Virus record (IMG/VR): IMGVR_UViG_2718218131_000006 | Direction: 5' to 3' (one strand) | Origin: a virus | Taxonomy: Duplodnaviria > Heunggongvirae > Uroviricota > Caudoviricetes | Length of the DNA stretch: 49,917 nt | Part shown: piece by piece, positions 1 to 49,917 of the stretch | Numbering within the stretch: position 1 is the stretch's first letter | Layout: every line of letters begins with the position of its first letter | Notes under the pieces: model-generated | What the model saw: the letters and a program-made list of their open reading frames with translations, nothing else | What the model was told of the DNA's origin: nothing | The model's database searches: none | Translations under genes and position numbers: made by a program

Positions 1-9995: not shown

Positions 9996-12571
9996 CGCCT
10001 GCCTCCGGAAAAGACGCCGCCATCACGCATCTGCGCCTGAATCTCATCCTGCGCCCCCTTGCGGGCCATGTCATACACCGCCTTCATCAGCTGCGGCCCC
10101 GCCTGTCCGTTGGTGCCGTCGTTCTGAATCACCACGTGATTGTTCTGATTAAAACTAATGCCTTCCGCCCGCCGCATCTGCGCCGGACTTCCGGCACCGC
10201 CCACATAACCACCTTCCGCATACCCGCGCATCAGACGATACAGGTTGCCGACGCCAATCCGGCTGGTTGCCTCCTTCGTGAAGACAAACTCCCCGCGGTG
10301 GACAATACCGGCAGGTTCGTATTTGCCACCGGTTCCCGTAAATCCTCCGGTCGCGAAATGGAAGTTCGCCGCCGCAGCCTGAATGGCCGTCCCCGTGGAG
10401 GCAGACGCCCCACCACCGAAAGCACCACCCATGGCGCTGCCAATACTCCCGACAATCCCCACCATGGCCTGCTTCAGAAAAATCTCTGTCAGCATGGAGA
10501 GCACAGAACGGGTGAAACCACGCCAGCTCTGTTCGCTGCCGGTCAGCATCGCTGCCATATTCTGTGCAATACCGTCAAAGGTCTGCGTGGCCACGCTTTT
10601 AACCTGCGAAAAACTGTCCGTCGCACTTTCTGCCCACTCGCCCCAGCCGGACTTCAGACCGGCCATCCAGCTTCCACGAAGCTGCTCCTCCGCAGACCAG
10701 GTGTTCTTCAGTGCAGATGTGGCCTTCGCCAGCGCATCCGGATTATCACCGTACACGTCACGAAGGCGCTGCTCTTCCGACTCCCGCTGCGCCTGACGGT
10801 CGGTGAGTCCGCGGGCTTTTGCGCTGATTGCCGCCTGCTTCGCACTCTGCTGCTGTTCAAACCGCGCAGCCTGCTGTGCCAGCTCATTCAGCCGTTTCTG
10901 GTGTTCAACTTTGTCTCCCAGCTCAGCCAGCTGGCGTTTGTACTCCAGCGTCTCTTTCTCATGGGTCAGCAGGGATTTTTCCTGCTCAGATAACTGCCGT
11001 TTCGTGGCTGCCTCTTTCAGGACCGCATACTGATTTTCCGCTTTCCATAAATCGCGACGCTGCTGGCTGATTTTCTCATTCGCACCGCTGTGTTTTTCCA
11101 GCGTCCGGAGCTCGGTTTCAAGCGCCAGCAGGGCAGCATGCGCCTGGTCTTCCTGACGCTCACCGGCTGACACTTTGACTCCTGACGACTTCGGCTTTTT
11201 CAGCGTCGATTCATAATCCTTTTTCGCCGCCGCCATCAGCGTGTTGTAATCCGCCTGCAGGATTTTCCCGTCTTTCAGGGCCTTATTCAGTTCTTCCTGA
11301 CGGGCGGTATATTTCTCCAGCGGCGTCAGCAGACGCTCATACGCCTTCTGCGCCTCTCCGGTATACTTCAGCTGTGATGCGTCCCGTTCGGCCCGGTCCC
11401 TGGCGGCCAGTTCACCGGCTTTTTCCATATCCGACTGCAGCGTGGCCGCTGCCAGCCCCAGACGGGCATTTTCCCGGTCATTCCATGCGCCCTGAAGGTT
11501 GGCCCGGAAAGAGGCGGTTTTTCCCCGGCGCTGGCTCCGGCTCTGGTACCACTGCCATTTTTTATCCGCCTCATCAAATGCCTTCTGTGCACTGGCGAGC
11601 ATATCCGCTGAGGACTCAGGACGACCGATATCCAGAATGGCATCCCACATCGATTTGAATGCCTTCCCTGTTTTATCCGCCCAGGTCTCCAGTGTTCCCA
11701 TGTTTTCTTTCAGGCGACGGGTCTGCTCATCAAAGCCTTTCGTGGCGATATCGTTCGCCGCCTGCAATGCCCCGGCCTCGTCTCCGGAACGCTGCAGCTG
11801 TGCAACATACGCAATCTGCTCTGCCGTCACGTTACGGAACTGGCGCGCCATCGCCATCAGTCCCGACGTCGGGTCGGTGGTCAGTTTTCCGAAAGCCTCT
11901 GCAACCTTGTCCACCTCCACACCGGATGCAGACGCAAAACGCGCGACACTCTGGTTGATGGCATCAAACTGTTCACCACCACGCACACCGGCATTCACCA
12001 GGGCTGCCAGTGACTCACTCGCCTGGTTAAACGTCAGCCCTGCGGCCTGTCCGGCTCTGGAGAGCGTCAGCATGCGATCGGCAGTCAGTCCGGACTGATT
12101 ACCGGAAAGAACCAGGGTTTTATTAAACGCTGAAAGCGTGGAATCCCCCTGGTACCAGGCGTACGCCAGCGCACCTGTCGCCACCGCCAGCGAGGTGACC
12201 CCGACCATCGGCAGGGTGATCGCACCGGCAAGTCCCCTGAACATGGGGATCATCCCGCCGAAGGAGTCCTTCACCTGACCGCCCTGTTGCAGCAGGATCA
12301 GCCAGGGATTCTGACCACCGGCAAGCTGCGTGGCGATATCCGTAAACTGTGCGGGCAGGGTTCGCATGGCCGCTTTATACTGCCCGACGGAAATCCCGGC
12401 TTTTTGTGCAGCCAGCGCCTGACGACTCAGGTTCTGCTCAACAACACCGGCGGTTTTTCTGGCGTCGGTATCCAGTCCGGAAAAATGACTCCTTACCCGG
12501 CTCATCTGCTCATCGAAACGGACCGCATCCAGACTCAGGTCAATAACAAGATCACCAACCGGCTGGGACAT
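9992..12571 (-). CDS. H: Tail tape measure protein H
   Basis: 859 aa; N-terminus MSQPVGDLVIDLSLDAVRFDEQM and long stretches match my memory of lambda H. Confidence 0.92.
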   Translation of the reverse strand: MSQPVGDLVIDLSLDAVRFDEQMSRVRSHFSGLDTDARKTAGVVEQNLSRQALAAQKAGISVGQYKAAMRTLPAQFTDIATQLAGGQNPWLILLQQGGQVKDSFGGMIPMFRGLAGAITLPMVGVTSLAVATGALAYAWYQGDSTLSAFNKTLVLSGNQSGLTADRMLTLSRAGQAAGLTFNQASESLAALVNAGVRGGEQFDAINQSVARFASASGVEVDKVAEAFGKLTTDPTSGLMAMARQFRNVTAEQIAYVAQLQRSGDEAGALQAANDIATKGFDEQTRRLKENMGTLETWADKTGKAFKSMWDAILDIGRPESSADMLASAQKAFDEADKKWQWYQSRSQRRGKTASFRANLQGAWNDRENARLGLAAATLQSDMEKAGELAARDRAERDASQLKYTGEAQKAYERLLTPLEKYTARQEELNKALKDGKILQADYNTLMAAAKKDYESTLKKPKSSGVKVSAGERQEDQAHAALLALETELRTLEKHSGANEKISQQRRDLWKAENQYAVLKEAATKRQLSEQEKSLLTHEKETLEYKRQLAELGDKVEHQKRLNELAQQAARFEQQQSAKQAAISAKARGLTDRQAQRESEEQRLRDVYGDNPDALAKATSALKNTWSAEEQLRGSWMAGLKSGWGEWAESATDSFSQVKSVATQTFDGIAQNMAAMLTGSEQSWRGFTRSVLSMLTEIFLKQAMVGIVGSIGSAMGGAFGGGASASTGTAIQAAAANFHFATGGFTGTGGKYEPAGIVHRGEFVFTKEATSRIGVGNLYRLMRGYAEGGYVGGAGSPAQMRRAEGISFNQNNHVVIQNDGTNGQAGPQLMKAVYDMARKGAQDEIQAQMRDGGVFSGGRR

Positions 12572-13016
12572 ATCTCACACCTCCTGGAATCCCCGCTGAA
12601 GCCATCATTAATGCGGCATCATCCACCATGACATCCGCCACATCCGCAGACGATAAAATATCGCCCCCTCCGTCCCCACCGAACCGGACGCCTCCGGCAA
12701 GTCCTGCCGCTTTCTGCATCAGCATTTTGTCCTCATCCAGCCTCTCCACCTGCTCTTCCTCATGCCGGGGGACAAGCAGACTGAAATCAGAGGGATGCAT
12801 ATCCGGATCGCAAAAAAACAGGCTGAGTACAGCGTACATCAGCCCGGAAAAATGCATATCCAGTTGGGTATCGAGAAAATAATGCGTACGGTAAAAATGT
12901 CGCCAGTCGGCATATTCGGTGGATGTCATCCCGGCAAGCATGGCGCGCCAGTCAGGCCTCCCCATCTCACGCGCCAGTCTGAGGGCAAAATTCAGCTCGC
13001 CGTCGAAGACTTTCCC
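12552..13016 (-). CDS. T: T portion of the G-T tail assembly chaperone, made by -1 ribosomal frameshift from G
   Basis: -1 frame stays open from the G GGA AAG slippery heptamer near the end of G down to the stop at 12552. Confidence 0.75.
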   Translation of the reverse strand, partial: GKVFDGELNFALRLAREMGRPDWRAMLAGMTSTEYADWRHFYRTHYFLDTQLDMHFSGLMYAVLSLFFCDPDMHPSDFSLLVPRHEEEQVERLDEDKMLMQKAAGLAGGVRFGGDGGGDILSSADVADVMVDDAALMMASAGIPGGVRYVPAGW

Positions 13017-13423
13017 GCAGAAAAATCATCATCAGTCAGCGCGTTATTTTTCGCCACTTCGGTGCTGTCAGTATCCGCATGAACAGCCCCGCTCATCCCG
13101 GACAGACGCAACACCACATCTTCCGCCCGGGCAATGGCATCCGCAGGCCAGGTGGTGAGCACCTCCTGTTCGATCTGCATCACAGCCTCATTCATTGACG
13201 GTGATGCCGTTTTCTGCGGATGGTTATGCCACAGGGACATCGCCACCAGAAACGCGCCGGTTCTGACGAGATCTTCCACGCTTACCTGCAGGTTGCCGCT
13301 GGATTCTGCCTGTTCTGCACGCCGTTTCAGGAGGGCAAGATGCTCAATACGCTGCAGCGCAGACAATTCGGAAAGCGTGACGGACACACCGTTATATTCA
13401 AATTGTTCTGTTTTCAGAAACAT
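12992..13423 (-). CDS. G: Tail assembly chaperone G
   Basis: From internal Met, MFLKTEQFEYNGVSVTLSELSALQRIEHLALLKRRAEQ matches my memory of lambda G. Confidence 0.88.
   Translation of the reverse strand: MFLKTEQFEYNGVSVTLSELSALQRIEHLALLKRRAEQAESSGNLQVSVEDLVRTGAFLVAMSLWHNHPQKTASPSMNEAVMQIEQEVLTTWPADAIARAEDVVLRLSGMSGAVHADTDSTEVAKNNALTDDDFSAGKSSTAS
13010..13016 (-). promoter_or_regulatory. Programmed -1 frameshift slippery heptamer GGGAAAG
   Basis: Minus-strand sequence GCG GGA AAG three codons before the G stop, identical to the lambda G-T slip site. Confidence 0.75.
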
Positions 13424-13436
13424 GTATGACCTCCGT

Positions 13437-14189
13437 TTACCCTGCAGCGCCCGCTTCAGTAACGGTGACTTCAGCCACTGCGGCGAACTGACCATTTCCG
13501 CTCACCACAGGGATCTGCACCTTACCTGTCGCCACGCCGTTTACCGTAATTGTCATATCTTTCACACTAATGGTGGCTTTCGACGGATCGGCGGAAACCG
13601 CTCTGAACGTCTTGTCGGTTGCACTTTCCGGCTCAAAAGAAACCGTCAGGGTGGTTGTTTTCCCTTTTGCCACCGTACCGGATGTCGGCGTCACCTTAAT
13701 CGCAGTGACCGGCGTAATTTTGCTGCGTTCTTCCGCTACAGAAGGTTTGCCCACGTTGGTCACTTTCACCGTGCGGGTGATCACTTCTTTCGCCGTCACG
13801 GCCTTACCGATACTGCTGACCCAGCCACGAAACACATCCACCGTGCCGTTCGGAAAACGGATTTTATAGGCCCGCACATCCCCGCTTTCAAACCAGCCTA
13901 TAAGCCCTTTCTGACCTTCTTCTCCCGGTTTCCAGGCCAGCGTAAAACTGGTATCTCCTGCAGACTTCTGCCCCTGCCCGGTCGCGGTCCAGTCCGCGTC
14001 TTCATCATCCAGGTAGTTATCATCGTAGGGTTCTGCCGTCATCTCGCCCGGCGTCAGATCCTTCACCTTAGCCAGTCGCAGCCAGTCATCGTCTGACAAC
14101 GGGTTTGCATAGGCGTCACCCTGACCGTTATAAACCCACAGGGTGGTACCGGCACCTTTTACCGGCTCAAGGGGATTTGGTGTTGACAT
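13437..14189 (-). CDS. V: Major tail protein V with C-terminal Ig-like domain
   Basis: 250 aa in the lambda V position between U and G, close to lambda V length; Thr/Val-rich C-terminal region consistent with an Ig-like domain. Confidence 0.88.
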
Positions 14190-14196
14190 ATCGTCC

Positions 14197-14592
14197 TCAC
14201 ATCTCGTATGTAATGGAATAAGTCAGATCCGCAGAACTCCATAACGCCATATCGTCATCACGACGATACTCATAGCCCTGCGTAACCATCGTGGTAATCA
14301 GGTCTGCCAGTGCCGGGATCGCAGTCATCGCCGGATAAATCCGGCTTTCCATCCACGAATCCAGCTCCGAATCCGGTACCTGTGCTGGTAAAAACACCTC
14401 AATATGCAGTGTGGCCCGCCAGGTATCTGCATCCAGCTCTTCACCGGTATACTCTGCATCCGTCAGATAAACCGCGACCGCGGGAAAATCCTCTTCGTCA
14501 AAAACAACGGGGCGACCATCAAACAGCGTCGCCCCGTGTTCATGCAGCTCCAGTGCATCCAGCACTGCAGCACGGATATCAGTATGTTTCAT
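14197..14592 (-). CDS. U: Tail terminator protein U
   Basis: 131 aa, same as lambda U, in the lambda U position between Z and V. Confidence 0.88.
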
Positions 14593-15122
14593 CGTTTTAT
14601 CGCAATCCTCAGTTGTTGTTTCAGCGCGTATGCCAGTTCTCCGGGCAGACGTTCACGCCGGATACGGTCAACATTCTCATCAAACGCCTGTTTCAGTGGG
14701 GCCGCCATCGGGATTTTCACCACATCAATGGGGTAACGGTTTTTCCCGACCACACGCTGCATGACATGCCAGCGACCATTTTTTAATCGCTGAATAAATG
14801 CCCGCTGATAACGATGCTGACCGGCTTTGAGTATGCTGTCCGGACGACGCCCCGGCATCCTGATCCCCAGCTTAATCACCGGGAGATCACCGCGGTTAAC
14901 GATAATTCTGGCATTCGGATTTCTGACCGTGGCCCGTTTCAGTCTGGACCGTTCCTTAACCAGTTTCCGTCTCACCCTGGTTTCCCGGGCAACCTGTGAT
15001 GAAGACTGATTAATCGCCGTTGTGGCCACGCGGTTAATGGTCATTGCAGAAGCCGCCGGAATGGCGTTTTTACGAACCCGGCTCAGATTATCAATCGCCT
15101 GCTCAAGCCCTTTTATCGCCAT
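14589..15122 (-). CDS. Z: Tail completion protein Z
   Basis: N-terminus MAIKGLEQA...RVATTAINQSSSQVARETRVRRKLVKER matches my memory of lambda Z. Confidence 0.88.
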   Translation of the reverse strand: MAIKGLEQAIDNLSRVRKNAIPAASAMTINRVATTAINQSSSQVARETRVRRKLVKERSRLKRATVRNPNARIIVNRGDLPVIKLGIRMPGRRPDSILKAGQHRYQRAFIQRLKNGRWHVMQRVVGKNRYPIDVVKIPMAAPLKQAFDENVDRIRRERLPGELAYALKQQLRIAIKR

Positions 15123-15137
15123 AATTTCACCCTGCGT

Positions 15138-15491
15138 TTATCGTCGCCGGTTAACGGCGGGTGGTTGCCCACGGTTGAGCCAGAGATAACAGCTGCCCCC
15201 GTCATCCGGAGAAACACGATCCACCCAGAATATCTCACCATTAATGGTCAGCGTGTCACCACGCCGCACAGCACGAACCGTATCCGTCCGCACAAATAAT
15301 GACGGGCTGCTTCCTTCAATACGGACCCCGCTACCGGCAAATCCCAGCGACTCCGGATCGTCAAAAACCCCCTGAACTTCTCCGCCACACTGTGCCCCCG
15401 AGGTGAACTGTGCACAGAGCCCCATCACTTCAACAATCGTACTGTCCACCCCGGCAAGGGCAGCATCAAAGGCATTCTGAAAATCACGCAT
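15138..15491 (-). CDS. FII: Head-tail connector protein FII
   Basis: Conserved VRIEGSSPSLFVRTD and WVDRVSPDDGGSC...PPAVNRRR as in lambda FII; start chosen at MRDF by alignment. Confidence 0.85.
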   Translation of the reverse strand: MRDFQNAFDAALAGVDSTIVEVMGLCAQFTSGAQCGGEVQGVFDDPESLGFAGSGVRIEGSSPSLFVRTDTVRAVRRGDTLTINGEIFWVDRVSPDDGGSCYLWLNRGQPPAVNRRR

Positions 15492-15858
15492 AAACAGCCA
15501 TTCCGCCATCAACGTGTGTTTTTGCATCTGAGGACATAATCAGAATCACCCGACCAACATCCGCAATCTCAACGGATTCCCCTGTTTCACCATCAATGCT
15601 ACAGAGATGGAGGCAGGTCAGAACTCTGATGCGCGTTAACGCACCGGATGTATCCTCACGAACATCATGAGCCGCGGTTTCCCGCTCCCGGATCACCGTA
15701 TCCCCAACCTGAACATCCTCGCCGGATGACTGTATTTCCTCTTCCCATTCCGCCACCCGCTGCGCTATCTCTGCGGCACTCCCGGATATATCCGGCTCAC
15801 GCCCCAGAATCAGGGCCAGTTCATCAAGCCGTTTCAGATTTTGCTCTTTCGTTGCCAT
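15484..15858 (-). CDS. FI: DNA packaging protein FI
   Basis: Position between E and FII; AGGGGG ribosome-binding site before ATG at 15858; acidic protein. Confidence 0.7.
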   Translation of the reverse strand: MATKEQNLKRLDELALILGREPDISGSAAEIAQRVAEWEEEIQSSGEDVQVGDTVIRERETAAHDVREDTSGALTRIRVLTCLHLCSIDGETGESVEIADVGRVILIMSSDAKTHVDGGMAVYA

Positions 15859-15909
15859 ATCAGCCCCCTGTGAAAAAAGACACGGGGGCATTTCGCCCCC
15901 GCTCACGGA

Positions 15910-16938
15910 TTATTTCACCTGTACCACCACAAACTCATCCGGGTCCGGCAACACCATCAGCGGCGCGGACTGCGTCATGGTAAATTCACGGGCGGGATCC
16001 CCCACCGTCAGCCAGTGTTTCGGATAACGGGAAGAGGCCACCACACCTTCGGACAACGCCTGCGCATCCTGAATGGCACCGTAACAACGGATCCCATCTG
16101 CAGCAGTATTCCCCAGAACCAGCATGCCCTCCGGCAGATAACGTTTTTCGATACCGTCTTCTGCTATATAAGACGTTTTCGCCACCACAATGGCCAGATC
16201 GCCGTAATACCCCTTGAAGGACACCACTGCGCCCAGATCTTTCACTGCCGTTTCGAGTTGAGAATTTGAACCGCGACGGGTATCCAGTTTTTCGCGGAAC
16301 AGCTTAAAACCATTCAGAAGACGCCAGACGGTACCGTCCATAATGGCAATATTCACAAGACCGCTGGCCTGGTCGCAGTAGAGGTCAAGATCATGTGTAG
16401 GATCGAACGTGTCACGATCCTGTTTTGACCACTCCTTACCACTACCCTGAGTGATGTTATTCTTCGTCGACCTGCCAAAATCGACCTCAATTTTCTCGAA
16501 CTGGTCTCCTTCCATCGTATATTTGCCATACAACACAGCATTTACCGCCTGTATTTCTTCCACCTGGACAATCGCGTGCTCTTCCTGTTTGAGGTTATCG
16601 GTAATGATACGCAGACGGCGGTAAGCCGGATCGTTCAGTTGAGCCGGATCTTCACCAGGAAGGCGCTCAACCGCCTGCTGGTAATTAAATTCGTGTTTCG
16701 GCTTGACGTAGCCCGGACGTAACACGCGGGTTTCACCACCACGATGACGCAGCACTTTTCCTTCAACAACCGGGGAGACATAGGCCGCCACCGGCGTTTT
16801 TCCGGTAATTTTGTCCAGCATCACCTCTTCGGTATGGAAATTCACCGTACGGCGGAAAAACAGCTCCAGAAACAGCGCACGAAATTTCACTTTTTGTTCG
16901 GTATAACCGAGTAACTGGCGGGTCGTAAACAATCCCAT
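15910..16938 (-). CDS. E: Major capsid protein E
   Basis: 342 aa; many blocks match lambda E (RPGYVKPKHE, DPAYRRLRI, KYTMEGD, DTRRGSNS). Confidence 0.92.
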   Translation of the reverse strand: MGLFTTRQLLGYTEQKVKFRALFLELFFRRTVNFHTEEVMLDKITGKTPVAAYVSPVVEGKVLRHRGGETRVLRPGYVKPKHEFNYQQAVERLPGEDPAQLNDPAYRRLRIITDNLKQEEHAIVQVEEIQAVNAVLYGKYTMEGDQFEKIEVDFGRSTKNNITQGSGKEWSKQDRDTFDPTHDLDLYCDQASGLVNIAIMDGTVWRLLNGFKLFREKLDTRRGSNSQLETAVKDLGAVVSFKGYYGDLAIVVAKTSYIAEDGIEKRYLPEGMLVLGNTAADGIRCYGAIQDAQALSEGVVASSRYPKHWLTVGDPAREFTMTQSAPLMVLPDPDEFVVVQVK

Positions 16939-16995
16939 AAATCAGTTCCTTTCATTCAGAAATCAGTCAGGCCACCGCGGTGGCCTGATAACGTG

Positions 16996-17343
16996 TTACG
17001 GCAGCGCCGCGTGACTCAGGGCACTGCCGGCAAAGGCATTTGCCTTTTTGTGTTCATCCACACTTTCAGGCCAGCGGATTGCCTCCGTCGCAAAGGTCCC
17101 CGACTTGTAATAGGTCAGTACCGTCTCTGTGCCTTCAAGCGGCAGTACCAGTATGCCAACTGCACTACCGGCTTTCTGTCCGTCCCAGACCACCAGTTTC
17201 CCGCTGGCTTCATCCAGCATCAGGGGCGTCAGTGCCGGTGTTGCCGAGGAAATCCCGCTGCTGCCTGTGGCGGTATGAGCCGGATCATTACCGGCAAAAA
17301 TACGTACTTCCGCACGCTGTTCAGTGATGGTTTTCGTTACCAT
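16996..17343 (-). CDS. D: Head decoration protein D
   Basis: 115 aa in the lambda D position immediately upstream of E, close to lambda D length. Confidence 0.85.
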   Translation of the reverse strand: MVTKTITEQRAEVRIFAGNDPAHTATGSSGISSATPALTPLMLDEASGKLVVWDGQKAGSAVGILVLPLEGTETVLTYYKSGTFATEAIRWPESVDEHKKANAFAGSALSHAALP

Positions 17344-17379
17344 ATTGTAAAAACCTCCTGTTGATGATCAGCACTGACT

Positions 17380-18885
17380 TCATGGCATGGCCATGAGCAT
17401 TTTCACGTCCGCATCACCGTCTGCTGACGTCTGTGGCACGCCACCCTGTACCGCTGCCGGTGAATGGTTCGCCATGATGCGTTCAAACAGGGCGGTTGTG
17501 GATGCAGAGACCGGTTCTGCCTTACCTGATCCCGCAGCCAGCACAGCCCGGGCGCTCTCCACAGTCATTCCCGGGCAGGCAGCCAGTTGTTCAGCCTGCG
17601 CCTCAGCCCCTTTTGCCTCATCCAGTGCCATGATCTGATCACGGAGTGAGGGTCCGGCATCCGCCTGCGGTGAAGCAGCCAGGATCGGGCGGGCTTTTTC
17701 CACCGTCATCTCCGGCATCGCCGCCAGCGTTGCCGCCAGTTGTTCACGACCGTTCGCTTCTTCACACGCCATAATGCGATCGGCTTCACTCTGCGTGGAT
17801 GCCACCGGCTGCTGCGGTGCCGCCGCGGCCAGAATCGCCCGGGCCTGTGCAACGCTCATGCCCTGTTGTCCTGCCAGCATCGTGGCAAGCTGTTCACGTC
17901 CTTTCGCTTCCTGGCATGTCAGGATCCCCATCACTCGCTGGTTCTCCTGCGCGGCGGCTTCCGTTGCAGTTAATTGCGGCATAGTGCCTCCTCTGACATT
18001 ACTGTTCAGCGCCGTGGCCATCACACTGATGGCATCCGACGCATTGACTAATTCATCCGCCAGCCCGGCCTCAATGCCGGACTGACCTTCAAAAACGGCG
18101 GCCTCTGTTCCCGTGACGGCATCAACAGACAGACCGGTAAACATCGCCACTTTTTCGGCAAACATCCGGCGCGCCGCATCAATGCGCTGCTGCATGTCCT
18201 GGCGAACCTCTGCCGGTAAGGCTTCAAACTGATTGCCATCCACCTTGTGCGCCCCTGAGTAAATCAGCGTGATATCCACACCGGCCTGCGCCAGATGACC
18301 GGCATAGCTGACATGGCTCATCATCACGCCAATGGAGCCGATACGGGATGTCTGGGTAACCAGCCGTCGGGAGCAGGCCGACGCCAGCAGCATGGCTGCA
18401 GAACAGGCCGTGTCATTGCACAGTGCCCAGACCGGCTTCTGCTGACGGAGGCGGTAAATCATGTCAGCGCAGTCAAACGCGCCGGCGGCCTGCCCGCCCG
18501 GACTGTCAATGTCCAGCAGTATGCCCCGCACCTGGCTATCTGCCATTGCCTGCTGAAGACAGGCGACAATGCCGTCATAGCCAGTCATTCCGGAAAATGG
18601 CCGCATCCCCCCCAGCCGGTGCACCAGCGTGCCGGTCACCGGCAGTACCGCAATACCGTTCACCACCCGGTAAACACGGGCCGGTCGTTTACCTCCGGCC
18701 ATGTACTCGTCCGTTTCAGCCAGCATTCCGGGAGCATCAAGCTGTACCTGCTGTTGTGGTACCGAAAGACTTGCTGCCCCCATCTCGCGCCCGAGCGCGC
18801 AAAAGAAAACCCGCGCATAGGCGGGCTCCAGAAGCAGCGGTTCATTGAATGCTGCGGCAATAATGTGTGAAAGATTACGTCTCAC
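17380..18885 (-). CDS. C: Head maturation protease C (S49/ClpP-like), probably with nested scaffold Nu3 in its C-terminal part
   Basis: Position between B and D; Ala-rich C-terminal region with three tandem roughly 37-aa repeats. Confidence 0.8.
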   Translation of the reverse strand: MRRNLSHIIAAAFNEPLLLEPAYARVFFCALGREMGAASLSVPQQQVQLDAPGMLAETDEYMAGGKRPARVYRVVNGIAVLPVTGTLVHRLGGMRPFSGMTGYDGIVACLQQAMADSQVRGILLDIDSPGGQAAGAFDCADMIYRLRQQKPVWALCNDTACSAAMLLASACSRRLVTQTSRIGSIGVMMSHVSYAGHLAQAGVDITLIYSGAHKVDGNQFEALPAEVRQDMQQRIDAARRMFAEKVAMFTGLSVDAVTGTEAAVFEGQSGIEAGLADELVNASDAISVMATALNSNVRGGTMPQLTATEAAAQENQRVMGILTCQEAKGREQLATMLAGQQGMSVAQARAILAAAAPQQPVASTQSEADRIMACEEANGREQLAATLAAMPEMTVEKARPILAASPQADAGPSLRDQIMALDEAKGAEAQAEQLAACPGMTVESARAVLAAGSGKAEPVSASTTALFERIMANHSPAAVQGGVPQTSADGDADVKMLMAMP

Positions 18886-20467
18886 GTGGTGTTGTCTCCT
18901 CTTCCGGCCTGCGACTCTCCGCTATCTGCTGCTGATACGCCTGCGCTATCCACACCGGACGTGAGAGTCCGGCTTTTTCCCGCTCTGCAGATTCCCTGAC
19001 CTGCTGGCGGAAAATGTCCTGATAATCCTCGCCCATCAGCGCCAGCTCTTTCTCATACGTGCTCAGTCCGGCCTCAATGCGCATCACTGATTCCTGAACC
19101 TCCTTGAGCCCGTCAATGGCCATTCTTCCGGCTCCAATCCACTCAGCCCGTGACCAGGCTGATCGCGCCTGATAAAAATCAAAACGTGCCCGTGGCGGAC
19201 GAATAATCCCCCGAAGAAGTGCCTCTTCCAGCCAGCAGGAAAACATCTGCGTGGCCAGCCGGGACGCAATAAATTTTCGCCGCCCCATAAAATAGCGCCA
19301 CGACTCATTGGCGGATGCGCGGGCACTTGAATAACTGACCTTCGAGTAATCACGGGACAACTGTTCGTAGGAAACGCCAAGACCGGCGGCGATATACCGC
19401 AGCAGCGCCTGTTCAAGCGCCGAAAATCCATTGTCTGAATCCTGCGCGGTCTGAAGTTTCAGATCATCACCGGGGAAAAGGTGCGGAATTTTGACACCGC
19501 CCAGCGTCACGCTATTCGTGTCATACCAGGTGGAGAACTTATCCAGAATATTAATAAGCGGATTATCCTTCTGCCCCTGCGGCGCACCGGCGATATATTC
19601 AAAGGCCTTTTCGGTATCAAGGTCACTTTCAATCGTCGCTGCATACATCGCCTTCACTATGGCCGACTGAAGCTGTGTTGCCTGCAGGGAATCGAGCATC
19701 TTCAGCCGTTCCATTACGCTGTAAAACTGATTGGCCCCACGGGTCTGCCCGTCCTCCACCGGCTCGAAAATATGCAGCATGGCCGGACGCCCGGTGGGAA
19801 GTTCACGCGGGATCCGTTCCCATCGTCCACTCCCAGAGAACGGAAAATCATCCTCACAGATATGGTACGCAACGGCACGACCATATCGATCGACCTCCAC
19901 ACCGGCCCGCAGAAAACGGTTCCCCATACCGTGTCCTGGCGTGTCCACCCGTTTCGGACTCACGGCTTTAAAACGCGTACGAAACAGTTGCGTGCTCTCC
20001 GTATCCCAGACCGGCTGCACAAAGATTTCGCCGTTAAACGCATGAACGCCCACACCTTCACGAATAAATTCCGTAAACGTGCGTTTCTCTTCCACGTCGA
20101 TCTCGCCAGACATCCCTTCGGCGTATTCCGACCAGGCCGCCTCCACCTCATCGACAAAACTTTTTGCCGCAGTCTCCCGCATCCCCAGCCAGCGCCAGTT
20201 CGGACGGTAGCTGATCAGAAACATATGCCCGACAATATGATCCTTATGCAGGGCCACCGCATTGGCCGCTATCCCGTTATTGCGCACCAGATCATCTGCC
20301 CGGGCATTCCCCAGACGCAACGCAGGCAGCAGGGCTGCATCGGCACTCTGCGCCGGTGGCAACCACTCCGCCATTTGCCCGCCAAATCCTGCGCCGCCCC
20401 CGTTGTAGCTGAGACTCTCACGAAGCGGAACGCCGTTCACATCAATCAGGACAGGCGTTCGTTTCAT
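18875..20467 (-). CDS. B: Portal protein B
   Basis: 530 aa in lambda position between W and C. Confidence 0.88.
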   Translation of the reverse strand: MKRTPVLIDVNGVPLRESLSYNGGGAGFGGQMAEWLPPAQSADAALLPALRLGNARADDLVRNNGIAANAVALHKDHIVGHMFLISYRPNWRWLGMRETAAKSFVDEVEAAWSEYAEGMSGEIDVEEKRTFTEFIREGVGVHAFNGEIFVQPVWDTESTQLFRTRFKAVSPKRVDTPGHGMGNRFLRAGVEVDRYGRAVAYHICEDDFPFSGSGRWERIPRELPTGRPAMLHIFEPVEDGQTRGANQFYSVMERLKMLDSLQATQLQSAIVKAMYAATIESDLDTEKAFEYIAGAPQGQKDNPLINILDKFSTWYDTNSVTLGGVKIPHLFPGDDLKLQTAQDSDNGFSALEQALLRYIAAGLGVSYEQLSRDYSKVSYSSARASANESWRYFMGRRKFIASRLATQMFSCWLEEALLRGIIRPPRARFDFYQARSAWSRAEWIGAGRMAIDGLKEVQESVMRIEAGLSTYEKELALMGEDYQDIFRQQVRESAEREKAGLSRPVWIAQAYQQQIAESRRPEEETTPRET

Positions 20468-20670
20468 AACCTCACTCCCAGCGGACGACGGCGACGTCGG
20501 GTTGTCCCCAGTACCGACTCCGCATCATTGATCGCCCGGTTAAGCTCATCCAGAGAAGCCGCCGTATATTCAATTCTGCGACCATCTTTCTGGACAGACA
20601 CCACCCGTTTACCGGTTAATAAATCAAGGCGCGCCTGACGTAGCGCCTGTAGTTCAGCGACTGTAACCAT
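20464..20670 (-). CDS. W: Head-tail joining protein W
   Basis: 68 aa, same as lambda W, in the lambda W position between A and B. Confidence 0.85.
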   Translation of the reverse strand: MVTVAELQALRQARLDLLTGKRVVSVQKDGRRIEYTAASLDELNRAINDAESVLGTTRRRRRPLGVRL

Positions 20671-22582
20671 TCACTCCTCCGGACAGCTTCGCTGCCAGTT
20701 CTTTCAGGGTTGGCCGGGTCGTCTCTTCTTCCCGGGATTTTGCCAGTACAGCCAGATCAAGCTGCCAGCGTTGCACGGACACACGTAATGCCGCGTAGGC
20801 ATACACCAGGCAGTCCAGCGCTTCGTTACGCCGCTTTTTGTTATCCCACAGCAGACGCATCTTTCCTTTTTCCCACTTCTCCACAAGCTCTTCCGCGACC
20901 AGTTGCTGCGCCTCTGTCTGCGAAAAAATCTCCGGATCATCAGGAAAACGGATGGCATACGACGTGGCTTCATCCGCAGGAGTGGGATCGGCTTTCATAC
21001 GGGCATAGAGAATTTCTTTTGCGGTGTCCGTCCCCACTTCACACAGATACACGCCCCGCTGATTGCGGGTTTTCGGCATGGTGATCACCGGCTTGCCATA
21101 GACAGATGCGCCTTTTACCGGCAGCACCCGGAAAACACCGTGTTTTTTTGACCTCTGATAGACAATTTCACCATCGATCCCCCCGGTGTCCCAGCAGACA
21201 CGGGAAATGGTCATTTCGGTTCCGTCTGCATGGCAGTATTTTTTGTTGATCGCCGCATCCACACGTAACAGCGTCTCTTCCTCATCGGGACGGCCCATAA
21301 TGATGATTTTATCCACCAGAAAGGCTTCCTCTCCCGGTGCCCATCCCCAGACATACATCTCAAAACGGTTTCGCTGCGAGTCAATGCCCGCCGTCAGATA
21401 AACCACCCGGGCAGGCACCGCCGCCGTGTAACGCACCACCTTATCCATCAGTACCTGGTGATCGAGTTTTTCGCCCACGGCCTCTTCCCAGGTCTCGCCC
21501 AGCGTGGTGTTCACAAAGGTTTTCAGGCCGTTGGGATCTTTCAGTGCATCCAGCCAGTCATAGACTATCTGTATCCAGGTGGTGAACGGACTGTACGCCG
21601 TCCAGATATGGAACGTGATGGAGCGCGGCGGCGGAATTTCATCCCCCCGGGCGCTGAAAAACGTCAGACCGTCACGGGTCCACATACCCGTGTTTTCACA
21701 GATCCAGCGCCCGTTACTCTGGTCAAGCTCAGACTGATGGATCACGCAGCCATGATGTTCACAGAGGTAGAAAACGCTTTCGGGGCTGTCCTTCTCCCAT
21801 TTAAGGCCAAAAGGCGTGGATTCATCGCCAAATTTCAGATACTGCGCCTCCCCACAGTGCGGGCAGGGCACATAGAAACGCATGAAATGCGCCGACTCGT
21901 TGGCCGCTTTTTCGATCTGGCAGGTACCTTTGATTTTAGGCGTCGAGCCGCGAATGGATTTTGGCCATACAGAGCCCTCAATACGCTTATCCCCCAGCAG
22001 GGTTGGCGAGCCCTCTTTTTCGACATCCGGCTCGAACGAGGAAAGCTCGTCATAGCAGACCACGTCCACGGATTTTTCACGGTAGTTTTTGGCGGCTGCA
22101 CCGCCCAGGCACCAGAAACCGACGCCCGATGAAAAGCGTTTCAGCGTGAGAGTATTGTCACGATGTTTACGACCCAGCCATGGGGAAAGGTCTTTCAGGC
22201 ATGGCACGTTCCGAATCGTCGCCTCCACGTGAGACTTCATAAAATCTTCAGCGGCAGAATCCGTGGGCTGAAAAAGCAGACTGTTTCGGGATTTATGCTC
22301 AATAAAATACCCGACCACCCCCAGCAACATCTTTGTATAGCCAACACGGGCAGATTTAATCAGGTTAACCGTGCGAACCTGGTCGTTACCCATACAGTTC
22401 ATAATGGCGATCTGGAATGGCAGCGTTTTCCATTCTCCCTCACCATATGAAGATTCTTTAGGCAGATAATAATTTTGATCAGCCCATTCAACTGCCGTCA
22501 TTGATACAACCCTGACCAGAGGCTGCAGCGCAACCGAAACGGCAGCCATCATATTATTCAGTTGTTGCTCTGATATATTCAT
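20654..22582 (-). CDS. A: Terminase large subunit A
   Basis: Start set at MNISEQQ by alignment to the lambda A N-terminus; conserved AVEWADQNYYLPKES; ATPase and nuclease regions. Confidence 0.9.
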   Translation of the reverse strand: MNISEQQLNNMMAAVSVALQPLVRVVSMTAVEWADQNYYLPKESSYGEGEWKTLPFQIAIMNCMGNDQVRTVNLIKSARVGYTKMLLGVVGYFIEHKSRNSLLFQPTDSAAEDFMKSHVEATIRNVPCLKDLSPWLGRKHRDNTLTLKRFSSGVGFWCLGGAAAKNYREKSVDVVCYDELSSFEPDVEKEGSPTLLGDKRIEGSVWPKSIRGSTPKIKGTCQIEKAANESAHFMRFYVPCPHCGEAQYLKFGDESTPFGLKWEKDSPESVFYLCEHHGCVIHQSELDQSNGRWICENTGMWTRDGLTFFSARGDEIPPPRSITFHIWTAYSPFTTWIQIVYDWLDALKDPNGLKTFVNTTLGETWEEAVGEKLDHQVLMDKVVRYTAAVPARVVYLTAGIDSQRNRFEMYVWGWAPGEEAFLVDKIIIMGRPDEEETLLRVDAAINKKYCHADGTEMTISRVCWDTGGIDGEIVYQRSKKHGVFRVLPVKGASVYGKPVITMPKTRNQRGVYLCEVGTDTAKEILYARMKADPTPADEATSYAIRFPDDPEIFSQTEAQQLVAEELVEKWEKGKMRLLWDNKKRRNEALDCLVYAYAALRVSVQRWQLDLAVLAKSREEETTRPTLKELAAKLSGGVNGYSR

Positions 22583-23063
22583 CGAGTAAATCCGGTAATT
22601 TATCCCCTGCCCGCGCACACTGATTTGCCCCCTTCGCAATAAGGGTTTTCAGATGGTCAAGATGGCGCGGTGTTAAATCAGGAAACTGTCGCTGCATGGA
22701 TAAAGGGATGGAATCAAGCGTACTGGATAACGCCATTGCCAGCTTACTGAGGGCAAAAATACAGAACCCGGTGTCAATCAGTTTTCCTTTTGACACCTCA
22801 TTTTTTAACTGCTGTGTAACAGCCTGTTCTGCTGTCAGTTCCCATCTGGCAATAAGCAATTTCTCCTCATAGTCGTCTTCGCTATCGCCATCAGGCACAT
22901 CGTTTTTACTTCTCCTCAGATACGATATGTAAAAATCGCGCCAGGCATCCAGATCCAGTTGCCCTCGCTTATTCGATATCGGGGCACCCGGCAATTTCTG
23001 CAATCTGCGAAGCTGGCGATCGGTCAGACTTAAATGCCTGGCAACTTCAGTCTGCGTAGCCAC
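22554..23063 (-). CDS. Nu1: Terminase small subunit Nu1
   Basis: N-terminal helix-turn-helix; C-terminal half resembles lambda Nu1; immediately downstream of cos. Confidence 0.85.
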   Translation of the reverse strand: MATQTEVARHLSLTDRQLRRLQKLPGAPISNKRGQLDLDAWRDFYISYLRRSKNDVPDGDSEDDYEEKLLIARWELTAEQAVTQQLKNEVSKGKLIDTGFCIFALSKLAMALSSTLDSIPLSMQRQFPDLTPRHLDHLKTLIAKGANQCARAGDKLPDLLDEYIRATTE

Positions 23064-23104
23064 TCCTCACCTCGCAAAAACTCTCACCTCACAATCACAA
23101 CAAA

Positions 23105-23212
23105 ACCGGTCATGTCCGGTTTACATGTCTGTTTTTTGTTCATGTCCGGTTCACAGAAGACCTGTTTTTATATTTTTCATATAGTTAACTTGAAGAGAAA
23201 CCGGACATGGAT
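23105..23212. promoter_or_regulatory. cosB-like region with three copies of the motif CATGTCCGGTT (two direct, one inverted)
   Basis: Motif at 23111-23121 and 23141-23151 (+) and inverted at 23199-23209, between cosN and the Nu1 start. Confidence 0.55.
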
Positions 23213-23246
23213 CCCGGAAAATTTTCATAAATAGCGAAAACCCGCG

Positions 23247-23258
23247 AGGTCGCCGCCC
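23247..23258 (-). other. cosN cohesive-end site (lambda-type 12-nt overhang GGGCGGCGACCT)
   Basis: Window reads ...ttttcataaatagcgaaaacccgcgaggtcgccgccc, the reverse complement of the lambda genome left end as I recall it. Confidence 0.85.
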
Positions 23259-23386
23259 CGTAACCTGTCGGATCGCCGGAAAGGACCCGCAAAATGATAA
23301 TAATTATCATCTACATGTCACAACGTGCATCTACGCCATCAAACTGAACCGCCCCGGGTTTCCTGGAGAGTGTTTTATCTGTGAAC

Positions 23387-23693
23387 TCAGGCTGCCAGAT
23401 CATCGTTTCCGATGGAAGCATAATAAGCTTTTTCTGCTTCTGCCGGTGGGATATGGCCCAGCCTTTCCAGCAATCGTCGATTGTTATACCAGTCCACCCA
23501 CGTGAGTGTGGCCAGCTCCACTTCTGTCCGGTTTTTCCAGCTCTTACGGTGTATTACCTCCGCTTTGTAAAGGCCATTGATGCTCTCCGCCATCGCGTTG
23601 TCATACGAGTCACCAGTACTTCCTGTTGATGCCAGTAATCCGGCTTCCTTAAGCCGCTGTGTGTAGGCCAGCGATACATACTGAGAACCTTTA
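23387..23693 (-). pseudogene. IS629 transposase orfB, C-terminal fragment (interrupted)
   Basis: GSQYVSLAYTQRLKEAGLLASTGSTGDSYDNAMAE...WYNNRRL is the IS3-family integrase core C-terminus. Confidence 0.8.
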
Positions 23694-23830
23694 TTGCAAA
23701 ATGGCATCTGAATCGATCGCAGTTTGGCATTCGAATCGATCATGATTTGGCATCCATCTCCGATCACAGTTTGGCATCACAATCGATCACGATTTGGCAT
23801 GCTTCCGATCATTGATTGGCATCCTGCCAG
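23694..23830. repeat. Multiple terminal direct repeats of the IS21-family element (left end)
   Basis: Five copies of roughly GATCANNGTTTGGCAT at about 23-bp spacing; related copies at the right end (26250-26342). Confidence 0.75.
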
Positions 23831-23896
23831 TCACTCCGGGAATTAACTCTTTTCACCACAGTCTCCATTGCCGTGTTTAAACCAGTGGAGACGTCA

Positions 23897-25462
23897 ATGT
23901 CCAGAAAGAGAAAATCCAGGAGCACTATGGAAACCTGTTTTAAGATTCTTCAGCTCAAGTTCGACAAGAAGCTGACTAACCGTTGTATCGGACTGACGTT
24001 ACACATCAGCGCCTCAACCGTTTTTGAGGTTCTTGCCCGCTTCAAAGCCTCTTCTCTGTCATGGCCATTACCTGCTGATATATCCCATGACACGCTGGAG
24101 AAACTCATTTTTCCGCCCAAAGACACCTTTGCATCAGAGCTTGTAATGCCTGACATGTTGTACCTCGATACGGAAATGAGAAAACCAGGTGTGACGCGGC
24201 AACTGTTGTGGATGGAATACAAGGCACAGGCGGGTAACAAAGCGATGGGATACTCGCACTTCTGCCGTTGCTACCGGGAGTGGAAAAAAACGCGACGTCT
24301 CTCCATGCGCCAGGAGCATCGTGCCGGCGAAAAGCTTTTTATCGACTTCTGTGGTCCTACGGTTCCTGTTATTAATCCGGACACCGGTGAGATACGCCGC
24401 GTGGCAATCTTCGTGGCCGTAATGGGGGCGTCCAACTATACCTACGTTGAAGCGTGCGAAGGTCAGGACATGATGTCATGGTTAAATGCCCACAGCCGTT
24501 GCCTGACCTTCCTGGGCGGCGTACCGAAGCTGCTCATCCCCGATAACCTCAGAAGCGCAGTGAAAAAGGCCGATCGATATGAGCCTGTCATCAACGACAG
24601 TTATCAGGCACTGGCTGAGCACTATGGCACGGTTATCATCCCGGCCCGACCACGCAAACCTAAAGATAAACCAAAAGCAGAAAACGGCGTCCTCATCGTC
24701 GAACGATGGCTTCTTGCCCGCATCCGTAATGAAACCTTCCACACGCTCAGGGCGCTGAATGCGCGCCTTAGGGAGTTACTGACAGACATGAATAACCGGC
24801 CAATGAAGGGGTACGGCAATCAAACCCGTGCAGAACGCTTCCGCATACTGGATGCGCCAGCACTCTCTCCGCTGCCTCTGGCACCTTATGAATACACGGA
24901 ATACAAAGCTGTGAAGGTTGGCCCTGACTACCACGTTGAATATGCCCGTCACTGGTACTCCGTTCCACACGAACTGGTCGGTCAGCGTCTGTCACTGAAG
25001 GCGGGGCAGTCGGTGGTACAGCTCTGGCACAAGGGGCAGTGTGTGGCGCAACATCCGCGCAGCACACATGAATATAAACACACAACCAATCCGCTTCACA
25101 TGCCAGAGCGCCACCGGCAGCACGGGACATGGACACCGGAACGCCTGATCGAGCAGGGAAAACGTACGGGCCCGTCCACAGGCCGGGTGGTTGAATCCAT
25201 GCTGAAGGCAAAACCCCATCCGGAACTGGCTTATCGTGCAGTTCTGGGGCTGCTGGCACTTCAGAAAAAATACGGCCCGGAACGGCTGGAAAAGGCCTGT
25301 TACGTTGCCCTGCACTATAACGCCCCTGACAGACGCTTTATCGACAATCTGCTGCGTCACCATCGGGAGAACCTGGAGCTTCCATTATCCCGCCAGGGCG
25401 AACAACATCCGGCATATGCTTCAGAGCATGAAAACCTGCGTGGTCCGGGCTACTACCACTGA
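23897..25462 (+). CDS. istA: IS21-family transposase IstA
   Basis: N-terminal helix-turn-helix followed by an integrase-like catalytic core; GGAG ribosome-binding site; followed by the IstB ATPase. Confidence 0.85.
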   Translation: MSRKRKSRSTMETCFKILQLKFDKKLTNRCIGLTLHISASTVFEVLARFKASSLSWPLPADISHDTLEKLIFPPKDTFASELVMPDMLYLDTEMRKPGVTRQLLWMEYKAQAGNKAMGYSHFCRCYREWKKTRRLSMRQEHRAGEKLFIDFCGPTVPVINPDTGEIRRVAIFVAVMGASNYTYVEACEGQDMMSWLNAHSRCLTFLGGVPKLLIPDNLRSAVKKADRYEPVINDSYQALAEHYGTVIIPARPRKPKDKPKAENGVLIVERWLLARIRNETFHTLRALNARLRELLTDMNNRPMKGYGNQTRAERFRILDAPALSPLPLAPYEYTEYKAVKVGPDYHVEYARHWYSVPHELVGQRLSLKAGQSVVQLWHKGQCVAQHPRSTHEYKHTTNPLHMPERHRQHGTWTPERLIEQGKRTGPSTGRVVESMLKAKPHPELAYRAVLGLLALQKKYGPERLEKACYVALHYNAPDRRFIDNLLRHHRENLELPLSRQGEQHPAYASEHENLRGPGYYH

Positions 25463-25478
25463 CAGAAGGAACAACAGT

Positions 25479-26234
25479 ATGAGTGATAACCTGTTAAACA
25501 AACTGACCCAACTGAAACTCCCGGCGATGGCCGGGAGCCTGATACGGCAGCGGGAAACGCCTCAGACCTACGACGAACTGTCGTTCGAGGAAAGGCTGAC
25601 GCTGCTGGTTGATGACGAGCTTCTGAGCAGGGAAAACAGCCGTGTGGCACGGTTGAGAAAAAATGCCGGCCTGAAATACCAGGCAACACCGGAAGGGCTG
25701 CGCTATCCGGCCTCAAGAGGTCTGCGGGCTGAACAGATGAGAGAACTGCTGAACGGCCACTACATAACCCACAGGAAAAACCTGCTGATAACCGGTCCGA
25801 CAGGATGTGGCAAGAGCTGGATAGCCAATGCGCTGGGCGAACAGGCATGTCGACAGAAACACAGCGTCCGGTACTGTAGAACCGGGCGATTACTGGAACA
25901 ACTGGCTCAGGGACGTGTTGATGGCAGCTGGCTGAAATATCTGAAACAGTTGCAAAAAATACAGGTTCTAATCCTGGACGATCTGGGGCTGGAACAGTTA
26001 AGTAACGCCCAGTGTAATGACCTTCTGGAGCTCATAGAGGATCGTTACGGACAAAGCAGCACGATAGTGGTAAGCCAGTTCCCGGTAGATAAATGGCATG
26101 GTCTGATGGAGAACCCAACAACAGCAGATGCCATCCTGGACAGACTGGTACATAACTCACACCGGGTGGTCCTTCAGGGAGAGTCACTGAGGAAAAATCC
26201 CCCGGTAGTGGAAAGCAGCGAAAAAACGCGTTAA
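25479..26234 (+). CDS. istB: IS21-family helper ATPase IstB
   Basis: Walker A motif ITGPTGCGKSW, Walker B LILDDLG; typical IstB length. Confidence 0.88.
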   Translation: MSDNLLNKLTQLKLPAMAGSLIRQRETPQTYDELSFEERLTLLVDDELLSRENSRVARLRKNAGLKYQATPEGLRYPASRGLRAEQMRELLNGHYITHRKNLLITGPTGCGKSWIANALGEQACRQKHSVRYCRTGRLLEQLAQGRVDGSWLKYLKQLQKIQVLILDDLGLEQLSNAQCNDLLELIEDRYGQSSTIVVSQFPVDKWHGLMENPTTADAILDRLVHNSHRVVLQGESLRKNPPVVESSEKTR

Positions 26235-26341
26235 AAAGCGGTAGAAAAAGTTAAGTTCCCGGTTGATCGAATGGATGCGAATCGCTGATCGGACTTCGAT
26301 GCCAATCCGTGATCGAATAGAGCGGAATACGCACCTTTATC

Positions 26342-26923
26342 ACTGTGATGGACTGTGCCGGACGGTCGACGGGCCCATAACGCCTGCTCCAGAGCATCCA
26401 GCACGAATGTCGTTTCCATAGACGATGAGACCCGCCACCCCACGATGTATCCGGCAAACACATCAATGATGAACGCCACATAGACGCCCCCCTGCCATGT
26501 GCTGACGTAAGTAAAATCAGCCACCCACAACTGGTCAGGACGTTCTGCCACAAACTGACGGTTTACGCGGTCGCCTGCGGCAACGGCTTTCCGGCTGACG
26601 GTAGTGCGGACCTTTTTACCCCGGAGAACACCGGCAAGTCCCATAACCGCCATGAGGCGCGCCACTGTACATCTGGCTACCCTGATTCCTTCCCGTAACA
26701 ACTGACGCCAGACTTTACGCACACCGTATACCTGATGATTCCCATCGTATACGCGCAGTATCTCTTTCTTCAGCCAGTCATCGCGCTGCGCACGGGCACT
26801 GCGTTTATCAGGATGATGTCGCTGTTGCTGACAGTGGTAATACGTTGACGGGGCAATATGTAGTTCACTGCATACCGGTCCGACCCCGTACAGCTTACGC
26901 AGCTTATCCAGCAGTGGCATCAC
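26342..26923 (-). pseudogene. IS629 transposase orfB, N-terminal fragment (interrupted)
   Basis: ...DQLWVADFTYVSTWQGGVYVAFIIDVFAGYIVGW...HHSDKG, then runs into IS21 end sequence. Confidence 0.8.
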
Positions 26924-27246
26924 TTTTTCCAGAGGCGGTCGAACTCCGCCTTTGCAAAATAAGCGGAAGCCTGGCGAAGGATATCGTTACTGCGGCGCAG
27001 TTCACGATTTTCACGTTCCAGCTCTTTCAGACGCTGACGTTCAGCGGTGGTGAGCCCGCCATCACCGCCTCCGGTATCCCGCTCATGCTGGCGTACCCAG
27101 ACACGCAGAGTCTCCGGTGTACAGCCAATCTTTGGGGCAATGGAACAAATTGCCGCCCACTGTGAGTCATATTCGCCCTGACTTTCCAGAACCATACGAA
27201 TCGCCCTCTGACGGACTTCGGGGGAAAAACGAGTATTTTTAGTCAT
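26920..27246 (-). CDS. IS629 OrfA (helix-turn-helix, leucine-zipper transposase subunit)
   Basis: [57 protein letters not shown] matches my memory of IS629 OrfA. Confidence 0.85.
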
Positions 27247-27416
27247 CCTGTTTACCTCTTTCTCAGGGAGTTTAGTCTCCAGGATTCCCGGGGCGGTTCA
27301 AACCACGTCAAATAATTAATTATGACGCAGGTATCGTATTAATTGATCTGCATCAACTTAACGTAAAAACAACTTCAGACAATACAAATCAGCGACACTG
27401 AATACGGGGCAACCTC

Positions 27417-27641
27417 ATGTCAACGAAGAACAGAACCCGCAGAAAAACAACCCGCAACATCCGCTTTCCTAACCAAATGATTGAACAAATTAACATCGCT
27501 CTTGATCAGAAAGGTTCAGGTAATTTTTCAGCGTGGGTTATTGAAGCCTGCAGAAGAAGATTAATTAATGAAAAACATGCTCAATTTGTACCCAACAAAG
27601 ACAAACACGACCAGAGCACCTGTTCAGACAGGTTTACTTAA
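27417..27641 (+). CDS. Small putative ribbon-helix-helix DNA-binding protein
   Basis: 74 aa with basic N-terminus; strand-helix-helix pattern IRFPNQMIEQINIALDQKGSGNFSAWVIEACRRRL; terminator follows. Confidence 0.45.
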   Translation: MSTKNRTRRKTTRNIRFPNQMIEQINIALDQKGSGNFSAWVIEACRRRLINEKHAQFVPNKDKHDQSTCSDRFT

Positions 27642-27659
27642 ACGACTTATATATGACAC

Positions 27660-27686
27660 AAAAAGCGACCACTAAAGTCGCTTTTT
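27660..27686. terminator. Bidirectional terminator between the convergent RHH-like gene and the pch-like gene
   Basis: GCGAC-cactaaa-GTCGC hairpin flanked by an A-run and a T-run. Confidence 0.65.
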
Positions 27687-27722
27687 CTTATGGTAACAGG
27701 CAATAACGCTCTCAGATATTTT

Positions 27723-28037
27723 TTAGCATTTTTTTGACCGCGCGTTTCCGGACGTATTCTGTTCTCCTGTCCCTTTATATCGTCGGAATACCCGCCGCTC
27801 TTCAAATCCCATTCCCAACTCAGAATGTAGTCTGTTGACCGCTTGTTTTATTTCGGTCAGGTTCACCGGTGAAACCGGAGTCCGGCGCGCCTTACGCAAA
27901 CACTCTGCTCGTTTCTGTGCCGCCACTTTTCTTTTCTGGTCATCACTTAGCTGTACCATCACTTTTGCCCATCGTTCAGCTGCTCTCCGGTACAGTCCTT
28001 TTTTCTCCAGACATTCTGCCACGTGATCATGTAGCAT
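27723..28037 (-). CDS. pch: PerC-family transcriptional regulator (Pch-like, the prophage-encoded activator of LEE in EHEC)
   Basis: 104 aa starting MLHDHVAECLEKKGLYRRAAERWAKVMVQ; GLYRRAAERW is the PerC signature as I recall it; long AT-rich upstream region. Confidence 0.6.
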   Translation of the reverse strand: MLHDHVAECLEKKGLYRRAAERWAKVMVQLSDDQKRKVAAQKRAECLRKARRTPVSPVNLTEIKQAVNRLHSELGMGFEERRVFRRYKGTGEQNTSGNARSKKC

Positions 28038-28502
28038 AAGTGACCTCCGATTATCTACAGACTGCCATCCTGAATTTACCTTCCCTTAATGAAATAACAA
28101 TAAAAAACAAACCACGCAAAAACAATAAAATAACACACAAAAAAAACTAAATAATAAACAAAAATAATCACCTTATTTTATTATTTTTTGAGGGGGCAAT
28201 TACTGAACAAAAAACGCTGACTATATACTCAAAACCAAACAACTATTCTGCCAATCAGGTATCATGGCAACACACGGAATTACCGTGTTTTTGCCTTCTC
28301 TGCCCATACAATACGGGCATATACTTCATACTCTATTGTAATATTTCTATCCATGCGCCCCACTCCATTTACCTGTAAATAATATTCAAAATATTTATCA
28401 CAGAAATCGTTTTTGTCCATGAACTGAGCACACTATAAAGTCCGGAACTGACTCTTTGTTAAATTACCTTAACGTTACCAGTAACACCTTCATAACAAAA
28501 CA

Positions 28503-28970
28503 TCACGGTATACACTGGGTACGGATATATTCCTGTGCTCCTTCCAGTTGCTTCTGCATTGCCATCAGCCGTTCTCTGAGGATGAAATAATCCCGTTCAG
28601 CGGCTTCTGCCAGTCGGGGACCGGTTGCATTATCCACGCCGGAGGTGATGGGGGCTTTACGCAAGGAGCCTGGACAGTTGGCGTTGATGCGCAGGCGCTT
28701 ACGACCAGCGGCAACATCAGCACGCAGAGTTTCATTTTCAGCTCTCGCATCGGCTAATTCCCTCGAGTATCTGGCATCAAGTGCAGCGACATCACGCTGG
28801 CGTACCTGCATATCAGTAATTGTCACGTTCGCCAGCTTCAGCTCACTGGCTTTTTTATCGCGTTGCGCTTTGTAGGTAATGGCGTTATCGCGGTAATGAT
28901 TCAGCCCCAGACTAAGCACACCACAGGCTACCAGCAGGACAATAATCACCACACACAGAACACGGTTCAT
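28503..28970 (-). CDS. Rz: Rz inner-membrane spanin
   Basis: N-terminal transmembrane helix then coiled coil; follows the endolysin; contains the embedded Rz1 frame. Confidence 0.85.
28565..28750 (-). CDS. Rz1: Rz1 outer-membrane lipoprotein spanin, embedded in Rz in the +1 frame
   Basis: 61-aa ORF wholly inside Rz; lipobox LVVSAC then proline-rich sequence. Confidence 0.8.
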
Positions 28971-29121
28971 ATCCCCCTCACCCCACCAGCCATGACAAAG
29001 TTAAGACGCGCCAGGCAGTGGAAAAGCAAATAGCAACCAGCATTAGTGAAAATGAAATGCCGACGATTACACAGAGGATCTTCGCCAGCGTTATGAGCTT
29101 GTCTGACATGCTTAATCCTCT

Positions 29122-29304
29122 TCACGATTTCAACGCAATGACCAGTTTTGCCAGCCCATACAGCATCGGAGACACAGCAATACCGACCGCCACCCACTTA
29201 ATAGCAAAAGCCAGCGCTCTGCTGACGTCATCAGTTACAGGCGCTTTCAGTTCAAGGCCGTTTTTCATAGTCAATCTCAACAGAATTCGTTTATACTTTC
29301 CCAT
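29122..29304 (-). CDS. Hypothetical small membrane protein between R and Rz
   Basis: 60 aa from MGKYKRILL with AAGGGAGAA ribosome-binding site; C-terminal hydrophobic helix; a hairpin lies upstream at 29337-29372. Confidence 0.35.
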   Translation of the reverse strand: MGKYKRILLRLTMKNGLELKAPVTDDVSRALAFAIKWVAVGIAVSPMLYGLAKLVIALKS

Positions 29305-29459
29305 GTTCTCCCTTGCCTTACTCAAGGTCAGAAACACAAAACCCCGTTTGCGGCCAACAAACGGGGTTTTACTTTTATTCACTTAGTTTTTGCCAGTTCG
29401 CAGGATTTCGTGTTATCCGCCCGCGTTGGCCAACGTCATTTTTCAGCAAAATATTCTGC

Positions 29460-29993
29460 TTATCTGTCAATTCCCCAGCACGCCAGTGCACTTTCCTGGT
29501 CTCGCCGGGATACCTGACCGTAGCAATTATTTGAGCGGATACGGCAGTCTCTGCCACCGTCCTTAATCCACCAGCGAATCGCTTCGCAGGCACCTTTTCG
29601 ATCACCTGCATTAATCCGTCTGTAAAACGTAGACGGGAAACACTTACCGGGGCCAATGTTATAAGGACAAAATGACGCGATACCCGCCTTCTGGGGTTCG
29701 GTCAGCGGTACTTTAATATTGCGCTCCACCCACTCCAGCGCCTTATCACGTTCAATGGCGTTAACCTGGTCGCACTTTTCCTTCGATAACTTCATACCCG
29801 GGACGACAGGCTTACCATCCACTCGGGTGGCACCGCGGCAGATGGTCCAGATCCCCGCACCATCACGGTATGCCGTGGTGTGGTTACCTTCTTTTTCGTC
29901 AAGAAACTGGTCGAGGATTTCAGGCGCAGACGTCCCTGCACCAATCAGCGCCAGAACGGCAGCCGACAGGCCGTATCTGATTTTTGCGTTCAT
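29460..29993 (-). CDS. R: Signal-arrest-release (SAR) endolysin, T4-lysozyme-like
   Basis: N-terminal weakly hydrophobic SAR segment LSAAVLALIGAGTSAPE; lysozyme-like core in the family of phage 21 R. Confidence 0.85.
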   Translation of the reverse strand: MNAKIRYGLSAAVLALIGAGTSAPEILDQFLDEKEGNHTTAYRDGAGIWTICRGATRVDGKPVVPGMKLSKEKCDQVNAIERDKALEWVERNIKVPLTEPQKAGIASFCPYNIGPGKCFPSTFYRRINAGDRKGACEAIRWWIKDGGRDCRIRSNNCYGQVSRRDQESALACWGIDR

Positions 29994-30364
29994 GGATATT
30001 TATCAGGATTTATCGGTTTCTGAACCCTGGATATGTTAAGCATTCAGCCCGTCAGTGGTAGGACACTGGCGCTCTGGTTAAGGATTATGGGGGATGCAGG
30101 CTGGGCTACCCCATCTGAGGATTTGATATGCAAAAAGAAGTTTTTATCAATATTACAGCTGACTGCTCATCTCCTGCATCAACAGCAAAAGAAATTGAAG
30201 CTCTTAAATATATGATTACAGTAATATTTACCGTATTGGACCAGAATGAAAAAAAATGGAATCATTCATCAATTAAATGAACATGTAAATAATCCATATA
30301 TCAAAAGCAATCTGGAAATGTTGCTACCAATGAAAGATATTGGAAAACCAACTGAAACAAAAGG

Positions 30365-30679
30365 CTAACAACCCGTAATCGAGTTATCTGAACTGTTAAT
30401 TTTTATGGTATACCGCGCCTCTGAACAGGGGCGCGTTTCTGGCAACAGCTCGTCCCCTTCACATAACCCGGCAGCAACATCCAGGAAGACCTGTCTGATG
30501 CTCCTTCTGGCTGCTGCCTCATAAAACTCCAGCGCGGCACCTTCAACACGGTCCAGCGAGATGTCCAGGTCAAAAATTTCACCGTCAAAGCATTTTTTGT
30601 CCCGTAACGCTAAAGTTACCGTAACTTTATTCTCAAAATTGCGGATCCCTTTCACAATCACTTCATAGTTTTGAGTCAT
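30365..30679 (-). CDS. Hypothetical protein between holin and endolysin
   Basis: 104-aa ORF with GGGGAGAG ribosome-binding site, starting 5 nt after the holin stop. Confidence 0.55.
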   Translation of the reverse strand: MTQNYEVIVKGIRNFENKVTVTLALRDKKCFDGEIFDLDISLDRVEGAALEFYEAAARRSIRQVFLDVAAGLCEGDELLPETRPCSEARYTIKINSSDNSITGC

Positions 30680-30683
30680 TGAA

Positions 30684-30899
30684 TTACTCTCCCCGTGCAG
30701 CCTTACGCTTGTCTTCTCTGATTTTGAAGTACAGATTTGTCAGATAAGTCAGGAAGCCTAGGACCAGACTCCCCAGTACACCAATCGCAGCCCACTGTGA
30801 CGGACTGACCTGATCAAGCCACTGTAAAAACCAGTAGCCAGCACTGCCTGCGGAGGTGCCATAGGCGACACCCGTTGTTAACTTATCCATGGATTTCAT
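30684..30899 (-). CDS. S: Class II pinholin (S21-like) with dual-start motif Met1-Lys-Ser-Met4
   Basis: 71 aa [45 protein letters not shown]...[13 protein letters not shown] matches my memory of phage 21 S; GAGGTGGGG ribosome-binding site. Confidence 0.85.
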
Positions 30900-30966
30900 A
30901 ACCCCACCTCGCAGATGCGGGTGCTGTGTAATGGAAATAAAAAGGCCACCTGACGTGGCCACCAGA

Positions 30967-32019
30967 TTATTTCCCCACCAGCTCGTTTATCTCTTTCACT
31001 GTCTGATTAAACCGCTCTGACTCAAGCTCAACACCTAAGGCCCGACGCCCCAGCGCCATTGCTGCTTTTATTGTGGAACCGGATCCCATAAAAAAATCAG
31101 CAACCAGATCACCTGGTCGACTACTGGCATTGATTATTTGCCTGAGCATATCCGCCGGTTTCTCACACGGATGTTTCCCCGGGTAGAACTGAACGGGTTT
31201 ATGCATCCAGACATCGGCATAAGGCACGGAGACTGATACGGAGAAATAGCGCCGGAGAGATTTAAACTCATCCAGCAATTCAGAATATTTACGATTCAGT
31301 GAATCATAAGATGCCACCAGCTGGTGGTGTGGTTGTTCCAGTTGTTGTTCCTGAAACTTCTCTGCCGCTATACGGGAAAACAGTGCCTGTAACTTCCGAT
31401 AGTCATCCTCATTCGGCAACTGCCACTGACTGGCACCAAACCAGTGGGAAACCATATTTTTCTTACCTGTGGCTTCGGCAATCTGTTTTGCCGTTATACC
31501 CAGTTCGGCACGAGCATCCCTGAAATACGATATCAGCGGTGCCATTATATGCTGTTTGAGTTCCCTTTCTTTTGCCGCATAGCCGTCATTTTTTGGCTGA
31601 TATGGCCCCTGATAATGTTCAGCAAACAGAATGCGCTCTGTTGCCGGGAAATACGCCCGCAGGCTTTCCTTGTTGCACCCGTTCCAGCGTCCGGACGGCT
31701 TCGCCCAGATAATGTGGTTCAGCACATTAAAGCGCTCACGCATCATGATTTCGGTGTCAGCTGCCAGGCGATGACCACAGAACAGGTAAAGACTTCCGGC
31801 AGGCTTCAGTACCCGCCAGAACTGCGCCAGACACTGCTCCAGCCATTTCAGATAATCATCGTCCCCCTTCCACTGGTTATCCCAGCCCTCGGGCTTCACT
31901 TTAAAGTATGGCGGGTCTGTGACTATCAGATCGACAGAGTTTTCCGGTAAGGTCTGGATAAATTCCAGGCAATCAGCGTTGATTAACTCACAACTGGATA
32001 TTTTTACAGTATTAGCCAT
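30967..32019 (-). CDS. DNA N6-adenine methyltransferase
   Basis: 350 aa with catalytic motif IV DPPYF (LIVTDPPYF). Confidence 0.85.
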
Positions 32020-32172
32020 AGATCAATAAGCACTTCTCTGATAGGCTCATACCGCTTTTGCGCAAAGCAGATGGGCCTGAGGTTTGCTTGTGACCCCAAC
32101 GCATGAGCAGATGGCTGGCAGGTGCCGCTAACACCCACCAGCCGCCCATTACCACAAATTAAAAAGCCTTCA

Positions 32173-32367
32173 CTACGGAAGGCGTCTGTAACAACCGAAC
32201 TGATAATCTGCCAAGCCCGCCATAACAAGCTGGGTCAGTATTAACTGGCAGCGTTCGCGTGAAAGGTAAGTATTCTGCGCAATTTCCCCGACGGTCGCCG
32301 GTTCGGTGACGCTTAATTCATTAAACACAACTCTGGCAGTTTCAGTCATATCCTGCTGTTTTAGCAT
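32173..32367 (-). CDS. Hypothetical small protein (possible winged-helix)
   Basis: 64 aa with AAGGGAAAAG ribosome-binding site; lies between tR' and the methyltransferase. Confidence 0.45.
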   Translation of the reverse strand: MLKQQDMTETARVVFNELSVTEPATVGEIAQNTYLSRERCQLILTQLVMAGLADYQFGCYRRLP

Positions 32368-32489
32368 GTCTTTTCCCTTTTCTGGTTAACGTGACATACC
32401 AATAACTCTTGTCGAAAAAGCCAGCAAGCTGAAAGACCTGTATTCGCAACCACCAGCGCGTTTAACGTTCTGTGCTGTTTTTCGGACAC

Positions 32490-32515
32490 AAAAAAACCCG
32501 CCTGGTGGCGGGCTG
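32490..32515 (-). terminator. tR'-like rho-independent terminator downstream of the late promoter
   Basis: Minus strand: GCCCGCC-acca-GGCGGGT then TTTTTTT, about 80 nt downstream of the Q-like stop. Confidence 0.75.
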
Positions 32516-32594
32516 CAAAAATTCTTCTAACGTCAGGCATAAAACGCCCATCGTTAGGGCGAATTTACCACAGATTCCGGAAAAATCAACCTTG

Positions 32595-33416
32595 TTATCT
32601 GGTTACCTTTTTTAACTGTCGCTCCGCCCATGCCTCTTCAATGTCAAACCGAACCACCAGCTTGTCATAGAATTGCTTAACAGTTTTTTCCCATGACGCG
32701 CGTGTTATCTGATTTGTGACCTCGCATATGGCATTAAATGCCTCCGTTGATGGCAGTCTTTCATAGCCACGACCGCCACAACGCTGGCAGTCCCTGATAA
32801 CAGGCATACCACGTTTTACCGACTCTTCACGATGAATGGCGACACCACGCCCACGGCAATCCTTACAGGCGGTGGAGACCTCACCCTTTCCCCCGCATTC
32901 AGGACAGGCAACTTTTACCACTTCCCGGACTTTTTTCCATTCTTCCCAGTAAGACGGATACACACCCTTCGTACACTTTGCCCATACTGGCGGCTTGCCA
33001 TCCGGATACTGAACCTTGTTTGTAAAAACTACGCTTTCAATAAATTTTTCCCCATGGCAACAAGGGCACTGCTTTTTACTCGCTGCGCTGCGGGCATAAT
33101 CCTCAAAAGCATACGAAGCCATAATGCGCATCACTGCCGGTTTTATTTCTGCCGGAAGTTTTCTTAACGCCGCCACGCGATCGCACTGACTTAATGCATA
33201 ATCTGCCAGTAATTCTGTTGCCCGCGCCCTGTCATTCATACTAATGCCCATTTTCCCCAGGAACGCAGAAAATCCAATCTCAGCACGGTTTTGTGTCATA
33301 CCCTGCGCAGCCATCACATCAGTGATACTCAGCGTATCTTTTGACGTCGAGACGGATGCATCAGTCAGGCCAGGCGATTTTGGGGAGTAGTATTTCGGTA
33401 AATCTTCCAGTTTCAT
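32595..33416 (-). CDS. Putative late-gene antiterminator (Q-like), zinc-ribbon rich
   Basis: 273 aa with four CxxC pairs; placed immediately upstream of a promoter-plus-terminator and the lysis genes. Confidence 0.55.
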   Translation of the reverse strand: MKLEDLPKYYSPKSPGLTDASVSTSKDTLSITDVMAAQGMTQNRAEIGFSAFLGKMGISMNDRARATELLADYALSQCDRVAALRKLPAEIKPAVMRIMASYAFEDYARSAASKKQCPCCHGEKFIESVVFTNKVQYPDGKPPVWAKCTKGVYPSYWEEWKKVREVVKVACPECGGKGEVSTACKDCRGRGVAIHREESVKRGMPVIRDCQRCGGRGYERLPSTEAFNAICEVTNQITRASWEKTVKQFYDKLVVRFDIEEAWAERQLKKVTR

Positions 33417-33793
33417 TTTTTGACCTGCCCGTCATGCATTATTTCGTAAATCTTCACGCCCAGTCGCCCACCAGGAACGAGCTGACCGCGCACTATATTG
33501 ATTTCGTCAAACTGCTCGTCATCGATAAGCAGTCCTGCATGTGTCAGTGCATCCAGTGGTGCCTTCAGGATATTGTCCAGGTCGCGGCGGCGCTTATCCG
33601 GTGGCTCTGCAATAATCTTTATCGCCAGCCTTCCGGACAGGCTTAATTTCAGCCGCTGCTGGCGAACAATTAGCGCCACATCACGGCGATAACGCTTTCC
33701 GGCTTCCGAGATGAAATACGTATTGCCATGACGTCGCCAGTAGGTATTCACCGTCGGCGGGTAAGGCAAAACAAATTCTATGCGTTCAGTCAT
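33413..33793 (-). CDS. rusA: Holliday-junction resolvase RusA
   Basis: 126 aa with conserved RRDLDNILKAPLDAL, typical of lambdoid RusA. Confidence 0.85.
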   Translation of the reverse strand: MTERIEFVLPYPPTVNTYWRRHGNTYFISEAGKRYRRDVALIVRQQRLKLSLSGRLAIKIIAEPPDKRRRDLDNILKAPLDALTHAGLLIDDEQFDEINIVRGQLVPGGRLGVKIYEIMHDGQVKK

Positions 33794-34975
33794 TCATGCT
33801 TTCCACTTCAGGACACCCGAATTTCTCGCGTGCATTAAAAAACGAATCAGCAACAACAGCTGGCTGCCGTGTTTTTCTTCAAAATCTTTTACCCCGGCGT
33901 GCAGTTCGTTATGACATTTACGGCACAGCGGAATAACAAACAAATCATCAGCCTTTGTTCCCATCCCTCCCAGTCCATGACCAATGATGTGATGCGGATC
34001 ATCTGCCTGATTACCGCACGTCATGCATTTCTGCGTTTTTACCCAACGCGTGTATACAGGCATCTCTTCCCGTTGTGGTTTCTGGCGCTGGAGATACTGA
34101 GCCGGTGACTCCGGATCAACGGCAATGCTGACCACCGTCTTTTCCTGTGGCGGGTTTTGCTGGTGGGCGTGAGGCAGCGGCGCAAGATTTTTTGTGCGCT
34201 GCTTCAGTATGCTGGTGGCGGTCTGCTCTCCCGGTACGATGTCGCTTTCACGGTACATTGAGCGGATTTTTTCCGCACGCAACCCCAGCGAACGACGTAA
34301 TACCGCTTCCGGTAGCGCGTCCGCCACCTGATTGCGGACCGCCCACCAGGATAATTCAGCCAAAGATAATTCACGCTCCTGCGTACCGCTTATTGCGTGA
34401 CCGATGACGTCAATCATCCATGCTGACAGGTTTTGATGAGCAAGTTGCTCGAGTGATTCGGATGTCTGGTCACGCAGCTGGTTGTCACAGTGCCAGCACA
34501 ACACCATCGCGCCAGCGCCATAACGGTGAATGACGGTTTCACTGTGGTGATAATCGCCGTGTGGCCACTGGCAGGATTTAACATGGCGCAGTAACCAGTC
34601 AGACAATGCGCCAGCGCCACCAGCAGCACGAATCACCCGTTCGTCGCTGAAAAATGGCAGTAATGATTTATCCTCCGCCAGCGGCTGGCGAACGTCAGGG
34701 ACGATGCCGGACGGCAGACCGCGCATGCTTTTGGGTTCCGGCTCCACCAGCACTCGAGGATTGTGAAATACCTGCATGGATTCACGACCTGGCTTAAGGA
34801 CCACCAGCCCGAGTTCCGGTACCAGAACAGGTCGAAGTAATACCCGCACGTTACCTCCAGATCCGTTGCTGGAATGTGCGGGACGGACGCGGTGGGCGTT
34901 CAGAGTAAGGCAGTCTGACTGAGATGATCCAGTGTCGGAAGTCGAGGCTGAGGTCTTTCTGAAACTCGTAACCAC
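33794..34975 (-). CDS. DUF968-like phage protein with C-terminal HNH-like Cys/His motif
   Basis: C-terminus CMTCGNQADDPHHIIGHGLGG...CRKCHNELH; true start may be the internal Met at 34777. Confidence 0.6.
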   Translation of the reverse strand: MVTSFRKTSASTSDTGSSQSDCLTLNAHRVRPAHSSNGSGGNVRVLLRPVLVPELGLVVLKPGRESMQVFHNPRVLVEPEPKSMRGLPSGIVPDVRQPLAEDKSLLPFFSDERVIRAAGGAGALSDWLLRHVKSCQWPHGDYHHSETVIHRYGAGAMVLCWHCDNQLRDQTSESLEQLAHQNLSAWMIDVIGHAISGTQERELSLAELSWWAVRNQVADALPEAVLRRSLGLRAEKIRSMYRESDIVPGEQTATSILKQRTKNLAPLPHAHQQNPPQEKTVVSIAVDPESPAQYLQRQKPQREEMPVYTRWVKTQKCMTCGNQADDPHHIIGHGLGGMGTKADDLFVIPLCRKCHNELHAGVKDFEEKHGSQLLLLIRFLMHARNSGVLKWKA

Positions 34976-35129
34976 GTCTGCGGTAGTTCTGAATCAGCCA
35001 TTCGGCCTGTTCTTCAGTGCATGGATCATGCTGGAACCAGTCAGATTTGAATGCATGAGAACGCCGCCCGCGCCTGCTGGCAGGGACGGCGAGATTATCA
35101 GAATTGTGTAATTTGGTATCGTGCGCCAT
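34851..35129 (-). CDS. Hypothetical protein
   Basis: ORF only; weak ribosome-binding site; overlaps the upstream end of the DUF968 ORF if that uses its long start. Confidence 0.3.
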   Translation of the reverse strand: MAHDTKLHNSDNLAVPASRRGRRSHAFKSDWFQHDPCTEEQAEWLIQNYRRRGYEFQKDLSLDFRHWIISVRLPYSERPPRPSRTFQQRIWR

Positions 35130-35214
35130 CGGTTGTCTCTGCTGGCGCATCTTTGTCAGGTAAAATGGTGTTCAGCCATTTTGGGTGGCATTATTGTTGA
35201 TACATACAACTTGT

Positions 35215-35427
35215 TCAAGTCCGCATAAACTGATACACGATCTCCCTGAGCACTGTTTTCGATACAATTCGCTCATCAGCCCGCAAAGCTCTTACCCTAA
35301 GCATGTTCCCTTTTCGATGCCATACAGCTCTGGCTCCATCCGGAAAACAATCCATTTCAGCTACAACCGACATATCGTCACAACGAATAACTGCGTACTT
35401 ACAATTCGCGGCGATCAACTTCTGCAT
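35215..35427 (-). CDS. Hypothetical small protein
   Basis: 70-aa ORF in an AT-rich islet; no family recognised. Confidence 0.3.
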   Translation of the reverse strand: MQKLIAANCKYAVIRCDDMSVVAEMDCFPDGARAVWHRKGNMLRVRALRADERIVSKTVLREIVYQFMRT

Positions 35428-35656
35428 TGTAAAACCTCTGGTATTGGATAAAACATGGCTGGAATATATCCACTACAAATAACGATTTCACTCCCAAAAA
35501 ATGCGTATTTCATGAGAAAAAACAATGACTTTTTCTTTCTGTCATTTGTATACTCTAAAAATAGAGTGTTTTTTGAGCCGCCATTCCTTAGCAAGTCCTC
35601 TGTATGGATATTGCCTGCCCTATTTAATTGTGTCACACTATGTATTACACAACGGT

Positions 35657-36040
35657 ATGGAACCAAACATGCGCATTTTCAAAAATGCCTGGTTTGAACG
35701 CTTCGCACGAAAAAATCGGATTTCCGATAAAGCTCTGCGAGAAGTCGTGGAACTAGCTGATAAGGGACTCATATCCGCAGATTTGGGTAGTGGTGTCATT
35801 AAGCAGCGATTAGCCCGAAGAGGTGGCGGTAAATCAGGCGGTTATAGGACAATAATTTTTTACCGCGTCGCAGAAAAGGCTTTTTTCATCTATGCGTACG
35901 CAAAGAATGAGAGAGAAAATATTACAGCCATCGAGGAAAACGCATTTCGAAAAGCTGCGCATCACGTTCTCAATCTTACTGATGAACAACTGGCGCAATT
36001 GATCCTGCAAGGTCAGTTTACGGAGGTACCCAATGAGTAA
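35657..36040 (+). CDS. HigB2/Gp49-like (RelE/ParE superfamily) toxin
   Basis: GSGVIKQRLARRGGGKSGGYRTIIFYRVAEKAFFIYAYAKNE matches the HigB-2/Gp49 pattern; start could be 35669. Confidence 0.65.
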   Translation: MEPNMRIFKNAWFERFARKNRISDKALREVVELADKGLISADLGSGVIKQRLARRGGGKSGGYRTIIFYRVAEKAFFIYAYAKNERENITAIEENAFRKAAHHVLNLTDEQLAQLILQGQFTEVPNE

Positions 36041-36350
36041 AAATTACCGCAGTGATGCACTTGCATCCGTACATGAAATGATGGAGTCACTTCAGGATAT
36101 TGGCGCAGTTACAAAACAAACTATGAGAGAGTTTGATGAACTCTGTCTGCAACCAGCGCCAACAATGTCGCCAGAAAGAATCCGGGCACTTCGCGAGCGC
36201 GAGCATCTGTCTCAACCTGTTTTCGCCAGATATCTTAATGTCAGTAAAAACCTCATTTCAGACTGGGAAAGGGGAATAAAGCGCCCTGGTGGCCCTGCCC
36301 TTCGTTTGCTTTCTGTGGTTGAGAAAAACGGAATTCAGTCAATCTGTTAA
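36033..36350 (+). CDS. HigA2-like XRE-family helix-turn-helix antitoxin
   Basis: 105 aa with C-terminal helix-turn-helix LSQPVFARYLNVSKNLISDWERG; GGAGG ribosome-binding site; 8-nt overlap with the toxin stop. Confidence 0.65.
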   Translation: MSKNYRSDALASVHEMMESLQDIGAVTKQTMREFDELCLQPAPTMSPERIRALREREHLSQPVFARYLNVSKNLISDWERGIKRPGGPALRLLSVVEKNGIQSIC

Positions 36351-36371
36351 TAAAAATTCACCATGAACAGC

Positions 36372-36401
36372 AAAACCCCGGACCATCAATCCGGGGTTTT
36401 T
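36372..36401 (+). terminator. Rho-independent terminator after the toxin-antitoxin operon
   Basis: CCCCGGA-ccatcaa-TCCGGGG then TTTTT. Confidence 0.7.
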
Positions 36402-36486
36402 GTTTGTTATCCCCAGCGGCAAATCGAATACACCACCAGCGCCACCGCCATCGCAATTCCTACCATTGTGAATGCTTCAGGCCAGG

Positions 36487-37017
36487 TCATTGATTCACCT
36501 CCTGCGGTGGTTCCGGTAGCGGCATCCAGTGAGTTGCCTGCTCAATACCATTACCCGGCTTAATCGTTGCTTCTCCTCGCCGGAATGTGCTTCCTGTATA
36601 GCGTGCGGAGCATATTAGCGGTTCAACCAGAGAGCTATCGAAATTCACCGAAATAAGCACGTTCTGGTTCTTTTCAGGCATCCGCTCACTACAGCTTATC
36701 CAACCATCCGGAATTACCGGCGCTGACGGCGCTGCGTAAAGCGGTGTTATTTCTGCCCGAAAGTCACCTATTTCATGCAGTCGCACCCAGCGTTCGACTT
36801 CTGCTTTGTCAGAATACATAGTGGTGAACGTATTATATTTATTGTCAATTTGCGTGAAGGTTGCCTTCCACGCCACTGGCTCTGCTTCCAGCGATGCCAG
36901 TGCAATCCGTGCCAGTTCTTCTGCTTCTTCTGCTGGCAGTACAACGTTGCTACCCGGTCCGTATGTTTCGCGCCACTGCTTGATTGTCAGCAGTCGCCCT
37001 TTGGTTATAGTGGTCAT
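36487..37017 (-). CDS. DUF551-domain phage protein
   Basis: C-terminal WISCSERMPE...ATHWMPLPEPP is the DUF551 hallmark. Confidence 0.65.
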   Translation of the reverse strand: MTTITKGRLLTIKQWRETYGPGSNVVLPAEEAEELARIALASLEAEPVAWKATFTQIDNKYNTFTTMYSDKAEVERWVRLHEIGDFRAEITPLYAAPSAPVIPDGWISCSERMPEKNQNVLISVNFDSSLVEPLICSARYTGSTFRRGEATIKPGNGIEQATHWMPLPEPPQEVNQ

Positions 37018-37223
37018 TTGTTAATCCTCAAAACTTTATGCCCGGGCGCAAAAGCACGCGTTTTGTCTTTGCTTATTCGCCAGCCATCCTTGCGCGCCTC
37101 TTTTGCACAGCCAGCCCATGACGTACCGATATATTCACCGAAGTCTGGCGTTTGATATTTACCATTTGTACACTGGCGACAATCACAGTAGAGATGCATG
37201 GTGTAACTTGCGGCAATAGCCAT
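37014..37223 (-). CDS. Small cysteine-rich hypothetical protein
   Basis: 69 aa from MAIAASYTMHLYCDCRQCTNGKY; AGGAGA ribosome-binding site; ATGA overlap with the downstream gene. Confidence 0.55.
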   Translation of the reverse strand: MAIAASYTMHLYCDCRQCTNGKYQTPDFGEYIGTSWAGCAKEARKDGWRISKDKTRAFAPGHKVLRINK

Positions 37224-37224
37224 A

Positions 37225-37995
37225 TCACTCTCCTTTGATGCGAATACCAGCAGCGCGCTCGGCTTCACTTTGTTCCCAAAACCACTTGTGAAGCGCCATA
37301 AGCTTTTCGTCAATCGGTGCATATTTGCGATTAAAGTAGGCCTGAGCATCTTTCTCAGATTCGTCCGGTAATTCGCCAGGGCCAAACAGTGTGTTATAAA
37401 TCCATGCTAGTCCGCTCTTAGCGTCGCCAGTTGCCTGCCATTCGATAATGGCAGCCTGCATGACCAGAATGTTTTTCCCGATTAATAGGTCCAGTTCTTT
37501 GTACCGGTTGCGGATGTATGCATTCTCGCTTTGTAATTTTGCGTTGCGCTTTTCTGAGGCTTCAAGTAACGCCTGCTTATCGCGTAGCGCTTCTTCCAGT
37601 TCAGCAACATGGCATTCACTATCAATAAGGTTGTTCTCTGCTGCTTCAAGCTCAACACGCAGCTTCCCAACCGTAAGCGCAATCTCCTCGTTCTCCTGAT
37701 CGCGGCGTTTTATGTATTGCTGGTTTCTTTCCCGTTCATCCAGTAGTGCCAGCACGGTAGCCGGGTTAGCCTCTGCTATGAATTCAGCGTTTGCATAAGC
37801 CTGAGCATCTGTTTCAACCAGGCAGTTAACGTGACATTCTGCAATTACGCCACCGGGTTCTCCTTTCCATTTTTGACAAACAAAAACTCCTGTTAAATTG
37901 CCGTGCTGGTTAACAGATGTATGCCCTACGATGTAGCTTCCTTTAGTTGCTTTCTCTGCCTTTTCACGCAGTGCCTGAAAGTCAATCTTGCTCAC
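37225..37995 (-). CDS. Paralogue 1 of a mosaic phage protein family (possibly Ead/Ea22-like), GTG start
   Basis: AAGGAGG then GTG; begins SKIDFQALREKAEKATKG; coiled-coil C-terminus. Confidence 0.6.
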   Translation of the reverse strand: MSKIDFQALREKAEKATKGSYIVGHTSVNQHGNLTGVFVCQKWKGEPGGVIAECHVNCLVETDAQAYANAEFIAEANPATVLALLDERERNQQYIKRRDQENEEIALTVGKLRVELEAAENNLIDSECHVAELEEALRDKQALLEASEKRNAKLQSENAYIRNRYKELDLLIGKNILVMQAAIIEWQATGDAKSGLAWIYNTLFGPGELPDESEKDAQAYFNRKYAPIDEKLMALHKWFWEQSEAERAAGIRIKGE

Positions 37996-38675
37996 TGGTT
38001 GCCTCCTTTGCGAAGCTGTTCCGCACAATGCAGCAGGGCGTCCGTCGCTTCTTTCACCGTAACGATGTCGCCATCGTCCAGCCCGACAACCGTCGCGTCC
38101 TTAACGAACACCGAGCAAAGGTCATTAAACGCCTGCGCCCGCACTTCAGCCAGGAAAGCGTCGGTGGCTGGCGTTTCCCGTGAACGGTAAGACCAAACAA
38201 TGTCGTCTGTTTCACTGGGTTCTTCATGAGAGCAATTTGGGCAGACAGCAGTACAACCAGCATGATCTTCTATGAGCATCTTCAGCCACGAGTTCTCCTC
38301 CGCCAGCGTCACGCGACTGGCCTCCAGTTCTGCTACGCGCTGTTTTGCAGCATCCAGTTCAATCGACAATTTTTCCAACTGCTCTTTATGCTTTTTATAT
38401 TCCTGATATGCGTGCCAAGACTGACCTTTGCGCACACTATCAGTGATATCAGTAATCTGTTCTGGTGTTAGCGTGGTCAGTGGCTGTGATGGGAAAATAA
38501 GCACTTTCCCGGAATCCCAATCAAAACCAGCGTGAATTGACTGAACCTCAACTGAAGGTGTTGAACCAATGCTGCCAGGCGAATGAACAACGATTGTTAC
38601 ATCCATATCGCGACGATGGCTGTGGTTGTTGGACAAAATACGATTCACCAACTCAGAAAATTTGGAAAATTTCAT
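37992..38675 (-). CDS. Paralogue 2 (shares a C-terminal module with paralogue 3)
   Basis: ATG at 38675 with AAAGGGGAA ribosome-binding site; contains [19 protein letters not shown]; GTGA overlap downstream. Confidence 0.6.
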   Translation of the reverse strand: MKFSKFSELVNRILSNNHSHRRDMDVTIVVHSPGSIGSTPSVEVQSIHAGFDWDSGKVLIFPSQPLTTLTPEQITDITDSVRKGQSWHAYQEYKKHKEQLEKLSIELDAAKQRVAELEASRVTLAEENSWLKMLIEDHAGCTAVCPNCSHEEPSETDDIVWSYRSRETPATDAFLAEVRAQAFNDLCSVFVKDATVVGLDDGDIVTVKEATDALLHCAEQLRKGGNQ

Positions 38676-38962
38676 GCTGATTCCCCTTTCTCTGCTCTCT
38701 CCTGTCGGAACATCACTATCATCAGGTCGCCTTTTGTCGCTATCCTGGCTGTTGTACCTGGTTCAATGCGGCTAAGCTCAAATGCGTCATAGAACGCTTC
38801 TAATGCCTTCTGGCGTAGTTCCTGTTTGCGCCGTTTTTTCCACTGTTTTAGGAAAATGGAACCCAGCCATCGCCATGTGCGGGACATGATGTAAAGCCAA
38901 CCGAGAAGTGCCAGACCGGTATTTAGGAGCGCATCGATCGTTATTGTCGTGTCGATATTCAC
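38672..38962 (-). CDS. Small hypothetical membrane protein, GTG start
   Basis: AAGGAAG then GTG; hydrophobic helix ALLNTGLALLGWLYIMS; ATGA and GTGA overlaps with neighbours. Confidence 0.5.
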   Translation of the reverse strand: MNIDTTITIDALLNTGLALLGWLYIMSRTWRWLGSIFLKQWKKRRKQELRQKALEAFYDAFELSRIEPGTTARIATKGDLMIVMFRQERAEKGESA

Positions 38963-39660
38963 TGGCTGCTTCCTTTGCGAATCTGTTCCGCCCATTCTTC
39001 AAGGGATTTCTCCGCATATTCACCAGACAGGCCATCAATCGGATGCGCTTCATTAGCCAACTCTTCTTTCGCTGACAAAATCATGCGTGTAACGTCGAAA
39101 ACTTCACGCAAAGACTTATTGATAAATCCGTGATTGAACGCAGCAGCAAGACGGCTGGCGGTATAGTTAATCCCCTCGTTGCGTGCTTCCGCACGAATTT
39201 CAGCCAGAAAAGCATCGGTAGCTGGAGTTTCGCTGTGGTGTAGGGCATCGTTGATAATCATTGCAGCAACACCAGCCTGCCCTGCATCCGTGACCGACAC
39301 ATGATCAAGAGTTACAGCCATTGCGTGTTTCAGCCCGGCGTTCTCTGCCACCAGAGCCGCGAGCTTAGTCTCAAGCGGTGCTATTCGGCACATAGCATCA
39401 ATATTTGTGTCCTCCAGGCGCTTAATTTCACCAAGTAGCTCCAGTGCAACCTTTGGGTTGAATGCGGCAATATAACGAGCGTTGTTCTCTGCGTTTTTCA
39501 GTCCATCAAAGCCGGTCCATTTGATAACATCTTCACATCGTTTATCACCGGGCGTATGCACAGCATACGTACCTGTACCCGTCGAAATAAACGCGACCCA
39601 TTCGCCCTGTGTTGCCTGTTTTGCTATCTCACGTAGTGCCTGATAGTTAATTTTGCTCAC
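38959..39660 (-). CDS. Paralogue 3 (N-terminus like paralogue 1, C-terminus like paralogue 2), GTG start
   Basis: AGGAGG then GTG; [20 protein letters not shown] and [23 protein letters not shown]. Confidence 0.6.
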
Positions 39661-40399
39661 TGGTTGCCTCCTGGCAAAGCTGGGCGACAATATCGCGATA
39701 TTTATTCAGCTCCCGCAGCGCGACACAGACTCGCTCCCATTTCCGGATATCACTTTTCGCCCGACGCAGTTCGCGGTTTGCCTGTCGCAGCGATGGCAGA
39801 ACCAGATTATCCACTCGATTCTCAAGCGGCTGCACAATGTCTGCCACAGTTTCTGTTTTAATATCTTCCTGTGTTGCAGCTTCCTGTCCCGGTAACGCAA
39901 CACCTGCTGGTTGAGGAAAGGCCTTACCATCACTTTCCGTTACCAGCGCGGCTTTCGGCTCTGCTGGTAAATTATCGCCCGGCATGCAGTAACGAAATTT
40001 ACCGTTCTGATTAACGCGTGCCAGCCGCCCCGTTGCGGTTACCACCGCCAGCGTGGAAGCAACCTTGCGAGTACTGACACCGAACTTACCCGCCAGTTCC
40101 TCACACGTTTTAGCCCCATCCTGACCGATAAACTCAATCATCATGTCTGCGGTAACTTTTTGTTCGACCTCCCCGGTCAGCATATCCTGTGCTTCAGATT
40201 TTACTGGCCGCTCTTCGGTTACCCGGGATTCACCTTCGCCAGCCAGAGACCAGGTGTGACCAGTTTTATCAACAACGCCATTTCTTTTGAGTTCCCACAG
40301 CTCGTTGACAGCCTCTTCACGACTGATATCAAGTCGCGCAGCCAGTTCTACCGACGTGGCTTTTCCCATTGCTTTCAGTGCGTCAAATACAGTTTCCAT
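39647..40399 (-). CDS. Hypothetical protein with possible N-terminal winged helix
   Basis: GGGAGG ribosome-binding site before ATG at 40399; N-terminus [43 protein letters not shown]. Confidence 0.55.
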
Positions 40400-40421
40400 T
40401 AAAATTTCCTCCCGGTAAAAA

Positions 40422-41168
40422 TCACTTCGCAATTCCTGGCTGGACGACATTCGGACGCCAGCTCTCCCAGTTAAAATTCACCCATCGCCCGCCGTTCATG
40501 GTCATGCGATCCATAATCCGCTCGCCGAGCAATGTTTTCATGGCCTCATAGTTCAGGTTTGTCAGCATCCCCACGCTGCGCATCGACGCTGTCCGGCGAT
40601 CAACAATCTGGTGCAGCACCACCTGCTCGTTTTTTGTCTCGCGCTGAATGCCAATTTCATCAAGAACCAGCAGATCCACTTGGCACAGTTCCCGCAAAAA
40701 TTTTTCGCCTGATTGCCCGTCGTCATAGCTGGCGTGTAGAGCACTCATGACATCAGCCACGGTAACCACAATCACTGTCTGGCCATCTTTCAGCAGGCGA
40801 TTCCCGATAGCCGCCGCCAGATGGTTTTTTCCGGTACCAGGTTTTCCGCTGAACGCAAAATTTGTACACCCGGTCATCAGTTCATCAGCGATAGATTTCG
40901 CCTGGTTCAACGCGTATCGCTGACCGTCGTTCTGCACCTGGTAATTCGCAAACGAGCATTTGCGGTGCAATGGCTGGATGCCAGAGCGATTCAGAATTTT
41001 TTCCACCCGCAACTGACGATTCTGACGGTTGATCTCCTCACAACGTTTCTGGCCTTCGGAAAGTTGCCACTCGCGCCACTCCGCTACCGTTTTGAATGGG
41101 GCGGTTACATGTGGCGGGGCCAGTCTGCGGATACGTTCAAGAATGCCTCCTGCCGCAATATTTTTCAT
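40422..41168 (-). CDS. DnaC-like replicative helicase loader (AAA+)
   Basis: Walker [11 protein letters not shown], Walker [10 protein letters not shown]; follows the O-like gene. Confidence 0.85.
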
Positions 41169-41174
41169 GGTCAG

Positions 41175-42140
41175 TTACCCCCTGAAGCCCGGCGGAATTT
41201 CGGTATCCGGTTCAGAAATGTGATTCACACAACGCTGTACAGGCGAACGCCCCAGACGAATAACCAGCTCATCCCATTTTTCGCGAAGCTTTGACGGGCT
41301 CATGACGTTTTTTACCCAGAAGGGATCCCGCTGCACCCGACCAAACATTTCGCAAATTTGTCTGTGAGTTCTGCCATCCAGCATCCGCATTGTGCGCACA
41401 TCATTGGCCCATGCAGCCCAGTTGGGTTCTTTCGGTCGCATGATTTCGCCATCATCGCTGGCAGCCTGCTCGTAAAGACTCACGATTCGTCCCCAGATCC
41501 ACTGCGCACACGCTAAATCTTCCTGGCTACCCCACTGGCGTTTTTTCGCACTGAACACAACCGCGTCAGGGTGTCGGGTTAAAAAATCCTGTTCAGCCGT
41601 CTGCATGTCCGGTTGCGAAGCTTCCGGACGAGAAGTGTTTTTATTCTCTGTAGTGATCTCTGTTGTATTCTCTGTAAGATCATCAGGCCATTTTGACCCG
41701 ATGACATTGTGTCGTTTTGAACCAATGGAGCGTGTCATTTTGGCCTCTTCCATCGTGTCATTTTGACCTGATGGAGCGGCGCATTTTGACCTGATGGATT
41801 CGCTCACTTTGCCACCATCTAAAAGCTCGCTCTCGTAATTAATCGTGTAAAAATTAGTCATGTCACGCTTTGATTTGTTGAGCTTTTCGCAACGCAAAAG
41901 CCCCAGCGCTTTCAGACTTGCAAATGCGCGTTTTAACGTTGACTCTGACCAGAACGGGAACTGTTCCAGCCATTGTTCTGTTGTGTTATAAATCCAGCGA
42001 ACACCATCACATTCCATGCCGGAACCGGTATCTCTCAACCAGTAATGCAGCTGCTGCAACACGATGGCTTCGTTCAGACCAATTTTCATCGCCAGCTGCG
42101 TGTTAATAACCAGTGGGCGTTCAGCAAAAAGAAGACTCAT
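41175..42140 (-). CDS. Replication initiator (O-like organiser) with origin iterons inside the coding sequence
   Basis: Position between the cro-proximal gene and the DnaC-like gene; contains an iteron array; start set at MSLLFAERP. Confidence 0.7.
   Translation of the reverse strand: MSLLFAERPLVINTQLAMKIGLNEAIVLQQLHYWLRDTGSGMECDGVRWIYNTTEQWLEQFPFWSESTLKRAFASLKALGLLRCEKLNKSKRDMTNFYTINYESELLDGGKVSESIRSKCAAPSGQNDTMEEAKMTRSIGSKRHNVIGSKWPDDLTENTTEITTENKNTSRPEASQPDMQTAEQDFLTRHPDAVVFSAKKRQWGSQEDLACAQWIWGRIVSLYEQAASDDGEIMRPKEPNWAAWANDVRTMRMLDGRTHRQICEMFGRVQRDPFWVKNVMSPSKLREKWDELVIRLGRSPVQRCVNHISEPDTEIPPGFRG
41685..41805. repeat. Putative origin iterons: 5-6 copies of about CATTTTGACCTGATGGA at 23-24 bp spacing, with an AT-rich block at 41820-41870
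   Basis: Repeats read directly, for example ccattttgacccgatg, gtcattttgacctgatggagcg, gcgcattttgacctgatggattcg. Confidence 0.65.
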
Positions 42141-42642
42141 AATTCCATCCGACTTTTTGTTGATATTGCTGACGATACGCACGCTTGAAAGCAATGGCTT
42201 TTTCTATAAGCTCGTCAGTCTCACGTTCCACAACAGCTGGATCCGCAAAAAGCAGCCCGGACTCCACCACATCGCCATATTCTTTGTTTAACCCGGCGAT
42301 CATGTACGTAATGCTTTTTCCGTCAGTAATTTCACAATACAACCTGAAATCGCTGATCCGGATAGCCTCCATAATTGCCGGAATCAGCGCCGTGAATTTT
42401 TCACGCTTATCCCTGGTGTCGATAGCTTTCCAGCGTTCGAATATCTTCACCCTGTTAACGCCCAGCGCCCGTTGATCAACCGCGCCATCATCAAACGTGA
42501 CGCGATGAACATCGATGTTCGGGCGTTCTTTCAGAGCCCAGAATGCTTCCGTGATTAATATCGTCGCCTGCTCCTGCGTCATTCCTGGTCGGCATACCCA
42601 GGCATCCAGAGCCTCGCGAGCCTGCTCAGGAGTGAATATCAT
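42121..42642 (-). CDS. Hypothetical early protein (possibly YdaT/cII-like)
   Basis: 173-aa ORF between the cro-like and O-like genes; family assignment is a guess. Confidence 0.5.
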   Translation of the reverse strand: MIFTPEQAREALDAWVCRPGMTQEQATILITEAFWALKERPNIDVHRVTFDDGAVDQRALGVNRVKIFERWKAIDTRDKREKFTALIPAIMEAIRISDFRLYCEITDGKSITYMIAGLNKEYGDVVESGLLFADPAVVERETDELIEKAIAFKRAYRQQYQQKVGWNYESSFC

Positions 42643-42901
42643 TGTTCACCGCCAGTGATTCATTCGACATACACTTATTTTCACAAGGTAGTCCATCTGT
42701 TGGGTTGGGATAAATGTCAGGGCGAAGTTCGTGGGGAGTAATTTCCCAATTCAGTAATGCACAGAGTGACGACACGCGTTCAGCAGGAACCTTGCCTTTA
42801 ATGAACCACTTGCCTACGGCCTGGGAGCTAATGCCAAAGTGTTTGCCAATGTCAGTTTTCGACATTTTTTTAGAGATCTTATCGTGAATTTGATTACTCA
42901 T
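42626..42901 (-). CDS. Cro/DicC-like small helix-turn-helix regulator
   Basis: Divergent from the repressor; MSKTDIGKHFGISSQAVGKWF resembles the DicC/YdaS N-terminus; start could be 42864. Confidence 0.6.
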   Translation of the reverse strand: MSNQIHDKISKKMSKTDIGKHFGISSQAVGKWFIKGKVPAERVSSLCALLNWEITPHELRPDIYPNPTDGLPCENKCMSNESLAVNNDIHS

Positions 42902-42939
42902 ACTTTCCACCAGTACTATTAATTTCACCTACGCTACCA

Positions 42940-42980
42940 TCAAAAACTATAAGTTTCAACACAAAACCTATAGTTTTGCT
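42940..42980. promoter_or_regulatory. Two near-palindromic operator-like sites (AAAACYATAGTTTT type) between the divergent cro-like and repressor genes
   Basis: aaaaactataagttt (42942-42957) and aaaacctatagtttt (42963-42977); TATACT -10-like hexamer at 42991. Confidence 0.5.
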
Positions 42981-43013
42981 GATTGGTGAAACCTTTGGTT
43001 GTATACTTAAAAA

Positions 43014-43424
43014 ATGAGTAAAATAAACCATCCAATATTTGCTGAGAGAGTTCGGCAAGCAATGAGCGAACATGGCTGGTCGTTAGCCGGTCTGGCTAAA
43101 AAGGTTATGCTGTCCCATACCGCTGTGCGTAAGTGGGCAACAGGAGAAACCATTGCCAGCGGAGAAAGATTAAAAAGACTTGCCGCGGTAACAGGAAAAC
43201 CAGAACATTGGTTTTTTATGCCGCTAAATGAACATTCAAAGGAAGAAGATGCACCACCACTAATCCAGCTTGACGACAAAGAAAAGGCGCTATTGTCCCT
43301 TTTTAATCAGTTGCCAGAAACGGAAAAGCTGAGACTAATCATGCACACAAAAAGCATTCTTCATGAAATGGATCTTCTAAAAAACGATGTATACGACATA
43401 ATCAATGATATTCAAAAACAATAA
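43014..43424 (+). CDS. Prophage repressor (DicA/cI-like, XRE helix-turn-helix)
   Basis: N-terminal helix-turn-helix AERVRQAMSEHGWSLAGLAKKVMLSHTAVRKW; KALLSLFNQLPETEK resembles DicA. Confidence 0.75.
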   Translation: MSKINHPIFAERVRQAMSEHGWSLAGLAKKVMLSHTAVRKWATGETIASGERLKRLAAVTGKPEHWFFMPLNEHSKEEDAPPLIQLDDKEKALLSLFNQLPETEKLRLIMHTKSILHEMDLLKNDVYDIINDIQKQ

Positions 43425-43432
43425 GTTACATG

Positions 43433-43460
43433 AAAAAAGCGCCTCCCTGGCGCTTTTTTT
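43433..43460 (+). terminator. Rho-independent terminator after the repressor gene
   Basis: GCGCC-tccct-GGCGC then TTTTTTT. Confidence 0.75.
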
Positions 43461-43496
43461 ATCCTCACAAATAAAACTTTATGTTCCATTGCCTAT

Positions 43497-43525
43497 TGAC
43501 CAATAAAACCAATAGTTTTACCATT
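43497..43525 (+). promoter_or_regulatory. Putative early-left promoter with an operator-like palindrome in the spacer
   Basis: TTGACC, 17-nt spacer, TACCAT; spacer contains aaaaccaatagtttt, a third copy of the operator-like motif. Confidence 0.45.
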
Positions 43526-43602
43526 CATTCCATCAACAACGAACCGCATCGTTGTCAGGCTAAAGTTCCGCTACCCCGGCGTTAAGGGGAAATGAGGTCA
43601 GC

Positions 43603-43758
43603 ATGGATACTATCGATCTTGGCAACAACGAATCTCTGGTGTACGGCGTGTTTCCAAACCAGGACGGCACCTTCACCGCAATGACGTATACCAAAAGCAA
43701 AACGTTTAAAACCGAAAATGGTGCCCGTCGCTGGCTGGAAAGAAACTCAGGTGAGTGA
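43603..43758 (+). CDS. Small protein, YdfA-like by position and length (51 aa)
   Basis: Not in the ORF track because under 60 aa; GAGGT ribosome-binding site; MDTIDLGNNESLVYGVF... Confidence 0.5.
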   Translation: MDTIDLGNNESLVYGVFPNQDGTFTAMTYTKSKTFKTENGARRWLERNSGE

Positions 43759-43759
43759 T

Positions 43760-43888
43760 ATGGATTTTGACACAATCATGGAAAAGGCTTACGAAGAATA
43801 CTTCGAAGGCCTTGCCGAAGGCGAAGAAGCTCACAGCTTCAACGAATTTAAACAGGCGCTTTCCAGTTCGGCAAAATCTAACGGCTGA
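43760..43888 (+). CDS. Small acidic protein, YdfB-like by position and length (42 aa)
   Basis: ATG 2 nt after the previous stop with GGTGAG ribosome-binding site; MDFDTIMEKAYEEYFEGLAEGEE...; preferred over the overlapping basic 69-aa track ORF. Confidence 0.45.
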   Translation: MDFDTIMEKAYEEYFEGLAEGEEAHSFNEFKQALSSSAKSNG

Positions 43889-43917
43889 TAAGCGAAACAG
43901 CACCGCGAGGAATCAGT

Positions 43918-44124
43918 ATGCAGAAACGAGAACCCGTCATCATCGCGCCAGACTATACCGATGATGAACTTTATGAGTGGATGCGCGGGAAGATACGCGC
44001 CATTAATGACCTGAAGCAGGCCACTGATCACAAAGAGCGCCTCTCTGAAACACTGGCGTCAGTGACGCAGGATATTACCGCTCTGGCAAAAAGCGCGGCA
44101 TTAAACGTTTCGCGAGTGATCTAA
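43918..44124 (+). CDS. Small protein, YdfC-like by position
   Basis: 68-aa ORF with GAGGAA ribosome-binding site. Confidence 0.55.
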   Translation: MQKREPVIIAPDYTDDELYEWMRGKIRAINDLKQATDHKERLSETLASVTQDITALAKSAALNVSRVI

Positions 44125-44148
44125 AACCACCGACTGATGAGGTTGACT

Positions 44149-44787
44149 ATGGAATTTAAAGATTTACCAATTTCAATACAGGAAATGGCCGCTGATGTGA
44201 TTCGCTCGCAACTGGCGCGGAACCCAATGATATTAGTAGATAAACTGTTCATCAGAAATTTATCAAATCATGTCCGTAATTCTTTTACCGGACTGTATTC
44301 ATATTCGTTCACAAACAATCATTGTGTAGAAAATAAAGCAAAACTCATTGCAGAAACGACAGCGCAAAACATCAACACGAAACCAACGGAAGAAGAAATT
44401 GATCAGTTTGCTCATGATGCTGGTTTAAAAAACAAGGAAGAAAAATCGCCATATGCGGGAAACATGTTTGTTTATGACAACCTTATCCGAATTCGTGGCG
44501 AAATTCCGACTGAATACCTGGCAAAAATTCACCAGGCATTACTTAAAAATCTGGAAACGGAAGTATTTGATGGCAACACCAACGGCTCCTTCGTGGTGTC
44601 AGCTCTCGCAAAAGAGTGGGATAAAGATAATCGCTGGAATGTTGCTACATGGTTATTCAGCAACAAAGCTTCCGCCCTGGAAGCTGCGGCGTGTATTTGC
44701 GACCTGCTAAGGACAGACCGCAAATACAACCTGGATGTGTATAGCTATATTTATGCTGAACACTATCCGCTATGGATTAACTGGTAA
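44149..44787 (+). CDS. Hypothetical AT-rich 212-aa protein (moron of unknown function)
   Basis: GAGG ribosome-binding site; lower GC than its surroundings; no recognisable motifs. Confidence 0.6.
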   Translation: MEFKDLPISIQEMAADVIRSQLARNPMILVDKLFIRNLSNHVRNSFTGLYSYSFTNNHCVENKAKLIAETTAQNINTKPTEEEIDQFAHDAGLKNKEEKSPYAGNMFVYDNLIRIRGEIPTEYLAKIHQALLKNLETEVFDGNTNGSFVVSALAKEWDKDNRWNVATWLFSNKASALEAAACICDLLRTDRKYNLDVYSYIYAEHYPLWINW

Positions 44788-44997
44788 TTACAAAGCTGTA
44801 CCAGCAGGGCCACGACGACCAGCACCACGATTGTAATCAATGATGCCATTATAAAGCGCATTATTTAATTTATCGTCGAATGCCGATTCTGTGAGTCCTA
44901 GCTCTGAATGAGTTTTTAATAACCCTGATTGCCTGAGTTGATTAACCAGGCATTCAATCTGTTTTTCAATAAGCGGATGTATTGGCTTGTTTGGCAT
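44788..44997 (-). CDS. Hypothetical 69-aa protein, convergent with and abutting the 212-aa gene
   Basis: GGAGGA ribosome-binding site; MPNKPIHPLIEKQIECLVNQLRQSGLL...; stop codons of the two genes form TAATTA. Confidence 0.45.
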   Translation of the reverse strand: MPNKPIHPLIEKQIECLVNQLRQSGLLKTHSELGLTESAFDDKLNNALYNGIIDYNRGAGRRGPAGTAL

Positions 44998-45324
44998 TTT
45001 ATCCTCCATTGAGGTTCTGGGTTAAAAATGGAGACCAACACGCTGCCACGTGTGGTCGTGCGCCGGACACGGATAAGAATCCGGTACTGACAGTTTACTG
45101 AAAGGATATTTCCCTGAAAAGTCAGGGCATAACGCGAAAGCGCACGGCGGAGGTGTCTTTTCCTTAGAAGGCTTGTCGTTAGATTTCTTCGACCGTGCGC
45201 TTCCGGTTGTGGCAATCCGCGAAATGGCGCGGCGGTACGTATGGCGGGGTTATTCCTTCCCCCTGTTGAGGACACCGGGTTGTCAGGTTGACCATACGCC
45301 TGAGTGACAACCCCGCTGCAACAA

Positions 45325-45383
45325 CCCATGTTGATTACCTTTTGGCGGCATCAGTTTCATTGCTGGCTGATGTCCGCCCTTTT
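45325..45383 (+). ncRNA. dicF: DicF-like small RNA with intrinsic terminator
   Basis: TTTTGGCGGCATCAGTTTCATTGCTGGCTGATGTCCGCCCTTTTT resembles my memory of K-12 DicF; located just upstream of the dicB homologue as in Qin; 5' end approximate. Confidence 0.6.
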
Positions 45384-45387
45384 TAAA

Positions 45388-45550
45388 GTGAATTTTGTGA
45401 TGCGGTGAATGCGGCTCAGCGCACGCGGAACAGTTAAAAAGGCCAGTTGACTTCCGTATTGGTTCTTATGGGTGGGTTCTCTGTATCCGGCGTTAATTGT
45501 TAACTGGTTAACGTCACCTGGAGGCACCAGGCACCGCATCACAAAATTCA
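45388..45550 (+). promoter_or_regulatory. Perfect 19-bp inverted repeat enclosing about 125 nt, between the DicF terminator and the dicB ribosome-binding site
   Basis: TGAATTTTGTGATGCGGTG at 45388-45406 and its exact reverse complement at 45532-45550. Confidence 0.6.
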
Positions 45551-45567
45551 TTGTTGAGGACGCGATA

Positions 45568-45756
45568 ATGGAAACGTTATTACCAAACGTTAATACGTCT
45601 GAAGGTTGTTTTGAAATTGGTGTCAGTATCAGTAACCCTGTATTTACTGAAGATGCCATTAATAAGAGAAAACACGAACGGGAGCTATTAAATCAAATAT
45701 GCATTGTTTCAATGCTGGCCCGTTTACGTCTGATGCAAAAAGGATACTGGCAATGA
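45568..45756 (+). CDS. dicB: Cell-division inhibitor DicB
   Basis: 62 aa METLLPNVNTSEGCFEIGVSISNPVFTEDAINKRK...SMLARLRLM matches my memory of K-12 DicB; GAGGA ribosome-binding site. Confidence 0.8.
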   Translation: METLLPNVNTSEGCFEIGVSISNPVFTEDAINKRKHERELLNQICIVSMLARLRLMQKGYWQ

Positions 45757-45956
45757 ATACTGCTATTGCCCTCACTCTGACTGTTTTTCTTAACACTGGC
45801 GAGCCTGTTGACCTGGTTATTGACATTTACGGTTCGATGAAAGAATGCATGGCTGCCGCAGCAGAACAGAAAATTCCCGGTAACTGTTATCCGGTTGATA
45901 AAGTTATTCACATGGACAATAACGAAATCCCGGCAGGACTTAAACCAGCACCGTAA
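45753..45956 (+). CDS. Small protein, YdfD-like by position
   Basis: 67 aa; ATGA overlap with the dicB stop; hydrophobic N-terminus. Confidence 0.55.
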   Translation: MNTAIALTLTVFLNTGEPVDLVIDIYGSMKECMAAAAEQKIPGNCYPVDKVIHMDNNEIPAGLKPAP

Positions 45957-46033
45957 TAAATATCCGGTTTCATTTTTATATGCCAGCAATGACAGGGATT
46001 TGTTCACCCTTAAATCTATAATGAGGTTTATCA

Positions 46034-49917: not shown

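Follow-up and report, generated by a model that had tools for sequence, protein, structure and literature searches.

The window, a 49,917-nt stretch of DNA recorded in IMG/VR as IMGVR_UViG_2718218131_000006, carries homologues of the K-12 genes ydfA, ydfB, ydfC, dicB and ydfD, in that order and on one strand, 3´ of a prophage repressor gene (blastp, blastn and Pfam/NCBIfam searches). The first of these, ydfA (DUF1391, 51 aa; 43603..43758, + strand), encodes a protein 100% identical to K-12 YdfA (PF07151; 86% identity to Rac YdaF). It is followed by ydfB (42 aa; 43760..43888, + strand; 95% identity to K-12 YdfB; phrog_2061) and a ydfC-like gene (68 aa; 43918..44124, + strand; 63% identity to K-12 YdfC over 68 aa; phrog_1744). 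Farther downstream are dicB, encoding a cell-division inhibitor of 62 aa (45568..45756, + strand; 91.5% identity to K-12 DicB), and a ydfD-like gene (DUF1482, 67 aa; 45753..45956, + strand; 70% identity to K-12 YdfD; PF07358) whose start overlaps the dicB stop, as it does in K-12. DUF1391, DicB and DUF1482 all reach the Pfam and NCBIfam family cut-offs, DicB with 131 bits for PF05358 and 133 bits for NF049927. A sequence-only reading of the region had likened it to the K-12 dicA / ydfABC / dicF / dicB / ydfD / ydfE operon, and all of the genes that it listed are present on the + strand where it placed them. It had let the comparison hinge on the small proteins, and these are not dissimilar to their K-12 counterparts, the blastp identities being 63-100%.

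Synteny with Qin, also proposed in that reading, was borne out by a blastn comparison of the window with Qin, which gave two collinear blocks (43551-44120 and 45057-46028) at 85-89% identity, far above chance; a single insertion apart, gene order and overlaps are as in K-12. The insertion, 936 bp between ydfC and the DicF precursor (44121-45056), had been left out, so that the listed genes are real but about one third of the span covered went undescribed. It holds a 212-aa gene missing from Qin (44149..44787, + strand; phrog_2151 full length) and, tail-to-tail with it, a 69-aa gene, p69 (44788..44997, - strand; phrog_4274 full length). Beyond the insertion, MFE folding (z = -3.6 for 45010-45385) gave a long hairpin in the DicF precursor, where RNase III is expected to cut (45126..45214, + strand), and a terminator scan and Rfam search placed an sRNA of the DicF/KilS family at 45329..45384 (+ strand). 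The leader between this sRNA and dicB (45385..45567, + strand) is 79% identical over 218 nt to the Rac kilS-kilR leader. Sub-threshold matches to the Rfam family STnc100 were seen in both of these leaders.

Downstream of the ydfD-like gene, a chimeric exonuclease of 821 aa is encoded (46034..48499, + strand; PF06630 and PF16473), in which a RecE N-terminal region is joined to a C-terminal Rv2179c-like 3´-5´ exonuclease domain (PF16473). Against the NCBIfam RecE model (NF007259) it scored 917 bits, under the cut-off of 1269, with a match confined to positions 1-603 of the 877 in the model. Its identity is 57% to residues 50-591 of Rac RecE and 61% to the Tritos phage exonuclease, in the latter case from residue 270 onward only; no recT/bet partner gene was found after it. 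The proposed equivalent of ydfE is thus a full ORF in the ydfE position, but blastp gave no match between it and the 255-aa K-12 YdfE remnant, and the parts of phrog_2082 that the two match do not overlap. K-12 YdfE aligns, at 99% identity, with residues 1-255 of the Tritos exonuclease (823 aa). Since YdfE matches the N-terminus of the Tritos protein and the window protein only its residue 270 onward, the equivalence, judged by these alignments, is positional only. The excisionase (48561-48830, + strand) and integrase (48799-49917, + strand) genes, taken from the ORF list and the PGAP annotation of a near-identical relative, are both intact and end the early-left transcription unit. The int stop codon is the last one in the window, so the att sites are beyond view.

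On the other side of the operon lies the immunity region. The repressor gene (136 aa, HTH_3; 43014..43424, + strand; PF01381 E=7e-10) encodes a protein of DicA-like architecture, short and without a peptidase domain, that is 29% identical to K-12 DicA and reached 47.6 bits against the NCBIfam DicA subfamily, under its cut-off of 101. By these comparisons the repressor is of an immunity type other than Qin's. In the cro position is an HTH gene of the YdaS family (42626..42901, - strand) and, leftward of it, a full-length YdaT-family gene (42121-42642), both identified from PGAP's annotation of a relative at 99.7% identity, NZ_CP148474. Over 93 aa, the YdaT-like protein and K-12 YdfX share 90% identity; in this alignment, K-12 ydfX is a truncated homologue of the YdaT-family gene. 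Between the cro-like gene and the divergently oriented repressor gene, repeat and inverted-repeat searches found a 15-bp operator-like palindrome of the AAAAC-N5-GTTTT type in two copies (42942..42977). A G+C-rich hairpin with A and T runs on either side lies directly 3´ of the repressor gene (43430..43462) and, given this inverted repeat and weak terminator-like Rfam matches at the same site, is probably a terminator. A promoter scan then gave a candidate PL-type promoter, equivalent to dicBp (TTGACC-17-TACCAT; 43496..43524, + strand), with a consensus match of only 9/12. Of the three copies of the palindrome, the third (43505-43519, 93% identity) falls within this predicted promoter, between the -35 and -10 hexamers. 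The candidate at 43496..43524 may function as the PL-type promoter. A put- or nut-like antitermination element in the 5´ leader (43525-43602) is speculative: the leader showed only a small hairpin and a 27-nt stretch that also occurs in Rac, and had no Rfam match.

K-12 dicBF processing and function have been described (PMC10448788, PMC5069750, PMC6832061, PMC8835842) and suggest how the operon would work. The 136-aa repressor would bind the 15-bp palindromic operators, one of them inside the promoter 5´ of ydfA, and this binding would keep the operon silent in the lysogen. By analogy with K-12, derepression would yield a single transcript through ydfA-ydfB-ydfC, the 212-aa gene and the structured precursor, in which RNase III would cut the long hairpin, and RNase E and the intrinsic terminator would free a ~55-nt Hfq-type sRNA. 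The RNase III site gives a ~190-nt DicF species in K-12, and the coordinates in PMC10448788 predict, by position, a start for the 190-nt species at ~45200 in the window. Read-through, again by the K-12 analogy, would lead to DicB, with a division block via MinC and ZipA and interference with inner-membrane phage receptors, and to the YdfD-like lysis protein, exonuclease, Xis and Int as well. Neither an N-like antiterminator nor a homologue of the Rem antirepressor (tblastn with K-12 Rem) was found in the window, and read-through to dicB, xis and int would have to pass the strong terminator (-21 kcal/mol). In a comparison that covered Rem, DicC and further genes of Qin, homologues in the window were limited to ydfU, ydfT (Q antiterminator), ydfX, essQ and ydfR.

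The homology, gene order, RNA hairpins and prophage gene content observed directly in this analysis make it very likely that the region serves a lambdoid E. coli prophage as its early-left (PL-type) operon, one of the Qin dicBF kind. It shares with Qin the gene order, the strand logic, five proteins at 63-100% identity, the conserved RNase III precursor hairpin, the position of the sRNA, the ydfD/dicB overlap and, on the left, a YdaT-like gene that matches ydfX. It differs in its repressor (only 29% identical), operators and promoter, in the 936-bp two-gene insertion, in an sRNA without the ftsZ anti-Shine-Dalgarno loop, in an intact exonuclease with another N-terminus, in the lack of a rem homologue and in the full length of the surrounding prophage. 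As far as the alignments go, the differences from Qin are mosaic swaps of the immunity region, two-gene cassette, sRNA allele and exonuclease N-terminus. A parallel layout, ydaF / sieB (reverse) / kilS / kilR / recE / xis / int, is found in Rac, like Qin a cryptic prophage (K-12 racR / ydaG / ydaF / sieB / kilS / kilR / ... / recE / recT / xisR / intR). There, the DUF1391 gene is 86% identical, a reverse-strand gene stands immediately before the sRNA, the sRNA terminator stem is identical, identity in the leader from sRNA to inhibitor is 79%, RecE provides a counterpart (57%) for the first 600 residues of the window's exonuclease, and xis and int come at the end. Rac differs in that its division inhibitor is KilR and that of the window DicB. 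Its reverse gene, sieB, bears no relation to p69; RecE comes with a nuclease domain of its own and is partnered by recT; and the sRNA loop and 5´ part are unlike those of the window. The lambda PL operon is likewise a repressor-controlled early-left operon with an FtsZ-directed division inhibitor, kil (PMC3961180). Its inhibitor has no sequence relationship to that of the window, and it begins with the N antiterminator, whereas none was recognised here. An oppositely oriented exclusion gene (sieB) also belongs to the lambda operon.

A dicBF operon in a full-length prophage, as the sequence-only reading correctly recognised, is an already known arrangement, so the main claim, being established, is of minor importance. 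The 2016 view was that the operon is absent from sequenced phages and present in defective prophages only (PMC5069750), and a 2023 paper then reported it in the functional phage mEp460_ev081 (PMC10448788). The earlier view is overturned by mEp460_ev081, by further phage genomes and by hundreds of viral contigs. Among complete E. coli genomes, 4903/5426 have matches to parts of the region, and DicB is encoded in at least 592 viral contigs of IMG/VR. The gene order is repeated in IMG/VR contigs, many of them 40-45 kb, as far as xis-int in those long enough to include these genes. The complete genome of the temperate phage Tritos (OV696610) has the operon between repressor and xis-int, with ydfA, ydfB, ydfC, an annotated DicF, dicB, ydfD and the 823-aa exonuclease. 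That of mEp460_ev081 (LR597641), also temperate, has a ydfA-like gene, DicF, dicB, a ydfD-like gene, exonuclease, xis and int; other genes replace ydfB and ydfC, and a gene of the 'MEFKDLP' type (121 aa) and a reverse 66-aa gene sit in the cassette slot. Both phages differ from the window in having K-12-type DicF (72-77 bits), exonucleases with a YdfE-type N-terminus and different immunity regions. The window is thus one more example of the operon as part of the normal early-left region in live lambdoid phages, and what is unusual about it compared with an ordinary dicBF operon is a rare sRNA variant and an extra two-gene insert.

The prophage had also been called intact, and we found full-length genes for replication (O-like, DnaC-like), the Q antiterminator, lysis (holin, lysozyme, Rz), terminase, portal, protease, major capsid, major tail, tape measure, J and tail fibre. 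However, the term holds for gene content only, and intactness cannot be shown from sequence because an IS21-family element nested in an IS3-family element (~23387-27246, between PerC and Nu1) adjoins the packaging genes. The IS21-family istA and istB genes occupy 23816-25462 and 25236-26234, and the IS3 orfB is split into 26231-26923 and 23387-23767. Such a nested insertion beside nu1 may have disabled the phage. The element could be another decaying, non-inducible prophage whose operon is kept for host benefit, as in Qin, rather than for the phage cycle, a reading to which we give somewhat less than an even chance. It is consistent with the location of the nested IS near the expected cos position, with the failure to recognise an antirepressor in the window and with the closest relative, NZ_CP148474, which shares the IS3 insertion and whose exonuclease gene is broken. 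The IS position is intergenic, however, the replication, lysis, packaging, head and tail genes checked are all full length, and xis and int are intact. Moreover, the order DicF, dicB, ydfD-like gene, exonuclease, xis and int is shared with the complete phage genomes of Tritos and mEp460_ev081, the second of which is described as functional.

We next consider the DicF precursor and sRNA. The lower stem of the precursor hairpin is conserved in 15 variants, with compensatory changes at 2 pairs, while the apex is hypervariable. The sRNA consists of a single-stranded 5´ tail, a 13-bp terminator hairpin and a U-run. The hairpin, between the precursor hairpin and dicB, has a GGCGG/CCGCC base that is invariant in 14 variants. 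The DicF-like sRNA noted earlier does correspond to a hairpin at 45329-45379, but it is a divergent allele that scored 34.1 bits (E=7e-5, more exactly 7.4e-5), below the Rfam DicF (RF00039) gathering threshold of 48 bits, which only K-12-type alleles pass (72-77 bits); KilS of Rac scored 39.1 bits. The window stem, GGCGGCAUCAG/CUGAUGUCCGCC, is identical to the KilS terminator stem, and KilS, which binds Hfq and has been confirmed as an sRNA by northern blotting (PMC8175672), turns out from this comparison to be a DicF relative. A claim of covariation for the upper stem was dropped: consensus folding of DicF alleles gave only the invariant stem base because the allele loops do not align. The window allele is present at >=95% identity in 85 complete-genome records. 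Four DicF copies have reportedly been described in EHEC by Melson and Kendall in 2019, and four sites in an O157:H7 genome match a K-12-type DicF query.

The anti-Shine-Dalgarno motif of the loop, CUCCG, is replaced in the window allele (AGUUUCAUUGCUGG, vs AGUUUUACUCCGUG in K-12), and the 5´ tail differs too. In silico, K-12 DicF forms 11/12 pairs over CGGAGAGAAACU in the ftsZ Shine-Dalgarno region, whereas the window sRNA has no comparable match there, its best 12-nt match, of 9 pairs, lying elsewhere. RNAduplex with the ftsZ initiation region put the window sRNA at the 46th percentile, the background level, vs the 9th for K-12 DicF; as K-12 DicF itself reaches merely the 9th percentile, the method discriminates poorly and these energies are used as a relative statement only. 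The hairpin might therefore be a mere intrinsic terminator or attenuator plus processing site that splits the operon, without trans-acting regulation of ftsZ. The replaced motif and tail, the background duplex energy, the sub-threshold Rfam score and a stem stronger than that of K-12 (-21.0 vs -15.9 kcal/mol) would all fit. We nevertheless regard this as rather unlikely, given the maintenance of the allele in the 85 records, the stem shared with a northern-verified sRNA, the usual Hfq-sRNA layout of tail, terminator hairpin and U-run, and the K-12 dicBF literature, where pairing with other DicF targets involves the 5´ tail rather than the loop.

The two-gene cassette lies upstream of this sRNA. 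The 212-aa protein has a conserved ~50-aa N-terminal domain, 'MEFKDLP', common to phrog_1363, 6937 and 9419, and a cassette-specific C-terminal part. Its homologues, labelled 'Ybl81' or hypothetical, are restricted to Escherichia and Salmonella. It has no match in Pfam, NCBIfam or PADLOC; a PDB profile search was unusable (best E=0.19), and its poor AF2 model (pLDDT 57) gave no fold match with Foldseek against PDB (best E=0.011, TM <=0.27). For p69, also without a match in Pfam, NCBIfam or PADLOC, AF2 modelled a two-helix hairpin (pLDDT 77), again with no fold match (Foldseek against PDB, best E=1.9). Its ATG is preceded by a GGAGG Shine-Dalgarno sequence, and substitutions across five loci are mostly synonymous, at third codon positions; by this pattern p69 is under purifying selection. 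At least seven different cassettes use the slot between ydfC and the DicF precursor, and the 'MEFKDLP' protein and reverse gene go together: the 135-aa form with a 77-aa gene in 10/11 loci, the 124-aa form with a 148-aa gene in 7/7 and the 212-aa type with p69 in all its loci. The reverse genes start just 3´ of a strong Shine-Dalgarno sequence, behind a few recurring leader types (GGAGG, the window type; AGGAGG, the K-12 type; and one third type). The stretch at 45010..45125, compared as 44 distinct sequences from 80 loci, is common to many dicB loci and is on the + strand the 5´ part of the DicF precursor and on the - strand the common leader of the varied reverse genes; K-12 conservation within it begins only at 45057 (blastn).

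These features raise the possibility, doubtful as it stands, that the 212-aa and 69-aa genes form a functional two-gene module, for example a toxin/antidote or exclusion/defence pair, with the reverse gene expressed in the lysogen like sieB. The association of particular C-terminal variants of the 'MEFKDLP' protein with particular reverse genes, the strong Shine-Dalgarno sequences and recurring leaders, the purifying selection on p69 and the identical position and orientation of Rac sieB all argue for a module. However, the co-variation may only mean two fixed recombination junctions around one block, and no convincing p69 promoter was found, the sole consensus match overlapping its own start codon. 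Database searches also gave no Pfam, PADLOC, NCBIfam or fold match for any member: nine other reverse-strand cassette proteins from IMG/VR loci had no match in Pfam or PADLOC, and the 66-aa reverse protein of mEp460 none in Pfam, the only database with which it was scanned. PADLOC cannot test the sieB analogy, as Rac SieB itself has no PADLOC match.

Returning to the dicBF-type early-left operon, its two unusual parts can be tentatively read together, at clearly less than even chances: the sRNA at 45329-45384 would be a seed-swapped DicF/KilS allele retargeted from ftsZ to other host mRNAs, and the slot upstream a hotspot for paired cassettes. The variable two-gene cassette site seems to be undescribed in searchable papers. 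Rfam and PGAP annotate K-12-type DicF only, and alleles like that of the window go unannotated. If seeds are swapped, one modular family of prophage sRNAs upstream of unrelated division inhibitors would include DicF, KilS and two or more other alleles. If the slot is a paired-cassette hotspot, each cassette would pair a forward gene, whose N-terminal domain is shared and C-terminus polymorphic, with a small reverse gene behind a recurring leader, and the cassettes could, by analogy with sieB, encode lysogen-expressed exclusion or defence.

The region from 43603 to 45956 had been read from the sequence alone as an early-left operon organised like the dicB operon of Qin, a cryptic prophage of E. 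coli K-12, and comparison with the Qin proteins of E. coli K-12 MG1655 bears this out. On the + strand, the gene for an HTH repressor (136 aa, 43014-43424) is followed by counterparts of YdfA (51 aa, 43603-43758), YdfB (42 aa, 43760-43888) and YdfC (68 aa, 43918-44124), which are 100%, 95% and 63% identical to the K-12 proteins, and then by DicB (62 aa, 45568-45756; 91.5% identity) and a YdfD counterpart (67 aa, 45753-45956; 70% identity), whose start overlaps the stop of dicB. An 821-aa exonuclease ORF (46034-48499) comes next, with excisionase and integrase genes 3´ of it reaching the window end, all likewise on the + strand. Curated cut-offs were reached by DicB, DUF1391 (YdfA) and DUF1482 (YdfD), and the window DNA matches Qin in two collinear blocks (43551-44120 and 45057-46028) at 85-89% identity. 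With the small proteins 63-100% identical to K-12 and the DNA collinear, a lack of similarity to the K-12 counterparts is clearly not what was found, and the likeness to Qin, as judged from these alignments, is clearly real and no chance resemblance.

The main point, an operon of this kind in an apparently intact prophage, is therefore supported, yet it was already known. Balasubramanian et al. (2016; PMC5069750) found no phage matches and suggested that only defective prophages have retained the operon, but Ragunathan et al. (2023; PMC10448788) later drew attention to mEp460_ev081 (LR597641), a functional phage that carries a ydfA-like gene, DicF, dicB, a ydfD-like gene, an exonuclease, xis and int. 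The temperate phage Tritos (OV696610) has the entire operon, with DicF annotated. DicB relatives are encoded in at least 592 stretches of IMG/VR, many lying on contigs 40-45 kb long, and the same gene order recurs there, to xis-int where the contig extends that far. Of 5426 complete E. coli genomes, 4903 have matches to parts of the 6-kb region.

The gene content of the prophage is complete: full-length genes are present for replication (O-like and DnaC-like) and Q, for lysis (holin, lysozyme and Rz), for Nu1, large terminase, portal, protease and capsid, and for major tail, tape measure, J and a tail fibre. Less in keeping with an intact prophage is a nested insertion at 23387-27246, where an IS21-family element (istA, 23816-25462; istB, 25236-26234) has entered orfB of an IS3-family element (orfA, 26920-27246; ALIL frameshift pseudoknot, 26849-26965). 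It lies between PerC (27723-28037) and Nu1 (22554-23063), near the expected cos region, and viability is a question beyond sequence. A 99.7%-identical relative, NZ_CP148474, contains the IS3 but lacks the IS21. A 290-aa ORF (1-873) at the tail-fibre end of the prophage contains five proline-rich repeats of the EspF type (PF04806, E=4e-136), and we interpret its product as an EspF/TccP-like type III secretion effector; in NZ_CP148474 the corresponding end of the related prophage, which lies between potB and potC, has espK and espO. In the nin-like region (35525-36350), two + strand ORFs, encoding 171 and 105 aa, correspond in position to a RelE/ParE-family toxin and DNA-binding regulator pair annotated in the same relative, and recall the relBE genes that Qin has in this region.

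The control region differs from that of Qin. DicA and the repressor share only 29% identity and DNA homology to Qin starts 52 nt upstream of ydfA, so the immunity specificity is unlike that of Qin. Two copies of a 15-bp palindromic motif of AAAAC-N5-GTTTT type lie between the repressor gene and the divergent cro-like gene, and a third (43505-43519) sits between the hexamers of the sole good + strand promoter match (43496-43524), a placement that fits repressor control; the repressor would thus govern a PL-type promoter. Neither a Rem antirepressor homologue nor an N-like gene was recognised in the window that would account for derepression or for transcription past the strong sRNA terminator. 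A 27-nt stretch of the operon 5´ leader (43564-43590), directly preceding a small CCCC...GGGG hairpin, shares 93% identity with the leader ahead of Rac ydaG and is also conserved in Qin; it may perhaps serve as RBS context, or as a processing or antitermination signal.

The exonuclease had been taken for a full-length equivalent of ydfE. The ORF is indeed intact in the window, but homology to the K-12 YdfE remnant did not hold up. The 255 aa of K-12 YdfE ahead of IS2 match residues 1-255 of the 823-aa Tritos exonuclease at 99% identity, while the window exonuclease matches the Tritos protein from residue 270 onward only (61%); by these alignments it is not homologous to what remains of K-12 ydfE. 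Its residues 1-620 resemble Rac RecE (57%), its C-terminus has an Rv2179c-like 3´-5´ exonuclease domain instead of the RecE nuclease domain, and no recT-like gene was found downstream. In NZ_CP148474 (6435-8900 of the locus extracted) the exonuclease is broken, annotated as a truncated RecE-family pseudogene and a separate 3´-5´ exoribonuclease-domain gene.

A DicF-like sRNA is present at the position expected for it (45329-45379), although its match to the Rfam DicF model, at 34.1 bits, falls below the gathering score of 48. Upstream, a long hairpin (45126-45214) is kept in 15 sequence variants, with compensatory changes at two pairs and a hypervariable apex; by position it is the counterpart of the K-12 RNase III site for DicF, which in K-12 gives a 190-nt DicF species (PMC10448788). 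The window allele retains the GGCGG/CCGCC stem base and the U-run, and the loop segment AGUUUUACUCCG of K-12 DicF is replaced. That K-12 segment pairs at 11 of 12 positions with the ftsZ Shine-Dalgarno region, an interaction with published genetics (PMC5069750), and in silico no comparable complementarity to ftsZ was found for the window allele. On these computational grounds, action of the window RNA on ftsZ seems doubtful.

The terminator stem of the window RNA is identical to that of KilS, an Hfq-associated sRNA from the kilR leader of the K-12 prophage Rac (PMC8175672). From the stem to just upstream of dicB, 218 nt share 79% identity with the kilS-kilR leader (window 45329-45567 compared with 7250-7466 of the Rac locus), the leaders being alike despite unrelated downstream proteins, KilR in Rac and DicB in the window. 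Scored against the Rfam DicF model, KilS reaches 39.1 bits. Because of the shared stem, the leader identity and this score, the window RNA is best called a DicF/KilS-family allele, and KilS, on the same comparisons, is a relative of DicF.

Among 80 sampled IMG/VR loci encoding DicB, a sample biased to DicB proteins resembling that of the window, alleles were of the K-12 type (class A, 23), the window type (class B, 20) or a third type (class C, 35), with one singleton and three cases of an absent hairpin. Frequencies in complete E. coli genomes differ strongly from these: K-12-type DicF occurs in 4010 of 5426, the window allele (≥95% identity) in 85 records and class C (≥90% identity) in 154. 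The class C allele (for example at loci L022, L008 and L073), GGCGGGUAUCC...U-rich loop...GAUACCCGCC, matches ftsZ positions -20 to -9 at 10 of 12. We also observed a fourth, short form of the DicF-position RNA (locus L006). Only class A passes the Rfam threshold; class C and the short form are both missed at the gathering score, and in complete E. coli genomes those class C sites that were checked lack annotation.

The genes listed in the sequence-only reading stand, but it overlooked a two-gene insert: between the two Qin-matching blocks, 936 bp (44121-45056) take the place of 76 bp in K-12. They encode a 212-aa protein (p212; 44149-44787, +; phrog_2151) and, tail-to-tail with zero spacer, a 69-aa protein (p69; 44788-44997, -; phrog_4274) with GGAGG upstream. 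Across five related loci, most substitutions in p69 are synonymous and fall at third codon positions, and for this reason the ORF behaves like a real gene. Neither protein had a Pfam, NCBIfam, PADLOC, PDB or fold match. Of the 5426 complete E. coli genomes, 589 cover the stretch 44125-45330, insert included, to at least 80%.

Across dicB loci this slot, which separates ydfA/B/C from the DicF precursor (44121-45125 in the window), varies from 450 to 1375 nt. At 43 of 66 loci it holds a + strand gene with a common 'MEFKDLP' N-terminus of ~50 aa; the proteins range from 52 to 212 aa, with at least seven different C-terminal parts. At most loci each variant is followed by its own specific, unrelated reverse-strand gene encoding 61-162 aa, some with membrane helices. 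A strong Shine-Dalgarno sequence lies just ahead of the start of these reverse genes, and upstream of it is one of a few leader types that recur among the loci. In mEp460_ev081 a MEFKDLP gene and a reverse gene replace ydfB and ydfC, and in Rac sieB occupies the position of the slot in the same orientation as the reverse genes. We found no description of this variable slot in the searchable literature. The arrangement suggests a site at which genes expressed in the lysogen are swapped, but it could equally reflect passive linkage between two recombination junctions. This cassette slot and the possibly retargeted sRNA allele are the open leads of the region.

What the first reader, a model, noticed from the sequence alone, without database searches (positions are those of the whole stretch)
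44149..44997. AT-rich 212-aa gene and abutting convergent 69-aa gene inserted into the dicB-like operon
Between the YdfC-like gene and the DicF-like sRNA there is an extra module: a low-GC 212-aa protein with no motif I recognise, and a 69-aa gene on the opposite strand whose stop codon directly abuts it (TAATTA, no spacer and no terminator). Convergent transcription without a terminator implies mutual antisense interference. The compositional contrast suggests recent acquisition. This is the strongest candidate in the window for an uncharacterised accessory function.
Basis: partly seen in the sequence, partly recalled or inferred. Interest (0 to 1): 0.6.

Follow-up and report, generated by a model that had tools for sequence, protein, structure and literature searches.

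The report
Uncharacterised convergent two-gene prophage cassette
Two real, conserved tail-to-tail genes of unknown function occupy a swap-in slot of a prophage's cell-division-inhibitor (dicBF) operon; they look like one allele of a family of matched 'long protein plus small antisense protein' cassettes that I found described nowhere.

Summary
A 212-aa gene (44149-44787, +) and a 69-aa gene (44788-44997, -) meet stop-to-stop (TAATTA), with no spacer and no terminator-like site, between ydfC and the DicF leader. Both evolve under purifying selection (dN/dS 0.13-0.26). Neither matches Pfam, NCBIfam, PADLOC, PDB or a known fold; each matches only a PHROG of unknown function.

The pair is not rare or obviously recent. 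It occurs in about 11% of complete E. coli genomes, mostly STEC, and in Salmonella. Its GC content equals that of neighbouring dicA and dicB.

Linkage is near-perfect: 596 versus 599 genomes, and 74 of 74 ORF69 copies lie beside the C-domain. A 33%/41%-identical version in Cox-type prophages keeps the convergent geometry although the long protein's N-terminus is replaced.

The site is a cassette slot. The left flank is conserved (ribosome-binding site plus an N-terminal module of about 55 aa). The right flank is conserved too (5' region of the antisense gene). Between them lie at least 9 different C-terminus/small-protein combinations. K-12 has the empty site, and Rac carries sieB antisense in the same slot.

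Best reading (0.4): a cognate protein pair expressed reciprocally, ORF69 in the lysogen and ORF212 on derepression. Function, promoter and interaction remain untested.

The parts
43496..43524 (+). Candidate operon promoter (TTGACC-17-TACCAT) between the dicA-like gene and ydfA. It would drive ydfA-ydfB-ydfC-ORF212-(leader)-DicF-dicB.
   Evidence: Consensus scan, (not above shuffles). Its position matches the DicA-repressed dicBF promoter described for K-12 in PMC5069750.
44149..44787 (+). ORF212, a 212-aa protein (phrog_2151, function unknown). It has an N-terminal two-helix module, a linker predicted with low confidence, and a C-terminal alpha/beta domain.
44149..44313 (+). N-terminal module (aa 1-55, MEFKDLP...NVRxxFxGLY). 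It is shared with many otherwise unrelated proteins at this slot. Its coding DNA, together with the ribosome-binding site just upstream (44139-44142), forms the conserved left flank of the cassette.
44440..44787 (+). C-domain (aa ~98-212), with motifs MFVYDxLIxIxGxIP and VFDGxxNGxF. The model shows a beta-alpha-beta-beta-alpha-beta sandwich. This is the part that co-occurs with ORF69.
44785..44790 (.). Abutting stop codons TAA|TTA (TAATTA), 0-nt spacer.
   Evidence: Conserved in 78 of 86 copies.
44788..44997 (-). ORF69, a 69-aa soluble protein (phrog_4274, function unknown). It is predicted as a helical hairpin (H8-24, H37-61) with a conserved SGLLKT loop and a basic tail RRGPAGxxL.
44998..45097 (-). 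Conserved 5' region of the antisense small gene, forming the right flank of the cassette. It holds the ribosome-binding site GGAGG (45007-45003), a complementary UCUCCAU (45034-45028), hairpin 2 (45056-45034, compensatory changes between cassette types), hairpin 1 CCGGAU..GUGUCCGG (45084-45063, G-U pairs fit this strand only) and a weak -10-like TAAACT (45097-45092).
   Evidence: Folding z-scores are not significant and no promoter is established.
45057..45330 (+). Context, not part of the cassette cargo: the conserved structured leader of the dicBF transcript that begins at the right flank and ends at DicF.

Best explanation
ORF212 and ORF69 form one allele of a polymorphic two-gene cassette that sits at a fixed slot of dicBF/kil-type early operons in enterobacterial prophages.

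**Proposed mechanism.**
- ORF212 is transcribed with the DicA-repressed operon, so it is made only when the prophage is derepressed.
- ORF69 is transcribed from the opposite strand, from the conserved right flank, so it can be made while the operon is silent.
- The ORF212 C-domain and ORF69 are cognate partners that bind each other, one neutralising or modulating the other.
- I favour ORF69 as the lysogen-expressed factor, the positional analogue of sieB, with the ORF212 C-domain as its early-expressed partner. The direction is not resolved.
- The genes meet stop-to-stop without a terminator. Operon read-through therefore both collides with ORF69 transcription and makes RNA antisense to the whole ORF69 mRNA. 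Derepression would switch ORF69 off as ORF212 comes on.

**Shown:** both genes are real, and the linkage, geometry, cassette polymorphism and slot homology with sieB are established.

**Inferred:** a promoter for ORF69, the protein-protein interaction, antagonism between the two proteins, and the biological role.
For: 1. Both genes are under purifying selection.
2. Linkage is near-perfect. ORF69 DNA is in 596 genomes at 743 places, and C-domain DNA is in 599 genomes at 750 places. In IMG/VR, 74 of 74 ORF69 copies lie next to the C-domain, and 78 of 86 pairs have the identical 0-nt junction.
3. The pair survives deep divergence and a domain swap. P0172 and P0185 have a different N-terminus (P0172 also has a DicA-like HTH) plus a C-domain 31-33% identical. 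Both sit in Cox-type prophages and again have a convergent, 3'-overlapping small gene. P0172's partner is 41% identical to ORF69, and P0185 again has a convergent 69-aa ORF.
4. The slot is polymorphic. Among 120 loci with the left-flank 20-mer there are at least 9 distinct combinations of long-protein C-terminus and small protein. They overlap at the 3' ends by 0-77 nt, and each small-protein type was seen with one C-terminal type (single examples).
5. Unrelated small genes share the same upstream region, with compensatory changes in hairpin 2 and G-U pairs that fit only the antisense-strand RNA.
6. In Rac, sieB lies antisense in the same slot, after the ydfA homologue and before the DicF-like RNA and kilR. 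It overlaps ydaF by 4 bp at the 3' end. From established knowledge, sieB is a prophage-expressed exclusion gene.
Against: - There is no direct evidence of interaction, toxicity or exclusion.
- No consensus promoter was found for ORF69. The only hit (TTAACC-18-TAAAAT, 45025-44996) overlaps its start codon and is not above shuffles.
- The hairpin that would sequester the ribosome-binding site is not thermodynamically significant.
- Linkage of two genes with a 0-nt spacer is partly trivial, because recombination breakpoints lie in the conserved flanks.
- ORF212 occurs without an intact ORF69 in 6 of 86 copies (L010 type and Salmonella frameshifts). About 44 of 120 slot alleles have no small gene. 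A partner is therefore not obligatory for N-module proteins.
- The ORF212 structure model has low confidence (pLDDT 58.7), and fold matches are generic.
Confidence: 0.4

Rival explanations
1. The two genes are functionally independent and hitch-hike as one recombination block. ORF69 would be a sieB-like, lysogen-expressed accessory gene (a 'moron') acting on its own. ORF212 would be an ordinary early accessory protein. Their co-occurrence would reflect only the conserved flanks that define the exchange unit.
For: The recombination flanks are conserved and the cargo is variable. The 0-nt spacer makes separation rare. Cassettes exist without a small gene. ORF212 exists without ORF69. sieB in Rac has no N-module partner; its convergent neighbour is ydaF.
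Against: The C-domain and the ORF69 family stay paired at 33%/41% identity, in a different prophage backbone and with a different N-terminal architecture. Each small-protein type pairs with one C-terminal type. Such persistence is hard to explain without selection for the pairing.
Confidence: 0.3
2. The pair is a toxin-antitoxin or abortive-infection addiction module. ORF212 would be the toxin, kept off by DicA and by ORF69. ORF69 would be a labile protein antitoxin.
For: It is a two-gene unit on a mobile element. One partner is small, helical and has a disordered tail. The dicBF operon already encodes toxic products, which is the context drawn in PMC5069750.
Against: The genes are convergent and not co-transcribed. 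Neither matches any TA or defence family in Pfam, NCBIfam or PADLOC. The C-domain alignment has no invariant Cys or His, so nothing points to a Prp-type protease active site. The presumed toxin persists without the presumed antitoxin in 6 of 86 copies, whereas ORF69 is never found alone. This is the opposite of the usual expectation.
Confidence: 0.1
3. The functional product of the minus strand is an antisense RNA that regulates ORF212 or the upstream operon. ORF69 would be incidental or only weakly translated.
For: The right-flank 5' region is conserved even where no small ORF follows: the 124-aa cassettes with the flank 30 nt after the stop, and the empty K-12 site. The hairpins are structured and fit the minus strand. 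The overlap with ORF212 would be complete.
Against: ORF69 shows clear frame-specific purifying selection. Its length is conserved across 35 clusters. It keeps protein-level homology at 41% identity. It has a strong GGAGG ribosome-binding site. The other small ORFs are each recognised as PHROG families.
Confidence: 0.1
4. This is an annotation artefact or decaying DNA. PGAP marks the identical ORF212 in strain PK8241 as a pseudogene 'missing N-terminus'.
For: The PGAP flag. Some database copies are frameshifted (P0116, P0118 and P0120).
Against: The ORF is intact and matches phrog_2151 over its full length, 1-212 of 212. The exact protein is seen on about 1000 contigs. dN/dS is 0.13-0.39. The PGAP call most likely reflects the mosaic N-terminal segment, aa 8-70, which is divergent with dS 1.24.
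Confidence: 0.02

Closest known systems
sieB (superinfection exclusion B) of Rac, lambda and P22
   Same: The slot and orientation are the same. In K-12 Rac, sieB lies antisense inside the early-left operon, directly after the ydfA homologue ydaF (3' ends overlap by 4 bp) and before a DicF-like RNA and kilR. From established knowledge, sieB is expressed from the repressed prophage and aborts superinfecting phage, and P22 protects itself with the cognate Esc product.
   Different: There is no sequence or fold similarity. ORF69 is 69 aa and soluble (GRAVY -0.46), whereas the Rac sieB gene encodes 162 aa and, from general knowledge, SieB is a membrane protein. ORF69 gives no Pfam hit. sieB has no N-module/C-domain partner gene. 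No exclusion activity of ORF69 has been tested.
Polymorphic toxin-immunity cassettes (CdiA-CT/CdiI, Rhs-CT/RhsI) and pore-forming colicin operons with an opposite-strand immunity gene (from general knowledge)
   Same: There is a conserved N-terminal part, a variable C-terminal part, and an adjacent small gene that changes together with the C-terminus. As recalled for colicins A, E1 and Ia, the small gene lies on the opposite strand inside an inducible operon, upstream of a lysis or kil-type gene.
   Different: There is no secretion or translocation domain, no known toxin domain and no membrane immunity protein. The proteins are short and cytoplasmic and are encoded in a prophage early operon. 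Toxicity and immunity are untested.
Variable-cargo hotspots at fixed positions of P2-like prophages and P4-like satellites (PMC9122126)
   Same: A fixed site in a prophage backbone is bounded by conserved sequence and holds many alternative small cargo sets.
   Different: In this case the conserved flanks lie inside the cargo genes themselves: the N-terminal coding module on the left and the 5' region of the antisense gene on the right. None of the cargo matches PADLOC defence models.
Type II and type I toxin-antitoxin systems
   Same: It is a small two-gene unit on a mobile element, with antisense overlap of the transcripts.
   Different: The genes are not co-transcribed (unlike type II). The small protein is not hydrophobic (unlike a type I toxin). 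There is no family match.

Membership tests
PHROG 2151 / PHROG 4274 (phage protein families, function unknown) | Full-length profile match | tested here: met
   ORF212 matches phrog_2151 at 2.9e-100 over 1-212 of 212. ORF69 matches phrog_4274 at 5e-42 over 1-69 of 69.
Type II toxin-antitoxin | Two adjacent genes co-transcribed on one strand | tested here: not met
   The genes are convergent with abutting stops.
Type II toxin-antitoxin | Homology to a known toxin or antitoxin family | tested here: not met
   No hit in Pfam, NCBIfam or PADLOC.
Type II toxin-antitoxin | Toxin inhibits growth and the antitoxin neutralises it by binding | not testable with these tools
   This needs expression experiments.
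Type I toxin-antitoxin | Small hydrophobic membrane toxin | tested here: not met
   ORF69 has GRAVY -0.46 and is predicted as a soluble helical hairpin.
SieB-type superinfection exclusion gene | Antisense gene in the early-left operon slot between the ydfA/ydaF-type gene and the DicF-like RNA with its kil/dicB gene | tested here: met
   Rac has ydaF(-), sieB(+), a DicF-like RNA (39 bits) and kilR(-). The window has ydfA-C(+), ORF212(+), ORF69(-), a DicF-like RNA and dicB.
SieB-type superinfection exclusion gene | Sequence membership in the SieB family | tested here: not met
   ORF69 gives no Pfam or NCBIfam hit.
SieB-type superinfection exclusion gene | Expressed from the repressed prophage and excludes superinfecting phage | not testable with these tools
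   No expression or plaque data are available. The promoter is not established.
Polymorphic effector-immunity cassette | Conserved N-terminal region with variable C-terminal region | tested here: met
   In the representative search, about 46 of 54 hits share only aa ~1-55. The 120-locus survey gave 15 C-terminal clusters, several of them truncated copies.
Polymorphic effector-immunity cassette | Adjacent small gene that co-varies one-to-one with the C-terminal type | tested here: met
   Nine combinations were found. Each small-protein type was seen with one C-terminal type. The C-domain/ORF69 pairing is kept at 33%/41% identity.
Polymorphic effector-immunity cassette | Recognisable toxin domain or delivery/secretion domain | tested here: not met
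Known anti-phage defence systems (PADLOC-DB 2.0) | Match to any component model | tested here: not met
   Zero families for either protein at E<=1.

The most novel reading that the evidence does not exclude
The slot between ydfA-C and the DicF leader holds a previously undescribed, intracellular, polymorphic system. The long proteins share one N-terminal module and carry interchangeable C-terminal specificity domains. Each is matched to its own small protein, which is encoded antisense and driven by one shared promoter and 5'UTR. The matched pairs would act as exclusion-factor/escape-factor (or effector/immunity) alleles, so that related prophages in one cell (STEC carry several) discriminate self from non-self during induction or superinfection.
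Probability: 0.25. Interest if true: 0.8.

Novelty: new variant of a known kind. Interest (0 to 1): 0.55.

Why it matters
The pair is present in about one in nine complete E. coli genomes and in all the major STEC serogroups listed among the hits (O157, O145, O26, O111, O121). It sits inside the operon that makes DicF and DicB, two regulators already tied to cell division and phage resistance, and DicF also, from my memory of the EHEC literature, to virulence. Yet both proteins, and every other allele at the slot, are annotated only as hypothetical.

If the matched-pair reading is right, the slot is a compact natural library of cognate protein pairs with a built-in reciprocal expression switch. 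It would give a direct handle on how co-resident lambdoid prophages compete or protect themselves.

Even if the genes are independent, the work defines a precise recombination slot. It also shows that the K-12 reference operon is the empty allele.

Tried and rejected
**Family and sequence searches**
- Pfam, NCBIfam and PADLOC gave nothing for either protein or for the other cassette proteins.
- PDB sequence and profile searches with A4, A5, A6 and A11 gave nothing. A weak Noc hit at E 0.06 was ignored as chance.

**Structure**
- Foldseek against BFVD gave weak Prp/YsxB and SUI1-like matches with target-normalised TM 0.42-0.45 for the best hits. I rejected a protease reading because the C-domain alignment has no invariant Cys or His.
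- Foldseek of ORF69 against PDB found nothing.
- The afdb50 library was unavailable.

**Collection scans**
- The GTDB representative-genome scan returned only spurious Williamsia fragments.
- Isolated-phage genomes carry no ORF69, and only the N-module of ORF212 appears, in PPompW prophage records.

**Signals on the DNA**
- The minus-strand terminator-like hairpin inside ORF212 (44685-44667) is not conserved in O157 and was dismissed.
- A LexA-box reading of the ORF69 upstream region was checked by eye and does not fit.
- The hairpin that would sequester the ribosome-binding site was kept only as a possibility, because its z-scores are not significant.
- No tRNA-like element was found in the leader.

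**Literature**
- No paper mentions Ybl81, the WP accessions, or a cassette at this site.

Full report
**1. What is in the sequence**

Window 42600-48500 is the immunity and early-left region of a Rac/Qin-type lambdoid prophage. In order it holds:
- a dicC-like gene (-)
- a dicA-like gene, 43014-43424
- ydfA, 43603-43758
- ydfB
- a ydfC-like gene, 43918-44124
- ORF212, 44149-44787 (+)
- ORF69, 44788-44997 (-)
- a 270-nt non-coding stretch
- a DicF-like RNA, 45329-45379 (Rfam 34 bits, gathering score 48)
- dicB
- a DUF1482/ydfD-like gene
- a RecE-like exonuclease

ORF212 has a GAGG ribosome-binding site 7 nt upstream. ORF69 has GGAGG 5 nt before its ATG. The stops abut as TAA|TTA at 44785-44790. 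The consensus scan reports no terminator-like site at the junction.

**2. Both are real genes**

ORF69 compared between the window, O157:H7 and Salmonella gives dN/dS 0.18-0.26 in its own frame, against 0.34-4.0 in the other five frames. Its length of 69 aa is kept across 35 sequence clusters.

The ORF212 C-terminal part gives dN/dS 0.13-0.18. Residues 1-70 are much more diverged (dS 1.24, dN/dS 0.39), which marks a mosaic gene. The mosaic most likely explains why PGAP labels the identical ORF in strain PK8241 a pseudogene 'missing N-terminus'. The ORF is intact, matches phrog_2151 end to end, and the exact protein is on about 1000 contigs.

**3. No known family or fold**

Pfam, NCBIfam and PADLOC give nothing. 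PHROGs gives phrog_2151 and phrog_4274, both of unknown function. PDB sequence and profile searches are empty.

AlphaFold2 results:
- ORF212 has a low-confidence model (pLDDT 58.7). It shows two N-terminal helices, a low-confidence linker (residues ~49-101, pLDDT mostly below 50) and a C-terminal beta-alpha-beta-beta-alpha-beta sandwich with pLDDT 60-83.
- ORF69 has a fair model (pLDDT 78): a helical hairpin with a disordered basic tail.

**4. Distribution, and why 'recent acquisition' is not supported**

The exact arrangement is in 29 of 5426 complete E. coli genomes. An 85%-identical version is in about 570 more, mostly STEC O157, O145, O26, O111 and O121. Homologues are restricted to Escherichia and Salmonella prophages. 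They are absent from isolated-phage genomes and from GTDB representative genomes.

GC content is 0.405 for ORF212 and 0.410 for ORF69, the same as the dicA-like gene (0.409) and above dicB (0.372). The apparent contrast comes from the GC-richer ydfC (0.507) and leader (0.551) on either side.

**5. The two genes travel together, even when almost everything else changes**

In complete E. coli genomes, ORF69 DNA is found in 596 genomes at 743 places. C-domain DNA is found in 599 genomes at 750 places.

In IMG/VR, 78 of 86 C-domain copies have an intact ORF69 at exactly 0-nt spacing, and 74 of 74 ORF69 copies have the C-domain next door. The exceptions are these:
- Four L010-type loci, where ORF212 ends ...DWFKG and other DNA follows.
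- Two Salmonella loci with a frameshifted ORF69 tail.
- One locus with a frameshifted ORF212.
- One locus cut by a contig end.

A full HMMER scan of 1.84 billion representatives found the C-domain in only two other architectures. P0172 has another N-domain, a DicA-like HTH and the C-domain. P0185 has the other N-domain and the C-domain. Both lie in prophages with an integrase-repressor-Cox switch, and both again have a convergent small gene overlapping their 3' end.

That small protein is 41% identical to ORF69 over its whole length, sharing the motifs QLxxSGLLKTxSxL and RRGxPAGVxL. The C-domains are 31-33% identical. The association is therefore between the C-domain and the ORF69 family, independent of the N-terminal module. 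This is the strongest argument for a functional link.

**6. The site is a cassette slot**

The first ~55 residues of ORF212 (MEFKDLP...NVRDAFxGLY) recur in dozens of proteins of 47-286 aa with unrelated C-termini.

I fetched 120 IMG/VR loci that carry the left-flank 20-mer ATGGAATTTAAAGATTTACC and classified them with a script. The table lists the combinations of long-protein length and convergent small protein.

| Long protein (aa) | Small protein (aa) |
|---|---|
| 133 | 92 |
| 135 | 77 |
| 112 | 44 |
| 212 | 69 |
| 106/109 | 91 |
| 124 | 73 |
| 186 | 80 |
| 101/122 | 100 |
| 201 | 63 |

- The 3' ends abut or overlap by 0-77 nt in 54 loci.
- Each small-protein type occurs with one C-terminal type.
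- Two cassette types (124 aa and 121 aa; about 44 loci) have no small gene.
- Every small protein tested is its own PHROG of unknown function.

The unrelated small genes share one upstream region. It consists of these elements:
- hairpin CCGGAU..GUGUCCGG, whose U-G and G-U pairs fit only the minus-strand RNA
- a second hairpin kept by compensatory changes (CCACACG/CGUGUUGG, CUCCAC/GUGGAG, CCCAAC/GUUGGG)
- a CUCC(A/U)U element complementary to the ribosome-binding site

Single-sequence folding is not significantly better than shuffles, so sequestration of the ribosome-binding site is only a possibility.

K-12 Qin is the empty allele. It lacks exactly the stretch from the long gene's ATG to the small gene's ribosome-binding site, but keeps the small gene's 5' region. 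Some Salmonella prophages carry two cassettes in tandem, each followed by the same right flank.

**7. Comparison with Rac**

In K-12 Rac the early-left operon is collinear with this one:
- ydaF is a ydfA homologue (87% nucleotide identity).
- A DicF-like RNA (39 bits) and an STnc100-like stretch precede kilR.
- Between them, sieB lies on the opposite strand, with its 3' end overlapping ydaF by 4 bp.

An antisense gene in this slot therefore has a characterised precedent. From established knowledge, that precedent is expressed from the repressed prophage and excludes other phages. ORF69 is its positional analogue, not its homologue.

**8. How it most likely works**

These points are shown:
- The two genes are real.
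- They have a fixed tail-to-tail geometry.
- The C-domain and ORF69 are linked across deep divergence.
- The slot holds a polymorphic cassette with two conserved flanks.
- The slot is homologous to that of sieB.

These points are inferred:
- ORF69 has its own promoter in the right flank. By eye, -10-like hexamers TAAACT, TATAAC and TATAGG lie exactly 7 nt before hairpin 1 in three lineages. The consensus scan does not support a promoter. Its only hit overlaps the ORF69 ATG and is not above shuffles.
- ORF69 is made while DicA keeps the operon off.
- On derepression, read-through from the operon promoter (candidate at 43496-43524) produces ORF212 and RNA antisense to all of ORF69, switching ORF69 off.
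- The C-domain and ORF69 bind each other, one neutralising or modulating the other.

The missing terminator is in any case required, because dicF and dicB lie downstream in the same transcript (PMC5069750).

The direction of any antagonism is open. ORF69 is never found alone whereas ORF212 sometimes is. This mildly favours ORF69 as the factor that needs a partner, in the manner of an exclusion factor with an escape factor (SieB/Esc). The alternative is a toxic ORF212 with ORF69 as its antidote.

I give the cognate-pair model 0.4. The other readings score as follows:
- independent hitch-hiking genes: 0.3
- a classical TA addiction module: 0.1
- an RNA-only role for the minus strand: 0.1
- an artefact: 0.02

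**9. Novelty and verdict**

The two families are catalogued but uncharacterised, and I found no description of the slot or its matched alleles. In kind it resembles known things: antisense lysogen-expressed accessory genes such as sieB, variable-cargo hotspots in prophages (PMC9122126), and polymorphic effector/immunity logic. It differs in that the conserved recombination flanks lie inside the cargo genes themselves, and in that unrelated small genes share one 5' region.

I rate it a new variant of a known kind, interest 0.55. The function is unproven, but the architecture is unusual and widespread in STEC, and it is directly testable.

Noticed in passing
window 45057-45330 (+): The 'long untranslated region' upstream of DicF is conserved far better than the flanking genes. 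It is 90% identical to K-12 and about 81% identical to prophages whose cassette proteins are only 33-41% identical. RNAalifold on 9 sequences gives a multi-helix structure on the + strand with 4 doubly compensated pairs. There is no Rfam 15 family and no tRNA. It is a candidate unnamed structured RNA, perhaps for DicF processing or antitermination.
   Followed up: partly
L171:3001-3098 (P1-like phage-plasmid pF11-4) vs window 45217-45315: About 100 nt of the same leader core (79% identical, with compensatory changes) lies between dmt and tRNA-Asn of a P1-like plasmid, in the same orientation as those genes. BLAST found 478 plasmid places in all.
   Followed up: partly
window 45329-45379 (+): The DicF-like RNA scores only 34 bits (gathering score 48). 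Its 5' 10-12 nt differ from K-12 and O157 DicF while the terminator hairpin is kept. Any targets that depend on the 5' part of DicF may therefore differ.
   Followed up: no
L002:2441-2500 (K-12 Qin, between ydfC and the leader): K-12 is the empty allele of the slot. The deletion runs exactly from the long gene's ATG to the small gene's ribosome-binding site. The antisense gene's 5' region (both hairpins and the CUCC element) is left without a gene behind it.
   Followed up: yes
L006/L008:5001-6520 (Salmonella prophages): Two cassettes lie in tandem (200 aa + 69 aa, then 119 aa + 64 aa), each followed by the same right flank. In L008 and L009 the ORF69 tail is frameshifted.
   Followed up: partly
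L297:6815-7716 (K-12 Rac): Rac carries a DicF-like RNA (39 bits) and an STnc100-like stretch upstream of kilR. ydaF is a ydfA (DUF1391) homologue, so the Rac kil operon and the Qin dicBF operon are collinear, with sieB in the cassette slot.
   Followed up: yes
L001:4373-4888 (strain PK8241, identical to window 44272-44787): PGAP annotates the intact ORF212 as a pseudogene 'missing N-terminus'. This most likely reflects the mosaic, divergent N-terminal 40 residues.
   Followed up: yes
window 45025-44996 (-) and L006 5839-5812 (-): A conserved promoter-like site (TTAAC(C/T), spacer 16-18, TAAAAT) has a -10 that overlaps the ORF69 start codon. If active, it would make an RNA antisense to ORF212 that lacks the ORF69 start. 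It is not above the shuffle expectation.
   Followed up: no
L173:717-959 (-): One alternative small cassette protein (80 aa) begins with the same MPNKP as ORF69, then carries CPAC...CPEH, a zinc-ribbon-like motif. The conserved right flank therefore reaches into the first codons.
   Followed up: no

What the first reader, a model, noticed from the sequence alone, without database searches (positions are those of the whole stretch)
45010..45324. About 315 bp of GC-rich sequence with no convincing ORF, upstream of the DicF-like sRNA
The only long ORF here (44916..45329, minus) is arginine-rich with no ribosome-binding site and looks like a GC artefact. The stretch contains local hairpins (for example ccgga...tccgg) and sits between two divergently arranged genes. 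It could be a structured leader of the dicF precursor, another sRNA, or a regulatory region for the 69-aa gene.
Basis: seen in the sequence. Interest (0 to 1): 0.45.

Follow-up and report, generated by a model that had tools for sequence, protein, structure and literature searches.

The report
Structured leader of a DicF-like RNA
The flagged stretch is not a gene for a protein but the folded, transcribed leader of the prophage small RNA DicF. It holds an RNase III processing stem and a strongly conserved cloverleaf-like RNA domain, also found in phage P1, whose own job is still unknown.

Summary
The interval is real, non-coding, and read on the + strand. Window 45057-45322 is about 90% identical to the E. 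coli K-12 ydfC-dicF spacer. That spacer is experimentally known to be part of the dicBF transcript and to form the 5' part of a 190-nt DicF species: RNase III makes its 5' end, and RNase E then releases 53-nt DicF.

What appears to be undescribed:
- **A long processing stem.** About 20 bp (45127-45148 with 45192-45212), kept across lineages by compensatory changes.
- **A compact core.** About 115 nt (45206-45322) with four helices and a pseudoknot: 96% of cells paired and 13-16 pairs changed on both sides. G-U pairs are valid only on the + strand.

The core matches no Rfam family. It recurs at the head of repressor-controlled early operons in lambdoid prophages of several Enterobacterales genera and in P1-type phage-plasmids. 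An intrinsic terminator follows in every copy whose downstream sequence I inspected.

No reading frame is conserved. Only 45010-45056 belongs to the neighbouring 69-aa gene.

Best reading: a biogenesis and scaffold domain of a roughly 185-nt early phage RNA. An autonomous role, such as put-like antitermination or binding a host factor, is not excluded.

The parts
45010..45056 (-). 5' flank of the 69-aa gene (phrog_4274). It is not homologous to K-12. It contains the SD GGAGG upstream of the ATG at 44997, and a hairpin at 45033-45057 (GACCAACACG...CGUGUGGUC). Read on the minus strand, the hairpin is followed by UCCAUUUUU.
   Evidence: Sequence. K-12 homology starts only at 45057. PHROG hit for the gene, E 2.8e-41. 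The only promoter-like match here (45025->44996, minus strand) overlaps the start codon, and such sites are fewer than chance in this region.
45057..45126 (+). Lineage-specific part of the leader, shared with K-12 Qin. It holds hairpin H1 at 45063-45084 (CCGGA...UCCGG) and hairpin H2 at 45087-45125 (CUGAC...GUCAG).
   Evidence: About 90% identity to the K-12 ydfC-dicF spacer. Other lineages with the same downstream core carry unrelated sequence here. I found no covariation test for H1 or H2.
45127..45212 (+). Long irregular stem of about 20 bp. The 5' arm is 45127-45148 (GCAUAACGCGAAAGCGCACGGC) and the 3' arm is 45192-45212 (ACCGUGCGCUUCCGGUUGUGG), around a variable 43-nt insert. This is the predicted RNase III site that creates the 5' end of the long RNA at about 45200.
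   Evidence: MFE -41.6 kcal/mol. Arm duplexes of -21 to -36 kcal/mol occur in every lambdoid lineage examined, with compensatory arm changes and inserts of 32-129 nt. In K-12 the 190-nt species needs RNase III (PMC10448788). Its calculated 5' end, NC_000913 1649245, falls inside the 3' arm, 6 nt before helix P1.
45206..45322 (+). Conserved core fold.
- P1: 45206-45213 with 45315-45322.
- P2 hairpin: 45217-45221 with 45228-45232.
- P3': 45233-45236 with 45274-45277.
- P3 hairpin: 45245-45265, with a CU-rich loop.
- P4: 45278-45285 with 45305-45312, with a 19-nt near-invariant loop.
- Pseudoknot: GUAUGG 45239-45244 with CCAUAC 45292-45297.
   Evidence: RNAalifold on a MAFFT alignment finds P1 (partly), P2, P3', P3 and P4. 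Pair counts are 95.7-96.4% paired, with 13-16 pairs changed on both sides. No shuffle of 500 reached the observed values, except 3 of 500 on one measure (further pair types). Slid controls give 31-62% paired. The covariance model scores 150 bits here and 90-154 bits in 70 other loci. No Rfam family matches at E<=10.
45323..45342 (+). Single-stranded, U-rich linker (AACCCAUGUUGAUUACCUUU). It corresponds to the seed end of the DicF-like sRNA and is the expected RNase E entry site.
   Evidence: The Rfam DicF alignment starts at 45329. The linker is the most variable segment between lineages. RNase E dependence of the 53-nt DicF 5' end is shown for K-12 only.
45343..45384 (+). Intrinsic terminator of the DicF-like sRNA (GGCGGCAUCAG...CUGAUGUCCGCC + UUUUU).
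   Evidence: The terminator scan finds it at 45347-45374 as the only strong + strand terminator between the dicBp-like promoter (43496-43524) and int. It is part of the RF00039 match.

Best explanation
The interval is the non-coding, + strand leader of a DicF-like small RNA, inside the repressor-controlled early-left (dicBF-type) operon of a Qin-like prophage.

Proposed sequence of events:
1. Transcription from the dicA-side promoter runs through ydfABC, the 216-aa gene and the antisense 69-aa gene, and into this leader.
2. A stem of about 20 bp (45127-45148 with 45192-45212) forms first. It sequesters GUUGUGG, the 5' strand of helix P1.
3. RNase III cuts the stem, giving a 5' end near 45200.
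4. GUUGUGG is then free to pair with GCUGCAAC (45315-45322). This closes a compact four-helix, pseudoknotted domain of about 115 nt.
5. The intrinsic terminator at 45343-45384 sets the 3' end. The result is a long RNA of about 185 nt.
6. RNase E can then cut the U-rich linker (45323-45342) to release the short DicF-like sRNA.

I propose that the folded domain is a nuclease-resistant 5' body that stabilises the long form and positions the RNase E cut.

**Shown in K-12 by others:** co-transcription, RNase III dependence of the 190-nt species, and RNase E dependence of the 53-nt species.

**Shown here:** homology, the fold and its covariation, the strand, the absence of a coding frame, and the distribution.

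**Inferred:** that this copy is processed the same way, the stem-to-P1 refolding, and the scaffold function.
For: **Homology.** Window 45057-45322 is about 90% identical to the K-12 spacer. 4417 of 5426 complete E. coli genomes carry a match, none annotated in the rows listed.

**K-12 experiments (PMC10448788).** The transcript starts at dicBp. The 190-nt DicF needs RNase III and the 53-nt form needs RNase E. The paper's Fig. S1 sequence covers the whole core.

**5' end.** The calculated 5' end of the 190-nt RNA lies 6 nt before P1, inside the 3' arm of the long stem.

**Fold.** RNAalifold supports it, and pair counts on both a MAFFT alignment and a model-fitted alignment far exceed the shuffle and slide controls.

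**Strand.** P1 holds many G-U pairs (UG:36 and GU:44 of 69), which would be A-C mismatches on the other strand.

**Long stem.** It is kept by compensatory changes in three sequence types.

**Dual partner.** GUUGUGG is nearly invariant where it has two partners, in the lambdoid lineages. It differs in P1 phage, which has no upstream stem.

**Transcription path.** A promoter-like site lies at 43496-43524, and no + strand terminator occurs before DicF's own.

**Not coding.** The spacing between two conserved anchors varies over all residues mod 3 (32/27/10). No frame is open in most homologues.
Against: - Nothing about expression or processing was measured for this strain.
- A mere processing scaffold would not need near-invariant loops and junctions from Erwinia to E. 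coli to phage P1.
- In P1 the core is followed almost directly by a terminator, with hardly any 'seed' to release. That argues the core has a function of its own.
- Single-sequence folding energy is not significant for the 186-nt RNA (z -1.5).
- The pseudoknot has only one covarying pair. Part of its invariance was imposed by the search patterns I used.
- Some copies (L014, L055, Shigella L133) lack the P1 5' strand.
Confidence: 0.55

Rival explanations
1. The core is a cis-acting RNA that modifies the transcribing RNA polymerase, as HK022 put RNA does. The polymerase can then read through the DicF terminator and reach dicB, recE, xis and int. DicF-like sRNAs would be the terminated by-product.
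For: - In every context examined the core lies between a repressor-controlled early promoter and the first intrinsic terminator. This holds for Qin-type loci, cdtI, mEp460, e14/CPS-53-type, Citrobacter, Erwinia and P1 Pban.
- The identity of the downstream genes is irrelevant.
- No N-like gene is annotated in these phages.
- The DicF terminator is the only strong + strand terminator before int in this window.
- Near-invariant unpaired nucleotides suggest binding to a conserved machine.
- Read-through transcripts exist in K-12.
Against: - The covariance model finds nothing in the HK022 genome (best 9.6 bits).
- There is no second copy in the rightward operon of this window.
- An antiterminator does not need a terminator immediately next to it in every lineage.
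- The boxA-like GUGCUCUCUUC upstream turned out to be the 3' arm of the long stem.
- No functional data exist.
Confidence: 0.15
2. The core, with its terminator, is an autonomous trans-acting structured RNA made at prophage induction. It would bind or titrate a conserved host or phage factor. DicF seeds would be lineage-specific add-ons in the linker.
For: - In P1 and in a second phage-plasmid type the unit is core plus terminator with almost no linker. In P1 it starts about 40 nt after the C1-controlled promoter P1ban.
- The predicted RNA sizes are similar: about 180 nt in P1, 190 nt in K-12 and 185 nt here.
- The core is much better conserved than the DicF part.
- The 190-nt species accumulates in stationary phase in K-12.
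Against: - No partner is known.
- The variable P3 loop has no consistent complementary target within 1.2-1.5 kb of the element.
- The RNA resembles no tRNA, tmRNA, 6S, C4 or any other Rfam family.
Confidence: 0.2
3. The interval is the promoter and 5' regulatory region of the minus-strand 69-aa gene.
For: It lies directly upstream of that gene. A strong SD (GGAGG) and a hairpin at 45033-45057 are present.
Against: - The conserved block 45057-45322 occurs in thousands of genomes without this gene. Only about 596 genomes have the gene next to it, against about 3507 with the leader.
- G-U pairs fit only the + strand.
- The single promoter-like match overlaps the start codon, and such matches are fewer than chance here.
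Confidence: 0.05
4. The interval encodes a protein: the 137-aa minus-strand ORF or the 44-aa plus-strand ORF.
For: - The ORFs exist.
- Some phage records annotate hypothetical proteins across this sequence, for example cdtI orf40.
- There is a weak PHROG hit.
Against: - Indels in the P3 hairpin shift the frame among close homologues.
- Plus-strand frames are stop-free in 0-3 of 69 sequences. The best minus-strand frame is stop-free in 38 of 69.
- There are no Pfam hits.
- The substitution pattern is paired-helix covariation, not codon-like.
Confidence: 0.02

Closest known systems
Leader of the 190-nt long DicF species in the E. coli K-12 Qin dicBF operon (ydfC-dicF spacer)
   Same: - Homologous sequence, about 90% over 45057-45322.
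- Same position, upstream of a DicF-type terminator and dicB.
- Same predicted RNase III stem and core fold.
[quoted passage not shown]
   Different: - Here a 216-aa/69-aa gene pair is inserted between ydfC and the leader.
- The first 47 nt differ.
- The attached sRNA has a different 5' seed and scores below Rfam's DicF threshold.
- I found no paper among those searched that describes the fold of the leader.
'dicF-like region' of phage P1 (AF234172 68791-68892) and of P1/P7-type phage-plasmids
   Same: It shares P2, P3', P3, P4, the pseudoknot and the near-invariant loops, and is followed by an intrinsic terminator. Compensatory changes relative to Qin support the shared helices.
   Different: - It is transcribed from its own C1-controlled promoter (P1ban, operator Op72), about 40 nt upstream, so no RNase III stem is needed.
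- The closing helix uses a different sequence.
- There is almost no linker or seed.
- It heads an operon of tRNA genes and ban rather than dicB.
HK022 put RNA (cis-acting processive antiterminator)
   Same: The position is the same: in an early operon of an N-less temperate phage, between the promoter and the first terminator.
   Different: - No sequence or structure similarity was detected.
- By my recollection, put is about 70 nt with two hairpins and is present in both early operons.
- This element is about 115 nt with four helices and a pseudoknot, in a single copy.
P1/P7 C4 and P4 CI immunity RNAs (Rfam RF01695)
   Same: They are cloverleaf-like RNAs processed out of the leader of a phage early operon.
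   Different: - No match to the C4 model at E<=10.
- No conserved complementary target sites nearby.
- The 5' end is made by RNase III in K-12, not RNase P.

Membership tests
DicF precursor leader (Qin dicBF operon) | Sequence homology to the K-12 ydfC-dicF spacer | tested here: met
   About 90% identity over query positions 48-313, i.e. window 45057-45322. The covariance model scores 150 bits in both loci.
DicF precursor leader (Qin dicBF operon) | Lies between a ydfC-like gene and a DicF-type terminator and dicB, on the operon strand | tested here: met
   ydfA/B/C at 43603-44124, DicF-like at 45329-45384, dicB at 45569-45756, all on the + strand. A 216-aa/69-aa insertion is extra.
DicF precursor leader (Qin dicBF operon) | RNase III-dependent 5' end about 137 nt upstream of DicF, and an RNase E-dependent DicF 5' end | not testable with these tools
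   Only the substrate is predicted: a stem of about 20 bp at 45127-45212. Cleavage is shown for K-12 only.
DicF sRNA (Rfam RF00039) | Match to the family model at or above its gathering score | tested here: not met
   There is no match inside 45010-45324. The adjacent 45329-45379 scores 34.1 bits against a gathering score of 48 (E 1.8e-5). The flagged interval is the leader, not DicF itself.
HK022 put RNA | Sequence or structure similarity to putL/putR | tested here: not met
   The unfiltered model search of the whole HK022 genome gives a best score of 9.6 bits, E 0.59.
HK022 put RNA | One copy in each early operon | tested here: not met
   There is a single match in the 49.9-kb window.
HK022 put RNA | Located between the early promoter and the first terminator | tested here: met
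HK022 put RNA | Cis antitermination through binding of RNA polymerase | not testable with these tools
   This needs transcription assays.
C4/CI antisense immunity RNA (RF01695) | Match to the family model | tested here: not met
   No match at E<=10 in window 44700-45650 or in the P1-type locus.
C4/CI antisense immunity RNA (RF01695) | Loop sequences complementary to target sites in the same operon | tested here: not met
   The best duplexes of the P3 loop fall at scattered positions, with energies typical of chance. Only the P3 loop was tested.
tRNA / tmRNA | Detected by ARAGORN or by Rfam tRNA/tmRNA models | tested here: not met
   ARAGORN finds no genes in 44800-45700. There are no Rfam hits.
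Terminator-controlling riboswitch | Known aptamer class, or a conserved alternative pairing between aptamer and terminator | tested here: not met
   No Rfam aptamer matches. By inspection, a possible GGCGG/CCGCC alternative pairing in Qin-type copies has no counterpart in P1, whose terminator is GCCCAUC...GGUGGGC. This is a weak test.

The most novel reading that the evidence does not exclude
The ~115-nt pseudoknotted core is a previously undescribed phage RNA family with a function of its own. It sits at the head of repressor-controlled early operons in lambdoid prophages and P1-type phage-plasmids. It would act on a conserved host machine. One option is RNA-mediated read-through of the terminator that follows it, which would make it a second kind of put-like antiterminator. 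Another is a decoy for a host factor. On this reading, DicF-type seeds are lineage-specific passengers.
Probability: 0.3. Interest if true: 0.7.

Novelty: new member of a known kind. Interest (0 to 1): 0.4.

Why it matters
DicF is one of the oldest known bacterial small RNAs, yet its long form and leader have been treated as plain spacer. The leader contains an RNA domain that is better conserved than DicF itself. That domain is kept by compensatory evolution and is shared with phage P1. It is present in about 80% of complete E. coli genomes, often in several copies, and is unannotated in every record listed.

If the domain only shapes processing, it explains how DicF-type sRNAs are made from phage operons. 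It also warns annotators against the spurious ORFs called across it. If it acts on its own, it would bear on how N-less temperate phages get past the first terminator of their early operons, or on a new phage-host RNA interaction.

Tried and rejected
- **Rfam.** At gathering and at E<=10, only DicF and a sub-threshold STnc100 match beside the interval. Nothing matches inside it.
- **tRNA or tmRNA.** ARAGORN finds none.
- **put similarity and a second copy.** None found.
- **boxA-like motif.** GUGCUCUCUUC precedes the core in non-Qin lineages. I considered a nut-like site, then dropped it, because the motif is the 3' arm of the conserved long stem.
- **C4-like antisense mechanism.** Duplex search of each P3 loop against 1.2-1.5 kb of flanks gave no consistent target.
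- **Long-range alternative to P3.** Pairing GGCGGGGUU with AACCCCGC appears in the single-sequence MFE. It is not supported, because P3 variants covary with the local 3' strand instead.
- **Riboswitch-type terminator/antiterminator pairing.** Not conserved between P1 and Qin types.
- **Coding potential.** Rejected.
- **Neighbouring 69-aa and 216-aa proteins.** No Pfam or PADLOC hits, only PHROG families of unknown function.
- **Old papers.** Faubladier & Bouche 1994 and Lobocka 2004 could not be read.
- **Literature search.** I found no description of the leader's fold.

Full report
**What is at the site**

The window around the finding is a Qin-like prophage early-left operon, all on the + strand:

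| Feature | Coordinates |
|---|---|
| dicA-like repressor | 43014-43424 |
| ydfA, ydfB, ydfC | 43603-44124 |
| 216-aa ORF | 44137-44787 |
| 69-aa gene (convergent, minus strand) | 44788-44997 |
| flagged interval | 45010-45324 |
| DicF-like RNA | 45329-45384 |
| dicB | 45569-45756 |
| ydfD | downstream of dicB |
| RecE-like exonuclease | 46034-48499 |
| xis | 48552-48830 |
| int | 48799 onward |

RefSeq annotates nothing between the 69-aa gene and dicB in the identical strain PK8241.

**Check of the observation**

- The 137-aa minus-strand ORF and the ccgga/tccgg hairpin are present.
- GC enrichment is modest: 54.3% against 51.8% for the window, and 59.5% in the core.
- No reading frame is conserved. 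In 69 distinct homologues the distance between two invariant anchors takes all values mod 3 (32/27/10). Plus-strand frames are stop-free in 0-3 sequences, and the best minus-strand frame in 38.
- Neither ORF has a Pfam hit.

**Homology and what is already known**

- Window 45057-45322 is about 90% identical to the 340-nt ydfC-dicF spacer of E. coli K-12.
- 4417 of 5426 complete E. coli genomes have a match, with a median of 2 and up to 9 places. No feature is annotated under the match in the rows listed.
- For K-12, Ragunathan et al. 2023 (PMC10448788) confirm the earlier work of Faubladier et al. 1990. DicF is cut out of a transcript that starts at dicBp. RNase III makes the 5' end of a 190-nt species. 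RNase E makes the 53-nt form. Both a terminated (1,146-nt) and a read-through transcript exist.
- The paper's Fig. S1 prints the sequence of the 190-nt RNA, which spans the region discussed here.
- Counting 190 nt back from the annotated DicF 3' end gives NC_000913 position 1649245, which corresponds to window position 45200.

**The conserved core**

I collected homologues from IMG/VR, GTDB genomes, phage and plasmid records. They show that the best conserved part is not DicF but a segment of about 115 nt upstream of it.

RNAalifold on a plain MAFFT alignment of 23 diverse copies predicts these helices:

| Element | Window coordinates |
|---|---|
| P1, closing helix | 45206-45213 with 45315-45322 |
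| P2 hairpin | 45217-45221 with 45228-45232 |
| P3' | 45233-45236 with 45274-45277 |
| P3 hairpin | 45245-45265 |
| P4 | 45278-45285 with 45305-45312 |

I added a pseudoknot between GUAUGG (45239-45244) and CCAUAC (45292-45297) in the P4 loop.

Covariation counts:

| Alignment | Cells paired | Pairs changed on both sides | Slid controls, cells paired |
|---|---|---|---|
| MAFFT, 23 copies | 95.9% | 13 of 35 | 31-57% |
| Model-fitted, 70 copies | 95.7-96.4% | 15-16 of 29-35 | 31-62% |

- No shuffle of 500 reached the observed values, except 3 of 500 on one measure (further pair types).
- Clear examples are P4 GGGUUGUCA/UGACAACCC against GGGUAACCA/UGGUUACCC in Izhakiella, P3 CGGGG/CCCCG against CCAGGUG/CACCUG, and P3' U-A against C-G in P7-type copies.
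- The pseudoknot has one covarying pair (U-A 62, U-G 4, C-G 3, no mismatch). Its other positions were partly fixed by my search patterns, so that support is modest.
- P1 holds many G-U pairs (UG:36 and GU:44 of 69), which would be A-C mismatches on the other strand. The RNA is therefore the + strand, the direction of the operon.
- Single-sequence energies are not significant on their own.
- No Rfam family matches at E<=10, and ARAGORN finds nothing.

**The processing stem**

- Just upstream, 45127-45148 pairs with 45192-45212 in an irregular stem of about 20 bp.
- The same stem exists in every lambdoid lineage examined. It comes in three different arm sequences that compensate each other, and the insert ranges from 32 to 129 nt:
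  - CAUAAC.GCGAAAGCGCACGG with CCGUGCGCUUCCG.GUUGUG
  - CACAACGAUGAGAGCAC with GUGCUCUCUUCGUUGUG
  - CAUAACAGGUAAGAGCAUUCC with GGAAUGCUCUUUCCGUUGUG
- The K-12 190-nt 5' end falls inside its 3' arm, which fits an RNase III site.
- The base of this stem uses GUUGUG, which is also the 5' strand of P1. The stem and P1 are therefore mutually exclusive.
- From this I infer that cleavage frees GUUGUGG to close the core.
- This double duty would explain why GUUGUGG is nearly invariant in lambdoid copies. In phage P1, which has no upstream stem, the closing helix uses other sequences.

**Distribution and context**

The core lies on the repressor-gene strand, downstream of the repressor gene or its operator, at the start of the early operon. 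This holds in:
- Qin-type prophages and active phages (mEp460, cdtI, Stx2c phages);
- e14/CPS-53-type elements;
- Citrobacter, Erwinia, Izhakiella, Trabulsiella and Serratia symbiotica prophages;
- P1/P7 and one further phage-plasmid type.

In P1 the published annotation calls part of it a 'dicF-like region'. There it starts about 40 nt after the C1-controlled promoter P1ban and precedes tRNA genes and ban.

In every copy whose downstream sequence I inspected, an intrinsic terminator follows within about 10-60 nt. The linker between them is the most variable part, and in P1 it is almost absent. In this window, DicF's terminator is the only strong + strand terminator between the dicBp-like promoter (43496-43524) and int.

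**Interpretation**

I am confident of the following:
- The interval is non-coding.
- It belongs to the + strand early transcript.
- It carries a processing stem and a real, conserved fold that forms the 5' body of a long DicF-type RNA of about 185 nt.

My preferred function is biogenesis and stabilisation scaffold, at about 0.55 for the whole statement.

The near-invariant loops and the P1 copy without a seed argue that the core may do something itself. I tested several specific ideas:
- **put-like antitermination.** It fits the position. But there is no similarity to HK022 and no second copy in the window.
- **C4/CI-like antisense control.** There is no model match and no consistent target.
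- **Riboswitch.** No conserved alternative pairing was found.
- **boxA resemblance.** This is explained by the long stem.

**The 69-aa gene**

Only 45010-45056 is specific to the inserted gene pair. The conserved leader exists in thousands of genomes without it. The 69-aa and 216-aa products belong to PHROG families of unknown function, with no Pfam or PADLOC hits.

**Novelty**

As a locus, this is another copy of a known thing: the DicF precursor leader. I found no description of its fold, its long stem or its modular spread in the papers I could search or in Rfam. The two key older papers could not be read, so priority is uncertain.

Noticed in passing
window 45329-45384: The DicF-like sRNA scores below Rfam's threshold (34.1 against 48 bits). 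Its 5' seed (UGUUGAUUACCUUUU) differs from K-12 DicF (UUUCUGGUGACGUUU), so it may have other targets. Several other seed and terminator variants sit behind the same core in other loci.
   Followed up: partly
window 45377-45600: The spacer between DicF and dicB gives a sub-threshold match to the Rfam family STnc100 (34 against 47 bits, E 1.6e-5, full model length). It may be a second conserved structured segment of this operon.
   Followed up: no
window 44137-45009: A convergent gene pair is inserted between ydfC and the DicF leader relative to K-12: a 216-aa ORF (phrog_2151) on the + strand and a 69-aa ORF (phrog_4274) on the - strand. Function is unknown and there are no Pfam or PADLOC hits. 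RefSeq marks the 216-aa ORF as an N-terminally truncated pseudogene, although a full ORF is present here.
   Followed up: partly
L006 (phage P1 AF234172) about 1690-1740; also L149 3190-3232: About 50 nt after the element's terminator, P1-type plasmids and a second phage-plasmid type carry a start-less frame, GCA AAC GAU GAU CUG AUG AUG GUA GCG GCC UAA (ANDDLMMVAA*). It resembles a tmRNA tag template, and one synonymous GAU>GAC variant was seen. The Rfam tmRNA_permuted model gives only 24 bits, and ARAGORN calls no tmRNA. The roughly 470-nt non-coding stretch runs into a tRNA gene array.
   Followed up: partly
L131, L140, L142, L143, L048 (Serratia, Trabulsiella, Erwinia, Izhakiella and related viral contigs), just after the core: In these lineages the terminator hairpin is long. 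Its loop contains a conserved Shine-Dalgarno-like AGGAG followed by AUGUUCUACCG, so a short ORF may start inside the terminator. A conserved segment (..ACAGA.AAGAGCAUCACCGG.CGACGGG..) follows the U-tract.
   Followed up: no
L014, L055, L133 (Shigella flexneri): Some copies lack the 3' arm of the long stem and the P1 5' strand. The cause appears to be a deletion between the two CGCGAAA repeats, one in the 5' arm and one in P2. The Shigella copy also has a degraded terminator, so these look like decaying copies.
   Followed up: partly
window 26849-26965 (minus strand): A full-length ALIL pseudoknot (RF01497, 116 bits), the frameshift element of IS3-family transposases. An insertion sequence therefore lies elsewhere in the window.
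   Followed up: no
L145 (phage cdtI orf40), L146 and several phage records: Annotators have called hypothetical proteins across this RNA element on the minus strand. The weak PHROG hit of the window's 137-aa ORF (phrog_3651, 22 residues) probably reflects such spurious ORFs.
   Followed up: partly

Follow-up and report, generated by a model that had tools for sequence, protein, structure and literature searches.

DicF is a textbook prophage small RNA (sRNA). In Escherichia coli K-12 it is processed from a transcript initiated upstream of ydfA, from which RNase III yields a 190-nucleotide (nt) species and RNase E the 53-nt RNA (PMC10448788). Its loop/3′ region pairs with pykA and with the ribosome-binding site of ftsZ, and its 5′ end pairs with xylR (PMC5069750). 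In EHEC O157:H7, dicF copies have been linked to activation of pchA and the LEE and to repression of stx2. Prophage elements that are dicF-like and terminator-like have been known since 1994 (as summarised in a later paper); the main survey of DicF took in only dicF sequences of more than 99% identity (PMC5069750), and a 2016 report found no DicF matches in the phage databases of that time.

Two further groups of prophage sRNAs are relevant here. KilS was detected by RIL-seq, a method that captures RNA pairs bound to Hfq, and its presence in K-12 was confirmed by Northern blotting. It is 98 nt long, may have its own promoter and was described in 2021 in a paper that leaves DicF unmentioned (PMC8175672). 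The Pas sRNAs are confined to prophages of Escherichia and Shigella, where one genome can carry several copies and variants, and it has been suggested that minor differences in the seed region alter the targets that they bind; the study that describes them does not mention DicF either (bioRxiv 10.64898/2026.05.13.724894).

Here we analyse a related locus in a tailed-virus record (IMG/VR IMGVR_UViG_2718218131_000006), the whole 49,917-nt stretch of which we call the window. A sequence-only reading had placed at 45325–45383 a DicF-like sRNA, embedded in a homologue of the dicB operon. We consider it reasonably probable (at approximately 0.6) that positions 45329–45384 of the plus strand encode a rare, diverged allele (that is, B2) of a DicF/KilS family of terminator-sRNAs, which would combine attenuation in cis with action in trans on a target set other than that of DicF.

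The element lies in a dicB operon

The element is located between a gene in the position of ydfC and dicB, in a prophage operon of the dicA/dicC type (Table 1). Pfam matches and alignment with K-12 recover the gene order of the K-12 Qin dicBF operon, as the sequence-only reading had proposed, and the DicB homologue that it had placed downstream is indeed encoded there, with 55 of 62 residues (89%) identical to K-12 DicB. Its start is 184 nt downstream of the hairpin, beyond a 183-nt leader. Given its position relative to ydfA, the promoter-like site at the head of the operon is a candidate equivalent of dicBp.

Two additional genes precede the element, separated from the hairpin by approximately 320 nt of non-coding sequence, and neither gave a Pfam or PADLOC match. 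In an identical genome, PGAP annotates the first of these as a partial pseudogene, and sequence around the start of the second is also found in prophage Sp4 of strain Sakai, where ECs_1061 is annotated. On the 3′ side, the DUF1482 gene is followed by a RecE-like exonuclease gene, xis and int. The 981-bp region that carries the window allele is 100% identical in two chicken isolates. E. coli strains PK8241 and Z1323CEC0005 are examples of carriers of the allele. The dicF–dicB region of PK8241 is 100% identical, but its RecE-like gene is split by an IS3-family element (6255–10033 of its record), whereas that of the window (46034–48499, plus strand; 821 amino acids (aa)) is intact, so that the window represents a related but different prophage copy or strain. 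An ALIL pseudoknot, the frameshift signal of IS3-family transposases (26849–26965, minus strand; Rfam RF01497, 116 bits), shows an insertion sequence to be present inside the prophage.

Table 1. Features of the dicB operon region in the window
Feature	Position	Strand	Evidence and remarks
dicC/ydaS-like Cro-type regulator	42626–42928	−	Divergent from the operon; Pfam YdaS_toxin, 39 bits; dicC position in K-12 Qin
dicA-like helix-turn-helix repressor	43014–43424	+	Pfam HTH_3, 39.3 bits; position and strand as K-12 dicA
Promoter-like site (TTGACC, 17-nt spacer, TACCAT)	43496–43524	+	Consensus scan only; upstream of ydfA homologue
ydfA homologue (DUF1391), operon gene 1	43603–43758	+	Pfam DUF1391, 98.5 bits
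ydfB	Between ydfA and the ydfC-position gene	+	Gene order
ydfC-position gene	43918–44124	+	phrog_1744, 99 bits; same place as K-12 ydfC
Extra gene 1, not in K-12 Qin	44137–44787	+	phrog_2151, 335 bits; phage family of unknown function
Extra gene 2, not in K-12 Qin	44788–45009	−	phrog_4274, 142 bits; phage family of unknown function
Long imperfect helix, 29 bp	45126–45213 (45126–45158 with 45181–45213)	+	Conserved upstream leader; MFE fold of 45030–45384, z = −3.37
Small precursor hairpin, CAACA/UGUUG	45319–45333	+	Folds
Single-stranded 5′ arm, module B, UGUUGAUUACCUUUU	45329–45343	+	Candidate seed and U-rich tract before the hairpin; unpaired in all folds
Terminator hairpin, module 2	45344–45379	+	Stem GGCGGCAUCAG/CUGAUG(U)CCGCC; loop region UUUCAUUGCUGG
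U5 tail	45380–45384	+	Expected 3′ end of the short RNA; same in K-12 dicF and Rac kilS
Conserved leader between sRNA and dicB	45385–45567	+	Weak STnc100-like match; holds a perfect 19-bp long-range stem
dicB, cell-division inhibitor, 62 aa	45568–45756	+	Pfam DicB, 131.1 bits
DUF1482 gene, ydfD position	45753–45956	+	Pfam DUF1482, 72.9 bits; PGAP annotation of identical locus

A terminator hairpin with a single-stranded arm

The plus strand reads GGCGG at 45344–45348, CCGCC(C) at 45374–45379 and TTTTT at 45380–45384. Folded as RNA, 45325–45384 forms a 13-bp stem with a single bulged U and an 8-nt loop (−21.0 kcal/mol; z = −4.18, with none of 200 dinucleotide shuffles equalling its energy), and the 19 nt on the 5′ side of the stem remain unpaired. 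A consensus terminator scan reported the same hairpin, which has the form of an intrinsic (Rho-independent) terminator (that is, a G+C-rich stem-loop on the transcribed strand, directly followed by a U run). The hairpin and T-run on which the sequence-only reading was built are thus seen in the letters, the fold and the scan, and its coordinates were off by no more than a few bases. The window has a single copy of the 26-nt junction sequence, which matched nothing in any of 100 shuffles. The layout (that is, single-stranded 5′ arm, G+C-rich terminator hairpin and U tail) is DicF-like, in an RNA of presumably approximately 56 nt versus approximately 53 nt for DicF; 45329–45384 is our best estimate of its extent, with the 5′ end placed by analogy with K-12 only.

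Relation to DicF and KilS

Searched over 1.1 kb in E-value mode, the Rfam DicF model (RF00039) aligned end to end with 45329–45379 (34.1 bits, E = 2 × 10−5), short of its gathering score of 48 bits; K-12 DicF itself scored 76.7 bits and the 3′ part of Rac KilS 39.1 bits. Because of this shortfall, a search of the whole window at Rfam gathering thresholds returned no DicF, the insertion-sequence-associated ALIL pseudoknot being its sole match. Pairwise alignment with K-12 Qin gave a mean column identity of 92% over 45250–45760 and flanks of about 95–100% identity on both sides of the RNA. Apart from one variable spacer patch, the differences (substitutions and a 12-column gap) cluster in 45323–45373, that is, in the RNA body, which is the most diverged stretch of the alignment. 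By position and alignment, the element is a positional and evolutionary homologue of K-12 Qin dicF. The resemblance to Qin DicF that the sequence-only reading had noted therefore holds for position, operon, flanks and processing helices, and for a full-length match to the family model, but not for the RNA body, which is diverged and scores below the threshold.

The terminator stem points elsewhere. In K-12, KilS is annotated (b4833) at 8406–8503 on the minus strand of the Rac prophage record. A three-way alignment of the window, K-12 dicF and Rac kilS showed that all three loci share the base of the hairpin, the U5 tail and the whole downstream leader, and that the halves of the window stem (GGCGGCAUCAG/CUGAUGUCCGCC) are identical to those of KilS and not to those of DicF; window and KilS are also nearly identical in the downstream leader through GATGCGGTGAATGCGGCT. 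The upstream leader of the window is of the Qin type, and the 5′ arm and loop (UUUCAUUGCUGG) match neither DicF nor KilS. The terminator stem is closer to Rac KilS than to DicF, and the element is thus a mosaic member of a DicF/KilS family and no DicF copy. Given the shared stem base, U tail and leader, and the score of KilS on the Rfam DicF model, DicF and KilS would appear to be paralogues, each of which precedes a gene for a division inhibitor (that is, dicB or kilR). Our literature search returned no searchable paper that names both. Faubladier and Bouche reportedly described dicF-like, terminator-like elements in 1994, one of them in Rac, and the relationship between DicF and KilS may therefore not be new.

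A conserved processing scaffold

The long imperfect helix of the upstream leader (Table 1) is also present in the K-12 fold, and the 5′ end of the K-12 190-nt species maps, approximately, to its 3′ arm in the three-way alignment. Part of 45030–45318 thus appears to coincide, approximately, with the site at which RNase III generates the 190-nt DicF precursor. This non-coding stretch as a whole is approximately 95% identical to K-12, has a fold more stable than those of shuffles (z = −3.4), forms further helices at 45243–45317 and matched no Rfam family at E values up to 10. K-12 also has an analogue of the small precursor hairpin, with the mapped and annotated 5′ end of DicF in its loop; by analogy, the loop of the window hairpin may be where RNase E cuts to free the 5′ arm. 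The conserved helices and the small hairpin together suggest that the window RNA is matured as in K-12.

On the downstream side, the long-range stem of the leader (45389–45407 with 45532–45550) is a 100% complementary inverted repeat of 19 bp, and its K-12 version has two G–U wobbles where the window has G–C pairs. The leader is likewise conserved upstream of kilR in Rac. On the Rfam STnc100 model (RF02076), 45377–45600 scored 34.0 bits, below the 47-bit gathering score, and the K-12 Qin and Rac leaders were likewise below it (34.4 and 28 bits, respectively).

Predicted pairing with DicF targets is lost

Pairing was predicted with an in-house windowed duplex search with accessibility penalties, used instead of plain RNAduplex without a length limit (which gave meaningless full-length duplexes), against a background of 40 dinucleotide-shuffled targets; the energy model was checked on four known pairs only. 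With the K-12 allele, the scan recovered all four validated targets, for which 0–4 of 40 shuffled targets were as good: ftsZ at −28 to −7 (duplex −22.7, total −7.9 kcal/mol), manX at +33 to +52 (total −10.2 kcal/mol), pykA at −19 to 0 (total −11.7 kcal/mol) and xylR at +11 to +20 (total −11.5 kcal/mol).

The window allele behaved differently. Its best total was −0.7 kcal/mol on ftsZ (at another site; 18 of 40 shuffled targets as good), −3.0 kcal/mol on pykA (18 of 40), −0.4 kcal/mol on xylR (17 of 40) and −6.9 kcal/mol on manX (2 of 40), the last at the ribosome-binding site and not at +33 to +52. This marginal pairing of the 5′ arm with manX may reflect only general Shine–Dalgarno complementarity. 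In silico, the window allele has neither the antisense loop/3′ region against ftsZ, which is the defining function of DicF, nor complementarity to the xylR, pykA and manX sites of K-12 DicF, and its pairing with ftsZ, pykA and xylR is predicted to be lost. On ftsZ, one of the two 5′ regions for which the sequence-only reading had proposed a pairing prediction, the window allele is thus at background level, and the repression of ftsZ that this reading implied is not supported by the model. The same applies to an action on pchA: when the Sakai pchA leader was scanned, the K-12 allele was predicted to pair beside the ribosome-binding site by means of ACUCCGUGACUGCUCUGCC, a motif absent from the window allele, for which only a weak distal match was predicted.

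Could the element nevertheless work as a DicF orthologue, with ftsZ (and, in EHEC backgrounds, pchA) still repressed by way of some other or shorter pairing? It has the locus, operon and scaffold of K-12 dicF, and its loop AGUUUCAUUG can form 10 bp (one of them G–U) with ftsZ +10 to +19, inside the initiation region covered by the ribosome. However, accessibility reduces this match to the background energy given above, the K-12 motif for the −28 to −7 site is absent (and, for DicF9 and DicF23, mutated ftsZ pairing abolishes regulation in K-12 (PMC5069750)), the Rfam DicF score is under the threshold, and K-12-type pairing beside pchA would need the same missing motif. We therefore regard an ftsZ-repressing orthologue as quite improbable.

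The reverse complement of the 5′ arm, AAAAGGUAAUCAACAUG, reads as a Shine–Dalgarno sequence, a 7-nt spacer and AUG. As such a resemblance to a translation start is what would be expected of an arm antisense to a start region, a perfect complement was sought. Apart from the locus itself, the window contains none. A 16-mer scan of IMG/VR gave 78 matches at dicF loci and 43 in scattered, unrelated phage contexts, with no recurrent enterobacterial target, and blastn against 50,697 phage records found no long antisense target. The same blastn search returned homologous loci in Stx and Rac-type phages, and chance matches in Staphylococcus and Lactobacillus phages. Records of Stx-converting and Rac-type phages carry dicF/kilS-like hairpins approximately 6–8 kb from one record end (for example, Shigella phage POCJ13, 6565–6635; Escherichia phage phiSTEC1589-Stx1c, 6900–6943; Rac-SA53, 8073–8121).

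An allele family on a common scaffold

Patterns tied to the conserved flanks were used to scan IMG/VR, and the junction of hairpin end and leader was used for GTDB representative genomes. The 5′ arms found were of types A (K-12), B (window), B′, C, D and the KilS type, and the hairpins of types 1 (K-12), 2 (window), 3, 4, 5 (minimal), 6 and 7 (KilS), in the combinations A1, B2 (window), B3, A4, A5, B′2, C2, D6 and KilS; the window arm thus recurs in B3 alleles, which bear another hairpin. All nine allele sequences fold as a single-stranded arm of approximately 13–24 nt, a hairpin and U5, with the additions that the longer arm of C2 also forms a small hairpin itself and that the hairpin of A5 is a minimal one of 6 bp. 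Between fixed anchors the alleles measure 98, 105, 106, 107, 110, 115, 116 and 117 nt, and as these differences are not multiples of three, the region is evidently non-coding. The RNA types lie upstream of dicB or kilR, A1, B2 and B3 each occurring with both genes (B2 precedes a kilR-like gene in three other loci).

Among 5,426 complete E. coli genomes, A1 (the K-12 type) was found in 3,952, KilS in 1,330, B3 in 157 and B2 in approximately 81 (at a coverage of at least 80%; approximately 61 records at an identity of at least 99%). B2 was also found in several viral contigs. In GTDB representatives, the only exact junctions outside Escherichia and Shigella were in two metagenome bins whose assigned taxa look implausible for this sequence. 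Nor is any feature annotated under the match in the RefSeq records listed, including 10 for K-12-type copies, so that the missing annotation of the window allele is uninformative.

These counts bear on whether the element has a function at all. A chance hairpin or decayed remnant would fit the sub-threshold Rfam match and the rarity of the allele. Against it stand the shuffles, none of which folds as well or contains the junction 26-mer, the exact conservation in the approximately 61 records and several viral contigs, and the intact surrounding operon, dicB included; given this conservation and synteny, we regard the chance or decay reading as effectively refuted.

Whether the variable parts are under selection is a separate matter. 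Covariation is weak (1 of 12 hairpin pairs compensatory; RNAalifold, ten alleles) because the stem is mostly conserved in sequence, and in the list of distinct sequences, K-12-type loci differ by single bases not only in the RNA body but also in the flank next to it; together, these observations do not show that the variable parts are under selection. With 118 sequences, a MAFFT alignment of the extended flanks had too many gaps for a clean conservation profile, and pairwise and three-way alignments were used instead. The same B2 body is found in eight distinct loci with flanks of, on average, 76% identity upstream and 83% downstream, an invariance that is partly circular, as the loci were gathered and classed by exact RNA matches.

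On this background, the element might be a cis-acting device only, that is, a terminator or attenuator and processing site that sets transcription into the toxic dicB, with loop and arm varying because they are unconstrained. Such a device would account for a strong hairpin and U5 directly upstream of the dicB leader, and what the family conserves, namely the stem, the U tail and the downstream leader, is exactly what a terminator needs, with loops and arms differing freely; the minimal hairpin of A5 suggests that termination alone could be the shared function. However, both studied relatives have RNA partners (validated mRNA targets for DicF and RIL-seq chimeras for KilS (PMC8175672)), the arms and loops come in a small number of discrete types, found again unaltered in diverged contexts, and not as a continuum of drifted variants, and every allele retains the order of arm, U-tract, hairpin and U tail. 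Roles in cis and in trans can, moreover, coexist, as in K-12. We hold a purely cis-acting element to be plausible but less likely than an sRNA that also acts in trans, and the most serious of the alternatives.

A proposed scenario and its implications

Assuming that the element is instead a DicF/KilS-family sRNA with roles both in cis and in trans, the following sequence of events can be envisioned. From the early leftward-type operon of a lambdoid prophage, a transcript would be made that passes through the element directly upstream of the dicB leader. RNase III would cleave it within the upstream helix of 29 bp, and RNase E within the loop of the small precursor hairpin; transcription would either end in the U5 tail or continue into dicB. 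Once released, the RNA of approximately 56 nt, with its single-stranded arm, U-tract, terminator and U tail (that is, the usual Hfq-binding layout), may act in trans on mRNAs outside the DicF regulon. The hairpin, predicted to be stronger than that of K-12, may meanwhile limit read-through into the toxic dicB.

A broader conjecture, to which we give somewhat less than even odds, is that the site before dicB or kilR in Escherichia lambdoid prophages is a modular sRNA cassette, in which a fixed scaffold (processing helices, the base of the terminator stem, the U tail and the conserved leader) bears interchangeable arms and loops with lineage-specific targets, B2 being a functional version that has given up ftsZ. 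If so, DicF (with ftsZ, xylR, pykA and manX) and KilS (with yncL) would be two of at least eight combinations, and each prophage lineage would deliver an sRNA with its own set of host or phage targets. Functional alleles would also provide a natural series of seed swaps on one scaffold, useful for understanding the gain and loss of host targets by sRNAs acquired through horizontal transfer, and how such an sRNA is balanced against a toxic gene downstream.

In practical terms, a search with Rfam DicF at the curated threshold misses part of the family. As the missed alleles differ exactly at the target contacts of DicF, a dicB operon would, in such strains, be no safe ground for inferring that ftsZ is repressed or virulence regulated. 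The main value of the window element is as a warning against deriving function from the homology of a locus, and as one apparent member of a modular, seed-swapping cassette.

Comparison with known systems

The window element resembles K-12 DicF in its place in a dicA-controlled ydfABC–dicF–dicB operon, the GGCGG/CCGCC base of the hairpin, the U5 tail, a single-stranded 5′ arm of approximately 15 nt, the upstream helix of the RNase III region and the downstream long-range stem. It differs in its arm (UGUUGAUUACCUUUU versus UUUCUGGUGACGUUU in K-12) and loop, which are unrelated in sequence, and in its inner stem, which is of other sequence and stronger (−21 versus −15.9 kcal/mol). It has neither the loop/3′ motif ACUCCGUGACUGCUCUGCC, with which K-12 DicF pairs with the ftsZ ribosome-binding site, nor the 5′ motif CUGGUGACGUU, which pairs with xylR, and the predicted pairing of K-12 DicF with its site in the manX coding region is absent.

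With KilS, the element shares a nearly identical downstream leader (including GATGCGGTG and the long-range stem) and a position directly upstream of a division-inhibitor gene. The loop of KilS (UUUUUUUCUUGAAGUUCGG) and its 5′ region (…UGCUGUGUGUAGUCCU), by contrast, are completely unlike those of the window, the Rac-type upstream region is without most of the Qin-type structured leader, and KilS lies in the 5′ untranslated region of kilR, whereas dicB is downstream of the window element.

The dicF copies of EHEC O157:H7 are likewise prophage-borne and in dicB operons, and the Sakai Sp4 locus also has the small reverse-strand open reading frame of the window locus. The one Sakai copy that was read (15720–15800, minus strand of the Sp4 record) is of the K-12 type (A1) with point changes and keeps the ACUCCGU(A/G)ACUGCUCUGCC motif, whereas the window allele is without it. 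The link to virulence regulation on which the sequence-only reading drew applies to K-12-type copies. Changes in the Sp4 copy lie in the arm (GUGACAUUU) and in the loop that pairs with ftsZ (CCGUAACUG), and its tail has six U; even K-12-type EHEC copies thus vary in their seed regions.

Finally, the Pas and STnc100 families are, like the element described here, prophage sRNAs with sequence variants, although the Pas genes are found near the Q antiterminator and the lysis region (bioRxiv 10.64898/2026.05.13.724894), and not in a dicB operon.

What the first reader, a model, noticed from the sequence alone, without database searches (positions are those of the whole stretch)
45388..45550. Perfect 19-bp inverted repeat bracketing 125 nt immediately upstream of the dicB ribosome-binding site
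TGAATTTTGTGATGCGGTG and its exact reverse complement flank a region that itself contains GTTAAC palindromes. In RNA this would form a long stem that could be an RNase III processing site (RNase III processing of the dicB operon transcript is documented for Qin) and could occlude the dicB ribosome-binding site about 7 nt downstream. A perfect 19-bp long-range stem is unlikely by chance.
Basis: partly seen in the sequence, partly recalled or inferred. Interest (0 to 1): 0.5.

Follow-up and report, generated by a model that had tools for sequence, protein, structure and literature searches.

The report
RNase III stalk around STnc100-like RNA
The perfect 19-base inverted repeat upstream of dicB is real; it is the extended closing stem of a conserved, pseudoknotted phage RNA domain related to the sRNA STnc100, and RNase III is already reported to cut the same stem in E. 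coli K-12, so the stem is mostly known and only the identity of what it encloses is new.

Summary
Observation confirmed. The arms are 45389-45407 and 45532-45550, 19/19 complementary with 124 nt between them. They extend to 21 bp and form the longest perfect inverted repeat in the window.

In K-12 Qin, RNase III processing of read-through dicBF mRNA gives a 72-nt DicF. Nucleotide 72 maps to position 10 of the orthologous left arm. RBS occlusion is not supported, because the Shine-Dalgarno sequence lies outside the helix.

The "GTTAAC palindromes" are the P4 loop and the pseudoknot strand. It belongs structurally to the prophage sRNA family STnc100 (RF02076). It scores below Rfam's threshold, but 51 bits with a model built only from canonical cores.

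Other copies close with 4-10 bp. Only copies that follow a DicF/KilS-type terminator (upstream of dicB, kilR and other genes) carry the ~21-bp stem. Pairing in that stem is kept by G·U and compensatory changes on the + strand.

Most likely the stem is a processing stalk that separates DicF, a ~144-nt core RNA and the dicB mRNA. Interest is moderate to low.

The parts
45127..45212 (+). Context: long imperfect hairpin upstream of DicF. It is the probable equivalent of the K-12 RNase III site that makes the 5' end of the 190-nt DicF species.
   Evidence: The fold shows a roughly 28-bp interrupted helix. Inverted repeat I7 is at 45135-45147/45193-45205. A point 190 nt upstream of the terminator end (about 45384) is about 45195. 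Literature. The link is by homology and position only.
45329..45384 (+). DicF/KilS-like sRNA with an intrinsic terminator (hairpin 45344-45378, U-run 45380-45384).
   Evidence: Rfam DicF RF00039 scores 34.1 bits, below the gathering score of 48, E 1.7e-5. The terminator scan finds it.
45387..45407 (+). The RNase III cut is predicted between 45398 and 45399.
   Evidence: The cut position is transferred from the K-12 72-nt DicF.
45411..45426 (+). P2 hairpin: 5 bp with bulged A45423 and loop UCAGC.
   Evidence: RNAalifold and pair counts on 42 family representatives show CG/GC/UA/AU covariation at 3 of the 5 pairs.
45431..45437 (+). Pseudoknot 5' strand CAGUUAA. It pairs with the P4 loop at 45500-45506.
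   Evidence: A complementarity of 6 bp or more between the segment after P2 and the P4 loop is found in 34 of 42 representatives, with many different sequences. It is invariant within the long-stem subgroup.
45438..45490 (+). Variable region (P3 area). Its length and sequence differ between copies.
   Evidence: Alignments A1, A2 and A3.
45491..45513 (+). P4 hairpin (45491-45496 with 45508-45513). Its loop holds UUAACUG (45500-45506), the pseudoknot 3' strand. This hairpin contains both GTTAAC sites.
   Evidence: 2 pairs with compensatory changes.
45515..45531 (+). Invariant CA followed by the P5 hairpin CCUGG-AGGCA-CCAGG (45517-45521 with 45527-45531).
   Evidence: The motif CACCNGGAGGCACCNGGCACC is invariant across the family. 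The N/N' pair covaries, GC 31 and UA 11.
45532..45552 (+). The partner RNase III cut is predicted between 45542 and 45543.
   Evidence: The cut position is inferred from the 2-nt 3'-overhang geometry of RNase III (established knowledge). It has not been mapped.
45556..45756 (+). dicB Shine-Dalgarno GAGGA (45556-45560) and dicB ORF (45568-45756, 62 aa).

Best explanation
The inverted repeat is the closing helix (P1) of a structured RNA domain of about 165 nt that fills the gap between the DicF-type terminator and the dicB ribosome-binding site. The domain has the architecture of the prophage sRNA family STnc100: P1, a bulged hairpin P2, a variable region, a hairpin P4 whose loop forms a pseudoknot with the segment after P2, and a hairpin P5 that abuts P1. 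In this operon-embedded subgroup P1 is lengthened from the usual 4-10 bp (mostly 6-9) to about 21 bp.

When RNA polymerase reads through the DicF terminator, this helix forms on the + strand RNA and is cut by RNase III on both strands. By transfer from K-12 the cuts fall near 45398|45399 and 45542|45543. Three products would result:
- DicF with the longer 3' end, the 72-nt form of K-12.
- A core RNA of about 144 nt left with a 9-bp P1.
- A dicB-ydfD mRNA with a 5'-monophosphate leader of about 25 nt.

Shown here: the helix, its conservation, the family fold and the family membership. Taken from the literature for the K-12 orthologue: rnc-dependent cleavage at that position and read-through transcripts. 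Inferred: the second cut, the release of the core as a discrete RNA, and any effect on DicB output, whose direction is unknown.
For: 1. The helix is 21 bp at -33 kcal/mol, and the local fold has z = -5.2.
2. Across 61 distinct DicF-linked sequences the 21 P1 pairs are 99.1% paired, against 32-41% for slid controls. There are two compensatory pairs (UA to CG, AU to GC). Three pairs carry pair-preserving G.U variants in 11-20 of 61 sequences, and the basal pair alternates between G.U, G-C and A-U. Pair-breaking variants affect only 1-5 sequences per pair, mostly one or two. All 21 arm haplotypes in 124 instances keep 19-22 bp.
3. G.U pairs would be C.A mismatches on the opposite strand or in DNA, so selection acts on the + strand RNA.
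4. Family fold: on 42 representatives P1, P2 and P5 are 97.1% paired against 81.7% in shuffles, with 114 double-change cells against 37.7 and 0 of 500 shuffles as high. The pseudoknot is 6 bp or longer in 34 of 42.
5. Membership: Rfam STnc100 gives E 1.6e-5. A covariance model built only from 26 canonical cores, of which the 11 checked all pass Rfam's threshold, hits 45396-45543 end to end at 51.1 bits, E about 4.5e-11.
6. P1 is 4-10 bp in every other context. It is 15-22 bp only after a DicF/KilS-type terminator.
7. Literature: a 72-nt DicF produced by RNase III from the full-length transcript, the intergenic region listed as an RNase III substrate, nucleotide 72 at arm position 10, and a 1,608-nt read-through transcript ydfABC-dicFB-ydfD.
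8. A cut at arm position 10 leaves a 9-bp P1, within the 7-9 bp typical of stand-alone copies.
Against: - No cleavage data exist for this strain. The 72-nt figure comes from secondary citations, because Faubladier 1990 was not readable, and gel sizing may be off by a few nucleotides.
- The later K-12 study discusses only the upstream RNase III site and the 190-nt and 53-nt species.
- All long-stem copies have nearly identical arms. The link between a long P1 and a DicF-type terminator is therefore a single evolutionary event, not repeated convergence.
- Covariation within the long part of P1 is modest: 2 of 21 pairs change on both sides, and 11 never vary.
- The element fails Rfam's gathering score for STnc100 (34 against 47 bits).
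- No RNA of the predicted core size has been reported in the papers searched.
Confidence: 0.7

Rival explanations
1. The stem acts mainly as a translational gate: by standing next to the dicB ribosome-binding site it blocks 30S binding until it is removed or melted.
For: The helix ends 4 nt before the Shine-Dalgarno sequence and 15 nt before the AUG. In the full read-through RNA the partition function pairs GAGG (45556-45559) with the terminator tail CUUU (45379-45382), giving P(unpaired) of 0.05-0.09. That rises to about 0.98 after the predicted cut. DicB is toxic, so tight control is plausible.
Against: The Shine-Dalgarno and AUG are not in the helix. The GAGG/CUUU contact is 4 weak pairs, two of them G.U; it appears in the minimum-free-energy fold but not in the centroid, and it is lost when the 5' end lies after the terminator (P(unpaired) 0.65). 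The same stem precedes kilR, a Rha-like gene and another small gene, with different leaders of 15-25 nt and different Shine-Dalgarno contexts. From general knowledge, helices that end several nucleotides 5' of a Shine-Dalgarno sequence usually do not inhibit initiation.
Confidence: 0.12
2. The long helix is a stabilising clamp, and RNase III cutting is incidental. It would protect the 3' side of read-through DicF and the 5' end of dicB mRNA from exonucleases and RNase E, or simply lock the STnc100-like fold when it is embedded in a long transcript.
For: Embedded domains need stronger closure than stand-alone ones, and P1 is long only in the embedded copies. In the K-12 rnc mutant the upstream ydfA-containing transcripts were not detected at all, so RNase III effects on this operon are not simple.
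Against: From established knowledge, a nearly perfect duplex of 21 bp is a standard RNase III substrate in E. coli. An rnc-dependent 3' end is reported at its middle. Other embedded copies make do with 8-10 bp, for example in a phage-plasmid tRNA cluster and upstream of DicF-like hairpins.
Confidence: 0.12
3. The repeat is a DNA-level feature: the terminal inverted repeats of a miniature mobile element, a protein-binding palindrome, or a recombination linker between phage modules.
For: Perfect 19-bp arms flank a 124-bp segment. The module sits at a mosaic junction with at least four different downstream genes. Related cores occur in many phage contexts and in tandem arrays.
Against: There is no target-site duplication (the flanks are AAAG and TTGT) and no second copy of the arms in the window. 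Common variants are G.U pairs that hold only in + strand RNA; about 100 of 1281 cells would be mismatches in DNA or on the other strand. Most family members lack long arms yet keep a covarying 4-10-bp P1. The interior shows RNA-type covariation and a pseudoknot.
Confidence: 0.03

Closest known systems
RNase III site in the K-12 Qin dicF-dicB interval (Faubladier, Cam and Bouche 1990, as cited in PMC5069750, PMC9438474 and PMC2777011)
   Same: It is the orthologous sequence: 89.8% identity over the interval, the same arms, the same position after the DicF terminator and before dicB. The reported 72-nt DicF 3' end falls in the middle of the left arm.
   Different: K-12 has two G.U wobbles (GAUGUGGUG / CACUGCAUC) where this window has C-G and G-C, so the window's stem is the perfect version. 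The variable middle region is 14 nt longer here. The DicF-like RNA upstream lacks the K-12 5' segment. No processing data exist for this allele.
STnc100 (Rfam RF02076) and the related PasD sRNAs of lambdoid prophages
   Same: It has the same core motifs (GGUGAAU ... CACCNGGAGGCACCNGGCACC) and the same P1/P2/P4/P5 layout. A model built from canonical cores matches it end to end at 51 bits. The Rfam consensus also closes with a long-range outer stem.
   Different: Canonical copies are stand-alone genes of about 200 nt in the late region, after tRNA or stx genes, with their own Rho-independent terminator and a 6-9-bp P1. This copy has no terminator and no predicted promoter. It lies inside an early operon, uses GCGGC...GCaCGC in P2 instead of CCCCC...GGaGGG, has a 21-bp P1, and scores below Rfam's threshold (34 against 47 bits). 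The function of STnc100 itself is unknown.
KilS-kilR leader of the Rac prophage (K-12 b4833; PMC8175672)
   Same: It has the same three-part module: a DicF-like hairpin and terminator (KilS, 98 nt), then the long-stem STnc100-like domain, then a small cell-division inhibitor gene.
   Different: The downstream gene is kilR, which is unrelated to dicB. The right arm carries a 1-nt bulge and one G.U pair (22 bp in total). No RNase III data were found for that leader.
Processing stalks of rRNA operons and other intercistronic RNase III sites (metY-nusA, rpsO-pnp, T7 early mRNA, lambda N leader). These are analogies from established knowledge; some are listed in PMC2777011.
   Same: It works alike: a long-range duplex formed by sequences that flank a structured RNA, or that separate cistrons, is cut on both strands. 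The cut releases the pieces and sets the fate of the downstream mRNA.
   Different: There is no sequence relationship. Here the enclosed RNA is a domain of about 144 nt of unknown function, and the effect on the downstream mRNA has not been measured.

Membership tests
RNase III processing stem | About two helical turns (roughly 20 bp or more) of nearly uninterrupted double-stranded RNA | tested here: met
   21 contiguous pairs (19 Watson-Crick, then G.U and A-U), -33.1 kcal/mol. Homologues keep 19-22 bp.
RNase III processing stem | Pairing is conserved on the transcribed strand | tested here: met
   99.1% of cells are paired in 61 distinct sequences, with compensatory and G.U changes that are valid only on the + strand.
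RNase III processing stem | rnc-dependent ends mapped inside the stem | not testable with these tools
   For the K-12 orthologue only, from secondary citations: the 72-nt DicF 3' end, which maps to arm position 10. The primary paper is not held.
RNase III processing stem | The stem is transcribed as one RNA, which requires read-through of the DicF terminator | not testable with these tools
   K-12: a 1,608-nt ydfABC-dicFB-ydfD transcript is reported. No promoter-like site lies between the terminator and dicB in the window.
STnc100 (RF02076) | Score at or above Rfam's gathering threshold (47 bits) | tested here: not met
   34.0 bits; E 1.6e-5 in the local search and 8.6e-4 for the whole window. 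Other GCGGC-type copies (L003, L004, L007, L010, L019) also fail, while all 11 CCCCC-type cores checked pass at 52-160 bits.
STnc100 (RF02076) | Core sequence motifs and helices P1, P2 and P5 | tested here: met
   Model R1, built from 26 canonical cores with none of this subgroup, matches 45396-45543 over model positions 1-124 at 51.1 bits, E about 4.5e-11.
STnc100 (RF02076) | P4 hairpin with its loop pairing to the segment after P2 (pseudoknot). This feature was derived here from the family and is not part of the Rfam annotation. | tested here: met
   In the window CAGUUAA 45431-45437 pairs with UUAACUG 45500-45506. A pairing of 6 bp or more is found in 34 of 42 representatives.
STnc100 (RF02076) | Stand-alone sRNA gene with its own promoter and Rho-independent terminator | tested here: not met
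   No promoter-like site or terminator-like site flanks the domain. It is followed directly by the dicB ribosome-binding site. Canonical copies end in a GC-rich hairpin plus a T-run.
STnc100 (RF02076) | Hfq-associated, trans-acting RNA | not testable with these tools
   Reported for PasD and, by co-immunoprecipitation, for STnc100. Nothing is known for this copy.
DicF (RF00039), the adjacent upstream RNA | Score at or above the gathering threshold (48 bits), with the 5' single-stranded segment followed by the terminator hairpin | tested here: not met
   34.1 bits. The hairpin and terminator are present, but the K-12 5' segment UUUCUGGUGAC is missing and the hairpin resembles KilS.
Miniature inverted-repeat transposable element | Terminal inverted repeats with a target-site duplication and further copies | tested here: not met
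   There is no direct repeat at the flanks and the arms are unique in the window. The variation pattern is RNA-like.
tRNA or tmRNA gene | Detected by ARAGORN or the Rfam tRNA models | tested here: not met
   ARAGORN finds no gene in the window and there is no Rfam tRNA hit.

The most novel reading that the evidence does not exclude
The dicBF-type and kilS-kilR-type early operons of lambdoid prophages encode a third, overlooked RNA product. This would be a pseudoknotted STnc100-like core of about 144 nt that RNase III excises from the read-through transcript by cutting the long stalk. The cut trims P1 to the 9 bp seen in stand-alone STnc100 genes. The core would then act on its own, as an Hfq- or protein-binding regulator or decoy, alongside DicF and DicB. 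The same domain would thus be delivered in two ways: as its own gene in the late region, or as an excised intercistronic RNA in the early region.
Probability: 0.3. Interest if true: 0.6.

Novelty: new variant of a known kind. Interest (0 to 1): 0.35.

Why it matters
DicF and DicB are the textbook prophage-encoded inhibitors of E. coli cell division, and how their operon is processed is still being worked out. The known RNase III cut downstream of DicF lies in the closing stem of a conserved structured RNA. The same DicF-like, stalked-domain and gene module also precedes kilR and other genes. This gives a concrete and testable picture of the read-through transcript as three functional pieces. 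It also adds a divergent, operon-embedded branch that current Rfam thresholds miss to STnc100, one of the most abundant yet function-less enterobacterial sRNA families. The RNase III site itself is not new, and nothing here shows what the core does, so the practical gain is better annotation and a sharper experiment rather than a new mechanism.

Tried and rejected
- The Rfam scan of the whole window at gathering thresholds found only the ALIL pseudoknot of an IS3-family element, and nothing at the locus.
- ARAGORN found no tRNA or tmRNA.
- The promoter and terminator scan found no promoter inside the element and only the DicF terminator.
- The MITE or DNA-palindrome reading was rejected. There is no target duplication, the arms are unique in the window, and the variation is RNA-type G.U variation.
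- The first alignment of the long-stem copies (A1) placed the 1-nt bulge inconsistently and was not used for counting. It was replaced by A3, trimmed at the arm ends.
- MAFFT could not put P4 and the pseudoknot of the whole family in one register. They were therefore analysed per sequence with a script and loop-shuffle controls, not with the count of structure pairs.
- The primary papers could not be read (Faubladier 1990 and Faubladier and Bouche 1994). The supplement of the transcriptome-wide RNase III map is not held, and neither global RNase III study mentions the site in its main text. A 2026 preprint on CsrA and sRNAs that mentions PasD was also not readable.
- An ATG in P1 of many canonical copies (GCAUGGUG) was considered as a possible start of a small ORF. 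It was rejected because those positions covary with the 3' strand and are not conserved.
The question is about RNA, and the neighbouring genes are annotated in identical or orthologous records.

Full report
**1. Observation**

The window holds a perfect 19-nt inverted repeat, TGAATTTTGTGATGCGGTG at 45389-45407 and its reverse complement at 45532-45550, with 124 nt between the arms. Two more pairs, G45388.U45551 and A45387-U45552, extend the RNA helix to 21 bp, with a duplex energy of -33.1 kcal/mol.

It is by far the longest perfect inverted repeat with a loop of up to 300 nt in the 49.9-kb window. The next is 13 nt, twenty block-shuffles gave maxima of 10-14 nt, and the analytic expectation for 19 nt is about 5e-5. 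The arm sequence occurs nowhere else in the window, even with three mismatches.

Folding 45330-45580 as RNA gives -96.5 kcal/mol, with z = -5.2 against dinucleotide shuffles. The long helix closes a multi-branched domain.

**2. Setting**

The region is a Qin/Rac-like early-left operon of a lambdoid prophage of E. coli. It is 100% identical to strain PK8241 over the 461 nt queried and 89.8% identical to K-12 Qin. Matches to it occur in 4642 of 5426 complete E. coli genomes.

Reading left to right, the features are:
- A long imperfect hairpin at 45127-45212.
- A DicF-like RNA with an intrinsic terminator at 45329-45384. Rfam DicF scores 34.1 bits, below the threshold of 48.
- The inverted repeat and what it encloses.
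- The Shine-Dalgarno sequence GAGGA at 45556-45560.
- dicB at 45568-45756 (62 aa).
- A DUF1482/ydfD-like gene and a recE-like gene.

The left arm starts 4 nt after the terminator's U-run.

**3. What is already documented**

Three open papers that cite Faubladier, Cam and Bouche (1990) bear on this stem. [quoted passage not shown] A review lists the dicA-dicF-dicB intergenic regions among RNase III substrates (PMC2777011).

In MG1655, dicF is annotated at 1649382-1649434. Counting 72 nt from that 5' end lands on the tenth base of the 19-nt left arm of the K-12 stem (...GAAUUUUGU|GAUGUGGUG). The rnc-dependent end therefore lies in the middle of this helix, where RNase III would be expected to cut a duplex of two turns. 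Transferred to the window, the cut is between 45398 and 45399.

The 2023 study of the operon confirms read-through transcripts (a 1,608-nt ydfABC-dicFB-ydfD RNA). It also confirms a second RNase III site upstream of DicF that makes the 5' end of a 190-nt species (PMC10448788). That site corresponds by position to the 45127-45212 hairpin and is a different structure.

I could not read the 1990 paper. The 72-nt figure therefore rests on secondary citations and may be uncertain by a few nucleotides.

**4. What the arms enclose**

The 124 nt are not a spacer. A permissive Rfam scan of the locus matches STnc100 (RF02076) across 45377-45600 at 34 bits (threshold 47), E 1.6e-5. The consensus structure of that family is closed by the same kind of long-range outer stem.

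The specific motif also gave 17 stretches among species-representative genomes. These came from E. coli, E. albertii, E. ruysiae, Shigella, Citrobacter, Pantoea and Erwinia, plus a few metagenome bins with implausible taxonomic labels.

All instances share this layout:
- N-GGUGAAU.
- A bulged hairpin P2.
- A variable region.
- A hairpin P4.
- CA followed by a hairpin P5 (CCNGG-AGGCA-CCNGG).
- CACC-N.

On 42 representatives below 88% identity, RNAalifold recovers P1, P2 and P5. Cells are 97.1% paired against 81.7% in column shuffles, with 114 double-change cells against 37.7, and 0 of 500 shuffles reach the observed covariation score.

A per-sequence analysis shows that the segment just after P2 is complementary to the loop of P4. 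The match is 6 bp or longer in 34 of 42 representatives. It uses many unrelated sequences, for example CUGGUGU/ACACCGG, GAACUGGCA/UGCCAGUUC and AGACUGACAAA/UUUGUCAGUCU. This is a covarying pseudoknot.

In the window this pairing is CAGUUAA (45431-45437) with UUAACUG (45500-45506).

**5. Family membership**

The CCCCC-type cores tested are genuine STnc100 by Rfam's own threshold, scoring 52-160 bits. The GCGGC-type cores fall below it. That group includes the window, K-12 Qin and Rac, a phage-plasmid copy, and copies that precede DicF-like hairpins.

I built a covariance model from 26 CCCCC-type cores only. It matches the window at 45396-45543 over all 124 model positions with 51.1 bits, E about 4.5e-11 (a rough calibration), and it matches all other GCGGC-type copies at 47-61 bits.

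The element is therefore a divergent branch of the STnc100 structural family. It lacks two properties of the canonical genes. It has no terminator of its own, and no promoter-like site is predicted. I file it as a variant, not as a plain member.

In the papers searched, STnc100 has no assigned function. Its relatives PasD1 and PasD2 are Hfq-dependent sRNAs of EPEC prophages. None of the eight papers that mention STnc100 was found to link it to dicF or dicB; six were checked directly.

**6. The long stem is special to one context**

Among 94 unique family instances, contiguous P1 is 4-10 bp, most often 8. The exception is copies that directly follow a DicF/KilS-type terminator (...CCGCCCUUUUUAAAG), where it is 15-21 bp, or 22 bp with a one-base bulge.

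That module of a DicF-like hairpin plus a stalked domain precedes dicB, kilR, a 283-aa Rha-like gene and a 94-aa gene. The helix always ends 15-25 nt before the start codon. In K-12 Rac the upstream hairpin is the verified sRNA KilS.

Across 61 distinct long-stem sequences:
- The 21 P1 pairs are 99.1% paired, against 32-41% for slid controls.
- Two pairs show full compensation (U-A to C-G and A-U to G-C, four sequences each).
- Three pairs carry pair-preserving G.U variants at high frequency (11-20 of 61), and the basal pair alternates between G.U (49), G-C (11) and A-U (1).
- Pair-breaking variants affect only 1-5 sequences per pair, mostly one or two.

K-12 itself differs from the window by two such wobbles. 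G.U pairs would be mismatches on the other strand or in a DNA cruciform, so the constraint is on the + strand RNA.

Caveat: the arms are nearly identical in all these copies. The long stalk arose once and has been maintained. The association with the terminator is not independent replication.

**7. Mechanism proposed**

Polymerase that reads through the DicF-type terminator transcribes both arms. The 21-bp duplex forms and RNase III cuts it.

Taking the K-12 3' end together with the enzyme's 2-nt 3' overhang (established knowledge), the partner cut falls near 45542|45543. The products would be:
- DicF with the longer tail.
- A 144-nt core (45399-45542) that keeps a 9-bp P1, within the 7-9 bp typical of stand-alone copies.
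- A dicB-ydfD mRNA with a 5'-monophosphate leader of about 25 nt.

Whether this raises DicB synthesis or lowers it is not known. Removal of structure could raise it, as in the lambda N leader. Decay triggered by the new 5' end could lower it, as in rpsO-pnp or metY-nusA.

The steps have different standing. The helix, its conservation and the family fold are shown here. The left-arm cut is taken from the literature on the orthologue. The right-arm cut, the release of the core and the effect on DicB are inferred.

**8. Ribosome-binding-site occlusion**

The Shine-Dalgarno sequence and AUG lie outside the helix. In the full read-through RNA the model pairs GAGG with the terminator tail CUUU (P(unpaired) 0.05-0.09). 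This is four weak pairs that are absent from the centroid fold. The contact is lost if the RNA starts after the terminator (P(unpaired) 0.65) or after the predicted cut (about 0.98). The leaders of kilR and the other downstream genes differ. I rate this idea as unsupported but not excluded.

**9. Verdict**

The RNase III reading is right in substance, and for the K-12 orthologue it was published in 1990. The occlusion reading is weak.

The new element is one of annotation and architecture. The stem is the processing stalk of an operon-embedded, sub-threshold STnc100-like pseudoknotted domain, and this domain is shared by the dicF-dicB and kilS-kilR leaders.

The most novel reading still open is that the excised core is a functional RNA in its own right. 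I put that at about 0.3.

Noticed in passing
window 45329-45384 (+): The DicF-like RNA scores below Rfam's DicF threshold (34.1 against 48 bits). It lacks the K-12 5' single-stranded segment UUUCUGGUGAC and has a near-perfect hairpin like that of the Rac sRNA KilS, so its targets may differ from those of K-12 DicF.
   Followed up: partly
window 45127-45212 (+): A long interrupted hairpin upstream of DicF sits where the K-12 RNase III site that makes the 190-nt DicF species would be. The operon therefore carries two RNase III-type helices that flank DicF.
   Followed up: partly
window 44788-45009 (-), promoter-like site 45025-44996 (-): A 73-aa ORF lies antisense inside the dicBF-type operon with its own promoter-like site. 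It is annotated as hypothetical protein WP_033813301.1 in the identical strain and is absent from K-12 Qin. It may be an inserted extra gene.
   Followed up: no
window 45264-45273 and 45552-45561 (+): The 10-nt direct repeat TGTTGAGGAC occurs twice. The second copy holds the dicB Shine-Dalgarno sequence. The first lies upstream of DicF and is also present in K-12.
   Followed up: no
window 45472-45756 (+): The dicB reading frame stays open upstream to a GTG at 45472 (94 aa), running through P4, P5 and the right arm. This recalls the title of a 1988 paper, seen only in a reference list, that speaks of translation of DicB from an in-phase internal start.
   Followed up: no
window 26849-26965 (-): An ALIL pseudoknot (RF01497, 116 bits), the frameshift signal of an IS3-family transposase. 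It is the only Rfam hit above threshold in the window.
   Followed up: no
L017 2322-3354; L026 261-689 and 10180-10289; L028 342-1038; L082; L102: STnc100-type cores occur as tandem arrays of two or three diverged copies in some viral contigs, often next to tRNA genes.
   Followed up: partly
L007 3440-3640 (-), likewise L009, L020, L022, L107, L109, L126: In another group of phages the order is reversed: an STnc100-like core with a 9-bp P1 is followed by a DicF-like hairpin and terminator. The two RNAs are therefore linked in either order.
   Followed up: no
window 45517-45531 and all family members: The invariant P5 hairpin contains GGAGG, which resembles a Shine-Dalgarno sequence. A published EDL933 ribosome-profiling table lists ribosome footprints on several STnc100 copies. 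No link between the two was tested.
   Followed up: no
L005 (strain EC27), L144, L154: Some dicB loci have lost DicF, the left arm and the 5' half of the domain by deletion or replacement. They keep only P4, P5, the right arm and dicB, so in those loci dicB lies behind an unpaired right arm.
   Followed up: no
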